DNA of 64,000 nucleotides from an uncultured Gemmatimonadales bacterium (GCA_963844035.1 CAWJMT010000035.1:1-64000), one strand, 5' to 3'; numbered from the stretch's first letter, positions 1-64,000 are shown. The notes: generated by a model from the sequence alone, not told the origin. Numbers and translations are program-made.

Positions 1-566
1 GTTGACGGCGAACATCGCTTGGTGCACCATACAGTGTTCGATTGGGGTGGGACCTTCTCGCCAGCGTTTCCCCGTACCAGGTGCGCGAGCTGCAGCTTCG
101 GTTCTGAAGCGCCAGTCGCCGCGAGCTCTATGTGCCGGTTTCCATCGCAGTGACCGAAGTCACGAAGCAGCGGCTCGACAAGCGGTAAGGGGGATCCCAA
201 CGCACACGCGCACGGCAACTTCAGCGCCCTAGTGCGGTCGAACGGAAGAACATCGGCGCGACACATCTCGTCCGGGCGGGTCAGCTCCGACGTCGTTCTC
301 TTCGCTCGCCCGGCTACGTGTGTCGGCGAGCTTCGTCTATCAGGTTTGCGTCGTTCGGCTCACGCGTCACTGCTCCTGCGCGGCGGCGGAGGCGTTTGGC
401 ATGCAAACCGGATCGGTTTCTCCACGTACGCTCCGGACCCGCTCCGTCGTCACTCCCAGCGAACGGCGATAGATCGTTCGGCGACTCAGGTGACTTGTCT
501 CGGCCATGATTTAACCACCCTGTCCCGACGCGGTCGCGCGCGCACGCCGCGCCATCAAGCCCCCAC

Positions 567-1060
567 ATGTCCTCGACGACGGCTATTGTTTCATTCACTT
601 TTTCCTCGGTCTCGTCGGAGGGCGCCTGTTGTGGCATCGCCACCGACGCGGAGCACTTCGCATTTCTCCAGGTGCCGATGTTTTCGACCGTGGACGAAGC
701 CGCCGCGCACCGCACGCTGCGTTCTGTTCGGGTGACCGCGGAACACAGAGGTGCCTCTCCTGTGGCCGCGTCCGTTCACCCACTCGACCAGTGCCGGCTG
801 TCAACCACCCCCCTCCTGCGCATCTCCAAAAACAGACGAGCGTGCGCCGTGACATCGACGAGGCGTTGTCCGATGTGGCACCGGTACGAGCAGCACCGCA
901 CAGCCGGACACGACGGTGGCCCGGCTCTGACCGCCGTGCGGGGTGTAACTCGCTCGAGTGGCACCTGGATGCGACGCGACCAACGCTGGCACGCCTGGAA
1001 CCCGGAGAGGTCCTGGCCGAGTTCCGCCCGCCCCCTCGCGTGGAGCTGGCTCGACCATGA
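567..1060 (+). CDS. Probable HTTM-partner protein, frame broken by indels
   Basis: GIATDAEH..PMFS resembles the EHWPFSxYPMFS motif of small proteins found next to HTTM genes; no clean ORF. Confidence 0.25.
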
Positions 1061-1080
1061 CCGGCTCTGTGCTTCGCCGT

Positions 1081-2331
1081 ATGAGGATTCCTGGCTCGCG
1101 TACTGGTTCGAGCCGCGGCACCCGACTGATCCGGTGTCAGCCGCTGCTCTTCTTCGGTTTCCTGTTCATCGTCTATGTCCGCGAAGATTTCAGCGATGGG
1201 ATTGGTATCCGGGGTCTTCGGATGCCGATCTTGGGTCTTCGAACGGTTCGGTCTGCCGGCCCTTCAACACCGAAGGCCTTGCTGTGCTGCGGTTCTGGTG
1301 GAAGGTGGCACTCGCGATGAGCGCCGTCGGCTTGTGGACACGCCTGGGCATGGCGGCGTTTTCATGGTTGGTGCGTATCTTCTGGCGCTGCCGCACAACT
1401 TCGGTCACACCTACCGCTTCGACGCGCTGCTCGTGTTCGTGATGGGTGTGCTCGCCGTCTCTCGAGCGGGAGACGCGTGGTCGATCGATGCGCTCGTGGC
1501 CGCCTACCGCAGTCCCCACACGGATCGGCCAGTCACAAGCGGGGAATTCACCTGGCCGATTCGCGCGGTGTGGGTCCTGATGGCACTTGGTCTTCCTGGG
1601 CGCCGGCCTTTCGAAGCTGACGTCACGCCGGAATTGCGTGGGTGCTGTCCGACACGATGCGGACGACGCTCGTGAAGGCGCACTACAGTCTGTCGGACGC
1701 CGATCCGCTCGTCTCCTGGGGATTGGTCCTTGCCGGCTGGTGGTGGGCGCCTCGTGTGATCGCCGCCCTGTCCCTCACGACCGAGCTCTTCTTCCCGCTC
1801 GCACTGGTCAGCACCAGGGCGCGCGCCGTCCTCGTGCCCGCCGCAGCCGGCATGCTCATCTCCATCCGCATGCTCATGGGCCCGACGTTCGGCGGGTTCC
1901 TCATCGCGAATGTCTTCTGGGTTCCGTGGCGTGCAATCGGAGCCCGTGTGCGCGCGCGGCTCGCCCAGCGCGAGCCAATGGTGGTGCTCTTCGATGGCGG
2001 CTGCGAGACCTGCACGGCGACCGTGGCGATCCTCAGCCGGCTCGACCTGCTTGGACGCGTCAGCTTTCTGGACGCATCGCGGAACTGGAGCGCGATCCGG
2101 CAACGGTTCGGAATGCTGGATCGGCGCGCCAGTCTCGACGAGATGCATGCCGTGACGAACTCGGGCGAGACGCTCTGCGGGTTCGATCTGTACCGGAGGC
2201 TGGCTAGGGTCTTGCCGCTCGGGTGGATGCTTCTGCCGGTGTTGGGCATGCCCGGCGTGCCGCGTCTCGGCCAACACGTCTACGGAAGGTTCGCCACCCG
2301 CCGTCATCAGACCGCGTCCCCGATGCCGTAG
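1081..2331 (+). CDS. HTTM-like membrane domain fused to a DCC1-like thiol-disulfide oxidoreductase (frameshifted)
   Basis: Fragments across frames: LAYWFEP, SRAGDAWSID, WPIRAVWVL, GAGLSKL, then VLFDGGCETC (DxxCxxC) and VYGRFATRRH. Confidence 0.65.
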
Positions 2332-2403
2332 TTCACGGGCGGTTCGGCCTAGCTGGCCCGTGGCGCGACCGAACTCGAGCATCTGACCGACGGTCTCTTC
2401 CCC

Positions 2404-3237
2404 TCAGCGCTGGCGCTCTTCGATGATCGTGACCGGTGTGCGAAGCGTGAAGCTCAGGTGCGACTCAGCGCCGATAACGACCGGGTCACCGCGTGTCGCG
2501 AGCACGGCACCCGTGCCCGCGGCACCGCCCACGCCGGCGCCGATGGCGGCACCCTTGCCACCTCCGGCGATCGCGCCGATTGCCGCGCCGACTCCGGCAC
2601 CGACGCCGATCTTGGTGGCGTCCTTCTTCTTGGTCGTCTTGGCCTGATGCGTGAAGTGGGACGTGGCCAGCCGCACGGTGCGGCCGTCCGCGAGCGTCAC
2701 GGACTCCAGCGCAACGGTGATTGACGCCACGCCCTTCACCTTGTCGCCGGGGTCGGAGTCGATGATGACGCCTTCCACCCGCGCGCCTTTCTTGGCGATC
2801 ACCCAGTCGTCATCCACGATCGGCTGGGCCAGGGTCGCTGAAAACTTCTCGCCCGACTGGTTGGTCTTCGTCGATAGCGTCGATGTCGTGTAGACCGAGA
2901 TCGCGCGGCCGCCAGCGAGCGTGAATTCGCGCGGAGGCGGCGGCGGTGGTGGCGGAGGAGCAGGTGCGGGTTCCGGAGCGGGCGGCGTCGTCCTTGCAGC
3001 CGGGGTACCGGACGCGGTTGCCGACGAAGCGGGTGACCCCGAAGGGTTTGCTGCGCGTTGGCGCCGGCCCGCTCGGGGCCGCCGCCGCGCCTGGTGCCGC
3101 GCCTCCTCGGGCTGCAGCCGCCGGCGGTTGCGCGGTACTCTCGGTGCAGGCGACGAGCATCCAGCCGCCGTGCACGCGATCGCCACTGCCAGCAGTCCCA
3201 CACTCACGACCATTAATTGCGGGAAGTTGTGTTTCAC
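2404..3237 (-). CDS. Pro-rich lipoprotein with C-terminal glycine zipper
   Basis: Lipobox-like AAGC, Pro-rich linker, GVGAGVGAAIGAIAGGGKGAAIGAG; GTG start chosen 7 nt below TATAAT. Confidence 0.7.
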   Translation of the reverse strand: MKHNFPQLMVVSVGLLAVAIACTAAGCSSPAPRVPRNRRRLQPEEARHQARRRPRAGRRQRAANPSGSPASSATASGTPAARTTPPAPEPAPAPPPPPPPPPREFTLAGGRAISVYTTSTLSTKTNQSGEKFSATLAQPIVDDDWVIAKKGARVEGVIIDSDPGDKVKGVASITVALESVTLADGRTVRLATSHFTHQAKTTKKKDATKIGVGAGVGAAIGAIAGGGKGAAIGAGVGGAAGTGAVLATRGDPVVIGAESHLSFTLRTPVTIIEERQR

Positions 3238-3273
3238 ATCGCCCATTATAGGGCCCTTCCACGCGCTGAAGCT

Positions 3274-3828
3274 CTACCAGAAGACGCGCTGCAGCCCCGT
3301 CGGATTCTTCCTCCGCATCGTCAGGTAGATGATCAGCCCCGACACGGTGAGGAACGCGAGCGTCGTGCCCCAGAGCATCGCGAAGACCAGCCCACCGTCG
3401 CCGAACGCCTCGCCGCTGTGGACGCGGTTGATGAACGCCTTGTCGACGTAGGTGTCGGTTCGCAGCAGCGCGCCGCTGCGGGCGTCGACCACGAGTCGTC
3501 TATCTTCGCCGCCGCCGGGCTTTCCGAGAAAGACGTCAACCGTGGGCTGCGGGCCCTTGAACTGAATCTGGATCTTGTCGATCGGTACGCCCGGTGCTTC
3601 GCTCGCGGCGCGCGCCAGCGCCCGCTCGAGCGGCTGCTGCCACGTCGCAGCGGCCGAGTCGGTCCTGACCGGGCTGACGACGTTGCGCGTCGCTTCCCTT
3701 AGCGCTTCCTCCGCGCCGAAAAACTCCGTCATCGCTGTGATGACGCCGGTGACCGCTGCGAAGAGCAGGAAGAGGGTGGCGGGGAATGCGATCCACCGGT
3801 GCCATTTTCGCCAGAAGGCTGGGGTCAT
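3274..3828 (-). CDS. PepSY domain membrane protein
   Basis: WRKWHRWIA N-terminus, VDARSGALL PepSY motif, RVHSGE, C-terminal TM helix. Confidence 0.8.
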   Translation of the reverse strand: MTPAFWRKWHRWIAFPATLFLLFAAVTGVITAMTEFFGAEEALREATRNVVSPVRTDSAAATWQQPLERALARAASEAPGVPIDKIQIQFKGPQPTVDVFLGKPGGGEDRRLVVDARSGALLRTDTYVDKAFINRVHSGEAFGDGGLVFAMLWGTTLAFLTVSGLIIYLTMRRKNPTGLQRVFW

Positions 3829-3899
3829 TGTGTGTATCTGCTCGGGGAGTGTGGGGACATTGGGTCTAGATTCTACTTGCTGCCCATAAGATCAAAAGG

Positions 3900-3987
3900 C
3901 GGCTCGCTGCTCGCTGCTTGCTGTTGCCAACCCGAGCGTTCGGCTTGGAACCGCGAGCCGCGAGCCGCGACCGCCAACCGCGAGCCT
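3900..3987. repeat. Short tandem heptamer repeats in inverted arrangement
   Basis: ggctcgctgctcgctgcttgc facing cgcgagccgcgagccgcgaccgccaaccgcgagcc in the intergenic region. Confidence 0.5.
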
Positions 3988-3993
3988 CCCGTG

Positions 3994-5205
3994 TCATAAC
4001 CACCACATCCCGAAGGGCAGTGTCAGCAGCGTGACCGGCACGCCGACTTTGCAATACTGCCAGAAGGAAATCTCCACGCCCTGGCGCCGCGCGCCTTCGA
4101 GGACGATCAGGTTGGCGATCGATCCGACGAGCGTCAGGTTGCCGGCGAGTGTGCTCGACATGGCGAGCGTGAGCCACGACGTTGCCGGATCCGGCAGCTC
4201 CTGGACGAGTCGCGAGAGGAGCATGACGGCGGGTACGTTGCTGATGACATTCGAGACGATGGTCGTGACGGCGCTGAGGCCTGTCACCGTATGGAGTCCG
4301 ATCGGCGCCAGGAGATCAAAGAGTCGCCGGGCCAGGCCCACCTGTTCCACGCCGCCGATGACGACGAAGAGGCCGATGAACATGACGAGAAGATCCCAGT
4401 CGATCTGGCGGTAGATCTTCTGCGGGTTGACGCGCCGGGTGATAAGGAGCGCGGCGGCCGCGACGGCGGCGACAAGAGCCGGGTCCATCCCGAGAAGGAA
4501 CGCCGCGAGCACGAATGCCGTGACGAGCAGGCCCTTGATCGTCATCGCGCGGTGAATCGGGCGCGGCCGGGGACCGGCAGACTCGAGCGGGCCCGGCCGG
4601 AGGTCATCGCGGAACATCCACGTGAGGACCAGTGCGTCGAGCGCCAGTCCGAAGAGCGCAACCGGGCCGAGGGCCGAGAGGAACGGCGCGTAGCGGATGT
4701 GCGACAGGCTGGCGATGAGCATGTTCTGCGGATTGCCGGTGATCGTCGCGACGCTGCCGATGTTCGCGCCCGTGACCAGCGCGGGGAGGTAGGGCAGCGG
4801 CCGGTGTCCGCGCGCGCGGGCCAGTTCGATGAGTACGGGGGTAAAGACCAGGCAGATCGTGTCGTTGACGAAGAGGGCTGAGAGCATCCCGCTCACGAAG
4901 ACGACCGCGACGAGCAGCAGCGCCGGCTGGTGCACGCGGGCGCCGATCCATTGGACCGTGGCGCTGAAGAACCGCGCCATGCGCAGGTGCGCGATGAGCA
5001 CCATCATGCCGAAGAGCAGCACCAGCGTCCGGAAGTCGACGTGGTGGTACGCCTCGTCGAGCGTGATGACGCCGGTGGCGACCATCAGCGTCGCGCCGAC
5101 GATCGCGGCGCCCGGCCGGTCGATTCTCAGGTAGGGTGCGCGTCCGACGGCCAGGACGAGATAGGTGAAGAAGAGGATGGCGCCCGCGACGACCGGGAGG
5201 AGCAT
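3994..5205 (-). CDS. ArsB/NhaD-superfamily anion transporter
   Basis: RIDRPGAAIVG, LSALFVNDTICL, ANIGSVATITGNPQN, STLAGNLTLVGSIANLIV. Confidence 0.9.
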   Translation of the reverse strand: MLLPVVAGAILFFTYLVLAVGRAPYLRIDRPGAAIVGATLMVATGVITLDEAYHHVDFRTLVLLFGMMVLIAHLRMARFFSATVQWIGARVHQPALLLVAVVFVSGMLSALFVNDTICLVFTPVLIELARARGHRPLPYLPALVTGANIGSVATITGNPQNMLIASLSHIRYAPFLSALGPVALFGLALDALVLTWMFRDDLRPGPLESAGPRPRPIHRAMTIKGLLVTAFVLAAFLLGMDPALVAAVAAAALLITRRVNPQKIYRQIDWDLLVMFIGLFVVIGGVEQVGLARRLFDLLAPIGLHTVTGLSAVTTIVSNVISNVPAVMLLSRLVQELPDPATSWLTLAMSSTLAGNLTLVGSIANLIVLEGARRQGVEISFWQYCKVGVPVTLLTLPFGMWWL

Positions 5206-5384
5206 GCGGGGGGATCGTATATCGGCGACTGGGCCGGGTCGCGGCCGGTCCACCGAACGGACCGCGCCGGCCGTGGGTTTCCGGTCCCGGCGGTTGCGCG
5301 GGGTTTGGCCAATCCGCTAAACTTGGGGTTCTCTTGACGGTGGCCACGCCGTCCCTAGAAAACGAGCGGTTCTACGCTCTCTGT

Positions 5385-5459
5385 TCCTCGGTAGCTCAAC
5401 GGTAGAGCATCCGGCTGTTAACCGGAGGGTTGCTGGTTCGAATCCAGCCCGAGGAGCCA
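5385..5459 (+). tRNA. tRNA-Asn (GTT)
   Basis: Acceptor tcctcgg/ccgagga, D-arm tagctcaacggtagagc, anticodon arm ccggctGTTaaccgg, T-loop ggttcgaatcc, encoded CCA. Confidence 0.97.
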
Positions 5460-5569
5460 GCTCGCTAAAGCATGTAAAATCAACAACTTACGTGATGAGT
5501 ACGCAGACGAGTCGATAAGCTGTTGATCCTCAGTGACTTGCGGCGTCTGGGCCGCACTGGACGATTTCC

Positions 5570-5745
5570 GCAACTGGCTGCGATTGAACGAAGGTTCACG
5601 CCGTGAAAGCCGACGCCGCGAACCAACGCGGTGGCGACATCTTTCGCATGCTGGTCATCGCCGAGTATTGAGACTCGGTGGTTCGCGGAGCGTCTCCGCG
5701 AGTGGACGACGGCGGCGGGTGTGACGGGCCCAAAGGCGACCGCTC
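5570..5745 (-). pseudogene. Fragment of an NADPH-dependent F420 reductase-like oxidoreductase
   Basis: ILGDDQHAKDVATALVRGVGFHGVNLRSIAAS resembles the family C-terminus; N-terminal Rossmann fold absent. Confidence 0.45.
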
Positions 5746-5764
5746 GTTTTGCTCTTGCATCCAA

Positions 5765-5789
5765 TATGGATACTAATATAGTATCCATA
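5765..5789. promoter_or_regulatory. Palindromic operator upstream of Rrf2 gene
   Basis: Perfect 11-bp inverted repeat tatggatacta-ata-tagtatccata ending 1 nt before the ATG. Confidence 0.75.
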
Positions 5790-5790
5790 A

Positions 5791-6216
5791 ATGGCTTCCG
5801 TAAACACTCAATTTTCGATCGCCGTCCACGTACTGGCGGCAATCGCACATCACGAGGGAGTTTTCACGTCGGAAATTCTCGCAGGCAGCGTGAATGCGAA
5901 CCCGGTTTTCGTTAAGAGAATCCTCGTTAAACTCTCGAAGGCGAAGCTGGCTAAGACGACTGTTGGTAAGTCGGGTGGTTATGGCCTGGCACGAAGCCCA
6001 AAGAGTATTTCCCTCTTAGACATCTACTCTGCGGTAAACCCTCCAGATGCTTTTGCCATCCATGCCTATCCCAAAACGAAGGAGTGTGTCGTGAGCTGTA
6101 ACATCAAGGAAGTCATGAGCGACGTGCTGGTTGGCACTCAGGAGGCCGTCCGTAGGGATCTGAGGCAGACGACATTGGCGGACGTGGTGTCGAAAATCAG
6201 GGCCAGGTCCGGTTAG
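5791..6216 (+). CDS. Rrf2 family transcriptional regulator
   Basis: FSIAVHVL, TSEILAGSVNANPVFVKRIL, GKSGGYGLAR, ISLLDIY. Confidence 0.92.
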   Translation: MASVNTQFSIAVHVLAAIAHHEGVFTSEILAGSVNANPVFVKRILVKLSKAKLAKTTVGKSGGYGLARSPKSISLLDIYSAVNPPDAFAIHAYPKTKECVVSCNIKEVMSDVLVGTQEAVRRDLRQTTLADVVSKIRARSG

Positions 6217-6232
6217 CTTTTTTTGCTCACAA

Positions 6233-6253
6233 TAGATACTTTTATAGTAACTA
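6233..6253. promoter_or_regulatory. Second operator-like palindrome upstream of SDR gene
   Basis: tagatact-tttat-agtaacta, same GATACT-N5-AGTA core as 5765-5789. Confidence 0.6.
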
Positions 6254-6276
6254 ATATTCACCGAAAGGAACACGAG

Positions 6277-7128
6277 ATGACTAGACTGAATGGAAAGACC
6301 CCTGTGATCACCGGCGGAGCCGCAGCAAAGCGGGGCATGGATGCGCCCACCGCCGTTCTCATCGGGGTGACCGGAGGACTTGGTCACGCCCTGGCCAGGC
6401 TCCTCGCGGCCGAGGGCTTCCGGATGGTGCTCGCGGCGCGGCGCGAGTACGACGCCGCGGCGCTGACCGGCCGGAGCGACGGTTCGGCGATTTACCTGCG
6501 CGCGGACGTCACCGATCCGGCGAGCCTCGAGAAGCTGGCGGCGGCGGCCTTCGAGCACCTCGGCCGGATCGATGCGGTGGTGAACCTCGCGGGCATCTCG
6601 CCGCGCAAGTCCATCGAGGACTACACGCCGGCCGACGTCGACGCGCTGCTCGCGGTCAACGTGAAGGGGCCCATCTTCGTGACCCAGGCATTCCTGCCGG
6701 GGCTGCGCAAGCAAGCCGGCGGCGGAGTGGTCGTCCACCTCGGCGGCGCCATGGACGGCCGGGTGGCGCTGCCGTTCATGAGCGCCTACGCGGCGACCCG
6801 CGGCGCGCTGGCGAGCTACGTGCAAGGCGCCAATCGCGAGCTTGCCGGGACCGACGTGGTGCTTTCTTTCTTCGGGCCTGTGCCCTCCAACACCGAGTCG
6901 GAGTCCCCATATTTCGACATGTGGCGCAAGATGGGCGTCGCCCTCTGCGAGCCCGACGTGGTCGCGCGCGAGATCCTCGCCACCATCCGCCAGCGACGTC
7001 GCGCCCACATCATGGGCGGAGGGCTGCTCAGGATGCTCACGCTCGCGAACGCCGTGTCGCCGTCCGCTGCCGACGCGATCGGTCTGCGGCGGTTCGCGAA
7101 GCTCATCCAGCAGCATCGTCCACGCTGA
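6277..7128 (+). CDS. SDR family oxidoreductase (apparently chimeric 5' end)
   Basis: GVTGGLG, VVNLAGI, YAATR; second ATG at 6337. Confidence 0.85.
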   Translation: MTRLNGKTPVITGGAAAKRGMDAPTAVLIGVTGGLGHALARLLAAEGFRMVLAARREYDAAALTGRSDGSAIYLRADVTDPASLEKLAAAAFEHLGRIDAVVNLAGISPRKSIEDYTPADVDALLAVNVKGPIFVTQAFLPGLRKQAGGGVVVHLGGAMDGRVALPFMSAYAATRGALASYVQGANRELAGTDVVLSFFGPVPSNTESESPYFDMWRKMGVALCEPDVVAREILATIRQRRRAHIMGGGLLRMLTLANAVSPSAADAIGLRRFAKLIQQHRPR

Positions 7129-7177
7129 TCTCCGCGCGAGGAAACCCGTCAGTGACGAGAGGCATCGAAGCGAAGAG

Positions 7178-8167
7178 ATGAGCGATCATTTCGACAACGG
7201 GCGGTTCTTCAACCCGAACGGCGCAGACGCACAGCCGTTCTGGAAGGCGCCGCGCATGCTGTTCGAGCGTTACGCCCCATGGCCTGCGCAGGTGCCAGTC
7301 GTGCAACGGCCCTCGCCTCCGCCGACCAGCGGCGACGAGATCGTCGTCACCTTCATCGGTCACGCGACCTTTCTGATTCAGACGAGCGCCGGCAACATCA
7401 TCACCGACCCGGTCTTCGCGCAACGCGCCGGACCGTTCGGGTGGGCAGGGCCACGGCGCGTGCGTCAGCCGGGCGTTCGCTTCGACGATCTGCCTCCGAT
7501 TGCTTACGTACTCCTGAGTCACAATCACTACGACCACTGCGATCTGGAAACACTGCGGGCGTTGCAGCACCGCGATCATCCGCGCATCGTGACACTGCAG
7601 GGAAACGCGACGCTGCTGCGATCGGCCGGCGTGACTCGGATCGCCGAACTCGACTGGTGGCAGCGCATGCCAGCTGAAATGTCAGCCATGCGGGGTGCGC
7701 AGACGCTCGACCCGGCCGTCACCCCTGGACGCGAGATAGAGATCACCGCGACCCAGGCGCAGCACTTTTCCGCCCGCACGCCCTTCGATCGCAATCGCGC
7801 GTTATGGGGCGGCTTCATGATCACGATCGACGAGCAGCAGATCTACTTCGCAGGCGACAGCGGGTACGGTCCCCATTTCCTGGAGGTCGGCCGGCGTTTT
7901 CCGCGCATCGATCTTGCGCTGATACCGATCGGCGCATATGAACCGCGGTGGTTCATGAAGGACATTCACATGAATCCTGAGGAGGCTGTGCAGGCGCATA
8001 TGGACGTCGGAGCTCGCCGCAGCATCGGCATGCACTTCGGCACGTTTCGGCTGACGACCGAAGGACCGAATGAGCCGGTGGCCGCGCTCGGCCGCGCGCG
8101 GTCCGCTGCCGGAATCGACGATGCCGCCTTCACGACGCTCGACGTCGGTGAATCCGCGCGGCTCTGA
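7178..8167 (+). CDS. MBL-fold metallohydrolase (NAPE-PLD/RomA-like)
   Basis: IGHATFLI, LSHNHYDHCD, FAGDSGY, PIGAYEPRWFM, MHFGTF. Confidence 0.92.
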   Translation: MSDHFDNGRFFNPNGADAQPFWKAPRMLFERYAPWPAQVPVVQRPSPPPTSGDEIVVTFIGHATFLIQTSAGNIITDPVFAQRAGPFGWAGPRRVRQPGVRFDDLPPIAYVLLSHNHYDHCDLETLRALQHRDHPRIVTLQGNATLLRSAGVTRIAELDWWQRMPAEMSAMRGAQTLDPAVTPGREIEITATQAQHFSARTPFDRNRALWGGFMITIDEQQIYFAGDSGYGPHFLEVGRRFPRIDLALIPIGAYEPRWFMKDIHMNPEEAVQAHMDVGARRSIGMHFGTFRLTTEGPNEPVAALGRARSAAGIDDAAFTTLDVGESARL

Positions 8168-8300
8168 GCGGCTGACGGCGGCCGATCAAGATCCAAAATC
8201 TGCGGATCGGTTCGAAACGGCAAACTAGTTGAACGGATGCTCGGTCGACATCTGGTCCCCCTCGGCGCCCCCGAGTCACACCACGGAGGGCCCGCGAGCG

Positions 8301-8444
8301 ACCTAACAAGCGCTTGAAGCTGTCGAGCGCGAGAGTGGAAGTCATTGCAGTCGTGCCCGCCGCGTTTGATTGGACGGGACACCACCCCACCCTCCTTGCG
8401 CCGCAGCAGCCTGCGCTCGCAGCTTAAGCGCAACTCCGTTAGGC
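8301..8444 (+). repeat. attC site (complete)
   Basis: R'' acctaac, L'' gcttgaagctg, L' cagcttaagc, R' gttaggc. Confidence 0.9.
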
Positions 8445-8467
8445 GGCAACACAAGCCACTCGGTCCT

Positions 8468-8986
8468 ATGCTTCCGTATCGCAGGATGGTTTTCACTCTG
8501 CTGACAGCGGCGTCACTTACCGAGTGCCGCGAAGGCTTTGGGCCGATTCCGGACGCGCCTCCTCTGCAAGGGCCGCCCTTTCTCACGGCCGAAGTCAATG
8601 GTCAGCTGTGGGAACCAGGCACAGCACCGGGGCAGCTAGCCCTGTTCTTTGGGACTCATCGAATTGCGATTACCGCCGATCGTCCTCTGGCCGAGGCATC
8701 GAACGTCGAGCGACTGGAACTGGAGCTCGAGACCGTCGTCCCGCCGCAGCCGGGCTCCTACGTCCTGGATGCGGGGCCCAATGCGTTCGCAACCATGACC
8801 CTGTCCACCTACGGCCAGATGACTGCAATGTTCACAACTACCGCCCAGCACACCGGGACATTGGTCATCGCCGAAGTATCCTCGCTCGACAAATTGGTCA
8901 CGGGGGCCTTCCGGTTCGAGGCTATCAGTTTTGATGGTCGAACGGTTCGCCAGGTGCGCGGCGCATTCCGGCTCCGGTTTCCTTGA
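8468..8986 (+). CDS. Cassette-encoded hypothetical secreted/lipoprotein
   Basis: Single ORF between two attC sites; signal-like N-terminus, beta-rich (LTAEVNGQLW, VTGAFRFEA). Confidence 0.7.
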   Translation: MLPYRRMVFTLLTAASLTECREGFGPIPDAPPLQGPPFLTAEVNGQLWEPGTAPGQLALFFGTHRIAITADRPLAEASNVERLELELETVVPPQPGSYVLDAGPNAFATMTLSTYGQMTAMFTTTAQHTGTLVIAEVSSLDKLVTGAFRFEAISFDGRTVRQVRGAFRLRFP

Positions 8987-9005
8987 TGTTGACAGAACGG
9001 TTGCC

Positions 9006-9147
9006 GCCTAACAAGCGCGTGAAGCTGGCGGCGCGGCTTTTGGAGGTAGAATTGCGTTTGTGCGCCCGTCTGCATCTCTGTGGAGCGCTTGATCACCGGG
9101 GCGCCCGGCTGGACGGGGCGCCGCAGCTTACGCGCATTCCGTTAGGC
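9006..9147 (+). repeat. attC site (complete, main family)
   Basis: gcctaac-aagc-gcgtgaagctg ... cagcttacgc-gcattcc-gttaggc; extra G in L''. Confidence 0.93.
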
Positions 9148-9513
9148 GGCCGCTAAGACTCCGTAACCATCGACATCGAGGCACACGCCTCGATCGGCTG
9201 CTCTTCGTCGGCGCTCGTCGGCGCTCGATCGTCGGCGACTGGGCGCTTCGTCTACTGGCAATCTCGACGCATCAGGCTTCGGGGCCGGTGCTGCAGGATC
9301 GCGCTGCGGCTCGTCACTCTGATTGACTGCGGCGCTCACCGCTCGGAGCCGAAGACGCTGCCGTGTCGTCGCGGTGCTCCTCGGAGCGGTGACGGCTGGT
9401 CGCTGAGTTCCAGTGCTCTCGCTGGTCGGCTGGCACTGCGCTTGGCATACACGTCGCCGACTGGTGGCTGCGACATCGCGGACTGGATCGACCTTGCCGT
9501 CTGTGCAGCCGCC

Positions 9514-9654
9514 GTCTAACAAGCGCGTGAAGCTGCCGGCGCGGTCGCCGCGAGGTAGAATTGCGTTTGTGCGCCCGTGTTCATCTGTGTGGAGCTCGAT
9601 CACCGGGGCGCCCGGCGGGGCGGGGCGCCGCAGCTTACGCGCATTCCGTTAGGC
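9514..9654 (+). repeat. attC site (complete, main family)
   Basis: gtctaac ... gttaggc, near-identical to 9006-9147. Confidence 0.93.
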
Positions 9655-9674
9655 AGCACAGGCCGGAGGTCCAT

Positions 9675-10262
9675 ATGCATCACGTCGCGTGGTCCCGGGC
9701 CATCCGCATAGCACTCGCGATCGGCGTGTCGTCAGCGCTCCATGCCCAGACCGCTGCTCCGAGACGCGTGGCCATGCGCTTTCTCGTGGGTGCTGCAGTC
9801 CCGGTGGCACCCTCGCAGTTCCGCTCTGACTGGGCCCCGGGCTTCAACGCGCTTGCGTCCATTGGGTATCTGGTGTCGTCGCGTGTCGAGCTCGCAGTGG
9901 CCGTAGAGTACGGGTCCTTTGGGCCAGGGCATGCCCCCGCTGCACCAGCGCCACCTGCGGTGAAAACCACCCAATTCGCCACTCCGCTGTGGGGCGCCTG
10001 GCTCAACGGGGCCTTCACGGCGTCGTCGGCGCGTACGCGGCCACGCGTGCACCTTGGGGCGGGCGTCGTCGCTCATGGGGCGGCGCGCACCGCGCCCGCC
10101 GTCGAGATCGGAGTGGGTCTTGAGAGGTCGCTGGGCGCGCGGATCGGCGCGTATCTCGACGCCACGCTTGTGTACGCATTCACCACGGATCCAACGGGCC
10201 AAGCGACGATTGCCGAGGCGTTGTCGTACGCGCCGATCCGTCTGGGGTTCGTGTGGCGGTGA
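9675..10262 (+). CDS. Cassette-encoded outer-membrane beta-barrel-like protein
   Basis: GGAGG RBS, signal peptide (ALHAQ), C-terminal PIRLGFVWR. Confidence 0.65.
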   Translation: MHHVAWSRAIRIALAIGVSSALHAQTAAPRRVAMRFLVGAAVPVAPSQFRSDWAPGFNALASIGYLVSSRVELAVAVEYGSFGPGHAPAAPAPPAVKTTQFATPLWGAWLNGAFTASSARTRPRVHLGAGVVAHGAARTAPAVEIGVGLERSLGARIGAYLDATLVYAFTTDPTGQATIAEALSYAPIRLGFVWR

Positions 10263-10271
10263 CCTTGTGCT

Positions 10272-10374
10272 GCCTAACACGCGCTTGAAGCTGCCGGCGC
10301 CGTCTTAACTGTGGAGGCCATCCGTTTGTGAACGTTCAAGCATCGTGCGGCAGCTTAAGCGCAATCCGTTATGC
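10272..10374 (+). repeat. attC site (complete, short variant)
   Basis: gcctaac-acgc-gcttgaagctg ... cagcttaagc-gcaatcc-gttatgc. Confidence 0.88.
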
Positions 10375-10413
10375 GACCTGGTGGCGGCCACTGCGGCATC
10401 GATTGGAGGTAAT

Positions 10414-10989
10414 ATGACAAAGGACATGTTCCGTGACCGTGAGCGTGGCGAGGAGGCGGCCTATTTCCGTCAGCAGGATGCCAAGCTGATCGCGAAGCTA
10501 CGTCAGAAGGCCCAGTTGAGCGAGATTGCTCACGCGCTGGCGGAGAAACTTCACGCGGACGAACCGGCGCTTCTCGAGCGCATCCAGAAGCTCGGCGTCA
10601 CCCTCGACACGGGTTCGGCGTTCATCCTGGCGCCGCTGGTCGAAGTCGCCTGGGTCGATGGCAACGTCAGCCATGCCGAGCGTGACACCATTCTGAAAAT
10701 CGCGAGGCAACGCGGCGTGGCGCCGGGGTCTGCCGATCATCGTCAGCTTCTCGATTGGCTAGCCCACCGCCCATCCGACGAAGTCTTCCGGACGGCGTTG
10801 GAAGCGATCCGAATCGGCCTCTCCGTCCTTCCGCCCGACGAATTGGAACAACGGATCGCGGTCATGATCAAGGCGTGCGACGAGGTGGCGCAAGCTGCGG
10901 GCGGGATAGCCCAACTGCTCCACCTGGACGGAGTCTCATACGCGGAGAGCGCGGTGATCGCCGCGATCCGCCGCCATCTGGCAAAGTAG
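10414..10989 (+). CDS. Hypothetical protein, TerB-like fold possible
   Basis: GGAGG RBS; FRDRERGEEAAYF; LVEVAWVDGNVSHAERDTI. Confidence 0.7.
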   Translation: MTKDMFRDRERGEEAAYFRQQDAKLIAKLRQKAQLSEIAHALAEKLHADEPALLERIQKLGVTLDTGSAFILAPLVEVAWVDGNVSHAERDTILKIARQRGVAPGSADHRQLLDWLAHRPSDEVFRTALEAIRIGLSVLPPDELEQRIAVMIKACDEVAQAAGGIAQLLHLDGVSYAESAVIAAIRRHLAK

Positions 10990-11071
10990 GAAAACGGGCA
11001 TCAGGCTCGCAGGTCCGGCTGCAAAAGAGGTGTGAAAACAGACGGGCCGTCGACCATATCCAGGAGATCAC

Positions 11072-11626
11072 ATGAGGCTTGTACTCGTGTCCGTCGTGCT
11101 CTTCGGGGCGCTCTCTTGCTCGGATTCGTCCGGACCAGACATCCAGGGAAGCCTGTCGTTCACGTACACCGGCGCGGGAGGAGGAACGTTCAGCGCGTCG
11201 GGAGACGCGCCTTCCTTGACTGCGCCCCCGCCTGGAACGAGTTGGGCGGTGGGGTATGTGCAGGCAAGCGAGACTCACGTCGCCGGTTCCACGCCGCGGT
11301 CAGGTGTTCTTGTAGACCTCGCGATTCTCCGGCTCGAGCGCACGACCCCAGGCTCCGCAAGCGTCGACCTTGCGTGCGACCTCGACGGCAGCGCCAGCTG
11401 CACCGGAATGGAACTCCTTCTGAACTTCAACGGCAACGGCGACACGGGCGACTTCTTCTGCGGCTTGACGAGCGGAACGATCGTTCTCACGGAGGTAACC
11501 AGCAGCCGGGCCAAGGGCACGTTTTCGGGAAACGGCAATTGCATCGCCGGCACCGGAGGAACTTCCTCGGTGTTTTCGGTGAGCAATGGGGCGTTCGACG
11601 TCGCGTTGGTTGCGCCGCCCGGCTAG
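11072..11626 (+). CDS. Hypothetical lipoprotein
   Basis: AGGAG RBS, lipobox LSC, Gly/Ser/Cys-rich beta protein. Confidence 0.75.
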   Translation: MRLVLVSVVLFGALSCSDSSGPDIQGSLSFTYTGAGGGTFSASGDAPSLTAPPPGTSWAVGYVQASETHVAGSTPRSGVLVDLAILRLERTTPGSASVDLACDLDGSASCTGMELLLNFNGNGDTGDFFCGLTSGTIVLTEVTSSRAKGTFSGNGNCIAGTGGTSSVFSVSNGAFDVALVAPPG

Positions 11627-11641
11627 ATCAAGACCGTGGCG

Positions 11642-11668
11642 GCCTAACCGGCGCTTGGAACGGGCGGG
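11642..11668 (+). repeat. Truncated attC (left end only)
   Basis: gcctaac-cggc-gcttggaacgg 15 nt after a stop codon, cut off at the pomX-like stop. Confidence 0.55.
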
Positions 11669-12424
11669 CTAATGAGGTGGCGCGCGCCTCACCAGCGACT
11701 CAAGGGTCTCGAGCGCGGCGCCGGCCGCGGACAGGCGCTCCACTTCCGACGTGAGTTCCCGGCAACGTGCCTCGGCGCGCGCGCGACCAGATTGCGCCTC
11801 CTGCAGGCGCGTGTCCAGATCGGCCAGCTCTGCCTCCGCTTCTTGCAGCAGCGCCGCCCGGTCTTCGAGCCCGCGCAGTCCGGCGATCTCTTCGAGCACC
11901 TGGTCGCGTTCGGCGGCGAGCGCTTCTGCCTCGGCCACCGCCTCATCGGCGATCCGCCGCCGCTCCTCGGCCTGGGCCTCGAACGAGCCCCTAGCCCGGC
12001 GTTCCTTCTTCAGCTCGGCCTCGCCCCGGGCGAGCGCGGCGCGGGCCTCGTCCAGCTCCCCGGCCAGCCGGGACCGTTCCTCGATCGCGGACTCGAGCTT
12101 GGCGCGCAACAAGTCGATCAACTCCCGCACGGCCGCCGCGGTCTGCTGAGGCTCGGCCTCGCCGGCGGACCCGCGCGCGGTCGCCGCCAGTCGCTCCCGC
12201 AGCGACGCGGTCCGCTCCCGACCGCTCTTCCCGCGCGCGACGCGCGGGCTCGGTTGCGGAGTTGCCGGCGGAGGCGTGACGTCGGGCGTCGGCGCGAGGA
12301 CGACCGACTCGATACTGGTGGGCGGCGTCCCGTTTTCGGAGCCGGCCGTGAGCTCGGTGAGCACGCGGGAGATCGGCCGCGGCTTACGGGCTGGAACGTT
12401 GGCGTCGAAACCGCGTGTCGTCAC
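11669..12424 (-). CDS. pomX: PomX-like coiled-coil ATPase-activating protein
   Basis: GTG at 12424 overlaps the upstream TGA, with GGAG RBS; N-terminus RGFDANVPARKPR; Pro-rich linker; long C-terminal coiled coil. Confidence 0.7.
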   Translation of the reverse strand: MTTRGFDANVPARKPRPISRVLTELTAGSENGTPPTSIESVVLAPTPDVTPPPATPQPSPRVARGKSGRERTASLRERLAATARGSAGEAEPQQTAAAVRELIDLLRAKLESAIEERSRLAGELDEARAALARGEAELKKERRARGSFEAQAEERRRIADEAVAEAEALAAERDQVLEEIAGLRGLEDRAALLQEAEAELADLDTRLQEAQSGRARAEARCRELTSEVERLSAAGAALETLESLVRRAPPH

Positions 12425-13386
12425 GCGCTCTTCTCCATCGCGCGCTCGAGGCGCGCGCTGATCATCAGGCCGATGAGAGCGTCGATGTCCTTGGCGCCCT
12501 TGCACGATGGCGCGAAGGCATTGACGGGCAGGCCCTCGCTGGATGCCTGCGCGAACTGCGTGCATTGCCGCACGACCGCGTCCGACAGGAACTCGCGATA
12601 GTGCGTTTCCAGCGCCGCTTTTGCCTCGCGCGCGATCCTGGTCGTGGGGTTGTATTGATTGATGACGATCAGGATCCGCTGCAGCCGGTGGTTCAGATCG
12701 TCCTCGAGTTGGCCCAGGGTCTCGAACAGCAATTTGAGACCGTGAAACGACAGGAAATCCGGGAGCACCGGGACGAGCAAGTCATCGGAGGCCATCAACG
12801 CATTGAGGTTCAGGAGCCCGAAGGAGGGCGGGGCATCCATGACGATGAAATCGTAGCGATCAGACACTCGGGCGAGGGCCCGCTGGAGCTTGTACTCCCG
12901 CCCGGCCATCGGCATGAGACTGATGTCAATCGTCGTCATCCGCAGGTTGGCCGGGAGCACATCGAACTCCGCCAGCACTGTTCCCACGATCACGTCTTCG
13001 ATCGGGACCCCGCCGACCATCACGTCGAAGACCGTGCGCTCGAAATTCTCGCCGGCGAGGCCCAGATGCCGGGTCGCGTGCCCCTGCGAATCGAGGTCGA
13101 TCAAGAGCACCCGGTGGCCCATTTCTGCGAGCCGGTAGGCGTAGGCCACGGAAAGGCTGGTCTTGCCGGTGCCACCCTTGAAGTTCAGGAAGAGCTGGCG
13201 GCGCAGCGGCTCCCGGCCAGGGTAGCAACCCAACACTCTGCGGTACGCCGACAGGTGTCGCGGCTGGTAGGAGTCGGGTCCGCCGCCCAGCCGTTTCAGC
13301 TCGGCCAGTTTGTCGGCGTCGGTGAGCAGCGTGTCGGTGAGCCCCAGGAGCTTGGCAAAGTGCCTGCGCTGGTAGTGGATCTCCAC
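12421..13386 (-). CDS. pomZ: ParA/MinD ATPase, PomZ (AgmE)-like
   Basis: RRQLFLNFKGGTGKTSLS, VLLIDLDSQGHAT, LMPMAGREYKL, DAPPSFGLLNLNALMA, DFLSFHGLKLLFET, RQCTQFAQASSEG; ~60-aa N-terminal extension. Confidence 0.85.
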   Translation of the reverse strand: MEIHYQRRHFAKLLGLTDTLLTDADKLAELKRLGGGPDSYQPRHLSAYRRVLGCYPGREPLRRQLFLNFKGGTGKTSLSVAYAYRLAEMGHRVLLIDLDSQGHATRHLGLAGENFERTVFDVMVGGVPIEDVIVGTVLAEFDVLPANLRMTTIDISLMPMAGREYKLQRALARVSDRYDFIVMDAPPSFGLLNLNALMASDDLLVPVLPDFLSFHGLKLLFETLGQLEDDLNHRLQRILIVINQYNPTTRIAREAKAALETHYREFLSDAVVRQCTQFAQASSEGLPVNAFAPSCKGAKDIDALIGLMISARLERAMEKSA

Positions 13387-14513
13387 TAGGACGCTCGCTG
13401 CACGATGCCGGTCTCCGAGCGCCCGGGGTCTTGGGCGCGAAGGATCTGAAGGACGATGCGCCGCACCTGGGGGTCGGGATCACCGGTGAGCGGCTCGAGG
13501 AGCGGGCGCAGGGCCACCCCTCGCGCCGCGGCCGCGGCGAGCACCGCGCGGCGGCGAACGTGGGGGTTGGCGTCGGCGATCCCCCACCGGATGTGGGGCT
13601 CGAGCCGCACCGGGTCCCGTTGCAGCAGCCGGCCGAGCGCGTGGTACGCCGCGGCGCGCACGATCGGATCTTCTGCGGTGGCCCAAGGGCGAACGGCGTA
13701 GAACGCGTCGTCCCCGCCACGGCGGCCGAGACGGAGGAGCAGATCCACCTGGTCCTGTGGGCGCTCCGCCGCCGCCAGTGCCGCGACCAACCCGTCCGCA
13801 GGGGGACGCTCCGGCGTCACCGCGGCGGCAGCCGGCTCAGTGAGCTCCAGCATCTGTGGTGGGGTCGTCGCCTGGTCGAGCTGCTCGCGCAGGGCGGCCT
13901 CGCGGCGCTCTCCCAAGGCGTTGTCCCGTTCGAGGTCGAGGAGGGCGCGGCGCAGACTGCCGATGAACTCGGCAAGATCTACGGCTTCGGTGTCGCCGTG
14001 GCGCACGGAGCGTTGCCACTCGACCACCCGCGTGAGCAGGGTCTCGCGGGATGCCACCAGCTCGTCCACGCGCGCTCGCAGCTGCGAGGTCGTCTGTTCG
14101 CTGCCCGCGATACGCTCCCGGGCGGCAGCCGCTTCCCGCCGCAGGCGCACCAGCTCCTGCGCGTCGTCGCGCGCCTCTGACTCGAAGACATGTCCCTGCA
14201 GGTTGGCGCGCAGCGCCTCGGAGTGTTCCAGTCGCCGGTGTAGGGCGGCGACCTCCTCACGGGCCTGGGCGACCTCGCCCTGGAGCCGGCTGAGACGCTG
14301 AGTTTCGCCGACCTCACGCGCGGCGGCCTCGGCGAGGCGAACGCGGGCCAAGTCCGCCTCGGCGCGCGCCTCGTCGAGCGCGCCGCGCAATTGCTCCAGC
14401 CGGCACTCGAGCAGTACGGTCCGGTCCGAGCCGGCGGGCGGAGCCGAGCCCGCCGAGAGGCTGCCTCGACGCGGAGCCGTTACGCCTTCTCGCAGGGCAA
14501 GACCATGTATCAT
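13386..14513 (-). CDS. pomY: PomY-like coiled-coil + HEAT-repeat protein
   Basis: Long heptad region, then HEAT-like repeats (EDPIVRAAAYHALG, DANPHVRRRAV, DPDPQVRRIV); stop overlaps the pomZ start; exact start uncertain. Confidence 0.68.
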   Translation of the reverse strand: MIHGLALREGVTAPRRGSLSAGSAPPAGSDRTVLLECRLEQLRGALDEARAEADLARVRLAEAAAREVGETQRLSRLQGEVAQAREEVAALHRRLEHSEALRANLQGHVFESEARDDAQELVRLRREAAAARERIAGSEQTTSQLRARVDELVASRETLLTRVVEWQRSVRHGDTEAVDLAEFIGSLRRALLDLERDNALGERREAALREQLDQATTPPQMLELTEPAAAAVTPERPPADGLVAALAAAERPQDQVDLLLRLGRRGGDDAFYAVRPWATAEDPIVRAAAYHALGRLLQRDPVRLEPHIRWGIADANPHVRRRAVLAAAAARGVALRPLLEPLTGDPDPQVRRIVLQILRAQDPGRSETGIVQRAS

Positions 14514-14698
14514 CAGTATAGCAAAACGCGTCAGTCCGCGAAACCCATGAGGTCAAGTCAAGTCCCCTGAACCGGGCCCACCGGCCAGGTTTGGATTACT
14601 TGGTGCGGTGATCGCGCCAGCCGTCATATTCGGGGTGGCGACCCTTTGGCCCGTGGTTCTCGGCGGGCACGCTCGTTGACTCCTCCGGCGGTGGGGGA

Positions 14699-14840
14699 GC
14701 CTAACAAGCGCGTGAAGCTGTCGGCGCGGTCGCTTCGAGGTAGAATTGCAGTTGTGCGCCAGCGTATCATCTGTGAGCGGCTTGATCACCGGGGCGCCCG
14801 GCTGGACGGGGCGCCGCAGCTTACGCGCATTCCGTTAGGC
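14699..14840 (+). repeat. attC site (complete, main family)
   Basis: gcctaac ... cagcttacgcgcattccgttaggc. Confidence 0.93.
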
Positions 14841-14969
14841 AGCACACTCCAATCCTTGATGTTTACTTGACGGTGTCATGCAATGCTTCCGGGCACCTCG
14901 TTCGGAGCATTGCCCATGACTGCGAAGCGCGCTGTTCTCCCGCTTGGTTTAACTCGGCGGGCGGGTTGT

Positions 14970-14996
14970 CCGCGGCTCATGCGCGATCCGTTAGGC
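14970..14996 (+). repeat. attC remnant (right end)
   Basis: gcggctcatgcgcgatccgttaggc; continuation gttaggcagcg is complementary to cgctgcctaac at 15375. Confidence 0.7.
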
Positions 14997-15008
14997 AGCG
15001 GCCATACC

Positions 15009-15371
15009 ATGCGATCTCTAACCTTACTCGTGGCCAGTCTCGCCCTGCTTGCCCCGGTCTCTGCGTGCGGCGCCGGCTGGCAGCGACTACCGGCCGTCAC
15101 ACCCGGGGCTTTCGAGCCCCGTCAGCAGGTGCAGATTTGGCATGCCGGGACCGTCTCCCGCTGGCATGCTGTGGTGATCGGCCCCGACTCAATTTCCGGA
15201 ATTCCTTACTATAAGGTGGTGGACTGCGATAGCTGCCGCACTCGCGTACCTCGCAGCGTCGTGGACTCCATTCGCGTCGGGGATCCCGTCGCAGGGTTCT
15301 GGAAATCTGTCGGACTCACTCTTGGGCTCATGTTCGCCTTCTGTTACGCGACGTGCCCCAGGGGGGATTGA
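15009..15371 (+). CDS. Cassette-encoded hypothetical lipoprotein
   Basis: Signal peptide with SAC, CDSC motif, C-terminal TM; bounded by attC ends. Confidence 0.7.
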   Translation: MRSLTLLVASLALLAPVSACGAGWQRLPAVTPGAFEPRQQVQIWHAGTVSRWHAVVIGPDSISGIPYYKVVDCDSCRTRVPRSVVDSIRVGDPVAGFWKSVGLTLGLMFAFCYATCPRGD

Positions 15372-15378
15372 GGGCGCT

Positions 15379-15519
15379 GCCTAACAAGCGCGTGAAGCTA
15401 GCGGCGCGGCCTCTTCGAGGTAGAATTGCGTTTGTGCGCCAGTCTTTGTCTGTGTGGGACTTGATCACTCGGGCGCCCGGCGGGGCGCGGCGCCGCAGCT
15501 TACGCGCATTCCGCTAGAC
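15379..15519 (+). repeat. attC site (main family, core GTT mutated to GCT)
   Basis: gcctaac ... gcattcc-gctagac. Confidence 0.9.
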
Positions 15520-15539
15520 GGCGGCAAAGGGCGAGACCT

Positions 15540-16271
15540 GTGTCGAACGAGTTCGCGAACGTCTATCAGGATCAAGCTCGGGCCGACGCCTATGCGCAGC
15601 TCGAGTTTCCGGGTACCTACTTCCTAGCCTTTCGGGATCTGCCGACGCTGTTCCACGAGCACGTCCGTGGCCGGCTGGCACTCGACTTTGGCTGCGGGAC
15701 GGGGCGTTCGACGCGCTTCCTCCGGGGTCTCGGCTTCAGCCCTATCGGCGTGGACATTGCCGATTCAATGCTCGCTCGGGCGCGCGAGCTTGATCCGCGG
15801 GGTGAATACCGGCTGGTTGGGGATGGAGACTTGAGCGGACTGCCCGAGGCGACGTATGACCTCATTCTGTCAGCGTTCACGTTCGACAACATCCCGACGC
15901 TGGATCGGAAGGCAGCGTTGCTCGGAGCACTGCGGCTTCGCCTTAAGCCCTCGGGACGTCTGGTCAACCTCGTTTCAACACCCGACATCTACGTCCATGA
16001 GTGGGCCTCATTCTCCACGCGCGATTTCCCAGAGAACCGCTTGGCTAAGAGCGGGGGTCGCGTTCGCATAGTGATGTTGGATGTGGGTGATCGTCGGCCC
16101 GTCGAGGACATCGTTTGTTCAGACGAGGACTACGTGCGTCTGTATGCCGCCGCCGGGCTGGAGGTGGTCGCTAGGCACGACCCGCTGGGACAACCCACCG
16201 ATGGCATCGCCTGGGTCAGTGAGACAACGGTAGCGCCGTGGGCAATCTACGTCCTCGCGCGCGGTGCGTAA
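15540..16271 (+). CDS. Class I SAM-dependent methyltransferase (cassette)
   Basis: ALDFGCGTG, GVDIADSML, YDLILS. Confidence 0.9.
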   Translation: MSNEFANVYQDQARADAYAQLEFPGTYFLAFRDLPTLFHEHVRGRLALDFGCGTGRSTRFLRGLGFSPIGVDIADSMLARARELDPRGEYRLVGDGDLSGLPEATYDLILSAFTFDNIPTLDRKAALLGALRLRLKPSGRLVNLVSTPDIYVHEWASFSTRDFPENRLAKSGGRVRIVMLDVGDRRPVEDIVCSDEDYVRLYAAAGLEVVARHDPLGQPTDGIAWVSETTVAPWAIYVLARGA

Positions 16272-16286
16272 CACGCGCTTGCCGCC

Positions 16287-16427
16287 GTCTAACAAGCGCG
16301 TGAAGCTGGCGGCGCGTGCTCTTCGAGGTAGAATTGCGTTTGTGCCCCCGTCTCCATCTGTGGAGCGGTTGATCATCGGGGCGCCCGGCGGGGCGGGGCG
16401 CCGCAGCTTACGCGCAATCCGTTAGGT
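16287..16427 (+). repeat. attC site (complete, main family)
   Basis: gtctaac ... gcaatcc-gttaggt. Confidence 0.93.
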
Positions 16428-16447
16428 GCCTTTCCGAGGGTAACCCA

Positions 16448-17239
16448 TTGCAGGTAGCAAAGAAGCTCGTCCTCGTCACTGGCGCCTCATCTGGCATTGG
16501 AGCAGCCGTAGCTCACGGCATGGCCCGCCGTGGAGCGCGGCTCATTCTCGTGGCACGGGACCCTGCACGACTGTCGGCGGTTGCCAGAGAGCTCGCGTCC
16601 CTTCCGACCGAGGCCCACGTTTACGCTGCCGACCTCGCCGACCCGAAGGCTGTTGAAGCATTGGCCCACGACGTGAGCGCCCGGCACGGGACCCCCGATG
16701 TGTTGGTGAACAACGCGGGCGCTGGCCGCTGGCTCACGATCGAGGAAACATCTGCAGAGGAGCTCGAGCAGATGATGGCGGTGCCGTACTTTGCAGCATT
16801 CAACCTCACGCGTGCCTTCCTGCCGGGCATGCGGCGCCGGGGAACTGGCCACATCGTCAACGTCACCTCTGTGGCCAGTCGACTCGTGTGGCCAGGGGCT
16901 GCCGCGTATACGGCCGCGCGTCGTGCCGTCGTGGCGTTCTCTGAATCACTGCGCACTGAACTTGCGGGGACTGCCTTGAGGGTCACCGTCACCACCTTTG
17001 GCACCGTGTCAACACCCTACTGGGCCCACAATCCTGGAAGCGAGGACCGCCTCCCCCTCGCCGATCGATCAATACCACGGCTGACGGCCGAGGCGGCCGC
17101 AGAGGCTCTTTGCCGCGGCGTGGAGCGCGAGAGAGCCGAAGTCATCTTGCCTCGGCGCTTTCGGCTGCTGTTCCTTCTCAATGCCGTGGCTCCTAAGAGC
17201 ACGGCCCAGATACTTCGGCGGGGGTGGAAAGGCGCCTAA
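16448..17239 (+). CDS. SDR family oxidoreductase (cassette)
   Basis: VTGASSGIG, LVNNAG, YTAAR; TAA stop lies inside the attC R'' box. Confidence 0.9.
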   Translation: MQVAKKLVLVTGASSGIGAAVAHGMARRGARLILVARDPARLSAVARELASLPTEAHVYAADLADPKAVEALAHDVSARHGTPDVLVNNAGAGRWLTIEETSAEELEQMMAVPYFAAFNLTRAFLPGMRRRGTGHIVNVTSVASRLVWPGAAAYTAARRAVVAFSESLRTELAGTALRVTVTTFGTVSTPYWAHNPGSEDRLPLADRSIPRLTAEAAAEALCRGVERERAEVILPRRFRLLFLLNAVAPKSTAQILRRGWKGA

Positions 17240-17253
17240 CAAGCGCGTGAAGC
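17234..17253 (+). repeat. attC remnant (left end)
   Basis: gcctaacaagcgcgtgaagc, then similarity ends abruptly. Confidence 0.8.
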
Positions 17254-17339
17254 CTCCCTCAAGCCTCTTGGGCCTCTCTGCACTCCTGGGTCACCGAGCG
17301 TCGCGGTGAGGCGACGAACTCCGTGAAGAAACGAGGCCC

Positions 17340-18872
17340 GTGATGATCCGGCATCTGTCATACATCGTTCTTGTTCTGGTGCCGGCATGCACGCCGGACG
17401 TGGCACCCTCAGCGGCCGGGGACGCGGTCTTCTGTGCCACGATCCACCGAGACACGGCCGTTGGCCTGGCCCGGCAACTGCAGCCCGTGGAGTCCCTGAT
17501 GGCGCGTAAGACCGGCGCGTACGTGCTGGAGGACGGCGGCGGCGCCCTGATCGCACGCGCCTGGCTGAGCGAGTATGCCGACCACACTATCGACGTTCAG
17601 TATTTCATCTTCTCCGCGGACAACATTGGGCTCATTGCGGCAGACTATCTCGTCCGTGCGGCCGACCGGGGGGTCAGGGTTCGGGTGCTCGTGGACGACC
17701 TCCTGCTGGAGGCGGATGCCACGGTATTGCTGGCCCTCGACGCGCACCCGAATCTTGAGATCCGCATCTACAACCCCACTGTGAACATCGGGAAGAAGCT
17801 TCCGCGAAGGCTCTTCAACGTGATCACAGACTTCCGCGGAATCAACCAGCGGATGCACACCAAGACCTTTATCGTGGATGGACGCATCGTGATAACCGGG
17901 GGGCGGAACATCGCAGACGAGTATTTCGACTATGATCACGAGTATAACTTCCGCGACCGGGATGTTCTCCTCCTTGGCGGGGTCGCCACCCAGGTCGAGG
18001 CGGTCTTTGAGCAGTTCTGGAATGACGCGCTGAGCCGCCCGGTCGGGGAGCTGGTACACGCCTCGGCAGCGAATCGCCCCGATCCCGCTCGCCTCGAATG
18101 GCTGCATCAGTACGCGTGCAATCCTGCCAACTACTGGCCTCAGGTCCGGGAGCGGGTGAACAGTATTCCCGTTGCCTTTGAAGAGCTGCGGGCCTCCGGC
18201 AAGCTGCAGTGGCTCGACAGCGTGACCTACGTTGCCGATGTGCCCGGAAAGAACGATGGCAGTCGGGGTCTAGGAGGTGGCGGTGCCACGCTTGACGCCC
18301 TCATGGCTCTCGTGCAGCATGCCCACACTTCGGTCGCCATTCAGTCGCCTTACGTGGTCACGACGGACTTGGGTCGATCGGTCCTGCGCGACGCCGTCGA
18401 GCGCGGGGTCGAGGTCCGACTCCTCACGAACAGCCTGGCCTCGACGGATAACCTGGAGGCCTTCAGCGGCTATCAAAGGGATCGGGAGGCGCTGCTGCGA
18501 ACCGGCGTCCGCGTGTTCGAGTTCCGTCCCGACGCCGCCGAACGCGTGACGATCATGACGGGGGCACTGCCGCCGACGCTGACTCACCTACCCATCTTTG
18601 GCCTGCATGCCAAGTCCATGGTGATCGACCGACACATCACAGTGATCGGCACCTTCAACTTGGACCCGCGCAGCGCCAACCTCAACACGGAATGCATCAC
18701 GGTCATCTACTCGGACCGGATCGCGTCGGAGGTGCTGGCGGGAATGGAGGTGGAGTTCCGACCGGAGAACGCATGGGAGACTACGCTGAGTGCGAACCCC
18801 GATGCGCGCGCCGGCCTAATCAAGCGCATGAAGGCCTGGACTCGGCGCGTTGTACCCAAGAGCATACTGTAG
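17340..18872 (+). CDS. Phospholipase D family protein (ClsC/YmdC-like)
   Basis: Two HKD motifs: MHTKTFIVDG..GGRNIADEYF and LHAKSMVID..GTFNLDPRS. Confidence 0.92.
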   Translation: MMIRHLSYIVLVLVPACTPDVAPSAAGDAVFCATIHRDTAVGLARQLQPVESLMARKTGAYVLEDGGGALIARAWLSEYADHTIDVQYFIFSADNIGLIAADYLVRAADRGVRVRVLVDDLLLEADATVLLALDAHPNLEIRIYNPTVNIGKKLPRRLFNVITDFRGINQRMHTKTFIVDGRIVITGGRNIADEYFDYDHEYNFRDRDVLLLGGVATQVEAVFEQFWNDALSRPVGELVHASAANRPDPARLEWLHQYACNPANYWPQVRERVNSIPVAFEELRASGKLQWLDSVTYVADVPGKNDGSRGLGGGGATLDALMALVQHAHTSVAIQSPYVVTTDLGRSVLRDAVERGVEVRLLTNSLASTDNLEAFSGYQRDREALLRTGVRVFEFRPDAAERVTIMTGALPPTLTHLPIFGLHAKSMVIDRHITVIGTFNLDPRSANLNTECITVIYSDRIASEVLAGMEVEFRPENAWETTLSANPDARAGLIKRMKAWTRRVVPKSIL

Positions 18873-18884
18873 AGAGGCGCGCGC

Positions 18885-18972
18885 GCGTATCAAGCGCGTG
18901 AAGCTGCCGGCGCGGTCTCCGCGGGGTGGAATTGCGTTCTGTGCGTCCGTACTGCATCTGGTGGAGCGGTTG
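18885..18972 (+). repeat. Degenerate attC (left two-thirds)
   Basis: caagcgcgtgaagctgccggcgcgg...gaattgcgttctgtgcg...gtggagcggttg. Confidence 0.8.
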
Positions 18973-19369
18973 TGGTGAAATCGGGAGACAGCGCTGGTCT
19001 TGAGGGGGCAGTGGCGCCGAGCCGTCCCGGTTCGAGTTCGGGCCAGGGCATGTCTCGGAAGGTTATCCCCAGGTGGCGCTCAGGGGATGCCGCTTCCCAT
19101 CCTGTAGCCCCAATCGAAGCACACGCCAGCATTGGACGCGAAGCACTCGAACTGCGCGATGAGGACCGAGTAGTAGGGCGACGCATCAGTTGGTTGCCGA
19201 TACCGATTCCAGCCGGCGAACGGCTTGTCGGACCTCCAATAACACTCCGTGCCGTAGAGAGACGGATAGTAGGACACGAGCGCCCCGCCCGTCACGCAAG
19301 TTCCGAGATTGATGAAATTGACTAGCACGCTGCCAACGTTGTACATCGATGACCATCGGACGCGCACGG

Positions 19370-19535
19370 CGGAGGCAGATGTCCCGTCGCACACCTCGAA
19401 GGCTGCCCCGTTTTCACACGCCGCTCGTGAATCGGAGCGTGCGAAAGACCTCGACGGTGCCTCGGCATCGCGAGGTCGACGAGTTTCTGGCCCGCAAGAT
19501 CTGTCGCGATCTTGAAGTTCCTGAAGCGCTCCGAC
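19370..19535 (+). pseudogene. hicA: HicA-family toxin remnant
   Basis: VNRSVRKTSTVPRHREVDEFLARKICRDLEVPE; VAHLEGC in another frame; no intact N-terminus. Confidence 0.7.
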
Positions 19536-19662
19536 GCCTAACAAGCGCGTGAAGCTGGCGGCGCGGCCCTCACGAGGTAGAATTGCGTTTGTGCGCCCGT
19601 CTGCATCTGTGGATCGGTTGATCATCGGCGTGCCCGGCGGGGCGGGGCGCCGCAGCTTACGC
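19536..19662 (+). repeat. attC site lacking R' end (main family)
   Basis: gcctaacaagcgcgtgaagctg ... gcagcttacgc, no gttrrry. Confidence 0.88.
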
Positions 19663-19679
19663 CGCCTCTCGCGCGCCGC

Positions 19680-20219
19680 GTGAGAGCGTTCGTCGCCGCG
19701 CTCTGCGCGCTCCCCTGGCTTGCAGCGCAGGCCGACGAGCTCTCCATCTTCAAGACCTGGCTCGATCGCGAGCATCCCGGCTACCACTCCGACGAAGGGC
19801 CCGCGCCGTTCCGCAACAAGACCGTCGAGGCCGCGTATCCTGGGGTGCACTTCTACTACGTGCTCACCTACCCGCGGGGGATCCCGCCACCGTACCGCAA
19901 CATGCTGACGCTCGTCGCCCAAGTGGACGAGCACGGCGCCGTGCTGCCGGTTCGCGCAATGGAGACGTTTCGGCGCGGCCTTCGCCCGGTGAAGACTAAG
20001 GAAGACGCGCCCAAGGTGGCCGCCGCCGTCCTCATCCTCGCATTCAGCGATCCGGGACAGCGGCGCTGGCCGTTCGTGCCCGAGAAATTCGTCGTGAAGC
20101 GGAAGAGCGGCGGCTGGGTTTGCACCTATTCCACCGGCTTTGGGTACGAGTCGGTCGTCACCTTCGACAAACATGGGACGCTCGTGTCCTTTAGCGCGAA
20201 CGCCCCGCCTGTGGGCTAG
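19680..20219 (+). CDS. Hypothetical secreted protein
   Basis: Signal peptide (LAAQA), plausible codon usage. Confidence 0.65.
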   Translation: MRAFVAALCALPWLAAQADELSIFKTWLDREHPGYHSDEGPAPFRNKTVEAAYPGVHFYYVLTYPRGIPPPYRNMLTLVAQVDEHGAVLPVRAMETFRRGLRPVKTKEDAPKVAAAVLILAFSDPGQRRWPFVPEKFVVKRKSGGWVCTYSTGFGYESVVTFDKHGTLVSFSANAPPVG

Positions 20220-20239
20220 GCGACGCAGACCTCTAAAAC

Positions 20240-20524
20240 ATGCCTGCGTACTTCAGCGTTCATCGGGTCTTTCACCTCACCGGCACAGGGCCAGTCGTCG
20301 CGGGCCATATTCTCGACGGCGTCATTCGATCCGGGATGCTTGCTGCCATCGATGATCGTCCGGACCTCGGTCCGTGGCGGATCGGGGACGTGGGTTTTGC
20401 CGACAACGTCTCCCAGGCCAAGCGTTACGTGCTGCTCACGTTCCCGACTGTCCTATTGGTGGATGATCTGTGCAACGCACTGCCCCCTGGAAGCGTTTTG
20501 ACGATCAACAACCCTGATCCATAA
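20240..20524 (+). CDS. Small protein resembling the EF-Tu domain-II beta-barrel
   Basis: FSVHRVFHLTGTGPVVAGHILDGVIRSG. Confidence 0.5.
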   Translation: MPAYFSVHRVFHLTGTGPVVAGHILDGVIRSGMLAAIDDRPDLGPWRIGDVGFADNVSQAKRYVLLTFPTVLLVDDLCNALPPGSVLTINNPDP

Positions 20525-20612
20525 CGCCATGCCATCAAAGACAGGCTGGAAGGCGCGGATGCCAGCGCCTTCGATCGAGTCTTTGTGGCGATGGGGTTCG
20601 CTACGGGGGCCC

Positions 20613-21164
20613 ATGAGACCGCTGCGATACTCGATCAACGTCACCCTCGACGGGTGCTGCGATCACCGGGTGGGGATCGCGGACGAAGAGTTGCACTCCC
20701 ATGCCGTCGTCAATCTCGAACGAGCCGATGCGCTGCTGTTTGGCCGCGTGACCTACGAGATGATGGAGGCTGCGTTTCGGCCGTCGGAGCGGACGGGAGC
20801 GCTACTTGATTGGATGGTCCCCTTCGCCCGGAAGATCGACGCGGCAAGGAAGTACGTCGTGTCGAGCACCCTGGACCGGGTCGATTGGAACGCGGAGCTC
20901 GTGCGGGGGGACCTGGGGAAAGCCGTTCAGCAGCTCAAGCGTGAGCCGGGCAAAGGCCTGCTCGTGGGAGGCGTGAAGCTCCCGCTGGCTTTGGCGAGCC
21001 TGGGATTGATCGATGAGTACGAGTTTGTCGTGCACCCCATCCTGGCGGGCCGAGGGCCGACGTTGTTCGCTGGCTTGAGCGAGCGGATCGATCTGCGGCT
21101 CGTGGGCCGCCAGCAGTTCCGGTCGGGGGCGGTGGTTCTGCGTTACCAGCCCGCGAAGCTGTAA
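20613..21164 (+). CDS. Dihydrofolate reductase/RibD-C family protein
   Basis: YSINVTLDGCCDH, LLFGRVTYEMM, GLIDEYEFVVHP. Confidence 0.9.
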   Translation: MRPLRYSINVTLDGCCDHRVGIADEELHSHAVVNLERADALLFGRVTYEMMEAAFRPSERTGALLDWMVPFARKIDAARKYVVSSTLDRVDWNAELVRGDLGKAVQQLKREPGKGLLVGGVKLPLALASLGLIDEYEFVVHPILAGRGPTLFAGLSERIDLRLVGRQQFRSGAVVLRYQPAKL

Positions 21165-21988
21165 TGCGCGACTTGTCGAAACGGTTGCGCGGCGGCGATT
21201 TCCGCCACGCCGTCGAGGCGGTGGCGGCGTTGCGTCACTTGGACCCGGCGACCGGCGCGGACCTCGTCCCTTCGATCGACCCGAAGGACGAGCAGCGGGC
21301 ATTCCAGCTTCTGATCGCGCAACTGGTGGCCGTCGGCGGCGTGCACCACCTGGCGGCGCGGTGGCGCGACTTGCCGTCGCCGCAATGGCGCGAAATGCTG
21401 GTGAGCGAGATCGGCCAGGCCTTTCACCTGTGGGTCGACGAAGGCACCATCGAGCTGTTGCTCGCCGCGCTTGACGATCCGGACGACAACGTTGCGCGAC
21501 GGGCCGTGAAGCTGCTCACGGGCTGCCTCCGCGAGCCACCGGCCAAGGAGCGCAAGGAAATCGCGAAGACGCTTCGCGGCAAGGCAGCGCTCAAGGCGTG
21601 GGACCAGGCCGCCGCATGGATGACTCCGGCGCGGCGTGCCCGGGTCGCCAAGGCCGTGACCGCCGCGCTCGATCGCTGCGCCGACAATCCGCAGGCGCTG
21701 ACTTGGCCGGACGACTACATCGAGCTCCTCGGCCACAGCGCGACCTGCACTGACCAGCACGCCATCGCACTGCTGGAGGGGTTTCGCAAGATGGCAGGCG
21801 AGACGCGCGGCTCCGAATTCGAGGCGCTCGATCCCGAAAACCTGCCGTGGCCCACGTCAATTCTCGCGAAAAAGAAGGGCATCCCGCCCGGTACGCCGTT
21901 CGTTCGCGTCCGGTCCATACCCACCGGTCTCCTCGACCTCAAGGGGCTGGAGGACGCCATCGAGCGCATTCGACGCCGCGAGGTTTGA
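21164..21988 (+). CDS. Helical (HEAT-like) hypothetical protein
   Basis: LLAALDDPDDNVARRAVKLL; start overlaps the upstream stop. Confidence 0.65.
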   Translation: MRDLSKRLRGGDFRHAVEAVAALRHLDPATGADLVPSIDPKDEQRAFQLLIAQLVAVGGVHHLAARWRDLPSPQWREMLVSEIGQAFHLWVDEGTIELLLAALDDPDDNVARRAVKLLTGCLREPPAKERKEIAKTLRGKAALKAWDQAAAWMTPARRARVAKAVTAALDRCADNPQALTWPDDYIELLGHSATCTDQHAIALLEGFRKMAGETRGSEFEALDPENLPWPTSILAKKKGIPPGTPFVRVRSIPTGLLDLKGLEDAIERIRRREV

Positions 21989-21993
21989 CCACC

Positions 21994-22293
21994 ATGCGCA
22001 AACTCATTGTCTGCAACATCATCTCGCTTGACGGCTGCTTTTCCGGCCCGGGTGGGAACGTCATGGTCATGCCGTTCGACAACGGCTTCTCGGATTACAA
22101 CGCGGAACGGCTCCGGGTCACGCTCTCTGGATGGTTCTTCCTCACGCTTGGACTCTTCCCCATGTTTGCCGTAGGACTTTGCCAACGAGGGCCCGGACAA
22201 ACGAGCGCGACCGTGTTCATGGTGCTGGAAGGTGTCTTGCTGGTCCTTGGACTGGTGATGACCTTCCAGGCTTATCGTCGCGAGGTTGTGTAG
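21994..22293 (+). pseudogene. Chimeric ORF: RibD-C/DHFR N-terminus fused to a membrane-protein tail
   Basis: MRKLIVCNIISLDGCFSGPGG..YNAERLR followed abruptly by two TM helices. Confidence 0.55.
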
Positions 22294-22313
22294 CAACCCA
22301 TCACGGAGCAATC

Positions 22314-23117
22314 ATGCGCTGGATCCCCGGTAGCCGAAGCGAAAACCTCGAGGACCGCCGCGGCCAACGATTCGGCGGTTTCGGCCGACTTGGTCTGGGA
22401 GGCGCGGTCATCGTCGTGGTTCTCAGCCTCGTGTTTGGGCGTGACTTCACCGGAATCTTGACTGACGGCGGGGAAGTCGGCTCCCAGTCCGCTCCGGACG
22501 GGTCCGCGGCACCAGTCCAGTCCACGCCCCAGGAAGAACGGCTCGTCGACTTCGTCTCGTTCGTGCTGGACAGCGCGCAGGCCACCTGGGCCCGGATCCT
22601 GCCGCAGCAAGGCGCCCGCTATCGCCCCGCGAAACTCGTGCTGTTCCGCGATGCGGTGCAGTCCGCCTGCGGGTTCGGCCAGGCCGCCAGTGGGCCGTTC
22701 TACTGTCCTGGCGACGAAAAGGTGTACATCGACCTCGGCTTCTTCGAGGAGCTCAAAACCCGCTTCGGCGCCCCTGGCGATTTTGCCCAGGCCTACGTTC
22801 TCGCCCATGAGCTCGGCCACCACGTCCAGAACCTGCGCGGCACCATGGGCGCGGCGCGCGACAACCAACAGTCCGTCCAGATCGAGCTGCAGGCCGACTG
22901 CCTTGCGGGCGTCTGGGGCTACCACGCGTCCCGGCAGAACCTGCTCGAGCCCGGTGACGTGGAAGAGGGCATGGGTGCCGCAGCGGCGGTCGGCGATGAT
23001 CGAGTGACCGGCGGCCGCGTGAGCCCCGAGAACTTCACCCACGGCTCGTCCGCCCAACGCATCGCCGCGTTCCGGCGCGGGCTCACGTCCGGCCGCGTAG
23101 CTGACTGCGGCCCCTAG
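22314..23117 (+). CDS. Neutral zinc metallopeptidase (YpfJ-like), copy 1
   Basis: SENLEDRRG, GPFYCPGD, YVLAHELGHHVQ, ELQADCLAG, FTHGSS. Confidence 0.92.
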   Translation: MRWIPGSRSENLEDRRGQRFGGFGRLGLGGAVIVVVLSLVFGRDFTGILTDGGEVGSQSAPDGSAAPVQSTPQEERLVDFVSFVLDSAQATWARILPQQGARYRPAKLVLFRDAVQSACGFGQAASGPFYCPGDEKVYIDLGFFEELKTRFGAPGDFAQAYVLAHELGHHVQNLRGTMGAARDNQQSVQIELQADCLAGVWGYHASRQNLLEPGDVEEGMGAAAAVGDDRVTGGRVSPENFTHGSSAQRIAAFRRGLTSGRVADCGP

Positions 23118-23138
23118 AGGTGAAGGATTCATGATCTC

Positions 23139-24653
23139 ATGGTGACCCGGTGGCGTGCTCTGCTCCTCGGCGCCGTGGTGGCGCTCACGGCGTGCGGTCG
23201 CGACAAGCCGGCAGCGCAACAGGCGCCAATCGAGGAGGCCGAGGCTCCACTCCCGCCCTCCGACATCGAAACCCAGCTCCCGGCTTCGGTGCGCGAGGCG
23301 GTGCTGAGACCGTTTACCGGCGACGTCGACGAGCTCGTCAAGCTGCGGGTCGTGCGGGTCGGCGTGGCGTTCAATCGCACGTTCTATTACGTCGACAAGG
23401 GCGTGCCACGCGGCATCGCGTATGAGTACGGCCAGCTCATGGAGGCACGGCTCAACCAGCACTTCCACACCGGCAACAGCAACAAGATCCACGTGGTCTT
23501 CCTGCCGCTGCCGCGCGAAATGCTGCTGTCGGCGCTCATCGAGGGCAAGGTGGACCTGGTCGCGGCGCAACTCCCCGTGACGCCCGAGCTGCAGCAGCAC
23601 GTCGCCTTCAGCGATCCCACCCGGACGAACGTCCACCAGATCGTGGTCACCGGCCCCGGGGAGGGCGCGCCGGCGATCCGCACCATCGAGGACCTGTCGG
23701 GCAAAGAAGTGTTCGCCCGCGAATTCGGCGGCTATTCCCAGAGCCTGCAGGCGCTCAACGAGCTATTCAAATCCCACGGCAGGCCGCCGGTGGTGATCCG
23801 GCAGGCCCCGGCGAACCTGGAGGACGACGACCTGCTCGAGATGGTGAACGCCGGCCTGATCCCGGCCGTCGTGGTCGACGACTATCTCGCCGCTTTCTGG
23901 AAGAAAGTGTTTCGGAAACTCGTCGTCCACGACAGCATCACGCTGCACTCCGGCGGGACGCTCGCGATCGCCGTGCGCAAGAACAACCCGCACCTGCTCG
24001 CGGCGCTGAACACGTTCATGGGGAAGTACGGGTTGGGCACGCCCTTTGGGGATCGGGTCAACCGGGACTACCTCGTCAACGCGAGCTACGCGAAGAGCGC
24101 CACGTCTGTGAGGGAGCGCAAGGCGTTCCTGGCGGTCGTGGCGCTGTTTCGGAAGTACAGCGACCGGTACAACATGGATTTCCTGCTGATGGCCGCTCAA
24201 GGATACCAGGAGTCCCGGCTCCGTCAGCACGCCCGGAGCCCGGTCGGTGCCATCGGCATCATGCAAATCATGCCGGAGACCGGCCGGTTATTGAACGTCG
24301 GCGACATCACCCAACTCGAACCGAATATCCATGCCGGCGTCAAGTTTATGAGCGACCTCCGGAACCGGAACTTCGCGAACGAGCCGATGGACGACCTGAA
24401 CAAAGGGCTCTTCAGCTTCGCGGCGTACAACGCGGGACCGACCCGGGTGCGCCGGTTGCGGGAGGAAGCCGAGCAGCGCGGCCTGAACCCCAACGTCTGG
24501 TTTGGAAACGTGGAGCAGATCGCGTCCGAGCGCATTGGGCGCGAGACCGTCACCTACGTCGCCAACATTTTCAAATACTACGTTGCATACCGGCTGGTGA
24601 TGGAGGAGACGGAGCGCCGGGACGCAGCCAAGGCGGCGGTGAAAGCGCAGTAG
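23139..24653 (+). CDS. Lytic transglycosylase F-like lipoprotein (substrate-binding + SLT domains)
   Basis: AAQGYQESRL, GAIGIMQIMP, AAYNAGP, ETVTYVANI. Confidence 0.88.
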   Translation: MVTRWRALLLGAVVALTACGRDKPAAQQAPIEEAEAPLPPSDIETQLPASVREAVLRPFTGDVDELVKLRVVRVGVAFNRTFYYVDKGVPRGIAYEYGQLMEARLNQHFHTGNSNKIHVVFLPLPREMLLSALIEGKVDLVAAQLPVTPELQQHVAFSDPTRTNVHQIVVTGPGEGAPAIRTIEDLSGKEVFAREFGGYSQSLQALNELFKSHGRPPVVIRQAPANLEDDDLLEMVNAGLIPAVVVDDYLAAFWKKVFRKLVVHDSITLHSGGTLAIAVRKNNPHLLAALNTFMGKYGLGTPFGDRVNRDYLVNASYAKSATSVRERKAFLAVVALFRKYSDRYNMDFLLMAAQGYQESRLRQHARSPVGAIGIMQIMPETGRLLNVGDITQLEPNIHAGVKFMSDLRNRNFANEPMDDLNKGLFSFAAYNAGPTRVRRLREEAEQRGLNPNVWFGNVEQIASERIGRETVTYVANIFKYYVAYRLVMEETERRDAAKAAVKAQ

Positions 24654-24719
24654 GATCGTGACGTCCATGGACGCAATCACGCTCGATGATAGTGATGGAG
24701 CCGAGGCGCTGCCCATCTG

Positions 24720-24784
24720 TCGCTCCAGCCCCACACCGCTGCGCTCCCTCTCGCGCCCGCCGCTGAACGCTCCTATCGTTAGGC
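24720..24784 (+). repeat. attC remnant of a different family (right end)
   Basis: cgccgctgaacgctcctatc-gttaggc; continuation gttaggccgcattctc pairs with gagagtgcggcctaac at 25431-25446. Confidence 0.7.
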
Positions 24785-24851
24785 CGCATTCTCCCAACAG
24801 GCGGCATCCCTGATAGACCGTTGGTATCTGCTCCGGGTCAAGACGGCAGGG

Positions 24852-25445
24852 TTGCTCGGAGGTACTAACCTCGGGCAGGAGTTCGACCATACCAATGCCT
24901 GCAGCACGTGCGGTGCCGGGGCGCAGCCTGTCCCTCCGATCCTTGCGGATCTGGCGCGTATGGGCAGCAAGCAGCTCGACGTCACCGCCCACGATGGCCT
25001 GATCATCGTCGCTCGCGACCTGGCCGCGCGGTTCGAGGCAGCCGGTCTGACGGGCTTCAAGTCGTTGCCGGTTCGCGGCCGCTCTCCGAAGGCACCACAC
25101 GACGCATTCAGGCATATCGCCATTTCCAACGTCTGGCCCCCGTTGCATCAGAGCAGCCGACTTGCAACGGAGGACCTCTGCCCGGTCTGTCGCCGTGCTG
25201 GTCATTTTGATATTCACCCAACCGGAACTCAGCTGGTATACTCCGCGCCCCCTCAAGCCGCAACGGATTTCGGTCGCACGTGGGAGTACTTTGGGACCTG
25301 GCATCTCGCAGCTCGTCCTGGAAGGCCTCCGGTTGGCGGCCACCAGTTTGTCATCGTCTCGGAACAGGCACGCGCCCTGCTCGGCTCGCTGCATCGTCGT
25401 CACCTCGCATTCGAGCCTGTGGTGATCAGAGAGAGTGCGGCCTAA
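24852..25445 (+). CDS. Cassette-encoded double-CxxC protein (immunity-protein-like)
   Basis: CSTCG and CPVC; stop inside the R'' gcctaac; true start uncertain. Confidence 0.6.
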   Translation: MLGGTNLGQEFDHTNACSTCGAGAQPVPPILADLARMGSKQLDVTAHDGLIIVARDLAARFEAAGLTGFKSLPVRGRSPKAPHDAFRHIAISNVWPPLHQSSRLATEDLCPVCRRAGHFDIHPTGTQLVYSAPPQAATDFGRTWEYFGTWHLAARPGRPPVGGHQFVIVSEQARALLGSLHRRHLAFEPVVIRESAA

Positions 25446-25449
25446 CAAG

Positions 25450-26130
25450 GTGAGCGCGACATCGCAGTCCCTGCCGGTGCTCGTTGATGCCCTCGTCAGC
25501 GTAACTCCAGGCAGCGCGGCGGCGGAGCAGCCGCAGCGCGCCATCGAAAGCTTGCTGATGGGTGCCCTAAGGAGCGGTGGACGTTTTGCGGGAGAGGGAC
25601 TGGTCGACTCCTTGGCCGCGCACGGCTACGTGCTCGAGCGACTCGACGCGCTACCCAGCATGTGGCGAGTGGTGATACCGCCACCGCGCGTACTTGAGAT
25701 CTGGTTCACTGGTGGCGACAACCCAGTGGTCGCGGCCGTGTCGTACAGGATCGGTAAGCCCTGGGGGAGCAAGAAGCAAAGGAGCGCGGCGAAGCTTCAG
25801 GCGGCGTTCTACGAGCGGTACGGGCAATTGGCCCTGCAAGGCGGCGCGAAGTCGCCAGAAGAGCGATTGATACAGCTTGTTGGGGACCTGGAGGCGGACG
25901 TCAACAACGGTGGCTTCGATCAGTACCTGCGTAACAAGGGTGAGGAGCGAAGCCGCGAGGCGCTCGCGTCGCTCTCTGCCATTGGTGCAAAACGCACGGC
26001 GCGTTGGTTGGCAGCGGCGCTCGAAGCCGGGGCAGGGGCGGATGCACTTGCGCGCCTCGACGAGCAGTTCAACGCGAAGCCGGAGGACCTGGCATCGCTG
26101 GTAATGACGTACGTCAGGCGGAAGAAGTAG
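25450..26130 (+). CDS. DUF4375/DMP19-domain protein
   Basis: LEADVNNGGFDQYL..ALASLSAIGA. Confidence 0.75.
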   Translation: MSATSQSLPVLVDALVSVTPGSAAAEQPQRAIESLLMGALRSGGRFAGEGLVDSLAAHGYVLERLDALPSMWRVVIPPPRVLEIWFTGGDNPVVAAVSYRIGKPWGSKKQRSAAKLQAAFYERYGQLALQGGAKSPEERLIQLVGDLEADVNNGGFDQYLRNKGEERSREALASLSAIGAKRTARWLAAALEAGAGADALARLDEQFNAKPEDLASLVMTYVRRKK

Positions 26131-26390
26131 AGAGTGGAGAGTGACACATCATCATTGAGTCGACTCTGCGATATCATCGCAACGATGATAACCACCCCAA
26201 CACCCAAGGGAGCACGGCATCCCGCACCAGTAACGGTGTCGCGTCACCGCGACACCTCCTCCGCCCGCCGATTGCGCGCTCAGAGACGCGGAAGTTAGGT
26301 TGGACAAAAGCGACGGCAACCCGCGCCCTGAGGCTCGATGCGCTCCACCGTTCGGGCTTTTTCCCGGCCCTAGCCGGTCACGGAGGTCCT

Positions 26391-26777
26391 ATGAGTCCTC
26401 GCATGAGCATCGCAGTCATCGCCGCAGCCTTCGGCTTCGCCTGCGCCTCGGCCAAGGTCATGACGCTGGACAAGAACGCGACGCGGCCGGCCACGTCTCC
26501 TGATTCTGTGGCCTTGCTGCTCGACGAGCCCGAGCAGCCCTATGCCGCCATCGCGCTCATCGAAGTCAGCGACCAAGGCTGGCGCCTGAGCCTCGCAACC
26601 CTCCGTGACAAGCTCGCCAAGGAAGCTGCCCAGCTTGGAGGGCAGGGGGTGATCGTGACACGTCAGTCGACTCAATCGGGCGCCGTTCTGCTGCCAGTCG
26701 GAGACTCCTGGGTCACGTTCAACACGGAGACAGAGCGACTCGTCGGCAAGGTGATCGTGTTCACAGATTCTCACTGA
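26391..26777 (+). CDS. Hypothetical lipoprotein
   Basis: FAC lipobox; PEQPYAAIA; KEAAQLGGQGVIV. Confidence 0.7.
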   Translation: MSPRMSIAVIAAAFGFACASAKVMTLDKNATRPATSPDSVALLLDEPEQPYAAIALIEVSDQGWRLSLATLRDKLAKEAAQLGGQGVIVTRQSTQSGAVLLPVGDSWVTFNTETERLVGKVIVFTDSH

Positions 26778-26819
26778 AAACCTTGGGCGCGGTCCGTTAG
26801 GCCGCGGCTCGGAGGAATC

Positions 26820-27209
26820 ATGAGACCTTCCAATCGTCTGCTCAGCGTCTTATTCGTGGCATGTTGCTTCGTTGCCCTCGATCTCGAGGCGCAGCGCCTG
26901 GCCGTCGCACCGGAGTTCTCGGCTGCGCACCACGACCTGGTCGCCGCGAACGCACACATGCGTACCGCCGTCGATACGGTTCGCGAGCGGGTCGGCGACT
27001 ACCGCGTCGAGGGCACGGTGTTTGGTGCGCTCTTCTTGGGGGCCCTTGGCACGTGGATGGGAACGGAGGCGTGCAAGTATCAGATGGAGCCCTTGGAACC
27101 GGGTGCGGGTGGCAGCTCGCAGTGCAGTGGCCTCACCGTCGGACTGGCGGGCGCGGCACTGGGTGGTGGCCTTGGGTACGTACTTGGATGGATCATGCCG
27201 AAGTACTGA
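26820..27209 (+). CDS. Cassette-encoded hypothetical membrane protein
   Basis: GGAGG RBS; flanked by gttaggccgcgg (26796) and ccgcggcctgac (27214). Confidence 0.65.
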   Translation: MRPSNRLLSVLFVACCFVALDLEAQRLAVAPEFSAAHHDLVAANAHMRTAVDTVRERVGDYRVEGTVFGALFLGALGTWMGTEACKYQMEPLEPGAGGSSQCSGLTVGLAGAALGGGLGYVLGWIMPKY

Positions 27210-27218
27210 TAGCCCGCG

Positions 27219-27278
27219 GCCTGACGAGCGCGTGAACCTAGCGGCGCGCTCGTGGCGCGGTAGAATTGCGGGTGTGCG
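27219..27278 (+). repeat. Degenerate attC (left part)
   Basis: gcctgacgagcgcgtgaacctagcggcgcg...ggtagaattgcg. Confidence 0.75.
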
Positions 27279-27680
27279 ATCGCTTACATCCGTGAGATTT
27301 CGGAGCGTGAGGTCCGCCTCCTGGCTTGTCCCCATCGTGCTGGGGCTCAGCGGCTCCGCGTGCGGTGAGATCAATGGGTTCTGCCTCACAGCGGGCGCAC
27401 CCACTGGTGTGACCCTGGTGGCGAGGTTCACACCGACGCCCGACGGGAACCGCCTCACCTGCAGCTTGGCCCTCCCGGACTCCGTGCGGCCCTAGCGCTC
27501 CGTCTTCCCACACCGCATTATCAGGCGTCCAGCCAGCCGGTGTCCCAGGAGGGCCCGATGCACCGTTTGCTGCTTGCTGCGCTTGTCGTCGGTCAGATAC
27601 CTGATGCTGGGGATTCTGAACGTCCCTACGCCGCCGCTCTACGGGTTGACGTCAGAAGAAGTCAAAGCCCGGTCTGCCTA

Positions 27681-28457
27681 ATGCGCCTCCCTCGCCGGTT
27701 CCTATCGATCCTACCGACTACGCTCGCGTTTGCGTGTGGAGTTTCGCGTGCTGAATCAGCACGTATGGCACCGCCGACCAACGAGCGGTTCCCTTTGCGG
27801 CATTCTGTGAGCTTGGTTAGCCACGCGGAGACCCTCGCCCTGCGTGCTGCGGCAGATTCGGGCGGAAGAAGGCAAATGGCACTGCGGGTGGAGACGAGCA
27901 ACGACGGCGTCGTCGGTACTATCGACGTCTTCTCGCAAGATTCTTTGTATCAGCACATCACCGCCGTTTTCGATCCACACTCCCTCGAACCCAAGCAAGT
28001 GAGTGAGACCCGGCCGCACTGGCAGGCAAGTCTCACGTACCCGGGTGATCGTGTCCACGGCACCGTCGTGAGGACCAGCGCGACCGGAAGCCCTGACACC
28101 ATCCGCGTCGAGCGCGAACTTGCGGCGGCCGACTTGGACCGCAGAGCGCTTCTTCACGTTACTCCGTGGCTGCCGCTGGACGAGAAACATGCGTTCGCAT
28201 TGCGGATCTACGATGTGGATCTTCTCTACACGTATTCCGTGCTCGTCAAGACCGGCGGTACGGCTCGCATCGTTGTGCCCGCCGGGACGTTCGACGCATA
28301 CCGCGTCGAGGTAATTTCCGCGAGAGGCATGGTTATTCCCCCCAGTCTGATTCCAACTATCGTCTACGTCAGCGCTGACTCGCTGCGCCGTGTTCTGCGG
28401 GTGGAACAACCTGACAGAGGCGTGATCATGGAACTCATCGGCTGGGGGATACTATGA
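27681..28457 (+). CDS. DUF3108-like secreted protein
   Basis: IVVPAGTFDAYRVEV; start uncertain. Confidence 0.6.
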   Translation: MRLPRRFLSILPTTLAFACGVSRAESARMAPPTNERFPLRHSVSLVSHAETLALRAAADSGGRRQMALRVETSNDGVVGTIDVFSQDSLYQHITAVFDPHSLEPKQVSETRPHWQASLTYPGDRVHGTVVRTSATGSPDTIRVERELAAADLDRRALLHVTPWLPLDEKHAFALRIYDVDLLYTYSVLVKTGGTARIVVPAGTFDAYRVEVISARGMVIPPSLIPTIVYVSADSLRRVLRVEQPDRGVIMELIGWGIL

Positions 28458-28717
28458 AGTCCGTCGTCATCGGTGAGCCGTCCGGTGAAACCAGGGACCA
28501 GGTCATGGCGGTCTATCCACGCCACGAGGCACTGGTCGATCAGTTTATCGCGCGCGGCGACCTCATCGGCATCGGTCCCTTCGAGAACAGCGGCAGCATG
28601 GGGATCTTCCGGACGCGGGAAGCCGCCGAGGCGTTCGTTCGTCAGGACCCCTTTGCGCTCGAGGGGCTCGTCAAATCCTATGCGATCCGAGGGTGGAACG
28701 ATGCGCTGCTTGCGTAG
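28454..28717 (+). CDS. YciI family protein
   Basis: YPRH, GIGPF..GSMGIF, AEAFVRQDPF. Confidence 0.85.
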   Translation: MKSVVIGEPSGETRDQVMAVYPRHEALVDQFIARGDLIGIGPFENSGSMGIFRTREAAEAFVRQDPFALEGLVKSYAIRGWNDALLA

Positions 28718-28727
28718 GGGAGGTGCG

Positions 28728-29255
28728 GTGAAGATTGCCGTTGGATGCGGCCTGTTGATCAGCGCCTTGAGCTTCTCGCCCAAGTTGCCAGCCCAGGCAT
28801 CCGGGGGCGGCGCGCTGAGCGAGGCCGCACTGTACTCGTTGTATGTGAAACGGCACGACGCGACCATCGCGCTCGCGGATCTCGCGGTGTCACACACGTC
28901 GAATGGTGACGTCCGGAAAGCCGCCGAGGCACTGGACAGCGCCCATGTTGACGCTCGGGCGAAATTGGTAAGCATCGCCACCGAACGCCACCTGACGCTT
29001 GCACTGCCTGAGCATGATACTTCGACCGTTCTCTTGGAGCTGGCGCGCAGCAGCCTGGACGGCAAGGCCGGTCGCGCGTTCGATTCGACGTGGGTACACC
29101 TGGCGTACAACCTGCTTTCGACCCTGATTCTCGACAACAATCGCGTGGTGAAGCGTCAGATCGGGCCAGACCTGCAGCCGGTTGCTCAAGAGTATACGAC
29201 ATGGCTGTTTCATCAGTCCGCCGAGCTCGATAAACTGCGGAAGAAGTTCAAGTAA
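28728..29255 (+). CDS. DUF4142-like secreted protein
   Basis: IALADLA..DVRKAA..AH, LDGKAGRAFDSTWV. Confidence 0.65.
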   Translation: MKIAVGCGLLISALSFSPKLPAQASGGGALSEAALYSLYVKRHDATIALADLAVSHTSNGDVRKAAEALDSAHVDARAKLVSIATERHLTLALPEHDTSTVLLELARSSLDGKAGRAFDSTWVHLAYNLLSTLILDNNRVVKRQIGPDLQPVAQEYTTWLFHQSAELDKLRKKFK

Positions 29256-29299
29256 ACAACTCCGATGAGACACCTTTCCCAAAAGGAGCGCGCGGGCAT

Positions 29300-29359
29300 G
29301 TGATCCTGAGCGCAGATCCTTCGCTGCGCGCGCGTTCCGCGCGCTCCGCTCAGGATGAC
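29300..29359. repeat. REP-like palindromic element
   Basis: gtgatcctgagcg ... gatccttcgctgcgc ... cgctcaggatgac with terminal inverted repeat. Confidence 0.65.
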
Positions 29360-29398
29360 CGCCGCTTCTATGAAAAGAGAAGAGACATAGAGAGGAGA

Positions 29399-29433
29399 TG
29401 AAGCTGGCGGCGCGGTTGCCGCGAAGTAGAATT
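29399..29433 (+). repeat. Internal attC fragment
   Basis: tgaagctggcggcgcggttgccgcgaagtagaatt matches the main attC family. Confidence 0.7.
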
Positions 29434-29440
29434 AGACCTC

Positions 29441-30673
29441 ATGAAACCGATCCTGCCGTTCATGCTGCTTGTCACCCTCGCCGCCGTACCGGTCCCGGTC
29501 CCGCCTCCGCCCCCGCCGAGCGGCGATGTCGTGGGCGATTGGATCGATCGAGCGGTGGCCGTGGGATATCGCGCCGGCGTTCCCCCCACCTTGAACGGAC
29601 GCTGCGTTGCGCTCGTGGCGCTGGCCATGTTCGACGTCCTCAACGCGATCGAGCCGCGCTACACCCCCTATCGCCAGCAGCCGCGGGCCACACCCGGAGC
29701 GGCCGGCGACGCGGCGGCTGCTGCGGCCGCGCATTCCATCCTGGTGCGCGCCTATCCGGCACACACGGCGGCGCTCGACTCGGCGTTCCAGTCCGCCATC
29801 GCCGCCGTTCCCGAAGGACCGCGCGCGAACGCCGTGCGCCTGGGCGAAGACGTCGCGACCCGGTTGTGGAATGAGCGAGCCGGCGACGGCGCGGAATCGC
29901 CCAACGTGTGGCGCCCGACCACCACGGCGGGCACGTACGTGCCCACGGTTTTGCCGATCGGCTCCGCGTGGGGCGCGGTGAAACCATTCGCGCTGCGAGC
30001 GGGGAACCAATTCCGTCCCGGCCCGCCCCCCGCCTTGACGAGCCAGGAGTGGGCGGCTGACTACGACGAAGTGAAGCGCCTGGGCGCCAAGAACGGCTCC
30101 ACCCGGACGCCCGAGCAGACCGAGATCGCGCGCTTCTGGGAGTACGTCGGACCCGGCACCTACCTGCCGGTCGCACGCCAGGTCGTGGAGGCGAAGCAGC
30201 TGGCCCCAGTGGAGCGGGCCCGGGTCTACGCCCTGGTCTGCATCGCCGCCGCGGACGCGCTGATCGCCGTGTTCGACGCCAAGTACACCTACAACTTCTG
30301 GCGACCGCTGACCGCGATCAGGAACGGCGACGTGGACGGCAACGAGGCGACCGGGCGCGATCCCGCCTGGGAGCCCCTCATTCCCACGCCACTCCATCCC
30401 GAATACCCGTGCGCGCACTGCATCTCACAGACGGCCGTGGCGACGGTCCTGGAGAAACTCTTCGGCGACACCGTGCCCGAGTTCGCGTTGACCAGCCCAA
30501 CGGCCCCGGGCGTCACGCGCCGGTACCGGCGGCTGTCGGACTACGCGACCGAAGTGCTCAACGCCCGGATCTACGACGGTGTGCACTATCGCACTTCCGG
30601 CAACGTCGGCGCGGCGATGGGCCGGCAGATCGGCGCGTACGTGGTTGCCAACGTGCTCACCCCCGTCCGGTGA
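29441..30673 (+). CDS. Vanadium-dependent haloperoxidase / PAP2 family protein
   Basis: AKYTYNFWRP, PLHPEYPCAH, ARIYDGVHY. Confidence 0.88.
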   Translation: MKPILPFMLLVTLAAVPVPVPPPPPPSGDVVGDWIDRAVAVGYRAGVPPTLNGRCVALVALAMFDVLNAIEPRYTPYRQQPRATPGAAGDAAAAAAAHSILVRAYPAHTAALDSAFQSAIAAVPEGPRANAVRLGEDVATRLWNERAGDGAESPNVWRPTTTAGTYVPTVLPIGSAWGAVKPFALRAGNQFRPGPPPALTSQEWAADYDEVKRLGAKNGSTRTPEQTEIARFWEYVGPGTYLPVARQVVEAKQLAPVERARVYALVCIAAADALIAVFDAKYTYNFWRPLTAIRNGDVDGNEATGRDPAWEPLIPTPLHPEYPCAHCISQTAVATVLEKLFGDTVPEFALTSPTAPGVTRRYRRLSDYATEVLNARIYDGVHYRTSGNVGAAMGRQIGAYVVANVLTPVR

Positions 30674-30767
30674 GTCCCGGCATCACCGACCCAGTCTGGC
30701 GCCGCGGCGAGCGACTCGCAACATTGGACGCGCGCCGCAGTCACAGGCAACCCCATCGGAGGTCGGC

Positions 30768-31157
30768 ATGCCATACTTGTTCCTGGCTGGTCGGATCCTA
30801 TTTGGTGGAGTCTTGCTGTTCTCAGGGCTGGAACATTTTCGCCACGCTCCGGTCTTGACGGTCCATGCAGGGTCCAAGGGCGTTCCCGCGCCCCATACCA
30901 TGGTCCTCGCGTCCGGTCTCCTCATCATCGTTGGCGGTCTGAGCATTCTCCTGGGATGCCGTCCCACATGGGGCGTCCTGTGCGTGACGCTGTTCCTCGT
31001 GCCGACGTCGTTGGTCATCCATAATTTTTGGGCCGACACGAATCTCGCCGTCAAGGAGGCGAATTTCACGGACTTCAAGAAGAACGTCGGCTTGCTCGGC
31101 GCGGCCTGGATGTCCCTGGCTATCCCACAGCCGTGGCCTTTCAGTCTCAATTGGTGA
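30768..31157 (+). CDS. DoxX family membrane protein
   Basis: LAGRILFGG, IHNFW, FKKNVGLLG. Confidence 0.85.
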   Translation: MPYLFLAGRILFGGVLLFSGLEHFRHAPVLTVHAGSKGVPAPHTMVLASGLLIIVGGLSILLGCRPTWGVLCVTLFLVPTSLVIHNFWADTNLAVKEANFTDFKKNVGLLGAAWMSLAIPQPWPFSLNW

Positions 31158-31219
31158 GTATGACGGGGTGACGTGGCACCCTAACACGCGCGAGATCCTC
31201 AGTCCCGGAGTTCAACCCG

Positions 31220-31885
31220 ATGGCCACGCAACGACGATTGATCGACGTCAGCCACACCGTCGAACATGGCATGACGACCTACAAAGGATTCCCGGCGCCG
31301 ATCATCTGCGATTGGCTGAGCCGGGAAGTATCGCGCACGAAATACGCTCCCGGCACGGAGTTTCAAATCGGCAAGATCGAGATGATCGCCAACACCGGGA
31401 CGTACGTGGACAGTCCGTTTCACCGCTATGAAAACGGCAAGGATCTCTCGGAGCTGCCGCTCGAGTCGCTCGCCAACCTCGAGTGCCTCGTGGTGCGCGT
31501 TGATCCCGCGGCCGGCCCGGCGATCGATCGGGTACCCCTCACGGCCGCCCAGGTCGGCGGTCGCGCCGTGTTGTTTCACACCGGGTGGGACCGGCATTGG
31601 CGCAGCGACGCCTACTTCGAAGGGCACCCCTATCTCACCGAGCGCGCGGCGGATTGGCTCGTGAAGGCAGGTGCGGCGCTCGTGGGGATCGACTCGCTGA
31701 ATATCGACAGCGTCGCCACCGGGGAACGTCCGGTGCACACAGTCCTGTTGGGCAGCGAGATCCCGATCGTCGAACACATGCGTGGGTTGGCTGCGCTTCC
31801 GAATGAAGGCAGCCGGTTCTTCGCCGTGCCCGTAAAGGTCAAGGCCTTCGGGACATTTCCGGTGCGAGCGTTCGCGCTGGCCTGA
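31220..31885 (+). CDS. Cyclase family protein (kynurenine formamidase-like)
   Basis: NTGTYVDSPFH, LFHTGW, LVGIDSLNID, IVEH, FPVRAFA. Confidence 0.9.
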   Translation: MATQRRLIDVSHTVEHGMTTYKGFPAPIICDWLSREVSRTKYAPGTEFQIGKIEMIANTGTYVDSPFHRYENGKDLSELPLESLANLECLVVRVDPAAGPAIDRVPLTAAQVGGRAVLFHTGWDRHWRSDAYFEGHPYLTERAADWLVKAGAALVGIDSLNIDSVATGERPVHTVLLGSEIPIVEHMRGLAALPNEGSRFFAVPVKVKAFGTFPVRAFALA

Positions 31886-31917
31886 CGGCGCCGTTCACGC
31901 GGAGAGGAGCGACAGGA

Positions 31918-32481
31918 ATGCCAAAAGCAAAAGACATGAAGGCAAGACAGCGTGACGAACTACTCGAAACGTTGCAGGCCCGTTTTGACACCAACATGAA
32001 CCGCCATGAAGGTCTTGAGTGGGCGAAGGTACAGGCAAGGCTGGAGGCGAGTCCTGACAAGCTCTGGTCGCTCAATGAAATGGAACGGAGCGGCGGTGAG
32101 CCGGACGTTGTGGGCCATGACAAGAAGACGGGCGAATACGTCTTCTATGATTGTTCGGCGCAAAGTCCCAAGGACCGCAGAAGTGTGTGCTACGACCGGA
32201 AGGCGCTCGAGGCACGGAAAGAAAACAAACCGAAGAACAGCGCTCTCGACATGGCCGCGAGCATGGGTATTGAGCTGCTAACGGAAGAGCAATATCGCGA
32301 GCTGCAGAAGCATGGAAAATTCGACACCACGACATCGAGCTGGATCGTAACGCCTGCGGATATCAGAAAACTCGGTGGCGCCCTCTTTTGCGACTACCGC
32401 TATGACACCGTCTTCGTGTATCACAACGGTGCCGACTCCTACTATGCCGCCCGGGGGTTCCGTGGCTCGCTGAGGGTCTAG
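31918..32481 (+). CDS. DUF4256 domain protein
   Basis: MERSGGEPDVV, RRSVCYD, YHNGADSYYAARGFRG. Confidence 0.85.
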   Translation: MPKAKDMKARQRDELLETLQARFDTNMNRHEGLEWAKVQARLEASPDKLWSLNEMERSGGEPDVVGHDKKTGEYVFYDCSAQSPKDRRSVCYDRKALEARKENKPKNSALDMAASMGIELLTEEQYRELQKHGKFDTTTSSWIVTPADIRKLGGALFCDYRYDTVFVYHNGADSYYAARGFRGSLRV

Positions 32482-32494
32482 CCCCATCCCCCTC

Positions 32495-33101
32495 CCTCTA
32501 CTCATCGCTTTCGCCGGCAGCTTTTTCCTGGTGGCACTGTCCCCGGGCCTGTGCATGACCCTGTCGATGTCGCTGGGCATCAGCATCGGCCCGCGCCGCG
32601 CCCTGTGGATGATGGCCGGCGAGCTCGCCGGCATCGCCCTGGTCGGGGCGTCCGCGGTAGCTCGGCGTGGCTGCCCTCCTCCTCGCAGCGCCGACGGTCT
32701 TTGCGGTCTTCAAATGGATTGGCGCGGCGTACCTGCTCTACATGGGGTGGCAGACCTGGCGCGCCGAGCCGATGCTGCCCGAGCAGGTGGCGGGCGACAA
32801 CGGGCGCACCCGCTCCTCGCTGATCGTGCAGGGATTCATCACCGCGGTGTCGAATCCCAAGGCCTGGGCGTTCAATGTCGCGCTGCTGCCGCCGTTCATC
32901 GACCAGAGTCGGCCCTTGGCGCCGCAGCTGCTCACCATGCTTGCCGTGATGGTGATCATCGAATTCACCTGCCTGCAGGTTTACGCCCACGGCGGAAGAA
33001 TGCTCAGCGACCAGTTGCACCGCCGCGGTAAGGCACGCTGGCTCAACCGCATCGCCGGCAGCCTGATGGTGGGGGTTGGATTCTGGCTGGCGCTGGGGTG
33101 A
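32495..33101 (+). CDS. LysE family translocator (frameshift near 32665; 5' end unclear)
   Basis: ALSPGLCM, KWIGAAYLLY, SNPKAW, WLNRIAG. Confidence 0.75.
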
Positions 33102-33104
33102 AGG

Positions 33105-33509
33105 CTACCCCAGGCTCGGCCGCATTCCCAGCCCGTGGATGGTCGCGCCCGGCAACCGCCGGCTCTCAGGACGCAACGCCCACGACACCGCCACCACCAC
33201 CGCGATCGCCAGCGGCGCAGCGGCGTGCCACCACGCGCCACCGGTCGCGATCGAGGTGTACGCCGCGCCGGTCAGGTCGATCATGATCCCCATGTACGCC
33301 CACTCCTTGATCAGTGGAAACCCCGGCACCAGGATCGCGATCGAGCCCAGCACCTTCCACCAGCCGAGCAGCACGATGAAGTGGACCGGGAACCCCAGCG
33401 CGACAACGCCCTGGACCACGTCCGGCACCTTCATGGCGTACGCCAGCCCGCCCGACCCGATGAAGAACGCGACCAGCACGGTGCACACCCAGTAAACAAC
33501 CCGCTTCAT
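33105..33509 (-). CDS. DoxX-like family protein
   Basis: YWVCT, LGFPVHF, KEWAY. Confidence 0.82.
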   Translation of the reverse strand: MKRVVYWVCTVLVAFFIGSGGLAYAMKVPDVVQGVVALGFPVHFIVLLGWWKVLGSIAILVPGFPLIKEWAYMGIMIDLTGAAYTSIATGGAWWHAAAPLAIAVVVAVSWALRPESRRLPGATIHGLGMRPSLG

Positions 33510-33539
33510 GTCACACCTCCACGGTTCATCACGTTCCTA

Positions 33540-34442
33540 CTACTTCGGGGTCGAATGGGTCGCGCCGTTGAGAAAGGGCAGGACCGTAGTGGCCAGGATC
33601 GGGGCGGCGCCGATCTCATAGTGCGTCAAGTCCGGCAGAATGGCGAGCCGGTTGGTGGACATGTGCTCGCGCATCCACCCGGCGTCCCTCAAACCCCCGC
33701 CGAGCAGCTGGTAGAACGAGACGATGTGCTCGGGACGCATCATGTCGGCGTCGCCGTACACCAGCATGACCGGCATGGTGAGCTGCTTCACGCTGGCCGA
33801 CCAGTCGTAGGGCTGCCGCATGTATTCGCCCATCGCGTCGAGCAGCCGCGGGAAGTCCTGAGGACGCGGCGCGATCGCTACGTAAGACTTGTACATCGGG
33901 GAGTCCTTCATCGCATCAGCCATGGCGGCACCCACCGCGGCCTGTTGCGGCAGCATTTCGGGGAAAAATCCGTTCTGCGCGTACGGCGTGGACACGAGCA
34001 CCAGCCGGCGGACCAGCGTGGGATACTGCACGGCGAGCTGGAACGCCGCGCCGCCACCGAACGAGTAGCCCATCGCGTCCACCTGCCGCAGGCCGAGCTT
34101 CTGGACCACTAGCCCCAAGTCGCGGCCGATGTCCACCAGGCTGATCTTCCGGGTGCCGAGCGCGGTGTGGCCGTGACCGTGCAGATCGACGCCGATCACA
34201 CGGCGGGTTTCGGCGAGTTTGGTGAGCACCGGGCCGAACAGCCCGGTCGAAAACAGCCCACCGTGCAGCAGCAGCAACGGCTCACCTTTCCCTCTGATCT
34301 CGAACCAATAGTCCACGCCGTTGGCGGCGACGTAGCCGCTCGTATCCGGCTTGGCGACAGGTTGCTGCGCCTGGACAGCGGCCGCCGCACCAGCCGTGAC
34401 AATGGCGGCAGCGATGAATGCGATGTGGGATCGGCGGGTCAT
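33540..34442 (-). CDS. Alpha/beta hydrolase
   Basis: LLLLHGG, DLHGHG, GYSFGG nucleophile elbow. Confidence 0.9.
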   Translation of the reverse strand: MTRRSHIAFIAAAIVTAGAAAAVQAQQPVAKPDTSGYVAANGVDYWFEIRGKGEPLLLLHGGLFSTGLFGPVLTKLAETRRVIGVDLHGHGHTALGTRKISLVDIGRDLGLVVQKLGLRQVDAMGYSFGGGAAFQLAVQYPTLVRRLVLVSTPYAQNGFFPEMLPQQAAVGAAMADAMKDSPMYKSYVAIAPRPQDFPRLLDAMGEYMRQPYDWSASVKQLTMPVMLVYGDADMMRPEHIVSFYQLLGGGLRDAGWMREHMSTNRLAILPDLTHYEIGAAPILATTVLPFLNGATHSTPK

Positions 34443-34555
34443 GATCGGCTCCTTGATCGGTTTGGGCGCGCCTGATTGCGCGCTCTACCAGCACGACGAA
34501 CGAAGGGCAGGGAAATCGACTGGCGGAGCGGTACTCGTGCGATAACATTGCAGTT

Positions 34556-35026
34556 GTGCCTCCGCATTCGCGCCCTCCGGAGCCGTACGTGCTTCCCCAG
34601 CCGGTGGTGGTGGACGGCCTGGCGGTGCGCACCAGCAACCCCGACGAAGCCCAGCCTGACCGCGCCAGGATCCCGGTATTGTGGGAGCGCTTCTACAATG
34701 AGGGCCACTCCGCCGCGGTGGAAGGTGCGGTATACGGCGTGTACTCCGAGTATGCGACCGATGCGTCGGGGCCTTACACACTGGTCGTCGGTGGTGCGAG
34801 CGACGCCGGGTCTCCGGTGCCACCCCTCACACGTGTGACGATCCCCGCCGGGCGGTATCTGGCCTTCACGAGCGCGGGCGAAGTCCCGGCGGCTGTGGTC
34901 GCCGGCTGGCAGGCCGTGTGGGAGTATTTCTCGCGTCCTGGGGCGCCGCGGCGGGCGTTCACAACGGACTTTGAGCTCTACGACCCGGCCACCCTGTATG
35001 AGGTGCGTATCTGCATCGCAGTGTAG
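34556..35026 (+). CDS. GyrI-like effector-binding domain protein
   Basis: GLAVRTSN, YGVYSEYATD, RRAFTTDFELY. Confidence 0.82.
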   Translation: MPPHSRPPEPYVLPQPVVVDGLAVRTSNPDEAQPDRARIPVLWERFYNEGHSAAVEGAVYGVYSEYATDASGPYTLVVGGASDAGSPVPPLTRVTIPAGRYLAFTSAGEVPAAVVAGWQAVWEYFSRPGAPRRAFTTDFELYDPATLYEVRICIAV

Positions 35027-35035
35027 CGTTTGCGA

Positions 35036-35851
35036 CTACGGCACGCGCGCGCTCACGACCGGCACCATCCACACCGCATAGCCTAAGGGGTCGCGGATAT
35101 TGGCGATCATCTGATTGAAGTAGGCTGTCGCCTCCTCGCGGGTGAACCGCGTCAGGGCAGCCACCGACTCCGCATAGCCGTCCCGCCACGCTTCGATGAC
35201 CGTCGCGAAGGTGTCGCGCGGCACGCGCAACGTGTCGACGACCACGTAGTCCATGGTGATGTTCGTGCAGCCGAGACTTGCCAGAATGCCAGAAGCGCTG
35301 CGCCCGACGAACAGATCGGTCCCGGTCGCCTCACCAAATTTGGCGGGGACCTCGTGCCAAAAGTCGCGAGGGTCGAGCGCGCCGCGTTGGAAGTGGAGCA
35401 TCCCATAGTCCTCAGGGATCAGGTGCAGGCGCCCCCCTGGGCGCGTCACGCGCGCCAGCTCGCCGAGCACCCGGTCGGGATGCGGGATGGAATGGATCAC
35501 GTGGCGGCACACGGTCAGGTCGAATGTGCGATCGGCGGCCTCGATCTCGAAGATGCTCTGGTGCTCGAACGTCAACCGGGGCGCCAGCCGTGCATAGCGC
35601 GATCGCGCCAGGTCCAGGTGCGGGTCCAGAATATCGACCCCAAGTACGCGGGCGCGCGGAAACAGCTCGGCCAGCCGGGACGAGACTTCTCCGGTGCCGC
35701 ATCCGGCGTCGAGGATGGAGATGTTGTCCGGCAGGGCATAGCGGCGGATCAGCTCGACCTCCTGGGGCCAGATGGCGAGCGCCTGTGCCGCGAGATTGCG
35801 CACCATCGATTCGTCGGCCATCTGCTTCGCCTGGGGATTGAGATCCGTCAC
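35036..35851 (-). CDS. Class I SAM-dependent methyltransferase
   Basis: ILDAGCGTG, FDLTVCRH, RVTRPGG. Confidence 0.9.
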   Translation of the reverse strand: MTDLNPQAKQMADESMVRNLAAQALAIWPQEVELIRRYALPDNISILDAGCGTGEVSSRLAELFPRARVLGVDILDPHLDLARSRYARLAPRLTFEHQSIFEIEAADRTFDLTVCRHVIHSIPHPDRVLGELARVTRPGGRLHLIPEDYGMLHFQRGALDPRDFWHEVPAKFGEATGTDLFVGRSASGILASLGCTNITMDYVVVDTLRVPRDTFATVIEAWRDGYAESVAALTRFTREEATAYFNQMIANIRDPLGYAVWMVPVVSARVP

Positions 35852-35989
35852 GGATGCTCCTCGCTACGGGGAGGCGGCGTATTCGGGATTGTCAGCCACC
35901 TACGTGCGAATGTACCCCGCGGTTCCTTAACGAGCGGAAGTAGCTCTTCACCCTAGCGTCTCCCGCCCCCGCGCTGAATGTTTCATCGC

Positions 35990-37363
35990 ATGACCCAGCA
36001 CAAATTCCTCCTCGACGAAACGCACCTTCCCAAGGCCTGGTACAACATCAACGCGGACATGCCCGTGGCACCGGCGCCGGTGCTGCACCCGGGCACGATG
36101 CAACCGGTCACCCCGGACTTCCTTGCGGTGTTGTTTCCGATGGGCCTCATCATGCAGGAGGTGAGCGCAGAGCGCTGGATCGAGATTCCGGAGCCGGTGC
36201 GGGAGGTGTACCGCCTGTGGCGCCCCACGCCGCTGCATCGCGCGGTGCGTCTCGAGAAGGCGCTCGATACGCCGGCCCACATCTACTACAAGTACGAAGG
36301 CGTCTCACCGGTCGGCTCGCACAAGCCCAACACCGCCGTGGCCCAGGCGTTCTACAACAAGCAGGAGGGCGTGAATGCCCTGACGACCGAGACCGGGGCG
36401 GGGCAGTGGGGGAGCGCGCTTGCGATGGCGTGCACCTTCTTCGACATCGACCTCGAAGTCTTCATGGTGAAGGTGTCGTACCACCAGAAGCCGTACCGCC
36501 GCATGATCATGGAGAACTATGGTGCGACGGTGTACGCGAGCCCCACCGACCGCACCCAGTACGGCCGCCGGCTGCTGGGCGAGGACCCCACGTCCAACGG
36601 ATCCCTGGGCATCGCCATCTCCGAGGCCGTCGAAGCCGCCGCGAGCAGCGGCGGGGCCAAGAAATACAGCCTCGGCTCGGTGCTGAATTTCGTGCTGATG
36701 CACCAGACGGTGATCGGGCTCGAGGCGCTCGAGCAGCTGGCGATGGCGGGGGAATATCCGGATATCGTGATCGGCTGTGCCGGCGGGGGATCGAACTTCG
36801 GCGGATTTGCGTATCCGTTCCTGCACAAGAATCTGACCGAGAAGAAGACGACCAAAGTCATTGCGGTGGAACCCGCATCATGCCCGTCGCTCACGAAGGG
36901 GAAGTACACCTTCGACTACGGCGACACTGCCGCCATGGCGCCGATCGTCAAGATGCATACCCTCGGCCACACCTTCATGCCCCCCGGGATCCACGCGGGC
37001 GGCCTGCGCTACCACGGGATGGCGCCGAGTGTCAGCGCCCTGGTGGCGAGCGGCCACATAGAAGCGCGCGCGGTGCAGCAGCTCACGACGTTCGACGCCG
37101 CCGTGCAGTTTTCCCGCGCGGAAGGGATCATTCCCGCCCCGGAATCCGCGCACGCGATTCGGGTCGCGATCGATGAGGCGCTGCGCTGCAAGCGGGAGGG
37201 GAAGAAGCGGGTGATCGCGTTCAACCTGTCGGGGCACGGTCACTTCGACATGACCGCTTACGAGGCCTATCACCAGGGGAAGCTCGAGGACTACGAGTAC
37301 CCGACGGCACTGGTGGCGGAGGCGATGAAGCATCTGCCGCAAGTGCCGGCGGGAATGACCTGA
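35990..37363 (+). CDS. trpB2: TrpB-like PLP-dependent enzyme (TrpB2)
   Basis: [46 protein letters not shown]. Confidence 0.93.
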
Positions 37364-37442
37364 CGTTCCTGCTTCAGCGGGAGCGCCGAGCCGCGGGTTT
37401 ACCCGCGGACTCAGTCCTCGTACCCTCCTTTTCGATTGTCCA

Positions 37443-38234
37443 TCACGCCGCGCGAAGCAGATCCATCAGCCAGCGATGCAGCGTCGGGTTCCCAGCCACA
37501 ATCGACCCGCCGCCTAACACGTCGGGCTTTCCGTCGAGCGTCGTGATGATCCCTCCCGCCTCGCGGACCAGTACCACGCCCCCTGCGACGTCCCACGGCG
37601 CGAGACTCAACTCCCAAAACGCATCGAGCCGTCCCGCTGCCAGATCCGCGAGATCGAGCGCGGCCGCACCAGCCCGGCGGATCCCGCTCGACGCCCCCAT
37701 GACCGCGGCGAACTGATGGAGATAGCGCTGCAGCGTGTCGAGACGTTTGAACGGAAATCCGGTGCCCACCAACGCATGGCGGGGCTCGTTGACGCTCGAG
37801 ACCGCCAGACGCTGGTCACCCATCCAGGCGCCCAGGCCTCTCCCCCCGCGGCAGCGTCACGTTGCGCGTGACGTCGTGCACCACGCCCACGCACAGGTCA
37901 CCTTCCACCAGGCAGCCGATCGACACCGCGTATTGCGGATAGCCGTGGAGGTAGTTGGTCGGTGCCGTCGAGCGGATCCACCACCCACACGACCTCGCCC
38001 GCCAGCGTGGCGCGCGGCGTGAGCTCCTCCCCCACGACCTTCGAGCCGGGGGACGCGGCGGGCCAGCACCTCGACGATGATCGCTTCCGCCGCGCGGTCG
38101 ACGCCGGTGACGAAGTCGTGCGTGCTCTTCTCCGTCCACTCGTGGCGATCGGGGCGCGGAGCCGCTCGCAAATACGCCCCGGCCCGCTCCGCGGCCTCCA
38201 CCGCCGCATCGACTAAGTCTTTGATTTCTCGCAC
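37443..38234 (-). CDS. suhB: Inositol monophosphatase (frameshifted in this assembly)
   Basis: DFVTGVDR, WVVDPLDGT, NYLHGYP, RRAGAAALDL, WDVAGG across frames. Confidence 0.85.
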
Positions 38235-38273
38235 CTTGCGGCACCCCACCCGAGTCTCGTAGGTTGTCAGCCC

Positions 38274-39272
38274 ATGGCACGCGTCTTCTCCGGCATCCAG
38301 CCCTCTGGTGAGCTGCACATCGGTAACTACCTGGGCGCGGTCCAGAACTGGGTCAAGCTCCAGCAGCAGCACGACTGTCTTTTCAGCGTGGTTGACCAGC
38401 ACGCGATCACACAGGCGTACGATGCCTCATCGCTGTCCCAGCGCACGCTGGAGATGGCGATCGGACTGCTCGGCGCGGGGCTCGACCCGCAGCGTTGCAC
38501 CCTGTTCGTGCAGTCGCACGTCGCGGAGCACACCGAGCTGAACTGGTACCTCAACACCGTGACGCCGCTTGGCGAGCTCGAGCGTCAGACCCAGTTCAAG
38601 GACAAGGCGCAGCGCCAGGAGAGCGTCCCGGCCGGTTTGTTGAACTACCCTGTCCTGCAGGCCGCGGACGTGCTGCTCTACGAAGCCACCCTGGTGCCGG
38701 TCGGTGAGGACCAGGTGCAACACTTGGAGCTGATGCGGGAGATCGCGCGGCGCTGGAACGCTCGCTTCAGCGACGGGACGGGGTTCGCGTTCCCGGAGCC
38801 GCAGGCGCTGCTGACGACCGCCAAACGGGTCCTCGGTCTCAACGGCCAGGCGAAGATGTCGAAGAGCCTCGGCAACACCATCGGCTTGCTCGAGTCGCCC
38901 GAAGCGATCTGGGAGAAGCTCAGGCCCGCGGCGACCGATCCGGCGCGGGTCAAGAAGACGGATCCCGGGAACCCCGACATCTGCAACATCTTTACGATCC
39001 ACCAGGGCTTCTCACCCGCCGACGTACAGAAGACGGTGGCGCATAACTGCCGGACCGCCGGGTGGGGCTGCATCGACTGCAAGCGCGTATTGGCGGATAA
39101 CATGATAGCGGGGCTCACGCCGATCCGCGAGCGGGCAGCGGCGCTGCGCGCCGAGCCGCAGCGAGTCACCGACATCTTGAAGGCGGGAGCGGCGAAAGCG
39201 CGCGCGGTGGCACGGCGGACCTTGACCCAGGTACGGCAGCGGATGGGATTCCTCGAAGGGGCCGAGCCGTAA
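38274..39272 (+). CDS. trpS: Tryptophan-tRNA ligase
   Basis: SGIQPSGELHIGNY, VPVGEDQ, KMSKS. Confidence 0.97.
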   Translation: MARVFSGIQPSGELHIGNYLGAVQNWVKLQQQHDCLFSVVDQHAITQAYDASSLSQRTLEMAIGLLGAGLDPQRCTLFVQSHVAEHTELNWYLNTVTPLGELERQTQFKDKAQRQESVPAGLLNYPVLQAADVLLYEATLVPVGEDQVQHLELMREIARRWNARFSDGTGFAFPEPQALLTTAKRVLGLNGQAKMSKSLGNTIGLLESPEAIWEKLRPAATDPARVKKTDPGNPDICNIFTIHQGFSPADVQKTVAHNCRTAGWGCIDCKRVLADNMIAGLTPIRERAAALRAEPQRVTDILKAGAAKARAVARRTLTQVRQRMGFLEGAEP

Positions 39273-39949
39273 TGCCCGAAGTCATCCGCCAGGTCGCCGA
39301 GACGCTGCAGCTCGGGCTGCTCCTCAAGCTTGGGCTGGCCACACTGCTCGGCGGCGCGATCGGACTGGAGCGCGAGCTCAGCGGCAAACCGGCGGGCCTC
39401 CGCACCAATATCCTGATCTGCATCGGCGCGACCCTGTTCACCGTCGTGTCGATCCACATGATGGCGCTGGGGGGCGGGGTCGATGCCTCCCGGATTCCCT
39501 CCCAGATCGTCACAGGGGTCGGCTTCATCGGCGCCGGGGCGATTCTCCATGCCCGCGGCGCGGTCACGGGTCTCACCAGCGCAGCGACCATCTGGGTTGT
39601 GGCGGCGATCGGCATGGCGCTCGGCGCCGCCGCGTATGTCGAAGCCGTCGGTACCACCTTGCTCGTGACGCTGGTGCTGTGGGGACTCCGCTCGGTCGAG
39701 CACTTCGTCGCCCGCCAGTCGACCAGGAGCCATGTGCTGATCCACGCCCGCCCCGAGGAGAAGGCCCCAGAGGAGCTCGAGGCGCTGGTGCGGCGTTCCG
39801 GCCTCGACGTGGACCGGTGCGTCGTGCGTCACGAGAACGTGGACCTCGTCGTGGAGCTGGAGCTGCGGGGCCCGAAGCGCCTGCACGACCAGGCGATGCT
39901 GTCGCTGCTGCACCACCCGGGCGTGCGGACGGTGTCCACCGGAGAGTGA
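39272..39949 (+). CDS. MgtC/SapB family protein
   Basis: IGLERE..KPAGLRT, GVGFIGAG, GLTSAATIW. Confidence 0.9.
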   Translation: MPEVIRQVAETLQLGLLLKLGLATLLGGAIGLERELSGKPAGLRTNILICIGATLFTVVSIHMMALGGGVDASRIPSQIVTGVGFIGAGAILHARGAVTGLTSAATIWVVAAIGMALGAAAYVEAVGTTLLVTLVLWGLRSVEHFVARQSTRSHVLIHARPEEKAPEELEALVRRSGLDVDRCVVRHENVDLVVELELRGPKRLHDQAMLSLLHHPGVRTVSTGE

Positions 39950-40974
39950 TGCGACGCCTGGTCGTCGATCTCGCGTCGGCGGGGACCGCTTGGCGAGTGC
40001 CGCCGGCGTCGCTCCAGGCCATTCGCGACGCGCTCGGCGCGGGCTGGGACGTGGTGGAGGTGGTGGCCCCGGCGACGACCGAAGGGGACGGCGTCCTCGG
40101 GACTCCCGAAGCCGAGGCCGCCGCCCGCGGGGCGGAGGTGTACTTCGGCTACGGCGTGCCCGCCGGTGTGGCAACGGCCGCCCGCGCGACCCTGCGGTGG
40201 GCGCATAGCGGGACGGCCGGTGTCGGGTCGGCCCTGCGCGCCCTCGCCGGTACCGGCATCATCCTCACCAACTCCGCTGCCATGCACGCCGAGCCGACCG
40301 CCGACTGGGTGATTGCCAGCATCGCGTATTTCGCGCGTGCGCTCGACCGGATGCGGCAGGCCCAGAGCGAGCACCGCTGGACCCGGGACGAGTTTACCGA
40401 GCTGCGCGAGCCGGTGGTCGAGCTCGCCGACGTACGCGTCGGAGTGTTCGGGCTCGGCGGGATCGGCAGCGCGGTGGCACGGCGGGCGCTGGCGCTCGGC
40501 ATGGCGGTCGCCGGCGTGCGCCGGCGTCCGGAGTTGGGTGGTCCGGCGGGCGTGCGCTGGGTGGGCGGGCTCGCCGATCTGGCGCGGCTCGCCGCCGAGA
40601 GTGATTGCCTGGTGATCGCGGCCCCGCAGACTCGCGAGACGGCGGGAGCGATCGATGGTCGTATCCTGGACCGTCTTCCCAATGGCGCCGTGGTCATCAA
40701 CGTGTCGCGCGGGCAGCTCCTGCCGGAGGATGGCCTGCTGCGCGCCCTGGACAGTGGCCGCCTGCGGGGCGCCGCCCTGGACGTGTTCGCGACCGAGCCG
40801 CTGCCGCCCGGGCATCGCTTCTGGGACCATCCGCGGGTCCTGATCAGCCCGCACGCCGCCGCCGTGTCGTCGCGCTTCTGGGAGCGCGAGACCGGTCTCA
40901 TCCTCGAGAACGTGCGGCGCTATCTTGCAGGGGCACCGTTGCTCAACGTCGTGGACCAGGAGGCCGGTTACTGA
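39949..40974 (+). CDS. D-2-hydroxyacid dehydrogenase
   Basis: GLGGIG, INVSRG, ALDVFATEPL, ISPH. Confidence 0.9.
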   Translation: MRRLVVDLASAGTAWRVPPASLQAIRDALGAGWDVVEVVAPATTEGDGVLGTPEAEAAARGAEVYFGYGVPAGVATAARATLRWAHSGTAGVGSALRALAGTGIILTNSAAMHAEPTADWVIASIAYFARALDRMRQAQSEHRWTRDEFTELREPVVELADVRVGVFGLGGIGSAVARRALALGMAVAGVRRRPELGGPAGVRWVGGLADLARLAAESDCLVIAAPQTRETAGAIDGRILDRLPNGAVVINVSRGQLLPEDGLLRALDSGRLRGAALDVFATEPLPPGHRFWDHPRVLISPHAAAVSSRFWERETGLILENVRRYLAGAPLLNVVDQEAGY

Positions 40975-42182
40975 TGGATCACCCGAAATCCCCGGCGCGC
41001 TCGAGCGTCCAGGTGAGCGGTCCGCATGGCGGGATGGAGAAGATCATCAAGGTCGCGATCGACCGCGGGGCGTCCGACGTGCACATCAAGGCCGGGGACG
41101 TGTTTCGCGCCCGCATCGACGGCAAGCTGGTGCCCCTCACCAAGCAGCGGCTCACGCCCGAGCAGACGAGGGCTATCGCCCTGCGGCTGATGCCGAACCA
41201 GGACGACCAGGCGAATATCGACCGCCTCCGCGACTACGACTGCTCCTGGGGCATGCCCGGGGTCGGGCGCTTCCGGGTCAACATTCTGCGCCAGCGGTCG
41301 TCGTTCATGATCGTGATGCGGGTGATTCCGTTCGAGGTGCCGTCGTTCGAATCGCTCCAACTGCCCGCCGTTCTCCAGGCCGTCGCATCGGCGGAGCGCG
41401 GCCTGGTGCTGGTCACGGGACCGACAGGGTCGGGGAAGAGCTCCACGATGGCCGCGATGGTCAACCACATCAACCAGAACGCGCAGCGACACATCGTGAC
41501 GCTCGAAAGCCCGATCGAATTCCTCCATCGGGATTTCAAGTCGTCGGTCACCCAGCGGGAGATCGGCGTCGATACCGACGATTACGGCCGAGGTCTGCGG
41601 GCAGCGCTGCGCCAGGATCCCGACGTCGTGTTGGTCGGGGATCTGCGCGATGCGTCTATCGTCGAGACGGTGCTCAAGGCCGCCGAGACCGGGCACCTCG
41701 TCATCTCCGCGATGGACACGCCCGATGTGCGAACCACGATCGCGCGGGTGATCTCCATGTTTCACGTCGACGATCAGGACGCGGCCCGCCGGCGGCTGGC
41801 GGATTCGCTCCACGCGATCGTCTCGCAGCGCCTGGTGCCCCGGGCTGACGGCCACGGGAGAGTCGTCGTGGCGGAGGTGCTCGTATGCACGGGCACCGCT
41901 CGGGACATGATACGGGGCGCGACGCACACCCCCGAGCTCCCGGGTTACATGCGCACCGCGCGCGAGACGCATGGCACCCAGACCTTCGATCAGCACCTGG
42001 TGGATCTCGTTGCGGCGGGGGTTGTGACACACGAGGCCGCGTTGACCGCGGCTGGGAACCGGGCGGAGGTCGAGCAGCAGATCCGTACGCTGCCGCGCCG
42101 GCTGCCTCATCCGGCGGACCGCGCCGAGAGCACACCCGCCCCGATTCTGGAAGACCTGTCAAGCATTCTGCCCAGCGACTGA
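40974..42182 (+). CDS. pilT: PilT/PilU family type IV pilus ATPase
   Basis: GASDVH, RFRVN, VTGPTGSGKSS, AALRQDPD, AETGHLV. Confidence 0.88.
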   Translation: MDHPKSPARSSVQVSGPHGGMEKIIKVAIDRGASDVHIKAGDVFRARIDGKLVPLTKQRLTPEQTRAIALRLMPNQDDQANIDRLRDYDCSWGMPGVGRFRVNILRQRSSFMIVMRVIPFEVPSFESLQLPAVLQAVASAERGLVLVTGPTGSGKSSTMAAMVNHINQNAQRHIVTLESPIEFLHRDFKSSVTQREIGVDTDDYGRGLRAALRQDPDVVLVGDLRDASIVETVLKAAETGHLVISAMDTPDVRTTIARVISMFHVDDQDAARRRLADSLHAIVSQRLVPRADGHGRVVVAEVLVCTGTARDMIRGATHTPELPGYMRTARETHGTQTFDQHLVDLVAAGVVTHEAALTAAGNRAEVEQQIRTLPRRLPHPADRAESTPAPILEDLSSILPSD

Positions 42183-42192
42183 GCCCTACCGC

Positions 42193-43257
42193 GTGAGCGA
42201 CTACCGCGCGCTGTTGCGCGAGCTGTCCGTTCCGCGTCTTGTCGGTACCCCCGCGCATGCGCAGGTCCGCGAGGTCTTGCGGCGTGAGCTCGCAGCCCGC
42301 GGCTACGTCATCCTCGATCATCAGTTCACGATGCGCCGCACCGCCGGCCCCGGCACCCTGATGCCCGTCGGAGGTGCACTGGTCGCCGCCGCGATCGGCA
42401 CGGCGGCGCTCACCGCGCTGACGCGGGCGCCCGCGGCGGTCGCGGCTTGGCTGATAGCGTCGGCCTGCGGCCTGGTCGCCGTGGTATACGCGCGACGGCA
42501 CGCGGCCGTCCCGGTTGGGGCCGTGAATCTCATCGGCGTGCGGCCGCGCACGCGCGTCACCGTGTGGCTCGCGGCGCACTACGATTCCAAGGGGCAGCCG
42601 CTCTCGATGGCCCTCCGGATCGGCGCGGTGGTCCTCGCCGCCGTTGGCCTGGCGGGACTGGTCGGGATCGCGCTGACGCGCCTCGCGGGCCATCCCTGGA
42701 GCGGTCTGGTCGAGGGGTGCATCGCCGTGCTCGCGGCGGGCGGCGGGCTGCTGTTGCTCGGGAATCGCGTCACGAACGCATCGCCCGGAGCGGTGGACAA
42801 CGCCTCCGCGCTTGCAACCGTCTTCGCCATTCTCGACCGGCTGCCCGCCGGGGCCCCCGTGGGCGTGCTGTTTCCGGATGCCGAGGAGTATGGGCTGCTG
42901 GGCGCGCGCGCGTTGGTGCATACCCGCGCGAACCTGTTCGAGGGCACCGTGGTCATCAACCTCGACGGCATCGACGATCGCGGTACCGCCATCTGTTTCG
43001 TTCACCGCTCAGGCCCCGTAGTCGCCGCCGTCGCGCACGAGATCGGTGCCCGGCGGCGGCGCTGGCTGCCCGTTGTTGTGGACGGGCTCGCGTTCGGCCG
43101 CGTGGCGCGGGAGTGTGCCACGATCATGCGCGGGGACTGGCGGACGGCCACCATCGTCCACTCGCCGCGGGATGTCGCCGAGCGGCTGACGCTCGAGGGC
43201 AGCGGCGCCGTGGCGGGCGGGATCGCCCGGGCGCTGGCCGGTCTATTCCCGAGTTGA
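42193..43257 (+). CDS. M28 family peptidase with TM segments
   Basis: AAHYDSK, PGAVDNAS, AEEYGLLG, INLD. Confidence 0.85.
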   Translation: MSDYRALLRELSVPRLVGTPAHAQVREVLRRELAARGYVILDHQFTMRRTAGPGTLMPVGGALVAAAIGTAALTALTRAPAAVAAWLIASACGLVAVVYARRHAAVPVGAVNLIGVRPRTRVTVWLAAHYDSKGQPLSMALRIGAVVLAAVGLAGLVGIALTRLAGHPWSGLVEGCIAVLAAGGGLLLLGNRVTNASPGAVDNASALATVFAILDRLPAGAPVGVLFPDAEEYGLLGARALVHTRANLFEGTVVINLDGIDDRGTAICFVHRSGPVVAAVAHEIGARRRRWLPVVVDGLAFGRVARECATIMRGDWRTATIVHSPRDVAERLTLEGSGAVAGGIARALAGLFPS

Positions 43258-43355
43258 GGGCCTGCGTTGACGCCACCTGGCGTCGTGCCTAATTTCCTCA
43301 GAGGATAAGAGGATATCAGTATGCCCCGCCCGTCGGGGCTTTTTTTTGGGGTGCC

Positions 43356-44636
43356 ATGTTCGGACCGAAAACGCATTGCGTCGTTGTCGTCGGGGCCCAA
43401 TGGGGTGACGAGGGCAAGGGCAAGATCGTCGACGTGCTCGCCGAGCGCGCCGACATGGTCGTACGCTACCAGGGCGGGGCCAATGCCGGGCACACCGTGG
43501 ACACGGGCACCGGCGAGTTCATCCTCCATCAGATTCCTTCCGGCATCATCCAGGGCGCGATCTGCCTGGTGGGGAACGGGGTGGTCCTCGATCCCGAGAC
43601 CTTTTTCACCGAGCTTGACGCACTGGAAGCCCAGGGCGTGCGGACCGATCAGAAACTGTACGTGTCGGACCGCGCCCACCTCACCCTGCCGCTCCATAAG
43701 CTGCTCGATCACGCGCGCGAGCGCCGCGAGCAGATCGGCACCACCGGTCGCGGGATTGGGCCGACGTATGAAGACAAGTTCGGCCGCCGCGGGATCCGGG
43801 TAGGAGACCTGCGCCATCTCCCCCGGGCTCGCGAGCTGGTCTGCGCCCGCGTGGAGGCGGCCAATGCATTCCTCGGCCTGCTCGGCGCCGATGAGCGAGC
43901 CAATCCGGCGGAGCACGTGGATCTCCTCGAGCGGCTGGCGCCACGTCTGCTGCCCATCGCGGTCGATGCGGGGCGGGTGGTGTACGAGTCGCTGGAGCGC
44001 GGCGAATCGGTGTTGCTCGAGGGTGCGCAGGGCGCCTTGCTCGACGTGGATCACGGCACCTATCCGTACGTCACCTCGTCCAACACCACCGCGGGTGGCG
44101 CGGCGGTCGGGGCCGGAATCGGTCCGACGGCAATCGATGCGGTCCTCGGCGTCGTCAAGGCGTACACCACGCGGGTCGGCAACGGGCCGCTCCCCACCGA
44201 GGCGGAGCCCAAGCTGGCCGAGCATATCCGCGATCTGGGTGGCGAGTTCGGCGCGACAACCGGACGGCCCCGCCGCTGCGGGTGGTTCGATGCCGTCGTG
44301 GTCCGCTACGCCGTGCGGGTGAATGGCTTGACCGGACTCGCGGTGACCAAGCTCGACGTGCTCGACACGTTCACCGAGATCCCGGTGTGCGTCGGGTATC
44401 GCCTCGACGGAGAACCGTACGACAGCATGCCCGCCGAGGTCGATCGTCTGGCCCGGGTGGAGCCGGTGTACGAAGTCTTGCCTGGGTGGGGCCAGTCCCT
44501 CTGCGGCGTCCGGCGCCTGGCCGATCTGCCGCCCGCGGCGCGTGCGTATCTGGATCGTCTGCAGGACCTTGCTCGCGCCCCGATCCGTTACGTGAGCGTC
44601 GGGACGCGCCGCGACCAGATCATCGAAGTGCCATGA
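43356..44636 (+). CDS. purA: Adenylosuccinate synthetase
   Basis: QWGDEGKGK, GGANAGHT, EGAQG, GATTGRPRRCGW. Confidence 0.98.
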   Translation: MFGPKTHCVVVVGAQWGDEGKGKIVDVLAERADMVVRYQGGANAGHTVDTGTGEFILHQIPSGIIQGAICLVGNGVVLDPETFFTELDALEAQGVRTDQKLYVSDRAHLTLPLHKLLDHARERREQIGTTGRGIGPTYEDKFGRRGIRVGDLRHLPRARELVCARVEAANAFLGLLGADERANPAEHVDLLERLAPRLLPIAVDAGRVVYESLERGESVLLEGAQGALLDVDHGTYPYVTSSNTTAGGAAVGAGIGPTAIDAVLGVVKAYTTRVGNGPLPTEAEPKLAEHIRDLGGEFGATTGRPRRCGWFDAVVVRYAVRVNGLTGLAVTKLDVLDTFTEIPVCVGYRLDGEPYDSMPAEVDRLARVEPVYEVLPGWGQSLCGVRRLADLPPAARAYLDRLQDLARAPIRYVSVGTRRDQIIEVP

Positions 44637-44649
44637 ACCTGCGCGCGCT

Positions 44650-45654
44650 ATGCTCGACCTGGCGGTGATTGGGGCCGGGCCCTGTGGACTCGCCGCGGGC
44701 GCCGCCGCGAAGCGGGCCGGCTTGCGCGCGGCGGTGTTCGACAAGGGCCCGGTGGTCGCGAGTCTGCTCACCTACCCGCTGTACATGACGTTCTTTTCGA
44801 CCCCGGAGAAGCTCGAAATCGGCGGAGTGCCGTTCGTCACCAGCGGTGACAAGCCGACCCGCCGCGAAGCGCTCACCTACTACCGCAAGGTCGCGGAGTA
44901 TCTGGATCTCGACGTGCGTCAGTATCACGAGATCGTAGGCGTGGTACCTGCGCGCGGGGGCGGGTTCGAGGTCAGCGTTCGTCCTCCGGGGTCGGCCAAC
45001 CCTGAGACGGTGGCGGCGCGGCACGTGGTATTCGCCACCGGCTATTTCGAGTCGCCGAACCTGCTCGGCGTTCCGGGGGAAGATCTCCCGCATGTGTCGC
45101 ATTTCTTCACCGAGGCGCACCCCTACTGGCGGCAGCGGGTCGTCGTGGTTGGCGGTGGAAATAGCGCGGTCGAAGCTGCGCTCGAGCTGCACCGGGTCGG
45201 CGCACTGGTGACCATCGTCCACTTCCTGGGAGACGTGGACAAGGGCGTGAAGCCCTGGGTGCTCCCCGATATCTCGAACCGCCTGAAAGACGGCAGCATC
45301 GCGGGCCGCTGGCGCAGCCGTGTCCAGAAGATCGAACCGGGTCGCGTGGTCATCGCCCGCGACACTGACGGTGCGACCGAGACGCTGCCCGCGGACTTCG
45401 TGCTGGCGCTGACGGGGTACCGCGCCGACCAGCGCTTGCTCAGGATGCTGGGCGTCAGAATCGACTCCACGACTGGCGTGCCCGCCCACGATCCGCTGAC
45501 AATGGAAACGAACGTGCCCGGCGCCTATATCGCCGGTGTGCTGTCGTGCGGGTTCGATGCGAACAGGGTGTTCATCGAGAACGGGCGGGGGCACGGCGAC
45601 CTGATCTGTACCCATATAAAAGCACGACCCCCCAGAGTTGCCCCCGGGGGGTGA
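44650..45654 (+). CDS. ypdA: YpdA-family putative bacillithiol disulfide reductase
   Basis: GAGPCG, MTFFSTPEKLEIG, KPTRREALTYY, FIENGRGHG. Confidence 0.88.
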   Translation: MLDLAVIGAGPCGLAAGAAAKRAGLRAAVFDKGPVVASLLTYPLYMTFFSTPEKLEIGGVPFVTSGDKPTRREALTYYRKVAEYLDLDVRQYHEIVGVVPARGGGFEVSVRPPGSANPETVAARHVVFATGYFESPNLLGVPGEDLPHVSHFFTEAHPYWRQRVVVVGGGNSAVEAALELHRVGALVTIVHFLGDVDKGVKPWVLPDISNRLKDGSIAGRWRSRVQKIEPGRVVIARDTDGATETLPADFVLALTGYRADQRLLRMLGVRIDSTTGVPAHDPLTMETNVPGAYIAGVLSCGFDANRVFIENGRGHGDLICTHIKARPPRVAPGG

Positions 45655-45943
45655 TCGCCTGCCCAACATCGTGCGCCCTAGACCCCGATGCGAGCGAGAC
45701 GAAGTTCGTGCTCTTCAAGCGCTCGTATCAGGGCATGCTTCAGACTCCGGTAGCCGGGCTATCTCTTCCGAGACCCCTAGCTTTGCGCCCCACCGTTGCC
45801 GGTGGTTTGCCCTGATCAGAGTTCTTCCGGGGTGGGGTAAAGCAAAATCGGTGCCCGGGATAGAAGGGTGTTTTTCCGCACGGAAACTCTGTCCCAGTCG
45901 TCACCGTATCGTGCTAAATGCCCGAAACAATGCATAATGCGAC

Positions 45944-47020
45944 ATGTCGTACGTAGTCTTGGCTGCGCCGGCAGCGTTCAAGGGGTCATTCGGCCCAAAG
46001 CAGGTCGCTGACGCCTTCGCCTCGGGCGTTCGCCGCGCGCTTCCCGACGCCACCGTCTTGCAGTGTCCCATATCCGATGGCGGCGACGGGCTGCTCGAGG
46101 CCGTCCTTCCGAGGGAATCGCTGCGGGAGTCGGTCGCCGTCACCGGACCACTAGGGTCCAAGGTGCAGGCGGTGCTTGGTTGGCTCGACAGTGACACCGC
46201 CATTTTCGAGTCTGCCAGTGCCTGCGGGATTGCGCTGCTCAAACCCGACCAACTCGATCCGCTGCACGCGACCACGCGTGGCGTTGGAGAGCTGATCTGG
46301 GAGGCGGTCGACCGCGGGGCGCGCACGGTCGTGGTTGGCCTTGGCGGCTCGGCGACGGTCGACGGCGGCAGTGGGGCCGCGCGGGGTCTCGGGTGGACTC
46401 TGCGGGATCGCGCCGGTGGGTTGCTTCCGGAGGGAGGTGGCTCGCTCGTCGATATCGCCGGCTTGGACGGGGGGTGGCGACTCGAAGCGCAGATCGTGGC
46501 GCTCGCCGACGTGACCACGCCGTTGGTCGGTGCCGCCGGAGCGGCGCGGGTCTTCGGACCGCAAAAGGGGGCCTCGCCGGAAGCCGTCGATCGCCTCGCG
46601 GCAGGGCTCGAGGTGCTCGCCGCGGAATGGGCGCGGCAGGGCCGCCCCGATCTCGGAACGCTGCCGGGCGGTGGTGCCGCCGGCGGCCTGGGCGCCGGGC
46701 TCGCGTTCTTCGGGCGGGCGGAGCTGATCCGCGGCGCCGAGTGGGTGCTCGAGCGGGTGGGATTCGACGCCGCGTTGGCGTCGGCAGACTTGCTGATCAC
46801 GGGCGAGGGCGCGTTCGATCGCACGTCGCTTGTCGGGAAGGCATCGGGCGAAGTGCTGCGGCGCGCGCAGGCGGCGCGGAAGAAAGTGGCGGTGGTGGCC
46901 GGGACCGTCAGCGATCTGATCGGCGTGCACGCGCTCGGAGGCGAGGGCCGGACGCTCGACGCGGCCGGGATCGCCGACCTCGCCGAGCGCGCGACCCGTG
47001 AGGCTTTTGGGTTATCTTAG
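45944..47020 (+). CDS. Glycerate kinase
   Basis: APAAFKGS, SDGGDG, GLGGSATVDGG, FGPQKGA, TGEG. Confidence 0.92.
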   Translation: MSYVVLAAPAAFKGSFGPKQVADAFASGVRRALPDATVLQCPISDGGDGLLEAVLPRESLRESVAVTGPLGSKVQAVLGWLDSDTAIFESASACGIALLKPDQLDPLHATTRGVGELIWEAVDRGARTVVVGLGGSATVDGGSGAARGLGWTLRDRAGGLLPEGGGSLVDIAGLDGGWRLEAQIVALADVTTPLVGAAGAARVFGPQKGASPEAVDRLAAGLEVLAAEWARQGRPDLGTLPGGGAAGGLGAGLAFFGRAELIRGAEWVLERVGFDAALASADLLITGEGAFDRTSLVGKASGEVLRRAQAARKKVAVVAGTVSDLIGVHALGGEGRTLDAAGIADLAERATREAFGLS

Positions 47021-47026
47021 GCCCCT

Positions 47027-48364
47027 ATGCCACCAGCCGACAAAACAATGGAAAAGCTCGTGTCGCTCGCCAAGCGACGCGGCTTCGTGTTCCAGTCTTC
47101 CGAGATCTACGGGGGCCTCGGCTCCGTGTGGGACTACGGCCCTTTGGGGGTGGAGCTCAAAAAGAACCTCAAAGAACGCTGGTGGCGCTCGATGGTGCAC
47201 GAGCGCGAAGACATCGAAGGTCTCGACGCGGCCATCCTCATGCACGCGAAAGTGTGGGAGGCCTCAGGCCACATTGCCGGATTCACCGATCCGCTCGTGG
47301 ATTGCAAGCAGTGCAAGAACCGCTTCCGAGCGGACGACCCCAGCATCAAGGGCACGCCCGGGGAGCCCGACGCGCAGTGCCCAAAATGCGGTATGAAGGG
47401 CACGCTCACGGCGCCGCGCCTGTTCAATCTCATGTTCAAGACGTTCATGGGTCCGGTCGAGGAGGATGCGGCGGTCATCTACCTCCGGCCCGAGACGGCG
47501 CAGGGCATTTACGTCAACTATCTCAACGTGCAACAGTCGTCGCGCCAGAAGGTCCCGTTCGGCATTGCCCAGATCGGCAAGGCGTTCCGGAACGAGATTA
47601 CCCCGGGCAACTTCACGTTCCGGACGCGCGAGTTCGAGCAGATGGAGATGCAGTTCTTCGTGAAGCCGGGGACCGACGGCGAGTGGTTCGAATTCTGGCG
47701 CCACGAGCGCATGAAGTGGCTGGTGGGGCTCGGGCTGCGCGCCGAAAAACTCCGGTTTCACCAGCACGGCAAGGGCGAGCTCGCGCACTATGCCAAGGAT
47801 GCGTACGACATCGAGTACGAGTTCCCGTTCGGCTGGCACGAATTCGAAGGCATTCACAACCGCACCGATTTCGACCTGTCGCGCCACCAGCAGTATTCCG
47901 GGAAGAAGCTCGACTACCTGGACCCCGCGACGAATGAGCGCTTCGTGCCCTACGTGGTCGAGACCTCCGCGGGCGCGGACCGGGTGACCCTCGCCGTGTT
48001 GTGCGACAGCTACCGCGAGGAGGAGATCGAAGGGGAGACGCGTGTGGTGCTGCGGCTCGCACCGGCGCTGGCGCCGCTCAAGGCGGCCGTGTTGCCGCTC
48101 GTGAACAAGGATGGAATGCCGGAGCTGGCCCGGCGCATCTTCGACGGCCTGCGCGCGCACCACAACGTGTTCTACGACGACGGTGGCTCGATCGGCCGGC
48201 GCTACCGGCGCCAGGACGAAGCGGGCACCCCGTTTGGAATCACGATCGACGGGCAGTCAACCCAGGACGGCACGGTCACCGTCCGCGACCGCGACACCCT
48301 CAAGCAGGAACGCATCGCCTCGGACCAGCTCGTGAGCTACGTCGCGGAGAAGATCAAGGCCTGA
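47027..48364 (+). CDS. glyQS: Glycine-tRNA ligase (alpha2 type)
   Basis: SEIYGG, LRPETAQG, FRNEITP, REFEQME, IGRRYRRQDE. Confidence 0.97.
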   Translation: MPPADKTMEKLVSLAKRRGFVFQSSEIYGGLGSVWDYGPLGVELKKNLKERWWRSMVHEREDIEGLDAAILMHAKVWEASGHIAGFTDPLVDCKQCKNRFRADDPSIKGTPGEPDAQCPKCGMKGTLTAPRLFNLMFKTFMGPVEEDAAVIYLRPETAQGIYVNYLNVQQSSRQKVPFGIAQIGKAFRNEITPGNFTFRTREFEQMEMQFFVKPGTDGEWFEFWRHERMKWLVGLGLRAEKLRFHQHGKGELAHYAKDAYDIEYEFPFGWHEFEGIHNRTDFDLSRHQQYSGKKLDYLDPATNERFVPYVVETSAGADRVTLAVLCDSYREEEIEGETRVVLRLAPALAPLKAAVLPLVNKDGMPELARRIFDGLRAHHNVFYDDGGSIGRRYRRQDEAGTPFGITIDGQSTQDGTVTVRDRDTLKQERIASDQLVSYVAEKIKA

Positions 48365-49071
48365 TTGACGTACGCCGACTTCCGGGCGCTGGTCGATCGA
48401 CTTGCGAGGGAAGTGCCCGCGGAATTCCGGGACGGCATCGTTGCGATCGAGGTGAGTCCCAAGGCCGTGCCCGATCCCGTGCGGGGTGGGGTCTACACGC
48501 TCGGTGAATGCATCCCGCTCGAGTGGAGCGGCAACGGTGCGAACCTCCAGTCCCGGATCATTCTGTACCATGGCTCGTTCGCGGCCCTGGCCCGTCCACA
48601 TGCCGCGGAGACCGACTGGCGCCGCGAAGCCTGGGACACGCTCGCCCACGAGATGCGCCATCACCTGGAGTGGCGCGCCGATGTCGGCGCACTCGAAGCC
48701 TACGACTGGGCCGCCGAACAGAACTTCGCGCGCGCCGACGGCCAGCCCTTCGATCCCGTCTTCTACCGCTCAGGGGAGCAGGTGGCCGCGGGCGTCTACA
48801 AGGTGGACGACGACGTGTTCATAGAAGCAACAGACCGGGACGGGGGACGGGGGAGGGGGACGGGCGTGAAATCGCTTGGCACGGGCGGAAGTATCGGGTG
48901 CCGCTGCCACCGCGGGCCCAGCCACCCCTGTTTCTATCCTTGGAAGGACTCCTGGCGCCCCCCGCCGGTGACGTGATTGTCGTCGTGCCTCGGCGGGCAT
49001 CCCTCTGGGACCTCTGGCGACGCCGGAGCGTGACACAACAGGTCGTCGCGGTTGAGCCACTCGATGCCTAA
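48365..49071 (+). CDS. Zincin-like metallopeptidase (frameshift near 48860)
   Basis: YTLGEC, LYHGSF, TLAHEMRHH; tail continues in the 48508..49071 frame. Confidence 0.75.
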
Positions 49072-49360
49072 GCGGGTCTTTCTCGCCACCAAGGACCTGA
49101 TGTTCCGGTCCAAGCTTGGCGCCACCGTGGTGGCCGCGGGCGCCGAGATCGTCAAGGACGCGACGGCGTGCGATCTGGTCGTGGTGGACGTTGAAAGCCC
49201 CGGTGCGGTGGACCGCATCCGGGGCTTCGTCACGAGCGGGACGCCCGTGATCGCCTATGGGTCCCACGTGCTCGCGGAACTGCTCCGCGCCGCCCGCGAC
49301 GCCGGCGCGACCGCGGTGCCAAACTCCGAGGTCGAACGCCGGCTACGCGCGGCACTCTGA
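49064..49360 (+). CDS. Small receiver-like hypothetical protein
   Basis: DLMFRSKL, DLVVVDV, IAYGSHV. Confidence 0.65.
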   Translation: MPKRVFLATKDLMFRSKLGATVVAAGAEIVKDATACDLVVVDVESPGAVDRIRGFVTSGTPVIAYGSHVLAELLRAARDAGATAVPNSEVERRLRAAL

Positions 49361-49826
49361 TTACTTGGCCGCGAACTGCACCGGAATCTGGCGCGGCCGC
49401 GCCTTCTCCACCTTGGGCAGCGTGACGGTCAGCACGCCGTGCTGGTAGTTCGCTTTGATACCAGTGGCGTCCACCGTCGTCGGGAGCGTGAACGTGCGCG
49501 CGAACGCGCCGTAGGTACGCTCGTCGCGGTGCACGCGCTCGGTATGCTCCTGCGTCACCTGCTGCTTCGTGCCCTGGATCGTCAGGACGTTGTCTTCGTG
49601 AGAAATCTTCACGTCCTCCGGACTCACACCCGGCACTTCCGCGACGATGCGGATCGCGTCGGCGTCCTCGAAGATGTCCACCGCAGGTACCCATGCGGCC
49701 ACCGTTTCCATCAACGGGCTGCACGTCCAGGCCTCCGAAGGCGTCGTTCAGGAATCGAGTGAGCCGGTGCTCAAGACTGTTCGCTGTGAAGGGATTGGGC
49801 GCGAGACGGCGAGTAATGGTCAACAT
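49361..49826 (-). CDS. Hsp20/alpha-crystallin (frameshift near 49720)
   Basis: WVPAVDIFED, ERTYGAFARTFTLP, GVLTVTLPK; GGAGG RBS before ATG at 49826. Confidence 0.88.
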
Positions 49827-50041
49827 ATGCTTTCTGTCCTCCGCGTGATGTCGAATGGTTACGCTGCTACGACCCGCCGAGCCCATGGGCAATGGGCATG
49901 CCGCGCCCAGGGCACCATTCCTTGCCTTCTTGACACCTCGCCGGAGCGATGGGCTGCCTATTTGTCAATCAAGAAGCTGGAGATGTCAAACCGGCGCGCC
50001 CCTCACCATCGGTGCGGTCGCCTTCTATCTTTCCCGGCCTC

Positions 50042-50605
50042 ATGATTCACACCGTAACGGTCGGTCTCGCGCCCGGGGATGTCCTGGCCCGGGCGAAAGC
50101 GTTCTTCGCGGAGCGGGTCCCGCACGCGAGCGCATTCCCGGAAAAGGAAGGGCCGCAGTTCCTGCTGCTGCGCGGGCAGGGGGGCGAAGAGGTGGTGATC
50201 AGCGCCCGATCGGCCGATGGGGACCAGGCGGCCGGCCGGAGCCTGGTGCGAGCCTCGACGCTGTTCTTCGACCAGGCCGTCGATCGATTCCTGTCTACGC
50301 TTCCACTCGAATCGGAAGTTGACGATTGCGTGAGCGCGGTTTCGGGGACGTTCACGGTGCGCGTCATGGTCACAGACGTGTGGGACCAGGTGGTGCTGGC
50401 CGTTACAGCGACGACGACTGTGGCGGAGCTGAAGCGTGAGGCCCTGACCCGAGCGCTGAGACGCGCCGGGATCGCGCTCGAGCGCTACGTCGTCAAGTTC
50501 CACGGAGCGGAGGTGCTCGACGAGTCCCTCGCGGTCGCGGATCTTGGCGCCGGCCCCAACTCACCGTTCATCGTGCTGCCGTCGCATCGTCAGGCGGTGC
50601 GATGA
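50042..50605 (+). CDS. Hypothetical protein with C-terminal ubiquitin-like (EsaB/YukD-like) domain; may be two genes
   Basis: VRVMVTDVWDQV..TTVAELKREAL..VKFHGAEVLDES..LG pattern; alternative GTG at ~50330. Confidence 0.55.
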   Translation: MIHTVTVGLAPGDVLARAKAFFAERVPHASAFPEKEGPQFLLLRGQGGEEVVISARSADGDQAAGRSLVRASTLFFDQAVDRFLSTLPLESEVDDCVSAVSGTFTVRVMVTDVWDQVVLAVTATTTVAELKREALTRALRRAGIALERYVVKFHGAEVLDESLAVADLGAGPNSPFIVLPSHRQAVR

Positions 50606-50865
50606 GGCCCAGCCGCACGCCGACGACCCTTGCCGTGGGGTTTCTCTCGCTCGACGCCCTGTTACTCGGGTACGCCGGATTCACCGGCGGCCGCCCGCTG
50701 CTCGTGGTGGCCGGCGCCGCATGCGGGCTGGGCGCCGTCCTGGTCATCGCGGCGTGGCGTCGCTACCGGCGTACGCTGGCCGAGCTCGAGGACGCCCGTC
50801 GCGACATCAAGCGCGAGGTGGCCTCGATTCGTGACCTGCTGCAGGGCCATCACCTGAACAACTAG
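50602..50865 (+). CDS. Small membrane protein
   Basis: Two TM helices and a coiled tail; ATGA overlap. Confidence 0.6.
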   Translation: MRPSRTPTTLAVGFLSLDALLLGYAGFTGGRPLLVVAGAACGLGAVLVIAAWRRYRRTLAELEDARRDIKREVASIRDLLQGHHLNN

Positions 50866-50931
50866 TGCCGTTCCAACCACTCATGTCGGGCACGCGGTAC
50901 CTCCGGGCAACCACGGTGGAACGGCACTAGC

Positions 50932-51840
50932 GTGACCACGACCGTGGTGTGGCATCCCGCCGCCGGGTTGCACAACCCCGGGGCAGGGCACCCGGAGCGC
51001 CCCGAACGGATCGCCGCGGTACTCGAGGCCCTGCGCGCACCGGAGTTGTCCCCGCACGTTCGGTGGCACGAGGCGGCGCCCGCGACGCGGGACCAGGTGG
51101 CCGCCGTGCACTCGACGGCATACCTGGACATGCTGGAGCGCGTCGCTGCAGGCGGGGGCGGGCTGCTCGACGAAGACACCATCATGGGTCCGCGCAGCTG
51201 GGAAAGCGCGCTCGCAGCGGCAGGCGTCGCGCTCGCGGCCGTGGAGCGAGGCATCGAGCACGACGGCGGAACGGCCTTCGGGGCTACGCGCCCGCCCGGG
51301 CATCACGCGCTCGCCGGGCGCGCCATGGGGTTCTGCTTCCTCAACAACGTCGTCATCGCGGCTCGCCATGCGCAGCGCCTCGGGCGCGCGCAGGTGCTGA
51401 TCGTTGACTGGGACGTGCATCACGGCAACGGGACGCAGGACCTGGTCGACACCGATGCTTCGATCCGCTACGTGTCGATGCATCAGTATCCCTGGTACCC
51501 GGGGACCGGCGCGGCCAGCGAGCGCGGGATCGGCAACATCTTCAACGTGCCGCAGCCCCCGGGATTGCCGCGGGCAACGTACGTGCGCGACCTGCTCGCG
51601 GCGGTGGACCGGGCACTCGACGGCTGGCGCCCCGACCTGCTGCTCGTGTCGGCGGGATTCGATTCGCTCGCGGGCGATCCACTGGGAGGGTTCACGCTCG
51701 AGCCGGAAGACATGGCACAGTGGACGGTCGCGCTGCGGCAGCGTGTGGCTCCGGCACCGGTGGTCGGCGTGCTCGAGGGCGGATATCGCGTGGAGCGGCT
51801 CGCGGCGGGCGCGCAGGCGCACGTCCGCGCGCTTGCCTGA
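50932..51840 (+). CDS. Histone deacetylase family protein
   Basis: [42 protein letters not shown]. Confidence 0.95.
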
Positions 51841-51867
51841 GCGCACGCGGCGCGGGATACTTGCATT

Positions 51868-52881
51868 GTGAAGCTCACGACCGAAGTCATCACGCTGCGC
51901 ACGCGGCACCCATTCGTGATCGCGCGCGGCGGCTCGAGCGACTATCGCGTGGTCTGGGTCCGGCTGACCGACGCCGCTGGACGGGAGGGATGGGGTGAGG
52001 CCGACCCGTCTTCCTACTATAAGGAGACCGCGGATACCGTTCTGGCGGCTCTCAAGAAGATGGAGCCGCACCTTCCCGCCGACCCGTTTGCCCTCGAGCA
52101 AGCTGATGCCCACTTCGCGCAGGTCGCTCCCAACGATCGGGCGGCGCGCGCGGCGCTCTCGGCCGCGCTCCACGACCTGGTGGGCAAGCGCCTCGGACAG
52201 CCCGTATGGCGCTTGTGGGGGCTCGATCCGGACCGCGCTCCCCTGTCATCCTTTACCATCGGGCTGGATACTCCCGAGCGGATGCGGCAGAAGGTGGCGG
52301 AGGCGGAGCAGTACCCGATCTTGAAGATCAAGTTGGGCACCGATCGGGACGAAGAGATTCTCCGCACGATCCGCGACGCGACGGACAAGCCGCTCAGGGT
52401 GGACGCCAACGCGGGATGGACGCGCGAGCGGGCGATTGCCATGCTCCCGGTCCTGCGGGATTTCGGCGTGGAGTTCCTGGAGCAGCCCCTGGCACCGGAC
52501 GATCTCGAGGGCATTGCCGCCGTGCGCCGCGAAGAGGTACTCCCGGTGATCGTGGACGAGAGCTGCCTGATCGCCGCCGACATCCCGCGCCTGGCGGGCG
52601 TGGCGGACGGCATCAACATCAAGCTGGCGAAGTGCGGCTCGCTGCGGGAAGCGCTGCGGATGATCGCCACCGCGCGGGCGCACGGGATGCTGGTGATGCT
52701 GGGATGCATGATCGAGTCGTCGCTCGGGATCACGGCGGCCGCGCAGCTCGCGCCGCTGCTCGATGCCGCCGATCTCGACGGGGCGGCGCTGACGGCGAAC
52801 GACCCGTTCGTTGGCGCGACCATCGATGGCGGCAAGATCCACCTGCCGACCGAGCCGGGGTTGGGCGTCCGCCAGCGATGA
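51868..52881 (+). CDS. Dipeptide (L-Ala-D/L-Glu) epimerase, enolase superfamily
   Basis: KIK, DANAGW, EQP, DES, NIKLAKCG, GCMIES, DLDG. Confidence 0.92.
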   Translation: MKLTTEVITLRTRHPFVIARGGSSDYRVVWVRLTDAAGREGWGEADPSSYYKETADTVLAALKKMEPHLPADPFALEQADAHFAQVAPNDRAARAALSAALHDLVGKRLGQPVWRLWGLDPDRAPLSSFTIGLDTPERMRQKVAEAEQYPILKIKLGTDRDEEILRTIRDATDKPLRVDANAGWTRERAIAMLPVLRDFGVEFLEQPLAPDDLEGIAAVRREEVLPVIVDESCLIAADIPRLAGVADGINIKLAKCGSLREALRMIATARAHGMLVMLGCMIESSLGITAAAQLAPLLDAADLDGAALTANDPFVGATIDGGKIHLPTEPGLGVRQR

Positions 52882-55127
52882 GCGGAACGCCGGCCGCCGA
52901 AGTCGTCCTTCCGCTTCCGATCTCCCGCCCGTACACGTACCGGATCCCTCCCGGTCTCGCCGCGCGTGTCGTGCCGGGGGCGCGCGTGCTCGTCCCGGTC
53001 CGGCAACGGCACGCGATCGGCGTCGTCATGTCCGTCATCGACGCCGAGGCGGCGCGCGACCTCAAGACGATCCTCGCCGTTCCCGATGCCGACCCGGCGC
53101 TGTCTCCGGCGTTGTTGCGGCTGGCGCGCTGGATCGCCGGGTACTACGGCGCGCCGCTCGGGTTGACGCTCCGCGCCATGCTTCCCGGGACGCTGTGGCA
53201 GGCGGAGCGCCCGGAGGGGCCGCGCGACGCCGAGGAGCGCGTGCTCGTCCTCACCCAGCGCCTCCCCTCGCTGCTCGAGCGGGAGCGCACGTTCCAGCGC
53301 GCTCCCAAACGCCGTCTTGCCTATGAGGCGGTAGAAGCGCTCGGCGGCTCGGCGCCACTGCGGCACCTCACGACGCAGCTCAAGTTCTCCGCCGCCGTGC
53401 TCGACGGCCTGGTGCAGCCAACAGCTGGCAAGGGTCGAGCGGGTGGCGCAGCTCCGCGACCCGTTTGCCGACCTCGCGACACCGCCTCCACCCACCCTCA
53501 GCCCCGACCAGCGGCGCGTCGTGGACGACATCGCCGCGACCCCGCCCGACGTGCCGGTGCTGATCCACGGGGTCACCGGATCGGGGAAGACGCTGGTCTA
53601 TCTCGAGGTCGTGCGCCGCCTGGTGGAGCAGGGGCGCGGGGCGATCCTGCTGGTTCCGGAAATTGCGTTGACGCCCCAGACCGTCGCGCGGGTCCGGGGC
53701 GTGTTCGGCGATCAGGTGGCCGTGCTGCACTCGGGGTTGTCCGACGGCGAACGCGTCGATGCCTGGCGCGCGCTGCGCAGCGGCGAGCGACTCGTGGCCG
53801 TGGGCCCACGCTCGGCGGTGTTCGCGCCGGTGCAGCGGCTCGGCGCGATCGTCGTGGACGAGGAGCACGAGGGCAGCTACAAGCAGGGGACCGCGCCCCG
53901 CTACCACGCCCGCGACGTCGCCCGGGTACGGGCCCAGCTCGAGGATGCGCGCCTGGTGCTGGGCAGCGCGACGCCGTCGCTCGAGACGCTGCACCAGGGG
54001 GAAGCGGGGGTAGTGCGCGTGTTCGGTCTGCCGCAGCGGATCGATGCGCGGCCGTTGCCGCCTGTGACCGTGGTGGATTTGCGCACCGCGCCGCGCGTGC
54101 CCGAGGCGCGGGGCGTACCCTGGAGCGAAGCCCTGGACGCCGCCGTGAGCGAGGCGCTGGCCCAACACGATCAGATCATTCTTCTCCTCAACCGCCGCGG
54201 CTTCGCGACCTATCTGCAATGTCCCGCCTGTGGCGACGTGCGCGAGTGTCCGCGGTGCGCCATCACCCTCACGGTGCACCAGACGCCGCCCGCGCTGCGC
54301 TGCCACTACTGCGGCCACGAGGAGCCGGTGGCGCCGTCGTGCCGGAAGTGCGGGCACGAGACCCAGCGGATGCGGGGGATCGGCACGCAGCAGCTCGAGC
54401 ATTTCGTGGCGCTGCGGTTTCCCGAGGCCCGAATCGCCCGGATGGACCTGGACACGACCAGCACCAAGTGGGCGCACCACCACATTCTCGAGCGGGTGGC
54501 GCGTCGCGAGATCGACATCCTGCTCGGCACGCAGATGATCGCCAAGGGCCTCGATTTTCCCGGCGTGACCCTGGTGGGCGTGGTCGATGCGGACACGGGT
54601 CTGCACCTGCCCGACTTTCGCGCGGCCGAGCGCACGTTTCAGCTCGTGGCACAGGTCGCGGGTCGCGCGGGGCGGGGCCCGAAGGGCGGGCGGGTGCTGG
54701 TGCAGACGCGCGCGCCGGAGCACCACGCGATCCGCGCGGCGCAGGCGCACTCGGTGCGGGACTTCGCCGCGGCCGAGCTGCCGCTGCGGGCACCGCCGAA
54801 CCCGGTGTACCCGCCATTCACGGGCCTGGTGCGGTTCGTCGCCGCCGACGAGGATGCGGACGCCGCCGCCCGGGCCGCGGCGGACGTCGCCGCCTGGGTG
54901 CGGCGCGTGGGAGCGGAGCAGCTCGAGGGCGCGCTGCTCGTGCTGGGGCCCGCGCCCTGCCCGGTCCCGCGGCTCAAGAACCGCTGGCGCTGGCACGTGC
55001 TCGTCAAAGCGACGGAGCCGCGCGCCATCGGGCAAGTCGTGCGCGCATGGGGGCGGGGAAAGGCGGCCGCGGGGGGGGCGCGCCGGCCGGTGGTATCGTG
55101 GATCGCGATCCCGTGACGCTGCTGTAG
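52878..55127 (+). CDS. priA: Primosomal protein N' (frameshifts near 53425 and 55085)
   Basis: GVTGSGKT, VPEIALTPQ, DEEH, LGSATPS, four CxxC, GTQMIAKGLDFP, terminal VDRDPVTLL. Confidence 0.93.
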   Translation: MSGTPAAEVVLPLPISRPYTYRIPPGLAARVVPGARVLVPVRQRHAIGVVMSVIDAEAARDLKTILAVPDADPALSPALLRLARWIAGYYGAPLGLTLRAMLPGTLWQAERPEGPRDAEERVLVLTQRLPSLLERERTFQRAPKRRLAYEAVEALGGSAPLRHLTTQLKFSAAVLDGLVQPTAGKGRAGGAAPRPVCRPRDTASTHPQPRPAARRGRHRRDPARRAGADPRGHRIGEDAGLSRGRAPPGGAGARGDPAGSGNCVDAPDRRAGPGRVRRSGGRAALGVVRRRTRRCLARAAQRRATRGRGPTLGGVRAGAAARRDRRGRGARGQLQAGDRAPLPRPRRRPGTGPARGCAPGAGQRDAVARDAAPGGSGGSARVRSAAADRCAAVAACDRGGFAHRAARARGAGRTLERSPGRRRERGAGPTRSDHSSPQPPRLRDLSAMSRLWRRARVSAVRHHPHGAPDAARAALPLLRPRGAGGAVVPEVRARDPADAGDRHAAARAFRGAAVSRGPNRPDGPGHDQHQVGAPPHSRAGGASRDRHPARHADDRQGPRFSRRDPGGRGRCGHGSAPARLSRGRAHVSARGTGRGSRGAGPEGRAGAGADARAGAPRDPRGAGALGAGLRRGRAAAAGTAEPGVPAIHGPGAVRRRRRGCGRRRPGRGGRRRLGAARGSGAARGRAARAGARALPGPAAQEPLALARARQSDGAARHRASRARMGAGKGGRGGGAPAGGIVDRDPVTLL

Positions 55128-55167
55128 CCCGGCGGACATTGCGTCAAGGGTTTGGGAACAGATACCT

Positions 55168-56298
55168 TTGGCGTCCGTGACCCTCCCTCGCTTCCGGTAT
55201 CGTCCCCCCAACTTTCATACGCCGCCGCTCGCGGACGCGCCTGAGGCGCGCTTTGAGCTTGCGCCGGCGGATGGGGTGCTTCCGGACGGGTTCTTTTCGA
55301 CCACCAACCTGCCCACCTACCTGAAGGTCGGCACCTGGCGCCGTCCGCGCCTGCCGCGCATGGACTGCGTGGTGGTGCGGCAAGCGAACGGCGACCTGGT
55401 GGTCACCGAGCCCCGCAAGGTGCCGAAGGGTGGTCTGGTCGCCGTCGGGGTGGCGGAGGATGGCAGCGAAGGGATCTACGTGCACGCCGAGGGGTTCCTG
55501 GGCGGGCGCCACAGCGCCAACGAATTCGGGTTCATGCAGACCGAGGTGTCGCGCGAGCGGCCGGTGGACTACGCGGTCCTGGCGCAGCTGCTGGGAGAAG
55601 AGAAGCAACGCGGTGGCAAGGTGCTGTGGGTGGTTGGGCCCGCCCTGGTGCACGCCCGGGCCCGCATGGACATGATCTGGTTCATCGAGAACGGCTACGC
55701 CAACGTGCTGTTCGGCGGCAATGCGGTCGCCGTGCACGACCTCGAGGCCGCGATCTTCGGCACCACGCTGGGAATGTCGAGCTCCGGGGAAGGCGTGGAA
55801 GGCGGCCACGCGCTGCACATGCGGGCCATCAACGCCATCCGCCGGGCGGGGTCGATCGCCGCGGCGGTGGAGCAGGGGCTTGTGACCGAGGGTATCATGC
55901 ACGCGCTCGTGACGCACGACGTGCCGTTCGTGCTGGCGGGCTCGATCCGGGACGATGGCCCCCTGCCGGAAGTGGTGACCGACACGCGGGCCGCGCAGGA
56001 TGCGATGCGCGCCTACACGACGCAGGTCACATTTGCGGTGTTCGTGGCGACGGCGCTCCACGCGATCGCCGTCGGCAACATGCTGCCCGCGTTCGTGGAC
56101 GGTTCCACGGTGGAAGATGTGCGGCCGCTCACCACCATCTGTGTGGACCAGACCGAGTTCGTGGTCACCAAATTGAAGGACCGGGGAACGCACCAGGCCT
56201 TCGGGGTCGTTACCAACGCGCAGGATTTCATGCACGTGCTGCGGTTCTACGTGGAGCGATGGGAGCAAGCCCAGACTCCGGCGTCGGCCGTCCGCTGA
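55168..56298 (+). CDS. TIGR00300-like protein (ornithine cyclodeaminase-like)
   Basis: APADGVLPDGFFSTTN, FGFMQTEVSRE, GNAVAVHD, LAGSIRDDGPLP, LHAIAVGNM, KLKDRG. Confidence 0.85.
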   Translation: MASVTLPRFRYRPPNFHTPPLADAPEARFELAPADGVLPDGFFSTTNLPTYLKVGTWRRPRLPRMDCVVVRQANGDLVVTEPRKVPKGGLVAVGVAEDGSEGIYVHAEGFLGGRHSANEFGFMQTEVSRERPVDYAVLAQLLGEEKQRGGKVLWVVGPALVHARARMDMIWFIENGYANVLFGGNAVAVHDLEAAIFGTTLGMSSSGEGVEGGHALHMRAINAIRRAGSIAAAVEQGLVTEGIMHALVTHDVPFVLAGSIRDDGPLPEVVTDTRAAQDAMRAYTTQVTFAVFVATALHAIAVGNMLPAFVDGSTVEDVRPLTTICVDQTEFVVTKLKDRGTHQAFGVVTNAQDFMHVLRFYVERWEQAQTPASAVR

Positions 56299-56651
56299 GC
56301 GTCGGCGCGGGTCCCGGCTGGGCGCAGCTGGCGACTGCCGTGGCGGCGCAGGTGCCTCCCGCGGAGATCGAGACGATCTATCTCTTCCGGCCGCTCAAGC
56401 GGGAGGGGCGCGAGTGGGGCACCGCCGTCGTGACGCGTCGCGCGGAGGAGGGAAGCCGGTTGCGCGTGTACACGGCGCGGTACATGCTCATCCTCCGGGG
56501 CAAGGAGCGCGGGCGCTGGAAGGGGGACGTCGAAGAGGTGGCGCTGTCGCCGGCGGAAGTGCTGGCGCAGGTGATGCAGGCAGCGGTGGATCGCTCGGGC
56601 GATCCGGAGCCGCCGGTCATCGTCGAGAGGTCGGCCTGGTATGAAGTATGA
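56295..56651 (+). CDS. Conserved hypothetical protein (start uncertain)
   Basis: Globular-looking tail of a longer ORF (IYLFRPLKREGREWGTAVV, RVYTARY), overlapping the fur start. Confidence 0.6.
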   Translation: MSVGAGPGWAQLATAVAAQVPPAEIETIYLFRPLKREGREWGTAVVTRRAEEGSRLRVYTARYMLILRGKERGRWKGDVEEVALSPAEVLAQVMQAAVDRSGDPEPPVIVERSAWYEV

Positions 56652-57112
56652 AGGTTGACGGCAGCAAGCTGCTGGGAGAATTCCGGCAGTATTTGAGCGA
56701 TCACAACCTGCCCGCGACCAACCAGCGTCTGGCGGTCGCGGAGGCGGTGTTCTTTGCAACCGACCATCTGTCGGTGGACGACGTCGCGCGTCAGGCGGCG
56801 AAGCGCGGCGCCCCGGTCGGAACGGCGACGGTGTACCGTTCGCTCGACCTGCTGGTGCGCAGCGGGCTGGTCAAGGAGCACGACTTTGGCGAGGGCTTCA
56901 AGCGCTACGAGGCGATGCTCCCGGGTCAGGCGCACGAGCATTGCATCTGTACGTCGTGCGGCAGCGTGTTGGAGTTCTCCAACGATCGCCTGGAACGGAT
57001 GATCGCGCTGCTCGCGGAGGAGGTGGACTTCCGTCCCCACCACCACCGTCTGGATGTGTACGGTCTGTGCCGGAGCTGTCAGCAGGCAAACCCCCTAGCG
57101 CGGGCGAGGTAA
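56648..57112 (+). CDS. fur: Fur family transcriptional regulator
   Basis: [31 protein letters not shown]. Confidence 0.92.
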
Positions 57113-57132
57113 CGAGCTTGATCGACTCACGC

Positions 57133-57678
57133 ATGTTCGTTCCGACCAAGGCATTCCTCACCAAGGGCGTCGGCCGGCATAAGGAAAAACTCACGAGCTT
57201 CGAGATGGCCCTGCGGGACGCCCATCTTGCCAACTTCAACCTCGTCCGCGTGAGCTCCATCTTTCCGCCCGAGTGCGAATTGGTGGACCGGGAGGAGGGG
57301 CTCACCCTGATGCGGCCCGGCCAGGTGGTGTTCGCGGTGATCGCGGAGTCGTCGACCAACGAGCCGAGTCGCCTCGTCGCGGCGTCGATCGGCGTGGCGA
57401 TGCCCGCCGACCAGACCCATCACGGCTACATCTCCGAGCACCACACCTATGGACAGAACGAAATCGTGGCGGGGGAATACGCCGAGGATCTCGCCGCGTC
57501 CATGCTGGCGACCGTGCTCGGCGTCCCGTTCGACCCGGAGCAGGCCTGGGATCAGCGGCGTGAGCAGTGGATGGTCTCCGGCGAGATCGTCCGCACCATG
57601 AACGTCACGTCCACCGCCGAGTGCGGTCCGGATGGCCGCTGGACCACGGTCGTGTCCGCGGTCTGCTTCTGCGGGTGA
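57133..57678 (+). CDS. pdaD: Pyruvoyl-dependent arginine decarboxylase
   Basis: [20 protein letters not shown] self-cleavage site, [17 protein letters not shown]. Confidence 0.9.
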
Positions 57679-57689
57679 CGTAACCTCCC

Positions 57690-58441
57690 ATGCTTGTCCT
57701 GCAGGCGGCGCTCGACGCGGGGCGCAATGTCTCGTTCGTCGTGGCGTTTACGGCTGGACTGCTGAGCTTTCTGTCGCCCTGCGTCCTGCCGCTCATCCCG
57801 AGCTACGTCGGCTTTCTCACCGGCATGTCCGTCGAAGAGCTGCAGACGAAGCGCGGCACCGCGCTGCTCCACGCCCTGTGGTTCGTGGCCGGGTTCTCCA
57901 TCGTCTTCATGGCGCTCGGCGCGACCGCGTCGGTGTTGGGCGGGTTCATGCTCCGCTACCACGTGTGGATCGGGCGCATCGGCGGCGTGCTGGTGCTGCT
58001 CGTTCGGGTTGTATCTGCTGGGCGTGTTGCGTCCGGCGTTCCTGATGCAGGAGCGGCGCATCCAGCTGGCGCGGAAACCCCTGGGATATGCCGGCTCAGC
58101 GCTCGTGGGCGTGGCGTTCGGCGCCGCCTGGACGCCCTGCATCGGCCCGATTCTCGGCGCGATCCTGACGCTGGCGGCGGAGGCGGCCAGCGTGGCGCAG
58201 GGGACGGCCCTGCTCGGCGTCTACGCCCTCGGGCTCGCCGTCCCGTTCGTGCTGACCGCAGTGGCGCTGGATCGGTTTCTGGTGTGGTTCCAGAGGTTCC
58301 GTCCGTACATCGTGTGGGTGGAACGAATCGCCGGCGTGATGTTAGATACTTCTGGGTGTGCTCCTGATCACCGACCGCTTCAGCTTGCTCGCGGGATACT
58401 TGCAAGGACTGACCCCCGAATTTCTGAAGCGGCGGTTGTAG
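57690..58441 (+). CDS. ccdA: Cytochrome c biogenesis protein CcdA (frameshifted)
   Basis: AGLLSFLSPCVLPLIP and AWTPCIGPILG in different frames. Confidence 0.88.
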
Positions 58442-58507
58442 AAACGAGCACGGCGGGTACCACATTCCTATATTAGGTGGTACGTACCACCCCAGAGGAG
58501 AAAGACG

Positions 58508-59278
58508 ATGACCGGTAATCAGTGGATACGACTGAGCGCCGCGTTGAGCCTGGCGGCGGTGCTCGGCTGTGCCAAGGGCGAGCAGAGTCAGACTCGCCGA
58601 CAGCACGGCCCGCAACCTGACGCTCGCGCCGACCGAATCGACCGCGGCGATGAAGGACGTTCCGGCGCCCGAAGAGCAGCCCGCCGCCCCCGCGCCCAAG
58701 CCGGCGCCCAAACCCAAGCCGAAGCCCCGCCACCCGCCCCCACGAGCTACACGCTCCGGGCCGGTACCGGGGTTGCCATGAGCATCGACGACTCCATCAC
58801 GACGCGCCACGCCAAGGCGGGTGACACCTTCAAAGCGACCGTCAGCGAGGACATCCGGGATGCCTCGGGGCACGTAGTGATTCCGATGGGCTCGGTGGTG
58901 ACGGGAACGGTCGTCAGCGCGGTGCCCGCGCCCAATCCGCGCGCGACCGGTCACCTCGACCTGGCGGTGAGCACCGTGGCAGTGCGCGGCGTGGTCTATA
59001 CCGTCGAAGGCACGGTGGATTCCAAGGACAGCGTGATGCAAGGACGTGGTGTCACGACGGCGGACGCCGGCAAAGTGGCCGCGGGCGCGGCGGTCGGCGC
59101 CATCGCGGGCAAGCTGTTCGGTAAGAACACGAAGGGTGCGGTGATCGGTGGTGCCGCGGGTGCGGCGGCGGGTGGCGTGGTCGCCTCGCGGTCGCGCGAC
59201 ATCGATGTGCTGCTTCCCGCGGGCGCGGGTATTCACGTGACGCTGTCGGCGCCGCTGACGGTGAGCGCGCGTCGCTGA
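58508..59278 (+). CDS. Pro-rich lipoprotein with glycine zipper (probable compensating indels)
   Basis: GAGGA RBS, LGC lipobox, GAAVGAIAG..GAVIGGAAGAAAG; same architecture as 2404-3237. Confidence 0.7.
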   Translation: MTGNQWIRLSAALSLAAVLGCAKGEQSQTRRQHGPQPDARADRIDRGDEGRSGARRAARRPRAQAGAQTQAEAPPPAPTSYTLRAGTGVAMSIDDSITTRHAKAGDTFKATVSEDIRDASGHVVIPMGSVVTGTVVSAVPAPNPRATGHLDLAVSTVAVRGVVYTVEGTVDSKDSVMQGRGVTTADAGKVAAGAAVGAIAGKLFGKNTKGAVIGGAAGAAAGGVVASRSRDIDVLLPAGAGIHVTLSAPLTVSARR

Positions 59279-59372
59279 GCTAGAGCGTGACCGGGTCGCC
59301 ATGTTTGGGGCCCGGTCACACCGCAGGCATCTACAACCTTCGAGCCATCCCAGCACGCCCGGGCCGATCCCT

Positions 59373-59627
59373 GTGTTCCACGAGTTGCTGCGATACCTGC
59401 TCATTGCTGCCGCGCTGGCCAGTGTGATCTACGGTGTTGTCAATTTTCCGGGTTCTCACCTGCGCTCTGCGACCTATGTTACGCGTCCGAAGGTGTGGTG
59501 GTGGTCACCGTGGCGCTTCTTCAGCGATGACGAATGGACAGCGGAGGGACTCACCTACCGGCGCCGATTCGTGATGTGGTGCCTGCTGTCGGTTGGGCTC
59601 CTCATGGCCGTCATGTGGCTCCTGTAG
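59373..59627 (+). CDS. Small hypothetical membrane protein
   Basis: Two TM helices; WTAEGLTYRRRF. Confidence 0.5.
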   Translation: MFHELLRYLLIAAALASVIYGVVNFPGSHLRSATYVTRPKVWWWSPWRFFSDDEWTAEGLTYRRRFVMWCLLSVGLLMAVMWLL

Positions 59628-59726
59628 AACCGATGCCTAAGGAGGTATCTACGGTCAACGAGCCTGCACAGCACCCAACTACTGCGCGCGACTACAGCGC
59701 GCTCATCATCCTCGCGGAGAACGAGC

Positions 59727-60473
59727 GTGACGTCTGACAAGCGCTGGGCCCGCTTTCTTTTCGTGGTTGTTCTTCCCACACTTTTCCTCGCCCCAGCCGC
59801 CGCGGCGCAAATTGAGTTCACTCCCTACGTCGGCGCTTTCCTGCCGGCGGGGCGGGTCGTGGATGAGACCGAGAACCCGAGCACGATGTGCCTATTCTTC
59901 TACTTCAACCACCCCCCTGGTACGTGCTCGAACTTTGGGTACGTGAAGCAGAATGTTGCGCCGCTGGTAGGAGCGAGAGTCACTGCATGGATCGCCTCTC
60001 GCTGGGCTCTCGAGCTTGCGGGCTTCTACACTCGGAGCGGCACGTCGAGCCCCACCTTCGGCGACCAGTCGGCCACGGTGTACGGCGGTTCCGGGCGCGT
60101 TCTCTTTGCCCTCACACCGCGCCACGCGCGGACGTCTTTGTACGCACTTGCGGGACCGGTTGCCGTATGGCATACGGGCGTGACGTACGACTCGCTCGAC
60201 TACATCCGGTCGGTCTACGGGATGTCCACGAGGGCGGCCTATTGGGGCGCGGTGCTAGGCGTAGGGATACGGAGTGGCACCACCGCTCCCGTAGGATGGC
60301 GGATTGAATTCGAGGACAATTACTACGGGTTCCCAGGCCTCCTCACCCCCCACAAACAGCATGATTTCGTTGTGTCCGGGGGACTGAAGTTGGAAGTCGG
60401 TCATTCGCGACGCCGGACGCCGTCGCACCAATTCCGGCAATCCGCCAGGCGGCTGCCGGATACACATCCATGA
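59727..60473 (+). CDS. Outer-membrane beta-barrel-like protein
   Basis: Signal peptide AAAAQ-IEFTPYVG, alternating beta strands, HDFVVSGGL. Confidence 0.65.
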   Translation: MTSDKRWARFLFVVVLPTLFLAPAAAAQIEFTPYVGAFLPAGRVVDETENPSTMCLFFYFNHPPGTCSNFGYVKQNVAPLVGARVTAWIASRWALELAGFYTRSGTSSPTFGDQSATVYGGSGRVLFALTPRHARTSLYALAGPVAVWHTGVTYDSLDYIRSVYGMSTRAAYWGAVLGVGIRSGTTAPVGWRIEFEDNYYGFPGLLTPHKQHDFVVSGGLKLEVGHSRRRTPSHQFRQSARRLPDTHP

Positions 60474-60490
60474 CATCCAAGGACACGCTC

Positions 60491-60555
60491 CGCGAACAAG
60501 CGCGTGAGCTGGCGGCGCGGCCGCCACGAGGTAGAATTGCGTTTGTGCGCCCGTC
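60491..60555 (+). repeat. Isolated attC remnant (main family, left half)
   Basis: aacaagcgcgtgagctggcggcgcggcc...gaggtagaattgcgtttgtgcgcccgtc. Confidence 0.85.
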
Positions 60556-60606
60556 GGCGCTACTCCGGTTACACTTGTTGCTCGAGACGTTTATCACGGA
60601 GCACAC

Positions 60607-61419
60607 ATGCGCTGGATTCCCGGTAGCCGAAGCGAAAACCTTGAGGACCGCCGCGGCCAACGCTTCGGCGGTTTTGGCCGACTTGGCCTGGGGGGCGCGG
60701 TCATCGTCGTGGTTCTCAGCCTCGTGTTTGGGCGTGACTTCACCGGAATCTTGACTGATGGTGGGGACGTCGGCTCCCAGTCCGCTCCGGACGGGTCCGC
60801 GCCACCAGTCCAGTCCACGCCCCAGGAAGAACGCCTCGTCGACTTCGTCTCGTTCGTGCTGGACAGCGCGCAGGCCACCTGGGCCCGGATCCTGCCTCAG
60901 GAAGGCGTCGGCTATCGCCCCGCGAAGCTGGTGCTGTTCCGCGATGCGGTGCAATCCGCCTGTGGGTTCGGCCAGGCAGCCAGTGGGCCGTTCTACTGCC
61001 CTGGCGACGAAAAGGTGTACATCGACCTCGGCTTCTTCGAGGAGCTCAAGACCCGCTTCGGTGCGCCTGGCGATTTTGCACAGGCCTACGTTCTCGCCCA
61101 TGAGCTCGGCCACCACGTCCAGAACCTGCGCGGCACCATGGGCGCGGTGCGCGACAACCAACAGTCGGTCCAGATCGAGCTACAGGCTGACTGCCTTGCG
61201 GGCGTCTGGGGCTACCACGCGTCACGGCAGAACCTGCTCGAGCCCGGTGACGTGGACGAGGGCCTGGGTGCCGCAGCGGCGGTCGGCGATGATCGAGTGC
61301 AGGGCATGTCGACGGGCCGCGTGAGCCCCGAGAACTTCACCCACGGGTCGTCCGCCCAACGCATCGCCGCGTTCCGGCGCGGGCTCACGTCCGGCCGCGT
61401 GGCTGACTGCGGCCCCTAG
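60607..61419 (+). CDS. Neutral zinc metallopeptidase (YpfJ-like), copy 2
   Basis: Near-identical to 22314-23117, 9 nt longer. Confidence 0.92.
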   Translation: MRWIPGSRSENLEDRRGQRFGGFGRLGLGGAVIVVVLSLVFGRDFTGILTDGGDVGSQSAPDGSAPPVQSTPQEERLVDFVSFVLDSAQATWARILPQEGVGYRPAKLVLFRDAVQSACGFGQAASGPFYCPGDEKVYIDLGFFEELKTRFGAPGDFAQAYVLAHELGHHVQNLRGTMGAVRDNQQSVQIELQADCLAGVWGYHASRQNLLEPGDVDEGLGAAAAVGDDRVQGMSTGRVSPENFTHGSSAQRIAAFRRGLTSGRVADCGP

Positions 61420-61635
61420 AGTCCGCCGAAGCCCTTCGGCGCGACGATCGTCGCCCTCGGTGCGCCGGTGGGGGAAGACTCACGCTGGTAGAATGTGAAC
61501 GATGCTGGCAAGAGAACACGCGCAGCCTTGCAACACAGGCCCTCGCGCCCGCTAAATGGACTCGTCACCTCGCACAAGCTCGGCGCATCGTCGCAAACCG
61601 GGCCCTCGCGCTGACTAGGCGGACTCCTTACCGTG

Positions 61636-63662
61636 CTAAGCCGAGGCTGTCGTCCGGGGAACGGAACACCGCTCGAGGATGCCGCGCGCCACGTGATCCG
61701 CGATCGCCATGATCGTGATCATGGGATTGACGCCGCTCGAGGTGGGGAACGCACTGGCATCCGCCACATACAGCCCCCGCACAGTGTGAGACTCGCCGGT
61801 CTCCCCGACCACCGAGCGAGCGGGGTCGGCGCCCATGGCACAGCTCGCCATCTGATGGAACGTGATGTAGGACATGCGGCACTTGGTGTAGCCACGGTGG
61901 TCTAAGGCGTCGCCGAACCGCTCGAGCCAGCTGCGGCTCGCTCACCCGCGCACGGGCCGGCGGCGTCTGGAGCGAGAACAGCTCGGTGGCCCCGGCGGCG
62001 GCGAGCACCTGCGCCGCCCCCACGAGCCCCTGCCGCACGTTGGCCACGTCGCGGGGCGACAGCTCGTAGTGCACGCGCGGCCGCCCGTCGCGCCCCACCA
62101 CGACGCGTCCCGGATCGCGGTCGCGGAGCAGCACCCCCACGATGCTCACGTTCGCCAGACGGCTCAGGTCCTCGCGGTGACGGACGGCGCTCTCCCATCC
62201 GAACCCGCTGGCCGGCAGCGCGAAGTGGACCGGCGCCGTTTCGAACTTCACCCCGTATCCGTCGCCCAGATCCGCGAATTGGTCGGAGTAGCGGGTCTGC
62301 AGGGCGCCGGTCCACGGCTCCACCCGCTGCGGGAAAATGCCGGCGATCGCGGTGGCCGGATGCAGCCGCAGGCCGCGGCCGATGGCCGGTCATCGTCCAG
62401 GCCGGATCGCTGGAGCAGCGCGGGCGTGTTGATCGATCCGCACGCCGCCACGACAACGCCCGCGCGTACCGTGAGCTGATGGCGCGTGCCGCTCGAGCCG
62501 GTGACGACGCCCTCGATGCCCGTCGCGCGACCCGCCTCGACCCGGATGCGGAGCACATCGCAGTTGGGCACGAGCTGGGCGCCGGCACGCGCAGCCGCCG
62601 CCAGGTAGGTGCGGGCCGTGGAGTTCTTCGCGCCATGGCGGCAGCCGTAGCCGCAGTAGCCGCACTCGACGCCTTCCTTGCAGCCGGTGACGTTGCGCGG
62701 AATGACCCCCACGTGCCAGCCGAGGCTGTTGCACCCGCGCTCGAGTAACTGATCACGGATCCCCGGGGTGGTCCACTGCGTGCCAACGTTCAGGCGGCGC
62801 GCCACGTTGTCGAGCGAACGTTGCGAAACGGGGACTCGTGAACAGCGTGAGACCGGACAGCCGGTCCCATTCTGCGCGGATCTCGGGTGGCAGCGGGAAG
62901 CTCGTCGTGTAGTTGATCACGGTGCCGCCGCCGAGGCAGCTGCCGGCGAGGATCGGCAGCGATCCGTTCTGGGTCAGCATCAACCCGGAATCGAGGTAGT
63001 AGCGGGACAGCATGTCGCCTTCGACCTGGGTGAAGTCGCGCGAGCCCGGGTTGCCGCCCTTCTCGAGCACCACCACGCGCAGACCGGCCTCCGCCAGGAG
63101 GCCCGCCACCACGCCGCCGCCGGCTCCGGAGCCCACCACTACGACGTCGCAGTCGAGCACGGTATCCCGATCGATCGCGAGGGCCGGCAGTGGCTCGACG
63201 GCGGCAGGAGGGTCGGGCAGCGGTCCCGGGTATCCGGTCGCTTCCCACGCCGGGTGGCGACGACCTACCGGCCAGCAGTAGTGCGCGACGTGCACCAGCC
63301 GCTTGAGCGCCTGGAACCCGGCGCGCCGCAGCGTGAGGCGCGATCGGGAATAGCCCCGCAGCACCGCCTCGCGCTGCACCGCGGGCAGCGCGGTAAATGC
63401 GGCGAACGTTCCGGCGAACAACAGATTGACCAGGGGGTTGTCGAGCATGCGGAGCAGCAGCTTCAGGCGCTTCCGGTCCGCCGGGCTGGGCACGCTCTCG
63501 ATCAGCCGGGCGGCGCGATCCGACTGTGCCGGCCTGCCGTGCCCCGAGGGCGAAAAAGCCGCCGGGATCTTCCGGCCGTGGGATGGACGGGACGAGGGTC
63601 TCACATACCGCTTCTAAGACTCTCTGCTCTCGGGCGGACAGCCCCTCGTGCTCGTCCGCCAT
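61636..63662 (-). CDS. GMC family oxidoreductase (long-chain alcohol oxidase-like), frameshifted
   Basis: VVVGSGAGGG, GSCLGGGTVIN, CGYCGYGC, HQMASCAMG, PTSSGVNPMIT across frames. Confidence 0.88.
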
Positions 63663-63674
63663 GCTCGCTGGCCC

Positions 63675-64000
63675 TCAGTACCCGACTGCGCCGCCGCCGC
63701 GCCGGGGATCGGCCACGCCGACCCAACCGTCGGCGGTCTTCGCGATCGCATTGACGCCCGTCTTGTAGCGCCACTCGTGGATGGTGTGGCCCATCGCGGT
63801 CAGCGAGTCGAGCGATGCCTTGCACGAACCCGCTCTTGCTCCACGTACAGGAGATCGGGCAGTCCCTGATGATGCAGGCGCGGCGCGGCCACGGCATCGC
63901 GCAACGACATGCCTTGATCGATGACGTTGCTGATCACCTGGTACACTGCCGTCGTGATGCGCGAGCCGCCCGGCGAGCCCAGCACCATGAACAGCGCACC
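63675..64000 (-). CDS. ggt: Gamma-glutamyltransferase, 3' end (partial)
   Basis: LGSPGGSRIITA, APRLHHQ, GVADPRRGG. Confidence 0.88.
   Translation of the reverse strand, partial: CAVHGAGLAGRLAHHDGSVPGDQQRHRSRHVVARCRGRAAPASSGTARSPVRGARAGSCKASLDSLTAMGHTIHEWRYKTGVNAIAKTADGWVGVADPRRGGGAVGY

Follow-up and report, generated by a model that had tools for sequence, protein, structure and literature searches.

The pom operon and its host

In the window, by which the whole analysed stretch of 64,000 nucleotides from an uncultured Gemmatimonadales bacterium is meant, three overlapping minus-strand genes were recovered with the outer boundaries given in the first-pass annotation. They sit inverted inside an attC cassette array, which that annotation had omitted. 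The relevant features are as follows.

8301-19674, plus strand: attC cassette array with 8 full sites and without adjacent integrase (profile scan of the window)
10272-10374, plus strand: nearest complete attC on the pomX side (attC scan and fold)
11642-11661, plus strand: attC truncated to its 5' half, adjoining the pomX stop (from sequence; no full hairpin)
11669-12424, minus strand: pomX-like gene, 251 aa, with N-terminal activating peptide, Pro-rich linker and coiled coil
12421-13386, minus strand: pomZ, 321-aa ParA/MinD ATPase with K70/G71/K75/D99 intact; the K268 equivalent is Q277
13386-14513, minus strand: pomY-like gene, 375 aa, with coiled coil and 4 HEAT repeats, without the C-terminal IDR, alpha5 and gD domain of Myxococcus xanthus PomY
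14514-14596, minus strand: conserved upstream block, putative promoter; homology to relatives stops at 14544-14596 in 11/12 loci
14699-14840, plus strand: complete 142-bp attC on the promoter side, 186 bp from the pomY start (CM 102.9 bits, the site being part of the training set)

The GTG start of pomZ has one base in common with the TAG stop of the upstream pomY, and pomZ and pomX are joined by a GTGA overlap. Purifying selection acts on all three (dN/dS 0.13-0.44 versus 8 relatives), which are therefore real, selected genes; in their products Pfam recognizes HEAT repeats (HEAT_2), AAA_31/ParA and a coiled-coil-like match below the cut-off. The architecture proposed previously, with a coiled coil plus HEAT repeats, a ParA ATPase with N-terminal extension and a basic peptide followed by a proline linker and coiled coil, is borne out, and the ParA motifs quoted alongside are found in the ATPase. 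Equally, parB and parS are absent nearby as had been stated, the genome's own parAB-parS being located on contigs C30 and C1. The gene order Y-Z-X is repeated in dozens of independent assemblies; among the best 80 of 476 genome loci, a Y-type ORF is found upstream of pomZ in 63 and an X-type ORF downstream in 68, with the misses falling mostly at contig ends. Contigs from the RNA runs X11 and X19 extend across the operon with word shares <0.2, contigs as such being unable to reveal transcription, and a sigma-70 consensus scan of the conserved block upstream of pomY gave no site.

The suspicion that the host is not a myxobacterium has been substantiated by the core block at 36-50 kb (trpB-like, trpS, purA, glyQS), which is syntenic at 72-85% with three genomes of the same genus and with G677 and is matched only patchily by a Myxococcaceae genome; a tblastx synteny comparison consisted mostly of high-GC noise. 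The pom loci of same-genus genomes are titled Gemmatimonadales. PomZ is present in 15/401 genomes of the phylum, among them 11/166 of the family and 1/3 others of the genus. The remaining 386/401, including two of the three same-genus genomes, gave no match in the PomZ search, so that pom is dispensable for division. The host carries ftsA-ftsZ, with ftsZ on contig C3 (L128:1480-2646), and MinC was matched neither in its genome, which is 84% complete, nor in any of 151 family genomes. In the Gammaproteobacteria order that also harbours pom, 4/121 genomes possess PomZ and 6/121 MinC, with no overlap, figures that are uninformative as to an anticorrelation of Pom and Min. The absence of MinC is phylum- and order-wide and hence does not single out pom carriers. 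As far as the available text of PMC11271474 reports, cultured Gemmatimonadota are without Min, MipZ, PomZ, MapZ and SsgAB, and these Pom-less organisms divide mostly at midcell.

Comparison with PomXYZ of Myxococcus

References of the Myxococcus type were obtained by a search of 151 Myxococcaceae genomes with the published pomZ primer stretch, which matched 21. Of the three proteins of the reference locus L126 (682, 319 and 404 aa), the longest and the 404-aa protein have the published lengths of PomY and PomX, and its PomZ carries 24/24 of the residues named in the available part of PMC13170346; the PomZ of locus L121 matches equally.

The proposed kinship of the window ATPase to PomZ is upheld by 54% identity to L121 PomZ (169/311), and a generic Soj or plasmid ParA is excluded by the 30-34% identity to the remaining ParA matches from five genomes. 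With chromosomal ParA/Soj of ParABS systems the protein shares the deviant Walker A ATPase fold, the fold search retrieving ParA/Soj/MinD only with Soj/ParA as best solved-structure matches. It differs from them in sequence (~30-34% identity), in the absence of an adjacent parB/parS and in Pom-specific pocket residues, since of the residues predicted to form the PomX/PomY pocket 16/21 are found in the window PomZ versus 6/21 in the chromosomal ParA of the same genome. The catalytic residues are shared with M. xanthus PomZ, and 18/24 of the published M. xanthus residues are identical, with four conservative changes (L146I, A147S, V229I, L242I) and two others (E248A, K268Q). The N-terminal extension comprises 63 aa. 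A helix-turn-helix considered for this region was rejected, Pfam giving none in the window protein and only weak ones (E 0.02) in the Myxococcus-type protein.

Unlike in M. xanthus, K268 is lost in the PomZ described here. The equivalent residue is basic in 0/22 close relatives (11 Q, 5 E, 6 D), in 6/25 more distant members of the clade and in 31/33 other sequences. Q277 of the window protein is aligned to R211 of Thermus Soj, which we take to be a DNA-binding arginine. The equivalents of K241, K244, R264 and K287 are still basic, and a new K/R occurs at position 247 in 47/47 clade sequences and at position 290 in 20/22 close ones. In M. xanthus, exchange K268E leads to weaker DNA binding of PomZ according to the available part of PMC13170346. 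The structure model of the window PomZ is of low confidence (pLDDT 65, <50 at 273-299), and the basic patch therefore cannot be placed on it.

The PomY-like protein consists of a coiled coil at ~27-215, a linker and eight helices forming four HEAT repeats at 239-361, after which it ends. Its model (pLDDT 79.7) has structural matches to HEAT/alphaRep, and comparison with the myxobacterial PomY profile by hhalign gave 99.55% (E 1.8e-23), with 0.4% in the cross-control. The coiled coil, the alpha1 motif and the HEAT repeats are held in common with M. xanthus PomY, from which, as represented by L126, the protein differs in length (375 vs 682 aa), number of HEAT repeats (4 vs 7), a longer coiled coil and a pI of 6.3 versus 9.5 in the M. 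xanthus type. The tail comprises 23-72 aa in 39 PomY proteins of the Gemmatimonadota/Gammaproteobacteria clade and 151-281 aa, with gD at the end, in 12 PomY proteins of the Myxococcaceae type. The C-terminal IDR, alpha5 and gD that are missing constitute the region of the second ATPase activator, a function mapped in M. xanthus PomY to residues 438-682 (PMC13170346, available part), and because of this loss a single ATPase activator is predicted. As regards what remains, the accessible text of PMC10307791 describes for M. xanthus a truncation to coiled coil and HEAT that forms condensates on PomX, mostly colocalized with constrictions, a requirement of the coiled coil for clusters at constrictions, and full complementation by none of the PomY truncations it covers.

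PomX had to be compared by profiles, because pairwise BLAST against Myxococcus-type PomX gave a non-significant E of 0.6; against the myxobacterial PomX profile hhalign reached 96.5% (E 7.6e-10; cross-control 1.5%). The protein is shorter than the M. xanthus type (251 vs 404 aa) and shares with it the K13/R15 peptide, the Pro-rich linker (24% Pro in 27-67) and the coiled coil. Offset by one, window residues F6, N9, V10, K14 and R16 correspond to M. xanthus F5, N8, V9, K13 and R15, and among clade peptides V9 and P14 are conserved in 41/41, K13 in 40/41 and R15 in 37/41. Activation by M. xanthus PomX depends on K13 and R15, as reported in the available portion of PMC7993993. Judged by sequence comparison, the window genes are confirmed as pomY-pomZ-pomX orthologues in a reduced variant rather than a complete copy. 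Of the complete Pom operon announced beforehand, the presence of all three genes stands; the word complete is too strong because the C-terminal third of PomY is missing.

attC arrays and probable lateral spread

In the Gemmatimonadales family of the host, the pom unit lies in or beside attC arrays. The attC at 14699-14840 can form a bottom-strand hairpin (z -2.5) in which the R and L boxes are paired and extrahelical bases are present. Counted along the bottom strand, the first of these bases is C, where G is usual. Together with the attC at 10272-10374, the attC at 14699-14840 encloses a 4.5-kb segment of two plus-strand ORFs and the operon, and a ninth attC of the window is located near 60.5 kb. 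Directly at the pomX end an intact recombination core was not found in the window, only the half-site, and similar half-sites occupy the same junction in loci L029 and L030. On the promoter side, an attC or an attC-like site lies no farther than ~250 bp away in the four basal copies (window, L029, L030 and L031), whereas the non-basal close copies have attC on the pomX side only, or none. L039 possesses a full attC ~65 bp from the pomX stop and L036 a weaker one, both without a promoter-side attC. None of the pom loci examined showed a clean cassette with both ends intact. IntI is encoded at G000:C10:44679-45617, above the TIGR02249 cut-off and with an attC of the same family 2.5 kb away, and was absent from all pom loci examined.

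An HMM built on the window sites alone detected attC in 9/24 close loci (>=82% identity), in each case oppositely oriented to pom, and in 0/56 of the other loci among the best 80 of 476; in these other loci a generic scan gave almost nothing either, and the zero is partly due to the attC sequence being family-specific. In metagenome contigs, attC matches occurred in 5/7 close loci with >=3 kb downstream, two of them weak. Since attC arrays, with 0-85 matches per genome as lower bounds in these relatives, are estimated to occupy on the order of a few percent of each genome, the association of attC and pom exceeds chance, though kin are not independent. With CALIN and sedentary chromosomal integrons, as described in the part of PMC8618304 available, the locus shares repeated attC sites after plus-strand ORFs, an integrase elsewhere in the genome and a self-promoted multi-gene insert; it differs in that the insert is a three-gene 2.9-kb cell-cycle operon and that the pomX-side attC is a half-site only. 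That the unit is a true integrase-mobilized cassette is possible, yet rather doubtful. A tRNA-Asn gene (5385-5459) lies before the variable region, and the location of pom is not conserved, as the same-genus genome G034 has neither an attC match nor pom upstream of trpB.

The horizontal movement suggested by the first-pass annotation is supported by dS contrast and AU tests. Homology to relatives breaks sharply at ~11650-11690 and ~14545-14595, and the neighbour genes of pom vary between lineages. Compared with G034, pom shows a dS of 0.17-0.19 and eight core genes of 0.74-1.41; wherever genes of both kinds could be compared, in 13 genome pairs, pom dS (0.14-0.54) contrasts with core dS (0.59-1.81), the latter resting in five pairs on purA alone. 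Between genera g9 and g3, dS is 1.81 for purA versus 0.19 for pomZ. GC3 of pom resembles that of core genes. In AU tests on a quick tree of 34 rows, monophyly was rejected for Gemmatimonadota (p 0.018) and for genus g3 (p 0.008), values that are optimistic because both groups were picked after the first tree. As pom dS is far below core dS and the distribution is patchy, recent movement of the operon between species is likely. Concerning vehicles, plasmids contained no PomZ-type gene (1e-40), phages only generic ParA, and in viral contigs the best full-length match to PomZ reached 35%.

The best 80 of the 476 genome loci include 41 with a Gemmatimonadota title, and in a quick tree, built from 75 of the 80 loci with five partial genes omitted and supported by SH-aLRT only, the Gemmatimonadota loci form a distinct clade (99). 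A single Deltaproteobacteria bin branches at the base of this clade, within which six Gammaproteobacteria bins are nested (99). The outgroup of this tree is very long, for which reason a myxobacterial donor is plausible and no more. The Gammaproteobacteria label is supported by an FtsZ of the Arenicellales type adjoining one of the six loci. L036, titled Gammaproteobacteria, and L044, titled Deltaproteobacteria, group within the Gemmatimonadales clade, perhaps through mis-binning; both were left out of the transfer count. A 50%-cluster search gained only more distant homologues.

Proposed cargo and mechanism

Considering the orthology together with the reduced architecture, we propose, with a probability of roughly 0.55, that the locus encodes a reduced mobile Pom module with PomX as sole activator, which would position and nucleate the FtsZ ring. 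By analogy with its orthologue, PomX would polymerize via its coiled coil into one scaffold, on which the coiled-coil-HEAT PomY, judging from the M. xanthus truncation, might condense and recruit FtsZ. ATP-bound PomZ dimers would link the cluster to the nucleoid through the rearranged basic patch, which owing to the loss of K268 is the weakest step. Since the PomY tail with its second activator is lacking, the PomX N-peptide alone would boost ATP hydrolysis and thereby bring the cluster to midcell; conservation of peptide and pocket is observed, and the activity is predicted from it. A gene family recurring beside pom across lineages was not detected in 52 clustered loci and 85 scanned neighbours. 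Because the unit persists in many contexts and in two phyla without an accompanying cargo gene, the target is probably something every recipient already possesses, which argues for FtsZ.

The patchy, dispensable distribution would also suit a nucleoid-guided positioner of another host-wide cargo, for example a storage granule or a protein aggregate, instead of the divisome. The loss of the PomY tail and of three HEAT repeats agrees with such a role, and many cargos are positioned by ParA/MinD systems (PMC13170346, available part). We consider this reading unlikely, given that no candidate cargo gene was found to travel along, that the PomY coiled coil needed in M. xanthus is retained and even longer, and that one locus (L062) has ftsZ as neighbour. 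Somewhat less likely again is an arrangement in which PomX and PomY nucleate FtsZ and PomZ has largely lost nucleoid binding, with positioning being weak or achieved by another route such as nucleoid exclusion. The absence of a basic K268 equivalent from the 22 closest sequences, 11 of which are acidic at this position like the K268E mutant, speaks for such an arrangement; it accords poorly with the basic equivalents of K241, K244, R264 and K287, the K/R gained at 247 and 290, the retention of K/R268 in 6/25 more distant clade members and the conservation of catalytic and PomX-pocket residues.

The context of the operon, inverted, with its own upstream block and inside an attC array, together with its recent lateral spread and the N-terminal helical extension of the ATPase, could likewise be understood if the unit were selfish or array-stabilizing, partitioning or stabilizing mobile DNA, be it the cassette array or an excised circle, in the manner of inverted toxin-antitoxin cassettes. 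This is improbable in view of the missing parB-like or DNA-binding partner, the loss of the winged-helix gD domain, the absence of a PomZ-type match from plasmids (1e-40), phages and viral contigs and the lack of an attC link in copies outside this family. An assembly or binning artefact, by which myxobacterial DNA would have been fused to a Gemmatimonadales contig, is largely refuted. The operon-to-flank junctions are bridged by no contig of the listed read sets; against a fusion speak the 41 Gemmatimonadota-titled loci among the best 80 of 476 with their distinct clade, the position of the operon on a contig of 323 kb whose core genes are typical of the genus, and the copies of relatives on contigs of 695 and 962 kb. 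A chimeric join within the operon is made equally unlikely by the recurring Y-Z-X order and by contigs of other runs that span both internal junctions.

In the available text of PMC13170346 and PMC7993993, Pom is described as conserved in myxobacteria and co-occurring in Cystobacterineae. Compared with this conserved M. xanthus system, the pom unit described here is accessory and spreads laterally, in a non-myxobacterial host. In the literature searched, a published report of Pom in Gemmatimonadota or of pom in an integron array was not found. If a reduced mobile module indeed places the FtsZ ring, a division-site system would be a swappable accessory in a phylum reported without one. The natural version without PomY tail and K268 tests which parts of the Pom machine are needed, and bears on why M. 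xanthus has two activators and on whether condensates alone recruit FtsZ. The most inclusive reading, of a minimal single-activator PomXYZ that places the FtsZ ring and has been moved by IntI as integron-array cargo in Gemmatimonadales, reaching also Gammaproteobacteria, is tentative and slightly more doubtful than a cassette nature of the unit by itself; on this reading, division-site positioning would come as a mobile plug-in set of genes in hosts that are not related. That the unit measures 2.9 kb and has spread between genera and to a second phylum suggests an ability to work with a foreign FtsZ, in which case it could serve as a portable division-site tool and division-site selection would be an exchangeable trait. 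Next to pom itself, ftsZ was encountered in 1/80 genome loci (best 80 of 476) and in 0/80 metagenome loci, many of them short. In the single case, the Gammaproteobacteria locus L062, a stand-alone ftsZ without ftsA is divergent from pomY; in comparison with L051 it is an insertion separating pom from a MerR-family gene, and its product is 72-78% identical to the dcw FtsZ of relatives.

The attC array, metallopeptidase genes and pomY upstream block

The integron-type recombination sites (attC) of the window form a cassette array, and two neutral zinc metallopeptidase genes lie further along the same stretch.

8301-19674, attC cassette array, beyond tRNA-Asn (5385-5459)
22131-23117, neutral zinc metallopeptidase gene, first of two
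60607-61419, neutral zinc metallopeptidase gene, second of two, with an adjoining attC remnant

Decayed sites continue from the array to about 29.4 kb, with one more at 60491-60677. The integrase is encoded on a different contig. On the bottom strand of the attC sites, C is the first extrahelical base.

In the conserved block at 14514-14545, a -10-like hexamer immediately abuts the first pomY start codon; as this is too near for a normal promoter, either the true start of pomY or the promoter is uncertain.

Partition loci of the window genome

Two near-identical parA-parB-parS loci are present, possibly reflecting strain mixing in the bin.

C30:1477-3284, parA-parB-parS, copy 1
C1:99427-101237, parA-parB-parS, copy 2, parA split by a frameshift

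Pom loci and PomZ homologues in other genomes

The loci L036 and L044, by record title from Gammaproteobacteria and Deltaproteobacteria, respectively, carry attC sites of the Gemmatimonadales type and pomZ with 84-85% identity, and may reflect mis-binning or very recent transfer. At a Gemmatimonadota locus (L059), a candidate tRNA-like sequence adjoins pom about 150 bp past the pomX stop codon. More distant PomZ-like proteins (P0129, P0131, P0133, P0135, P0143 and P0145) show 38-49% identity, with Candidatus Riflebacteria as the named source of one of the six.

The gammaproteobacterial locus L062 (genome G651, contig C29) includes a stand-alone ftsZ divergent from pomY.

L062:4794-6008, minus strand, ftsZ of Arenicellales type

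This is the sole ftsZ found in its 2.5-Mb bin, and the encoded FtsZ has three close relatives of 404-405 amino acids each. The gene occurs without ftsA, and its product bears an N-terminal extension of 29 amino acids.
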